Shown here in pieces: positions 1-20,000 of a stretch of 20,000 nt of DNA; the first letter of the stretch is position 1; the number at the start of each line of letters is the position of its first letter. Below the pieces are notes generated by a model that did no database searches, was not told the origin of the DNA, and was given only the letters and a program-made list of their open reading frames with translations. The stretch is taken from the NCBI GenBank assembly GCA_030167865.1, contig JALAGF010001637.1:54048-74047 (forward strand), written 5' to 3'. The position numbers were made by a program, and so were the translations under genes. The stretch is from Craspedostauros australis (Eukaryota).

Positions 1-2373
1 GAAACGCGCTTGCGCCCACTCGTGCAAGCACTGAATCAACATGGCTGGAACGAGCAGCACACGCAACCGATTCCATTGCTGGCCAATGAACGATGCGGAT
101 CCTGGTACACGTACCCGTTCCACTTGGATGCACTGCAATCGCTGTCAAGCTGCTACTTCAAGAGCACGGATGGCCATGCGCGCATGTGGCACGTCAGCTT
201 GAAGCGCCTCAATCTCCGATTGATTGAGTTGTTGTCACAGCAGCAGCAGCAGCAACAGGCGGGCAGCGACGCATGGCAACCAGGCGTCATTCTTGTGGAT
301 GCCTCCGTCCGCAAGGTGCTTCCAGACAGCATGTCCAAAACCATACCAATCTGGGCCGCCGTGATCAATGCCTTGGTGCTGCGATATCGCGGCGAGGGAA
401 TCGGAGGGAGATCGTATGATGCACAGCCATCTCATGAGTCTGCGCCATGGGATACGTCGTTGCACGTGCCCGCGCATGCTGTTGCGGAAGAGGAACGATG
501 CGCCATCGGGAACTTGCTGGATCAACGCGTGGAGGAAATGTACACGTCAGGTGTCATCATCGACCGCGAATGGCTTGTCCGATCAATGCGCAAGCCGTTG
601 CGATGCGTTTGGCTTCCGCCTGACATTTCGGGAGATGGCATTTCCACTTTCCTGCAAGAAGAGGCGTGCAGAAGCAATCGCAATGCCGATACCAGTGGCG
701 ATAGCCATGCCAACAGCTTCCGATCATTCCAAGCACATCTCAACGAGCTGCGGCGTCGATACTACGTTCTGCTGTGTATCAACGCATCAGATCGTAACGA
801 CAGACACCGATGGCTGAATTTGGATGATCCCCACGTTGGGCAGAAATTCGTTTACTTGCCAGGATCGGCCGACGATCATGAATCCTGGTCAAGCAGCCCG
901 CACTTCTCGCCCAACTTGTTTTGGGCCAACAAGGTGGAGCTGCTGTCCCTGCGTGGGAGCAGGGACGACGACAACGGCGACCTCGATACAAGTCAAAGAG
1001 CTGTCGGTGGCAGCAAGCAACAAGCAGGCGCTACTCGCAACGACAACAGCAACGTGACTCATGCACCACTGCAGAGCCAAAATCAGACTGGCAACACAGA
1101 AGGCATCGACGACAACAGCACTCGGAATGGAACACATGACGATCAGACCGAGCAACGCTTGCAACGTCTCATACAGACTTATCTGCGACGGAGACAGTCG
1201 GGCAGCGCAGAATTCGATTCCAATATGGCCAGAGGCTCATCAGCATCGGGCTGGAATGCTGTTGGCAAAACGAGACTGGCGATCGGTTCACGTCGAGCTG
1301 GACGGCCACCGGAGTGTTGGAATCAATTCTCAGCCATCCTCAATGTCACAACCACAGAATATGAAGGTATTCATGATTCCCACAATAACGACAATCGTCA
1401 GAGTAAGGGAAGCAGCGGGAGCGAGAATGGCGCGGATCGCAAAGCTCAGGCTTCAACAGAACCACCAGCAGAATCATCATCACCATCGGCGCTGACAACG
1501 AAACCAGAAATCGCAGCGGCAAAACGTGAGCAAAACGAAACCGTATCACGGTACTATTTGCAGCTGCTAGTCGAAGAAGGTAAACGAGACAAGATGGGAC
1601 TCGAGAAGTGGCTCACCGTCGGAATCGTCTTCTGCGTGACACATCTCCTGTCTCTCGCGCATCAGCAAAGAGCACAGGTGCGACCGCTCTCTGATGCACC
1701 AATCGTCCTCATCCATTGCGCACAAGGCAAGGATCGGTCCGTGGCTGTGGCGATGGCGGTCGTTCTCATCTTTGCCAAGCTCGACTCGTTTCCATTGCGA
1801 TGGGATTGGGAGCTCATGGAGTTGGTAGCAAGGAATTGGATTGGCAATCGAGATGTCAATGTCGCCGTGACTGACCAAGCCGCGGCAAATGCAGACGGCA
1901 ACGCGGTCGATGATCTGGCAGAGTGCGATGGGTGCGATCCCCAATCGCGCTCGGGCCTTTCCGCAGATTTCGTGGAGCGATTGAAAGGACATGAAGGCCG
2001 AGACTTGCTGCTCGATTGGGTATCAGTGGCCCGTCGTCATCGTCATCGTCTTCACCACCGCCACCATCAGCTCTCAGCTCCATCACGGCCATTTCAATTG
2101 CATTCCGAAGTAACACACAAGGCAGGAATAATTGAGGATTCAGCCCCCGCCTCCGCCGCTATCAAATCCATTCCTTCCAATTCCGAGTCTGGCGATGACG
2201 ACAAAGAAACACGTATCAACAGCGAAGATGCGCCGTTTGCTTCGAAGGAACATATCCGTGTCGTGTTGCATTGGATTCGGCAGGACCGCGAGCATGCGGA
2301 GCCCACGCGATCAACGCTCCAGAAACTGAACCGGTATTTCCTGAGTCGCAGCCATGAAGACTCTAGAGAGTAA
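1..2373 (+). CDS. RIT1: Initiator tRNA A64-2'-O-ribosylphosphate transferase (Rit1-like), 5'-truncated by the window edge
   Basis: The frame is open from base 1 (GAA ACG CGC TTG...) to TAA at 2371-2373. Rit1 family motifs: PLLANERCGSWY, CYFKSTDGH, SLKRLNL, ILVDAS.RK.LPDSMSKTIPIWAAVIN, GSADDHESWS. C-terminal DUSP-like part: HCAQGKDRSV and PTRSTLQKLNRYF. Long low-complexity inserts are present. Confidence 0.9.
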   Translation, partial: ETRLRPLVQALNQHGWNEQHTQPIPLLANERCGSWYTYPFHLDALQSLSSCYFKSTDGHARMWHVSLKRLNLRLIELLSQQQQQQQAGSDAWQPGVILVDASVRKVLPDSMSKTIPIWAAVINALVLRYRGEGIGGRSYDAQPSHESAPWDTSLHVPAHAVAEEERCAIGNLLDQRVEEMYTSGVIIDREWLVRSMRKPLRCVWLPPDISGDGISTFLQEEACRSNRNADTSGDSHANSFRSFQAHLNELRRRYYVLLCINASDRNDRHRWLNLDDPHVGQKFVYLPGSADDHESWSSSPHFSPNLFWANKVELLSLRGSRDDDNGDLDTSQRAVGGSKQQAGATRNDNSNVTHAPLQSQNQTGNTEGIDDNSTRNGTHDDQTEQRLQRLIQTYLRRRQSGSAEFDSNMARGSSASGWNAVGKTRLAIGSRRAGRPPECWNQFSAILNVTTTEYEGIHDSHNNDNRQSKGSSGSENGADRKAQASTEPPAESSSPSALTTKPEIAAAKREQNETVSRYYLQLLVEEGKRDKMGLEKWLTVGIVFCVTHLLSLAHQQRAQVRPLSDAPIVLIHCAQGKDRSVAVAMAVVLIFAKLDSFPLRWDWELMELVARNWIGNRDVNVAVTDQAAANADGNAVDDLAECDGCDPQSRSGLSADFVERLKGHEGRDLLLDWVSVARRHRHRLHHRHHQLSAPSRPFQLHSEVTHKAGIIEDSAPASAAIKSIPSNSESGDDDKETRINSEDAPFASKEHIRVVLHWIRQDREHAEPTRSTLQKLNRYFLSRSHEDSRE

Positions 2374-2619
2374 GAACTATGGTACGAGTACAAGCAATGA
2401 GAGAATTGTGTACTATTCGACATTGTTCAAACTGCATTCATTGGTCGACGTTGGAGTGCATGCATGCCGTATTAACCTGCTCTGAAGGTTGTGGCGAGAC
2501 AGAAAGTCGTATCCCAGCAAGCACACACACTCCACCCAATGAGGCCTGGCATCATGCCAGTGCGAGAGTGTCCTCGCGAATTAAAAATCACCGCCCAAGT
2601 GTTTGTCTCATTGTGTTGA

Positions 2620-4008
2620 TTATGGTGCTTCCGATTGCAACGCGGTTCGTTCGATCATGCGCAGCAAAGGGCCTCGAGGGTCGTACGGGCTCAAGCAATC
2701 ATCGCCGCACGGCAGCTCTATCCGTTGCATTGCAGTGTCTGGATTGTACGGGCTACCAGCGCCATGCAACAGCCGCTTTGTGTTCTCGACCCCGAAGTGT
2801 TCCACGAATCCCTGGATCCAAGATCGTGCTTCATCACCGCAGGGAGGTCCTGGATTTTTTATGGATCTGTTGCCGGCGTCGTGCCACTTATCAGTCCTGT
2901 TTTCCATCTTGTCACGCCGGTCGTTCCGATTCAGAAAGCTCTCGTAGGATCCGATGTAGTGGTTGATTCGGAGGATATCGTGTTGCTGTCCCCATGCACT
3001 CGGACATTGATCCAGCAAGAGCTGATGGGTGGATATCTTCCGCTTCGCAAAGTGCAGCCTGGACACATCCCCGATCGCCTTGCCGAAGTACTTCTGCCCT
3101 TCAGTGTGCCGAAATCGAAGCGTCTGAAATCGATACGGGTCCAGGAAGTCGGGGACTCCGCGACGGACATGTTCATCCGGACTTTCCATGGGGCTGTACT
3201 GCAGGCGCAGCAAGGTCACGCACTTGCCTTCGAACTGGCTTTCCCCTCCCATGGCTTGACGCTGTTGGATGAGCTGCAAGAGGTTGAAGACGCTGCCCGG
3301 CTGTGACAGCCTCTGCGATACGTTGGCCACCTCGTCACTTCTGAAGACGATGAATTCATCCGTGTCGATGAACATGGTCCACGTGCGGTTGTTCTCTTGA
3401 AGGTGCATCGCGCAACCGCGATAGAACTCCGCCTGGTTCCTCAGATGGACGGTGTAGTCCCGCGTGCCACGTTGCTCCGGATCCGCCGTTCGCAGCACAG
3501 CCCGTTCCAGGGCCTGGATCCGTAGCAGCTGATTCTTGTCCGCAATGAATTGCGTCTGATTTTGCCACACCTTGATCTCCATGAGTCCCTCCCACCGTCT
3601 CACGATGGGTTCGAGGTGCTGAGTGCTCTTTGGATCTCGGAAGATGATGAGGGTCCGCAGTGAGAAGGTGTAGTACTGGTACGCAATCCATTCAACCAGT
3701 CGTTGGGAGTCATCCATCCAGATGAGACATGCCGACGACGCGTTGCGCGCATCAATGTCCAGGGAAGGCGGCGGCTGGATCGGGACGTGGATCGTGGTGG
3801 AGTCACTCATGTCATGCCCGTTGGCATCAATTGATGCGCTTCCATGGTGGGCCTCGGTGGTAAAGTACGCATTCCTTGAGTTGCCGCTTCGGAGATCGAT
3901 GGATCGAATGGGCGACCGCAGGATTGACAGCACGCTGATGACCAACAGAGACGCAACTGCAATGATCGCTTTGTTGTTCCTCTTTGGAAGCGTCGTTGCC
4001 GATTCCAT
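2620..4008 (-). CDS. Glycosyltransferase family 92 / DUF23-like (GT-A fold) type II membrane protein, ~462 aa
   Basis: First ATG is at 4008 (the ORF track starts at a TTG, 4038); stop is TAA. A basic N-terminus and single TM (AIIAVASLLVISVLSIL) are followed by SACLIWMDDSQRLVEWIAYQYY, the DxD motif WTMFIDTDEF, GKAIGD and LRINHYIGS, typical of GT92-like proteins. Confidence 0.75.
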   Translation of the reverse strand: MESATTLPKRNNKAIIAVASLLVISVLSILRSPIRSIDLRSGNSRNAYFTTEAHHGSASIDANGHDMSDSTTIHVPIQPPPSLDIDARNASSACLIWMDDSQRLVEWIAYQYYTFSLRTLIIFRDPKSTQHLEPIVRRWEGLMEIKVWQNQTQFIADKNQLLRIQALERAVLRTADPEQRGTRDYTVHLRNQAEFYRGCAMHLQENNRTWTMFIDTDEFIVFRSDEVANVSQRLSQPGSVFNLLQLIQQRQAMGGESQFEGKCVTLLRLQYSPMESPDEHVRRGVPDFLDPYRFQTLRFRHTEGQKYFGKAIGDVSRLHFAKRKISTHQLLLDQCPSAWGQQHDILRINHYIGSYESFLNRNDRRDKMENRTDKWHDAGNRSIKNPGPPCGDEARSWIQGFVEHFGVENTKRLLHGAGSPYNPDTAMQRIELPCGDDCLSPYDPRGPLLRMIERTALQSEAP

Positions 4009-4816
4009 TGCTGCTGGTTTCGGATGTGACTCGTGCAATTCCCTGCTTTCGTTTACTATGGGTATGAAGGCGCAATCGTCAGCAGCCTACTAATAGTACG
4101 ACTACATGCTGTACCAGTGTCGTCGGAAGTATCGTGCTCGTTCGGTGTGTTTGGCGGTGCGCATTTAGTACAGCGTATCGCGACAGGTTTTCCAATCCAA
4201 TCTCCCACGTCATACAAATCGTATTAATCAAAGTACTTGTTCGAGGTTGTACTCAGGAACAACTCCCGTTGACTCCAAACAGCTCCTACCAGAGAACACA
4301 ATGGCCAAGCCAACACATCTTCTGTGGCCCAGCGCACACTTTGACACATCGGAAGACGCGGCACCACATCATGCATCCCTGCTGTCAACATCGCACATCA
4401 ACCGCGCACAAAGGCTATTGCGGGTGCTGCGAAGGACTTTCGCAAATCCCAGTTATTTTATCATGTTATAGAATACTACCGAGACTTCTGGAGCCCCCAA
4501 ACTGGCTTTTCTCTGTTCTTCGCTGAGGAAACAGGCACCAATCTCGACGCATGCACAAAACGAGTACGTGTACTTGGCGAGTCCGGACAGATGGTACGGC
4601 TAGATTCGATGAGGACTTGTATGGTGGACGGTGAAAGGAAAGGAGATGCCCTAGATTCTTGGCGTTATCGGGACTGCTCCCGATGCTTTGCATGGCGATG
4701 CATCTCTGCGAGTAGAGAGTAATCTGCTTTCCATTGAGATGAATCGAGTCAAGTTGCGTTACGTTGCCGTTGTGAAGCACCGGCCAAAATCTATTGTACG
4801 TACAGCTGAGATCATC

Positions 4817-7800
4817 TCATGGCGCTGAGATGCTATCTGCTTCAGTTGCTGTCGTCTCCGTCTCATCTGTGCTGCTGTCGCCCTTCTTTGTCAGCGCGAC
4901 ATTCTTCGTCGACCCGCCAGCTGCGCCGACCTTTTCCAACACACCCAGGAAGGTCTCGCTGGCCCACGTGCTGTACCGCTTCTCCCCGCCGAATGACGGA
5001 CTCGCCATGTGGTTGGAGAGGAATGTGACGGTTTGCAGGGTGTACTGGAACAGCGGCTTGACACCCCCCTTGCGCCCGTACCGCAGATTCGTCTCGGCCA
5101 ACGCAGCCACGTCTTTCGTGAACTCCGTCAGCACCTTCCAATTGCTCTTCCTTTGCGTCAGGCTCGGCAGAACCTTGACGATTATCTGGCCGAGGATGGA
5201 GAAGGCATGCACTCTGGAGACGTCAGCGTCGAGGCTCGGTTGCTTGGAAACCATGAGCTGCAGGATCGTCACCCATTTTTCGTCCTCTACGTCCTCGGTC
5301 TCCGTTGACATGACGTGTCGTTGGAAGTATTCCCAGCCCACCTTGGATGCGTCGGGGTCGTCCGATTTGCAAACGCTGTAAAATGCAATGGCCACTCGGT
5401 ACCACAGCTCTTCATCTGGGACCAGCCGAGGAGGCGTCGCACCTCCGTTTTTCGTCACGTGCTGGATCTGATTGATTTTGACGGTATGCTTGTACGTCTT
5501 TTCTACGCATGCCATCGCTGGATTTGCGAGTGACACGTCCCCGCTATATGCGCCGTAGATGTATTTGAACAAAACCCGCTGGAGTGTGGTGCATGCCACG
5601 ACCGAAAGGGTCGGCTTTTCCTTGAGCAGCTTCGAGTACACTTTCAGGCTCCCGCCTTCTGCTTCCGATGGCACGGCGAATTCCACGGTTGACGCGATGC
5701 CGTCAAAGACGAGACCGCGGGCCGCCGTGTAGATGGCGAGCATGTCGAAGAGATCGCCGATGCATTTCCATTCATCCTGCGATTGGAACAGGAAGAATGA
5801 AGACCGCAGGATGATGGCGAGACCGCAGGCCATGCGGTCCGAGATGTATCCCATGAAGTCACCTCTGGGCAGAGTCGACATCTGAACCAACGACTTGCTC
5901 AGTTCGGGTCGGATCTGCGTGTTTGTGCGTCAAGACAATACCGATGGTGGCGGCGACGGCGACGACGATAATGTTGAGGGGAAGAAAAATAGTTGTCGTG
6001 ATACCAGTGTTGATGCGCAACGCAGCCAACACATGAATGCATGAATACGAAAAGCACGCAGTCGGGCAGGTGGTGTTTTTGTGAGGTGGAGTGCGAATAA
6101 GCATTGGATCATGTACCGCACTCGTTTAAGTACACTCAGATTGAGAGAGGGAGGGATACAGACAAAGACATTTGGTACACACCAGCTCTTTTCCAGCACA
6201 ACACACAACCACGAGCGCACATCCAGTTCCAGTCACACTGCTGGGAGCAACGATCACACAAACAACACATATCAAATAACAAACGACACACTGCAATACG
6301 TACATTTGCGTAAAGATGGATGCTCGATCTCAGCATTGTGACGATCATCCGCTCCACCAAAAATGGAAACGGTGGCTCCTCCTCATCCTTCATCTTGGAA
6401 AGGAAGGATTGAAACTTGACTAGGAACAGCGGGAACAGCTTGGAAGCTCGTTCGCGGTTGGCCAGCAACGCGCGGGTGGCGAGTTCCAGAGCGAACGCCC
6501 TGTGCTGCTCGAAGGTCGGGGTCCGCGTCGACGAAAAGTCGTCGATATTCTCCAGCAGTTTGGCGATGCTGTGCTTGACGATGGGGAAGCGCACCTTCGA
6601 TGTCAAAAGCATGAATTTATCGATCTCCGATCTCTCTGCGACCTGTAGCAGCGTGCGAGCGTTAGCGGCCAGCTCCGTCCGTTCCGATCCCATATCAATT
6701 TCCAAAATGGGCGGTTCAGCATCCAACTCATCTCCGTCTTCTCGCCTCCCGCGCTTTCCAAACAGAGGAAGACGGAACCACCCTTTACGATCAGCGGGGT
6801 TCTCCTCGTTTGAACCTCGGTAGTAGTCGTCCAGGATTCGTTGCGATTCGTCGGCGTACGGTGACAGGGGGAGCACGTTGCCGTCGCTGTCGGCAAAGTC
6901 ATCAAGGTCCGCCAATCCGGCAGGCAGAGCTCGCGCGTCACGCATCACGCACAGCACCTCGATGAGCGATGGCCAGGCCTCGCGGACTCGAGGGAAGAGC
7001 GCTCGCACTATTTTCAGGGCCATGTGGAGTGCCAGCAGCCCTCTGTAGGCAGCGCTTCCGGATATATCAGTCCGCTTGGGGTCGACGGATGTCATCTCCC
7101 TGGCCCTCAGGAGTGCCTGGGGGATGGGCGAGTCTGGATCCACGAGACTCATGGTTTCGTCGTCCTCTGGCGAGGGGTTGATGGGCGCGCCGCTTTCGAT
7201 GCCGGAGAATTCGAGGGAGATGCAACCGACGACGAAGTCTCTGCCATGGATGAGCAAGAAGTTGAGGATGTCGTTGAGGATCTTGTCCAGACCGAAGAAC
7301 GTGCTGATCTTGGCCATCTGCTCGAATCCCTTCAGCGTCTCCACGATGGTGCCATCATCCCACGACCGCACGAATGCACTGGAGAGCGCCTTCAGTGCTG
7401 GCTTGGCAATGGAAAGGAACATGTCCTTCTCGTGGACACCGGCCTGGTACATCGTCTTGCGGGCTTCGTCCACGGTCGTGAACAGCGGCGTGGCGACATT
7501 CTTTGCCAGCAGATCATCCCAGGCCGAACGGATGTCCTCGGCCGTGGTAGCGTCGGAGCTTTTGATGAACTCTCCGATCTCGCGCTGCAGCTGGATCTCC
7601 GTTTGCTTGATGTGCTCGTAGAGGGCCTTGAGCATGTCTCCCGGGAGATCTTCGCCATCGTTGATGCCGCGGTTGTTCCGGATGAATTGTTCGCAAGTCA
7701 TGCGGTTTTGGTCCTTGATGGTTGGGTTGTGGAGATCGGTGTTGAGCATGATCGTGGAGAAGGCCAAGACGAAGACGGCGTCGGAGCTCTTGAAGATGGA

Positions 7801-10053
7801 GCCTTCGCCTTGCTGGCGGTACAGTTCCTTGGAGAATGCCTCCATGAAACGGTCGATGCACTGCGCTTCGCCTGGCATCCTGAACTTGGAGAGGAAGAGA
7901 CGCAGGCACGATGCGAAATCTGTGTCCTTGGAGAAGTCGAAGAGCTGGACGAACTCCTCACGGACTTCGTGTTCGAAGGGGTAAGAGCTCGCTGGGCCGA
8001 TGCCGAGGTACTCGCCGATCTTGGCTTTGTCGAGGCCAGGCGCCGAGTACAGCATCTTCGCGACGCTGTGCGCAGTGTCATCGATGAGCTTGAATTCCTT
8101 GGCGATTTGAATCCACTCCTTGCTGGTGACGCGGTCGTTGAATTCCTTGGCGACCTTCGACCAGGCGTGCTTCTTCTGCTTGCGTTCGCGCAGCTCTTCT
8201 TCCGTGACTTGCTCGCCCGCCTCGTCCTCCATGGAATCTGAGTTTGAAAATGACTTGGACGAACGCGCGTTGCTGCAACGTCGGGCGATGGAATCGATGA
8301 TGGCCATGAGACCTTCGAGGGCGAGGATGTTGAGCACGTTGAGGGGGACTTCGGCTGCCGCGGCCGCCGCCTTGAGCGCGATGGCTTTGTTCTGCTGCTG
8401 GATGCCCGGCCGACCGAGGCCCCTCTCGACGGACCGGTCCATCTCCACCGTCAGATGCGTCTCGCCTGTGCAGAAGCCGGATGGTGCCGCCACGTTGCCC
8501 AAGGTCGCGCATATGCAGTCGTAGAGGTTGGTGCACTGGACGTCGCAGTCGTAGTTGAGGTAGATGTCCTTCATGAGCGCTGGTTCCTGGCAGAATTCCA
8601 GCAAACTCTCGAGCGCCACCTCGCGCTCCTCGAAGACGTCTGAATGCTCGGCGATTCTGAGATGGACGCTGGTGAGGAAGACCTCGAGTGGGACCTTGAT
8701 GTGATTGCGGATCGTTTGGAAGAGGTTGAAGATGACCCTGAGCGTGAGGTTGAGGATGACGAGGTCGTGCGTCGTGCTCCACTGCAGCAGGAACTTGCAG
8801 AGGTCGTTCTGCAGGATGGCCACCTCGTTGGGCGAGGGGTCGTCCCTCATGGTTTCCAGCGCGATGTTGACCAAGGACAGTGAGTTGACGGCGTAGGCAT
8901 CCGAATTTTGCTGCGGGTTGAGGAGGGACGCTAGCTTGGCCAAGATGGCCTCCCTGACCTTGCGCAATTCCGACTGGCAGAAGACGTGCAGGACCATCTG
9001 ACCGAGCGCGTCGGAGGCCGCGCTCTTGAGCAAGCCGCTGGCGTGCTTGGCGCGATGGGAGACGTGCAGACAGGTGTCCAGGAGGCCGACGACGAGAGCA
9101 GTTTCCAGCAAATGCGATGCGTAGCGCACCACCAACGCGGACAGCTCGAGCAATTTGAGCACGACCTGCTCATCCTCCCTCTCCTGCGTGCCCACGTTGA
9201 AGACGTTGCGCGTGACGCGGTCCTGATTTCCCGGCACCGTGTCGGACGCTCCGTTGGTCTCCTCGAAGGTGCACTGCAGCAGCGCATCCGCAATGGTGGC
9301 GTATGACTTTGGCGCGCTGGCGTTGTTGAAGAATCCGTAGAGGAGGAACTTGTGCAAGGCGTTGAGCGCGGCGCCCGTGATCCTCGCGCTGATATCCCTG
9401 CCGCGAATGGCGGCGCAGAATGGTTGCAGGTACATCCTCGGTTCCGGCTGCCTTTGGTGATGCAGCACGTCCCACTCCCCCAGCATCGAATGCAAGTCTC
9501 TGAGCTGCAGCAGCAGCGGATGATGTTCGTCGGTGGGCAGTTCCTCGACGAAGCGGAGAGGGGACACGTACCTGGCGTCGGCCCTCATGGCGTTGAGAAC
9601 GTTGTGAATCTCGCCCTTGATGACCTTGCACACGCTGGTTGGATGGATGAGGAGCGCTGGCGATGCTGTTTGCGGGAACGGCATGGGAGGGCTTGCTGAT
9701 TGAGGCATCGACGCACCGTGTGGCTTGCCGCGCGGACCCCGTCCGTTCATGTGCTTGCCGGATTGCGGATGGGGCCGATTCTGGCCGTGACCCCGGCCCT
9801 CGCCATTGCGACGTTGCTGGGGATGCTGCGGTCTCCTCTGCGCTCCGGGTTTGGCCTTCCCATCATGCGCGATGCCGTTGCCGTTGCCAGGGCCGCCCTG
9901 TCTCGGCATGGGCTTGCCGTCTGGATTGCCGTTCTGGCTGCGATACCTGGGGTTCGAGAGACGGTTGTTGTTGGCCGTTCCGTTGCTGATCGGCGGGCTG
10001 CTGTTGCCCGCAGGTCGTGTTGCGTTCATTGGAGCCATGTTTCCATTCCGCAT
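4817..10053 (-). CDS. GBF1: Large Sec7-domain ARF guanine-nucleotide exchange factor, GBF1/GNOM/Gea type; exons 10053-6304 and 5914-4817, ~1615 aa
   Basis: DCB region (YLQPFCAAIR...ITGAALNALHKFL), HUS box (YLNYDCD), Sec7 motif 1 with the glutamic finger (FRMPGEAQCIDR) and motif 2 (FSTIMLNTDLHN...FIRNNRGINDGEDLP), then HDS-type helical regions. A phase-0 splice AAT|GTACGT...CACGCAG|ATC joins the two ORFs in frame (IHLYAN/IRPELSKSL). Confidence 0.92.
5915..6303 (-). other. Spliceosomal GT-AG intron of GBF1 (389 nt, phase 0)
   Basis: Donor GTACGT at 6303, acceptor CAG ending at 5915, with a CTTGAC branch-like site ~15 nt upstream. Removal keeps the frame between the 1305-aa and 357-aa ORFs. Confidence 0.8.
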
Positions 10054-11004
10054 GGCTTCGGTTGGATTGTGCTGGGGTGCTTGTCACCCACCACCAGAGA
10101 GTTGTCCGCGTTTGTTGTGTGCTGCCTGTGTGCTTGCTGTGCTTGCTGAGTGCTTCCTGTGTTGATAGGTGAGAATGCAGAGCACCTATGGGAATCTGTG
10201 GTGCTGATACTGGTGCGACTATGGCGGAGTGGCGTGGCAAAGTTTGCTTGTTGAGGTTGCTCCGGTTGCGGTTCTGGGCACTTGTCTCTTGGAGAGCAGT
10301 GCTGTCGTGTGCCTTGTCTTCTCGTCTCGTCTCTTTTGGTTGATCGCTTTCCCTTGTGCTCTCTGAGGCATTCGCGCGCTGTTCCGATGCAATCCGTGCT
10401 CTTGCGAGTTGATTTCTAGATTCGGCGAGTTGAGGGGATGCCTGTGAATGTCTGTGAATGTTGCCGAGCAGAGAGTCGCCCTACGTATGGTCCGACTATC
10501 GATCTGGATCTGCCGTGTTATACCTACGAATTCGATGCCTTTCCTGCTTCGAATGTCCTTTGCACAGTGCGGATCGTAGTCCAGTTCGTTTGAGCTCGTG
10601 TGAACCTCGGGTCTGTTCTCGAAATGGATTCTTCCGCGATCGGTCTTTTGGCTCAGCCCCCTCTCGATCCAGTGTCTGTTGTGCGCGTCGGTCACTTTCC
10701 CTGCGTCGCTTTCTTGTCGTGGAGCGCGATTGTGGTGTTGCTATTCTCTCTCGACAGCACGCTCGATGTTGTTGTGCCGTGCGATGGTTGCGATTGGGAG
10801 TGAGCAGAAGCAAAGTGGATGTTGTGCAATGGACACACAAGGAGAATGTTGTTGTGCTTGCAGACTGGTTGCCATGCGCACAAGAGAAGAGTGATCTCTT
10901 GCTTCCCAATCTGTTTTCGACGACGCTTCGCGTTGTTGCCGTCGTCGTCGTTGCTAAACCGCGTGCAGTATCGCGCCACAACGAAGGGGGAAAAAATCTG
11001 TTTT

Positions 11005-11119
11005 TCGCCCACCGGAGTCTCAAATGACCCCTTGGTCCTTTTTGAGCCTGGCGGAGGCGACGTATCCAAACCACTTCGTTCCGCGGTGTGCAGAATCTGC
11101 ACGAAAACGAACGACAGTA
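11005..11119 (+). ncRNA. Candidate structured RNA with H/ACA-like layout (hairpin - ANANNA - hairpin - ACA)
   Basis: Two hairpins folded by eye, with AAACCA between them and ACA after the second. Pocket geometry is not fully canonical. Confidence 0.2.
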
Positions 11120-11386
11120 TCAACGAGAATGTCTTGATTCGTAATCATAAATGAAGCAAAGGAGGAAAATGCAGGAATTTCTCACAGATATCGTCCGTTC
11201 TGATGCATTTTCAGCACCTATTTTAGGCTGATTCTGCTCAAACGGACCAGACATTGTCTCCTTTTTGCGTCCACAACTGCCCAACATGTTGCATCTGCAT
11301 CCGACGGATCTGCAACATTCATGTTCTTGCTACCGCTTCAGAGTACAATCGTCGAGTTGCGCGTCTGCCTATCTCATTTACCTACT

Positions 11387-13743
11387 CTACTTTTGCGTGT
11401 AAACCTCTTCGACTTCATCATCGTCGCTGTCATCATCGTCGTCGTTGGCCTGTCGGGCCTTCTTGAGCTGCTCCTTCTTGAGGGCGGCGTCGGACTTGGG
11501 GGCGATGGCGGGTTCGTTCTTGTCGTCGTCATCATCATCGGAATCGTCGTCGGAATCATCGTCCGAGTCCTCCTCGATGTTGGCGTTCAGCATCTCCTCG
11601 AACAGGGTCGGCTCGTCATCCAGCGCGGCGTCGTCGGGGTGCATCTTGTACTCTGGCAGCGCGGCGTTGTCCAGCGTGGTGAGGCTCACCTTCTGCGATT
11701 GGTCCAGGCCCACGTAGGCGCTGGACATCACGTGGAGGTCGAATTCGTACGTGCCCACCCGCGGGGCGAGGAATTTGATGGGGTGCTTCACGACGCGGTC
11801 CGCGTTGCCCACCTTCTCGATGGAGATGATCTTGCCCTCCTTGGTACCGAGTATGATCCACCAGGCCTCCTGCTTGGGGTACGGGAAGTGGGGGGCATGC
11901 ACGAGTCCTGCCTTCTCGCCTTCCTTCAGGTTGTTGCGCGTGATGGTGACGCGGACCGTGCAGAGGTCGCCTTCGTACACCTTGTCATCCTCGTCGTCAT
12001 CGACGAAGACCTTGCTCTCGACGGTGATGTCGGGAAGGATCTTGAGGTAATCCATCACGTCCTTCTTCTGCTCCTCCGAGAACTTGGCGAGGCCCTTCTT
12101 CTGCTCATCCGGCACCTGGCGGTATTCGACGATTGTGGACGCCTTGCCCTTGCCGGTCTCGCAGTGCTTGACCTCCTCGGGCGTGAAGTGCGGAAGCTGC
12201 AGCAACGTGGAGTCCTTGACCCACATGGCTTGGGTGACGTACTGACCGAACTCGATGCAGTTCACGGCGGTTTGCAGGGAATCCTGGTGCTTGCAGACGC
12301 TGATCATGGCGTCGACGAGGCTGCTGGAGACGCGCAGCATGTAGTTGAGATCCTCGACCATGAGCGCGTCCTTGATGGTGCTGGCCTTTCTCAGGAGGTG
12401 GGAATGCATGAGGACGTTGCCCTTGACGCAGACGGGGTGGTTGTACTTTGGCTTCTGCATCTGCGCCTTGACGAGCGACATGAGCTGCGCGATCTGCGAC
12501 TTGTCCTCCGCCGATTTGGGGACGTTGCGCTTTCTGAATTCCGCGCTGCCGGCCACGACTTCCGGCAGCGACTTGACCAGGGTGTGCTCGTTGAGGGTGA
12601 AGTGGTACCACGAGTAGGTGTCGTACATGACGTCGTTCTCTCCGAACTTGGAGGAGTCGGTGTAGTAGGTCCAGACGCAGAATGGGATGACGCCGACCAT
12701 GATGATGAGGTAGACCATGAGGACGAGGTTGCGGTTGCCGGTGTCGAGGAGGAAGTCCGGGAGGCCGATGCTGACCTCCAGCGATTGCTTGCCGTCCGGA
12801 TTTCCGTACTTCTCCCAGTTCTCACGCGCGGTCTCATCGGTGAGGGATTCGTAGGCTTTGGAAATCATCATGAAGCGTGCCTCGGCTGCTCTGTCTCCCG
12901 GGTTCTTGTCAGGATGGAACTTGAGAGACAGGGTTCTGTAGGCCTTCTTGATGACCTTCGCGTCGCTGTTGGAATCGATCTCGAGGATGGAGAAGGGATC
13001 GAAGGAGTTGACCTGACCGTCGCTGGCGACCGAGGTGCTGAGCCACAGGAAAAGCGCGGTGAGCATGAAGGTGAGGATGAAGTTGAAGACGAAGCCCTTC
13101 GATTTGAGCACGTTGCCCAATCCCTTCCTCTCCTTTTTGAGGTTTTCCGCCTTGGCCTTTTCAGCGGAAGTGCGCGTGATGGCCCCCAGCTTTTCATCGG
13201 TGATGAAGAGCGCATTGTATATCGTGCCGATGATCGAGATCCATGCTGTGATTTGGTTGATGGGGTCGATTGGGTGGGTGGAACAGAATGAGGAAGATGG
13301 GATGTGACGAGGTGGGGAAGGAGACGATGGAGATGTCAGAACGCAGTCGTCAGCAGTGAAACGACTATTGTCACACAATGTAATGTAAAGCAATGGAATA
13401 TAAAGCAATATGATGCAATGTGCTATGCTGTGCATGCATTGGCAGTCTGCTCTGGCTTGATCTGAAGAACCACAGGCCCCTGATGATTCTATCTCAGCCA
13501 TCAAACGCAGCTGCGCACTTGCTGTTGCGTGTGCTCAGACTTTCCCTGGCTCATCTGGAATGAACGTTGATGAATGATCGCATTGGCGACTTTGTGCGGA
13601 GCAATCGGGCATGCCGCCCAACGCCTGCTTCATTTCAGACCATCATACTGGTTGGAAGACGCAATGGACTCACATGGGACGATGTACAGCGTGATGAAGC
13701 TGAGCGCGAAGAAGTAGAAGGCGGAGTTGTCGTACTGCAACAT
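11387..13743 (-). CDS. SEC63: ER translocon J-domain subunit Sec63 (ERdj2); exons 13743-13674 and 13245-11387, ~642 aa
   Basis: Exon 1 encodes the typical Sec63 N-terminus MLQYDNSAFYFFALSFITLYIVP. Then TM2, a J-domain (FDPFSILEI...YRTLSLKFHPDKNP...NWEKYGNPDG), IGLP, TM3, a Sec63/Brl domain (LLQLPHF, VHAPHFPYPKQEAWW, YVGLDQ) and an acidic C-terminal tail. Confidence 0.95.
13246..13673 (-). other. Spliceosomal GT-AG intron of SEC63 (428 nt, phase 1)
   Basis: Donor T|GTGAGT at 13673 and acceptor ATCACAG|CA at 13246, after a C/T-rich tract. Splicing gives in-frame ...YIVP-S-WISII. Confidence 0.88.
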
Positions 13744-14859
13744 CTTGTGGTTGGTGCCTTCGTGCGGCTTTCTGTTTGTCTTGGTGTTGGTTGTCTTGGT
13801 GGTGGTTGGCCTGGTGTATGCCTTTGACCTCTGCTTTGAGTATGTCTACTCTATCTGTGTCTGTCTCTGCCTCTGTCTCAGTCAATGCAGGGTGTGATTC
13901 GAAATGCTTCCACTCTCTGGAAGATGTTGTTGCTGTTGTTGTTGTGGTGTGTGTGCGTGCGTGTGATTCAACGAAGGAAGAAACTCCACTGTTGCGTTGT
14001 TGTGGATCCAACGTCTCCCGTTTGCGGTGTGTGTCTGTCCGTGTGTGTGCTTGGTTGTGCTTGGTTGTGCTTGGGGAGTGTGGTGTGAGTTGGGGTTGGT
14101 GGTTGGTGCGTTGCTTCAACCACACACACGCAACGCCTCGAACAACATGGAAAACAGCGATGATGGTGGACACAACCACACAACAAACTGCTCGAGTCAC
14201 AGAGCGTGAACGAATGAAACACGCGGCATGAAACGTGTTGAACAAGTTGACTTGATCGATTCCACGTGGCATCAAATCGTACTGTGTCAGATCATAAGGT
14301 ATGTCATATTGTAACCGTTTATATAAGTCATATATTATGTCTGTCTGTACCACGGCATTCATCACTGGCCGAACAAGAACAAACCGACGAAGAACTCGGA
14401 CATTGATGCGACATGAGGTTGTGACTCATTCCAGAATTTTGACACGTCAAGGTTCCAACCAACGCTTCGATCAAACGCAAGAACCGCCGCGCGCCAACAC
14501 GTTTTCTGGCATCACGGCTTGTCGGAACTGATGAGAACTGTCTCTCAGTTGGGAGTTGGCGATGTGTTGATGTGTGTCTGTGAAGTGTTGCAGTTGCAAA
14601 GGATTGGAGTGCTTTTGGTGGATGTCTGCTGCGTGACACAGACACTCAAAGACCACACCAGAAAGCAGACCACAGAGAGCGAGTCGCTGAGAGTGAAGGG
14701 AAGCAACAGTCGAGGACCACAGAGAGGACTGGAGAACCTGCGCAACACATCCACATCCACAGACACGCACAATCAGATTCACACATTCAGATTCACAGAT
14801 CCAAACAACGAACAACGAGCAACCGCACAAGAGAGGGCAAACGCAACAGATTCGACAAG

Positions 14860-14895
14860 CTGAACGGACTGAACAAACTGAACAAACTGAACAGA
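14860..14895. repeat. 9-bp tandem repeat (CTGAACAAA-like) x4
   Basis: CTGAACGGA CTGAACAAA CTGAACAAA CTGAACAGA. Confidence 0.9.
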
Positions 14896-15029
14896 TCTAC
14901 GTACAAAGACTCTTCAGGGAGCTCGTACGACTATTGTCGGAACACATCCATCCAGCCAACCAGCAACATTCCAATACTCGTGCGCGCGACAAGTCTGAGA
15001 CCGCCGTCGTCGCCAAGGTGAAGCATCAA

Positions 15030-15048
15030 CTCTCTCTCTCTCTCTCTC
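15030..15048. repeat. (CT)9 dinucleotide microsatellite
   Basis: CTCTCTCTCTCTCTCTCTC read directly. Confidence 0.95.
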
Positions 15049-15188
15049 CATTCGCAACAACTCCCGACGAGCAGTCCGCACAGAAAGCCACCAATTGACA
15101 AATCACAGCAGGACACAAGTCCAATCCCTCTCTTCTCTTCAGAGGCCGCCAGCTGCCTTTTGTGACTGCTGTCGCTGTTGCGGCTCAT

Positions 15189-15221
15189 ACGAGTATCACA
15201 CAAGTATCACACGAGTATCAC
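15189..15221. repeat. 11-bp tandem repeat (ACRAGTATCAC) x3
   Basis: AGTATCAC cores at 15192, 15203 and 15214. Confidence 0.9.
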
Positions 15222-15507
15222 TGCAGGTGTCATTGTCAGCGTTGTCATCTTCATCAGTATCAACGGCAACACCAACGGCAACACCAAACAAAGCAAAGCG
15301 AACAGCTCCCGCGACGCAAACTTCAACAGAGAGGCGTAAACACATCGCACCACAGCATCAAGGTTCCGAATTCCGCACGACAGAGTCGCAGAGCCTTGGT
15401 GTTGGTCCGATCGATGCCGAAGCAGACGCAGGTGACCATAGTTGCAACACTCATTTCAATTTGAACACGACACAACACAACACATCAACGACAGAACATA
15501 TATCACG

Positions 15508-17022
15508 ATGCACAGTCATCCCACTGCCAGGAGAGCCATGCTGCTCGTCATCGCTCTGTGCACATGGCCTTGCTTGGTGCTTTCCGTTTCACCTCCTGCA
15601 CCCATCGCAGACAGCAGGTTCTATCAGGAACATCTCTCGCACATTCGAACCAACCAACCCATTCCTTCCCTGTCCAATTCGCTCCAGATCCGCGGCGGTG
15701 GCAGGGGCAGTTCAAGCACTGCCGACAGACGCAACAGGGCATCATCAAACGCTGATAATGGCCAGGATGCAGACCCGATCGCGTCACTGGCACGCCAGCT
15801 CTCATCGTCGGTTGGACAGCAGGCTTCGCGCGTTGGCACCGCCCTGCAGGAATCAGCCCAAACATTCAAGAAATCCCTGCAACAATCTGATGACGACGCT
15901 GTCGACGATAGTCGATCTAGCGATAGCAGTGATTCGCCTGCTGCGGATGGCGCTAGCATCAGGGCAGGGCATAAGAGCAGAATGCCTCCTCGTGGCATGT
16001 GGGGACTGAGTCATGGCAGCAAACATCATGCAGCACCATCAAACGGTCGAATGGGTTTGAAACGCCATCACATCTCTCCGGTTGTGCCGTTTCTAGGAAT
16101 GCAATGGATCCGAGTGGCCCTGTCCATCCGAATATTCATGGAGGTGCTGGACTACTGCGGATGGATTGACCAGGACGCACCCAACAAGCTCAAGCAGAAC
16201 GTCATTTCCGTGTGGGGCCGGACCAAACCGAAGGTCGAAAGATGGCAAACGCGCGTGCACAACTGGTGGGACGAAGGTCAGCAGATGCACGTCCTGTGGC
16301 ACCCCTCCACCTGGTCCAGCCGGCAGCGGTTCCTGCAGGCATTGCACCAGCTCCCTTCCAAACGCCAGTTCACCGTCGGCGCCTGGATCGGAGTCCTCGC
16401 GACATCGTCCGTCATGTGCATCGCGGCATCGTCGACCCTCACCGCGGCGTTGCTGACGCGGTGTCTGCAACCCCTCGCATCCGCATGCCTGGGCCCGGCC
16501 GCAGCCACGTACGCCTGCTCCGAGATTAACTTCTCCTACAAGCGAAAGCGCAGGGGCTGGAACCTCAAGGAGATCACGGGCGGCGACGACACGATGGGCG
16601 ATGCCATCGACAAGGGACTCGAGTCGGTGCGCATCCGCGTCCGCAAATTCCTGCGGCGGACGAACGCATTCTTCACTTCCAACTTTGTCGAATCCAAAAT
16701 CGCGTACGAAGCACCGAAGTCGGAAGATGCGCTTTTGGATGATGAGATCAACAACGTGCTGCGATCCTCCGGTGGCTCGTCGAGCTACTACTTTGGGCGC
16801 ATGCGACAGCAGTTCATCGAGCTGCAGCAAGGTATCAAGGAACTCAAGGAAGAGCTGGGAGTCCGGACGATGTCGTCGATGACGGGGGAATCATCGGGTA
16901 CGTCATCGGGAAGGGCCGCGCTGGGTCCGAAGTTGGCGCTGCCGGTGTCCATCAAGAAAGGACTGGCGGTTGGAATCAGTTCCACCTTGTTCCTCTTCCA
17001 TGCCAACAGTGACACTGGATGA
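15508..17022 (+). CDS. Hypothetical secretory-pathway membrane protein (~504 aa; signal peptide, LQIRGG motif, hydrophobic segments, short coiled coil)
   Basis: 1.5-kb open frame with ATG at 15508 (alternative 15538). Hydrophobic leader MLLVIALCTWPCLVLS, a C/G-ending codon bias in the 3' half, TM-like segments (FTVGAWIGVLATSSVMCIAA; GLAVGISSTLFLF) and heptad-like MRQQFIELQQGIKELKEEL. No family recognised. Confidence 0.7.
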   Translation: MHSHPTARRAMLLVIALCTWPCLVLSVSPPAPIADSRFYQEHLSHIRTNQPIPSLSNSLQIRGGGRGSSSTADRRNRASSNADNGQDADPIASLARQLSSSVGQQASRVGTALQESAQTFKKSLQQSDDDAVDDSRSSDSSDSPAADGASIRAGHKSRMPPRGMWGLSHGSKHHAAPSNGRMGLKRHHISPVVPFLGMQWIRVALSIRIFMEVLDYCGWIDQDAPNKLKQNVISVWGRTKPKVERWQTRVHNWWDEGQQMHVLWHPSTWSSRQRFLQALHQLPSKRQFTVGAWIGVLATSSVMCIAASSTLTAALLTRCLQPLASACLGPAAATYACSEINFSYKRKRRGWNLKEITGGDDTMGDAIDKGLESVRIRVRKFLRRTNAFFTSNFVESKIAYEAPKSEDALLDDEINNVLRSSGGSSSYYFGRMRQQFIELQQGIKELKEELGVRTMSSMTGESSGTSSGRAALGPKLALPVSIKKGLAVGISSTLFLFHANSDTG

Positions 17023-17939
17023 TTACGGTGATGTGCCAGGGTAATTCTACTCCGCCACATTCAAATTGGCACCCAGTTTTATGCCTCGGAGTAGAAGCAA
17101 GATACTGCGAGCATCAAACCGGCCCAAGCGAAAACAGCTATTGCATTACATTATACTTGAGAAAACAAAGACAAACCGCAGCATGCGGCGGCGCATCCCC
17201 GTGCATACACAAGGGGAGAACAACGAGCGGGAAGTATGCGATATGAAGGAAACATACCGCGCGCGTCACAGCACGTGGAATGAGAGCACAGTCAGTGGAT
17301 ACCGTTGCTGCAAAAATACCAGCGAGCAACTGCCTTGTCACGGCAATGACAACATTTTGAAGCATCGCAGAAGTAAGCGAGAATCTGCACACGACGAATG
17401 CAACAACGAGATGAGCAGACGGGCCACAAAAGAGATTGAGACGTATAGTAGGTACATAGGCGTTGGACGATGAAGGCGCATCTCCCGTTCGGCGGCAGAA
17501 CATTGGTAAGTATTCGCACTGTCTGAAGCATCATTCACACAATGCCAACGTAGGTCACGTGAATAAGCAATCAATCGATGGTTCCAACCTTCGGTACGGT
17601 TGGCGCTGTTCCCGCAATTCCACACACCGCAATGAAACACTCGAGGACACCCAACCTGAACGGAATTAAACACCATTGCGACAAGTGAAGCCACAACAGG
17701 GGGAAAGGCGAAGGCAGGACATGATGCATCCATTCAGCAGAGTATGTAGAAGTACATGAGGCATTCATCTTACGTAGAGAGACAATGATAACAGCAACAA
17801 GCTGACAGGACGTTCCGAAGAAGGAGCTTCTCTTTTCTGAGAAGTACCAGGATGCCCGGCATTTGTCTTTGCACTACACTACAACGCTCCTGATGCTTTC
17901 CTTCCCAGATGGGAACAGCACGTCCACAAACGACCGACT

Positions 17940-19586
17940 CTACACGGACATCGTGGACTCGCTCTGTTTCCGCTTCCGTGCTTCCCTCGAGGCTTTCATC
18001 TTTGCAATGCGTTCCTGTATCTGGCGTTTCTTGTCGGCTACCGTCAGACCACCAGTGGTATCGGCGTTGCCACCATCTCCCTGTGTCGCCGCGGATACGA
18101 AGGACGAATTGACGCGGACCTCCTTTTGGTGAACGCGCCTGTCGGATTTGCGATGCCGGCGGTACCACGATGATTCCGCATTAGCAGACGGCATCTCCTC
18201 CATCTGATCGTCCGACATCGAGTCGTACCGACCCTCCAATTCATCCACGAGCCCAAGTGCAAGGTCCAAGGTCCGCACGCCGCGGGAATTGGCGAGCCTC
18301 AACCGAAGATCGTGCTGCTCGTTGAGGTAGCGATGAAGGAATTTGAACAAATGCCCGCGCATGATGCTGACGGATCCATCAGGACCCAAGACACCGGGCA
18401 ATGGCGGGGAAACGTCCCTGCACACCCCTAGGTAGTCCCGCGCGAAGCCAACTTGCTGCCGTAGCCTCTCCCGCGCCGTCAATGGTAAACGCGACGATGG
18501 CTGGAAGATGTTGGGCGTCTCAAGCAATGCCTCCGACGACATGGCGGCGTTTGCATTTGTCGTTTCCAGAATCGTGCGCACGTCCTCATTGTACTCCATC
18601 CCGCCGTTGGCCACGATCTGGAAGTCGGGGTCGATTTCCCGCGCTTTGGAGGCGGCCAGAGCCACGCGATCCACATGGCACGCGGCCACCTTGGTCTTGT
18701 TCTCGTGCAACGTTCTACCGTGGATCGCCAGATGATTGATGCCCGTGGCGATCAGCTTTGGAATTCGCCGCAGCATTTCGTCGTCCTCTTGCGGCAGCCG
18801 TATCTTGCAGGAGACGGCGGTTTTGGGAAAGTGCTCTCGCATGGATTTGGACAATGCCGCGAGGATCTCGCACACCCGATCGGTGTCCTTTTCCATGAGG
18901 AATGCTCCGTAATTCCCCTTGCGCGCGATGCCCTGCGGACATCCGCAGTTCAGGTCAAACCCGCTGACGCCGCCCTCTGCATGCTCTTGTATCCGCAGCG
19001 CCGTCTCCAAGATCTTGTCAACATCGTCACCGGCAAGTTGGACGATGAGCGGTGCACGATCGTCTTGCGCCGTTTCGTGAGTGTCACGAGGTTGAGATTC
19101 GCCGTCCTCGATTCCCTAGCACCGCCGCTGCGAGGCTGAGAGTTTGGGATAGGTGATGCCCGTCTCCCACAGATCCAGATGGGTGGCGCGGAACGTTGGA
19201 TCGGAGCAAAAGTTATTGCAATGCAGCATCTGTGTGTAGGCCAAGTCGACGAAGTTGTTCTTTCGGAGGAAGTACCGAAACGGGTAATCGCTGGCCGCAA
19301 CCATGGGCGCCGCGATGGAATGTATGGGAAAGTCTGGATGGGATGGAAGAATCAAACCCTGTGGACGTTCCGGCTGCTGCTGCGATGATGATGATGATGA
19401 TCGTGCTAATGTTTGGCCTGCCATTCCATCTGCGGACGAAAACAACGCGAACGAACTTGGCGTTGCCGATGCTGCAATCCCCAAGCTGTGGGCGGCGTTG
19501 CTTGGTGGGCAGAAAGTTCGCGTTACTCTTCGCGACAGCGGACGAAGCCTGGTTTGGAAGGCGACGGTCGAGGCTTGGGCAGCCAT
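17940..19586 (-). CDS. DUS1: tRNA-dihydrouridine synthase, Dus1-like (~548 codons), interrupted by one in-frame TAG at 19116-19118 (nonsense allele, sequencing error or readthrough)
   Basis: Upstream of the stop: IAAPMVAASDYPFR and LAYTQMLH. Downstream in the same frame: PLIVQLAGDD, GFDLNCGCPQGIARKGNYGAFLM (catalytic Cys), VSCKIRL, LAIHGRT, IVANGG, MSSEALLETP, RGHLFKFLH. The start is uncertain (ATG 19586, or upstream in-frame ATG 19787). Confidence 0.88.
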
Positions 19587-19916
19587 GGTGGCGCCCACCT
19601 GAAGCCACACGAGGCTCAGCAGATAGGAATATGAGGATGGGCGGCCTTGTGATTGGTCCGAGCACCGCTTCTGAATGAGGCCACGGCTTCCTCGCTCATT
19701 GCCCGATGAGTGGACGCCGCTCTGCCTTGCTTCGTTCTCCGAAATGCAGCTGCCGACTTTGGAGCATTGCCCGGTCTCGACTGCCATTCTGAGCGGAGAT
19801 GTTCAGCGCCTCCAAGAGCTCGTGGAGTACCAATGGTGCACGAGGAGAATGATAGAACGCGATGCCAACATCCAAGAAGACTGAAGTCCGCCAGTGGTGT
19901 AGAGTACGATCTATTA

Positions 19917-20000
<84 letters not shown>
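19917..20000. repeat. (TAG)n trinucleotide microsatellite, 28 perfect units, running off the window end
   Basis: Uninterrupted TAG repeats read directly from 19917 to 20000. Confidence 0.99.

Follow-up and report, generated by a model that had tools for sequence, protein, structure and literature searches.

In the gammaretroviral UAG-G readthrough signal, the stop codon is followed by a purine spacer of about 8 nt and a pseudoknot. Cellular cases are also described: readthrough at UAG in yeast inserts Gln, Tyr or Lys (PMC4150775), A-to-I editing of a stop codon in fungi gives Trp (PMC10776026), and a nuclear code that reads UAG as Leu exists in rhizarian exLh (PMC5304391). Two further papers give 1898 nonsense SNPs for P. 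tricornutum, where most SNPs are heterozygous (PMC10833087), and a viable yeast mutant lacking all four dus genes (PMC9176250). Here, we describe a single in-frame TAG in a dihydrouridine synthase (Dus) family gene of the diatom Craspedostauros australis and compare it with these systems.

A Dus reading frame interrupted by one TAG

The stretch of 20,000 nucleotides analyzed here, referred to as the window, makes up the final 20 kb of a contig of 74 kb; the assembly has 65.9 Mb in 6734 contigs. It contains the following features:

184-2373, plus strand: Rit1-like tRNA phosphoribosyltransferase
2620-4008, minus strand: glycosyltransferase, GT2/GT92-like
6136-10053, minus strand: Sec7 ARF-GEF, probably continued by 4817-5881
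11387-13501, minus strand: SEC63, ending in TAG
15508-17022, plus strand: ORF of 504 amino acids with no Pfam match
17940-19787, minus strand: Dus-family (Dus1-like) gene of 615 codons, apparently intronless, with one TAG inside
19119-19787, minus strand: its upstream part, 223 amino acids, with an N-terminal extension, the APMV and YTQM motifs and the start of a clade-specific insertion, and without the catalytic Cys
19116-19118, minus strand: the premature TAG, at the Leu of the clade motif S-Q-x-x-C-L-G in the homologue alignment
17943-19115, minus strand: its downstream part, 391 codons, with QLAG, DLNCGCP, KIRL, HGR, ANGG, MSSEALL and the C-terminal region
18939-18941, minus strand: codon for the Cys of NCGCP, with the next ATG (18896) lying further downstream
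19548-19625, minus strand: hydrophobic stretch followed by TVA/FQ, resembling a diatom plastid-targeting cleavage motif

Translation of 19787-17940 on the minus strand gave 223 amino acids, a stop, 391 amino acids and a terminal TAG, with no further stop or frame break. This agrees with the sequence-only reading, which had placed ORFs of 223 and 356 amino acids in one frame split by a TAG and had seen no other frame damage. The frame of the 356-amino-acid ORF was correct; its start is a TTG, and the first ATG after the stop, at 18896, opens 318 amino acids. Since this ATG lies after the Cys of NCGCP (codon 18941-18939), which we take to be the catalytic Cys of Dus enzymes, re-initiation would be of no help and was rejected, as the earlier reading had also argued. 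On the minus strand, the context of the premature stop is CGG TGC TAG GGA ATC GAG. The gene belongs to the Dus family (PF01207), scoring 128.7 bits against a cut-off of 20.4 and carrying the NxGCP, K, HGR and ANGG motifs, and Dus motifs were found on both sides of the TAG as had been claimed: Pfam positions 2-39 match upstream (19.4 bits, just below the 20.4 cut-off) and positions 45-286 downstream. The copy in the genome is base-identical to the window and is the single match in its own genome; a search there for a second haplotype or paralogue, with the middle base of the codon set to N, returned the TAG form only, and only once. The Dus start codon is preceded, about 130 bases further upstream, by a (TAG)n/(CTA)n microsatellite (19921-20000) with which the contig ends.

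Eleven Dus-family loci were found in the genome (L002-L013, the window gene included), compared with four in yeast, and the matches at the ten other loci contain no stop. In a quick tree, which included no named yeast or human Dus references, four of these loci (L004, L007, L009 and L011) formed a separate long-branched group, and the clade of the window gene stood apart, with 98-99 support, from the intact Dus1-type gene of the same genome (L002) and its relatives. The label 'DUS1' given previously is thus right as to the Dus domain and loose as a strict name, which would imply grouping with canonical Dus1 and modification of U16/U17, and in the source records the names of the homologues vary as well (synthase, synthase 1, synthase 4). 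An xxAF-type cleavage motif is associated with plastid targeting in diatoms. A motif count made without a chance control found it in 25 of 36 sequences, the window gene included, each time in the N-terminal part, and it hints that the gene product may be targeted to the plastid.

The stop column in relatives and the state of the gene

The homologue alignment comprised the 120 listed of 300 homologue matches. At the column of the stop, these 120 proteins have Leu in 81, Ile in 23, Val in 4, Phe in 2 and a gap in 10 cases, the gaps being five fragments and five proteins without the segment. In the latter (P0044, P0066, P0071, P0073 and P0074), the LxxSQxxCL segment is absent from the clade insertion, perhaps through a natural deletion, perhaps through a fault in the gene models. 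Among the top 56 homologues the column holds Leu 47 times, Ile 8 times and a gap once, and the surrounding motif reads S(39)-Q(55)-x-x-C(45)-L(47)/I(8)-G(46), where the window has S-Q-R-R-C-stop-G. The alignment is colinear around the TAG, with the S-Q-x-x-C and G flanks conserved and no sequence added. The best protein homologues are 55-58% identical, the named ones being from raphid pennates, Cylindrotheca and Nitzschia among them, and no relative above about 59-60% identity was found among the listed protein homologues or the metagenome contigs.

At the DNA level, 80 metagenome loci were compared, of which 75 span the site and 22, most of them distant, have an aligned residue there; none of these 22 has a stop. 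The nearest DNA relative, metagenome locus L077 (59% identity), reads TGC TTG GGA where the window reads TGC TAG GGA, so the stop can be explained by a single T>A change. A scan of the metagenome contigs for the exact pattern of the site with any middle base gave no match. These comparisons are to be read with the protein database being blind to relatives that share the stop, and the DNA comparison including L077 as its one near relative. Among the single-base neighbours of TAG, only TTG encodes an aliphatic residue, and in sampled ORFs of the genome 617 of 3000 Leu codons are TTG. The suggestion of a TTG(Leu) to TAG nonsense allele or a base-call error as the simplest explanation is therefore borne out by a mostly-Leu column and by the TTG of L077, and the orthologue alignment that had been proposed as a check came out as Leu in 81 of the 120 listed homologues with no stop in the 22 DNA loci.

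Apart from the TAG, which is one base away from the codon of the relatives in a colinear alignment, the gene showed little decay. There is no other stop or indel, and GC3 is 0.706 downstream of the TAG and 0.705 in the upstream core, compared with 0.717 +/- 0.068 in sampled ORFs. Highly conserved columns are kept in 136 of 143 cases (21/21 upstream, 115/122 downstream; Fisher p = 0.59), that is 95.1%, where the homologues range from 0.897 to 1.0 with a median of 0.979 (97.9%). The codon-usage score is 0.11, compared with 0.23 +/- 0.10 in a training set that had been filtered for high scores, and the end branch of the gene in the quick tree (0.64) is joint-longest in its 19-row clade; the slightly raised divergence of the protein could reflect lineage distance or some relaxed selection. 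By computation, about 3.7% of single-base changes in the gene create a stop, yet there is one stop and no indel in 1845 bases, indicating little neutral drift. The little decay seen in GC3 and the catalytic motifs suggests that the lesion is likely recent, with some relaxation possible.

We consider that the TAG represents a recent TTG>TAG nonsense mutation at a conserved Leu of a single-copy diatom Dus gene, with a probability of about 0.68. We infer from the relatives that TTG was the ancestral codon, which a T>A change would have turned into TAG. Translation would then stop after 223 residues, before the catalytic Cys, leaving a truncated product with hardly any of the catalytic domain, so that the TAG allele would have lost its function. 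The cell probably tolerates the stop in one of two ways: either it is diploid and has a second, working allele that was lost when the assembly was collapsed to one haplotype, or it can do without this enzyme, Dus enzymes being dispensable and other Dus genes being present in the genome.

Alternative readings of the TAG

Two further features bear on the alternatives:

19087-19110, minus strand: CGAGG/CCTCG stem of 5 bp (arms 19110-19106 and 19091-19087; z = -0.18 for a 36-nt piece)
19064-19120, minus strand: shortest frame-keeping GC-AG excision, 57 nt, which removes the TAG and spares the core motifs; weak donor

A consensus error in the assembly, with the organism having TTG and an intact Dus gene, would fit a gene that is otherwise whole, at a site some 880 bases short of a contig end in a fragmented assembly. 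Two of the 80 fetched metagenome Dus loci likewise carry an isolated single stop. In L079 this is a TAA, about 9 residues past the Leu column and within the same variable loop, and in L080 a TGA at a conserved Gly after the NCGCP motif; both could be G>T changes. Against an error, coding regions of the assembly are not error-prone: profile searches of the genome gave 182 matches (139 kinase and 43 DEAD), of which six were flagged with stops and all six were intron edges on inspection, leaving none with a true internal stop. The scarcity of background stops favours a real allele, and we regard an error as unlikely, though far from negligible. The same matches speak to the nucleus reading UAG as Leu genome-wide in the manner of exLh, for which the fall of the TAG on a Leu column is the favourable point. 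No TAG occurs within the coding parts of the 182 domain matches or of the other 15 Dus matches, TAG bounds 27 of 108 long coding-like ORFs, and it ends both SEC63 and the Dus gene itself, which confirms the terminators named in the sequence-only reading and its argument against code-wide reassignment. A code change looks different where it occurs: five metagenome Dus loci (L127, L130, L140, L144 and L145), whose source organisms are probably ciliates or others that have reassigned TAR, have 5-8 in-frame TAA or TAG per alignment. In a partial tRNA search that included patterns for CAA or CTA anticodons, two genes for tRNA-Leu(CAA) were found and no credible CUA tRNA among 62 loci scanned and 16 pattern hits, with Rfam scoring covering 63 of 1301 candidates. 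A relaxed ARAGORN call of a suppressor tRNA with a 293-nt intron disappeared once the intron length was limited, and four pattern-hit loci had no Rfam match. With in-frame TAG scarce and TAG in use as a terminator, a genome-wide UAG=Leu code is refuted, its likelihood being as good as nil. The tRNA searches also yielded an ARAGORN call of a tRNA-SeC (UCA) at L065 (G000:C6529 near 105920). In addition, four short contigs (L054, L056, L057 and L059; L054 without an Rfam match) share an identical match of 57 nt whose end resembles a tRNA T-arm, and this is probably a repeat.

Rescue confined to this gene could take place by programmed readthrough or A-to-I editing of the UAG, yielding full-length enzyme, and the intact downstream frame, the UAG-G ahead of a small stem and the five of 120 listed homologues without the loop segment, which suggest that the segment may tolerate change, are compatible with it. 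In fungi, stops corrected by editing often stem from non-Trp codons (PMC10776026), so Leu ancestry is no strict bar to editing. The UAG-GGA context with a 5-bp stem had been pointed out as loosely resembling a readthrough signal; the stem does exist, and its stability is no better than chance, as four folds of the region compared with shuffles gave z = -0.70, +0.58, -0.46 and -0.18 in a model without pseudoknots, and it is missing from the 79-nt minimum-energy fold. G follows TAG at 5 of the 15 TAG stops bounding long coding-like ORFs of the genome, showing that this context is common. None of Gln, Tyr, Lys and Trp, the residues given for yeast readthrough and fungal editing, occurs among the 110 residues at the stop column of the 120 listed homologues, which is always aliphatic or Phe, and none of the 22 related DNA loci with an aligned residue, most distant and one near, has a stop. 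Within 620 kb, 667 stop-separated frame pairs were screened, and no other Pfam domain spanning a stop was seen in the top 30, in a weak screen that ranked the Dus gene itself 26th; a literature search judged by titles and abstract openings returned no case of readthrough or editing in a diatom. The more exciting option of the sequence-only reading thus loses its footing, and we rate it as highly improbable. Its statement that no canonical intron removes the stop was upheld: every frame-keeping GT-AG excision of the TAG deletes core motifs, so a GT-AG intron was rejected, and of 332 frame-keeping GT- or GC-donor excisions across the TAG, just 7 leave YTQMLH and PLIVQLAG both in place; these use GC donors throughout, and 5 of them remove HLDLWE. 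A GC-AG intron of 57 nt, newly arisen within a dispensable loop (19120-19064), would preserve the frame together with YTQMLH, HLDLWE and PLIVQLAG, has CTCAC about 15 nt ahead of its AG, and would leave a linker of 28 residues, inside the 25-34 range of the five homologues without the segment. On the other hand, its donor T/GCTAGG is far from the GTGAG/GTAAG found at all 5 donors inspected, it has no pyrimidine tract, it is 57 nt long against 117-288 nt for the 4 introns measured in the genome, and the unspliced linker of 47 residues already lies within the usual 39-61 (55 of the top 56 homologues) and retains the conserved C-x-G. The excision is unlikely to be real, and such intronisation has very little to recommend it as a rescue of the stop. 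Even taken jointly, the routes by which this gene alone might be recoded or rescued (readthrough, A-to-I editing and the birth of the 57-nt GC-AG intron) appear improbable.

Comparison with described systems

If the UAG were rescued, this would be the first such case in a diatom nuclear gene, and the UAG would give the cell a point at which to control a tRNA-modifying enzyme that is probably targeted to the plastid. A rescue seen at the RNA level would mean that a new instance of recoding, or of the birth of an intron, had turned up in diatoms; no finding here suggests rescue. As a nonsense allele or error, the TAG has little importance, except that automatic annotation would split or truncate the gene model, for which a flag is needed.

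With the gammaretroviral signal, the locus shares a UAG followed by G and a short stem; it differs in a spacer of 5 nt, a stem of chance-level stability and a TAG-G context that is common at stops of the genome. Fungal editing of premature stops likewise involves an in-frame TAG with an intact downstream frame, but gives Trp, mainly from TGG (PMC10776026), whereas the column in the diatom Dus is Leu/Ile. In the exLh code (PMC5304391), UAG likewise coincides with Leu, but is in general use as a sense codon, whereas in Craspedostauros the case is isolated and TAG ends genes. Compared with the solved Dus relatives, human DUS2 (4xp7, 6ezc), T. thermophilus Dus (3b0p) and E. coli DusC (3w9z), the NxGCP, KIR, HGR and ANGG motifs align, and the window protein differs by an N-terminal extension resembling a plastid-targeting signal and by belonging to an algal clade with an insertion (HLDLWE...SQxxCLG), which houses the stop. 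The nonsense alleles of P. tricornutum (PMC10833087) were called from reads with known zygosity, whereas the Craspedostauros TAG is known from the assembly alone; they are likewise single premature stops in otherwise normal diatom nuclear genes, and a single nonsense allele (or error) of this sort is an ordinary thing of an already known kind.
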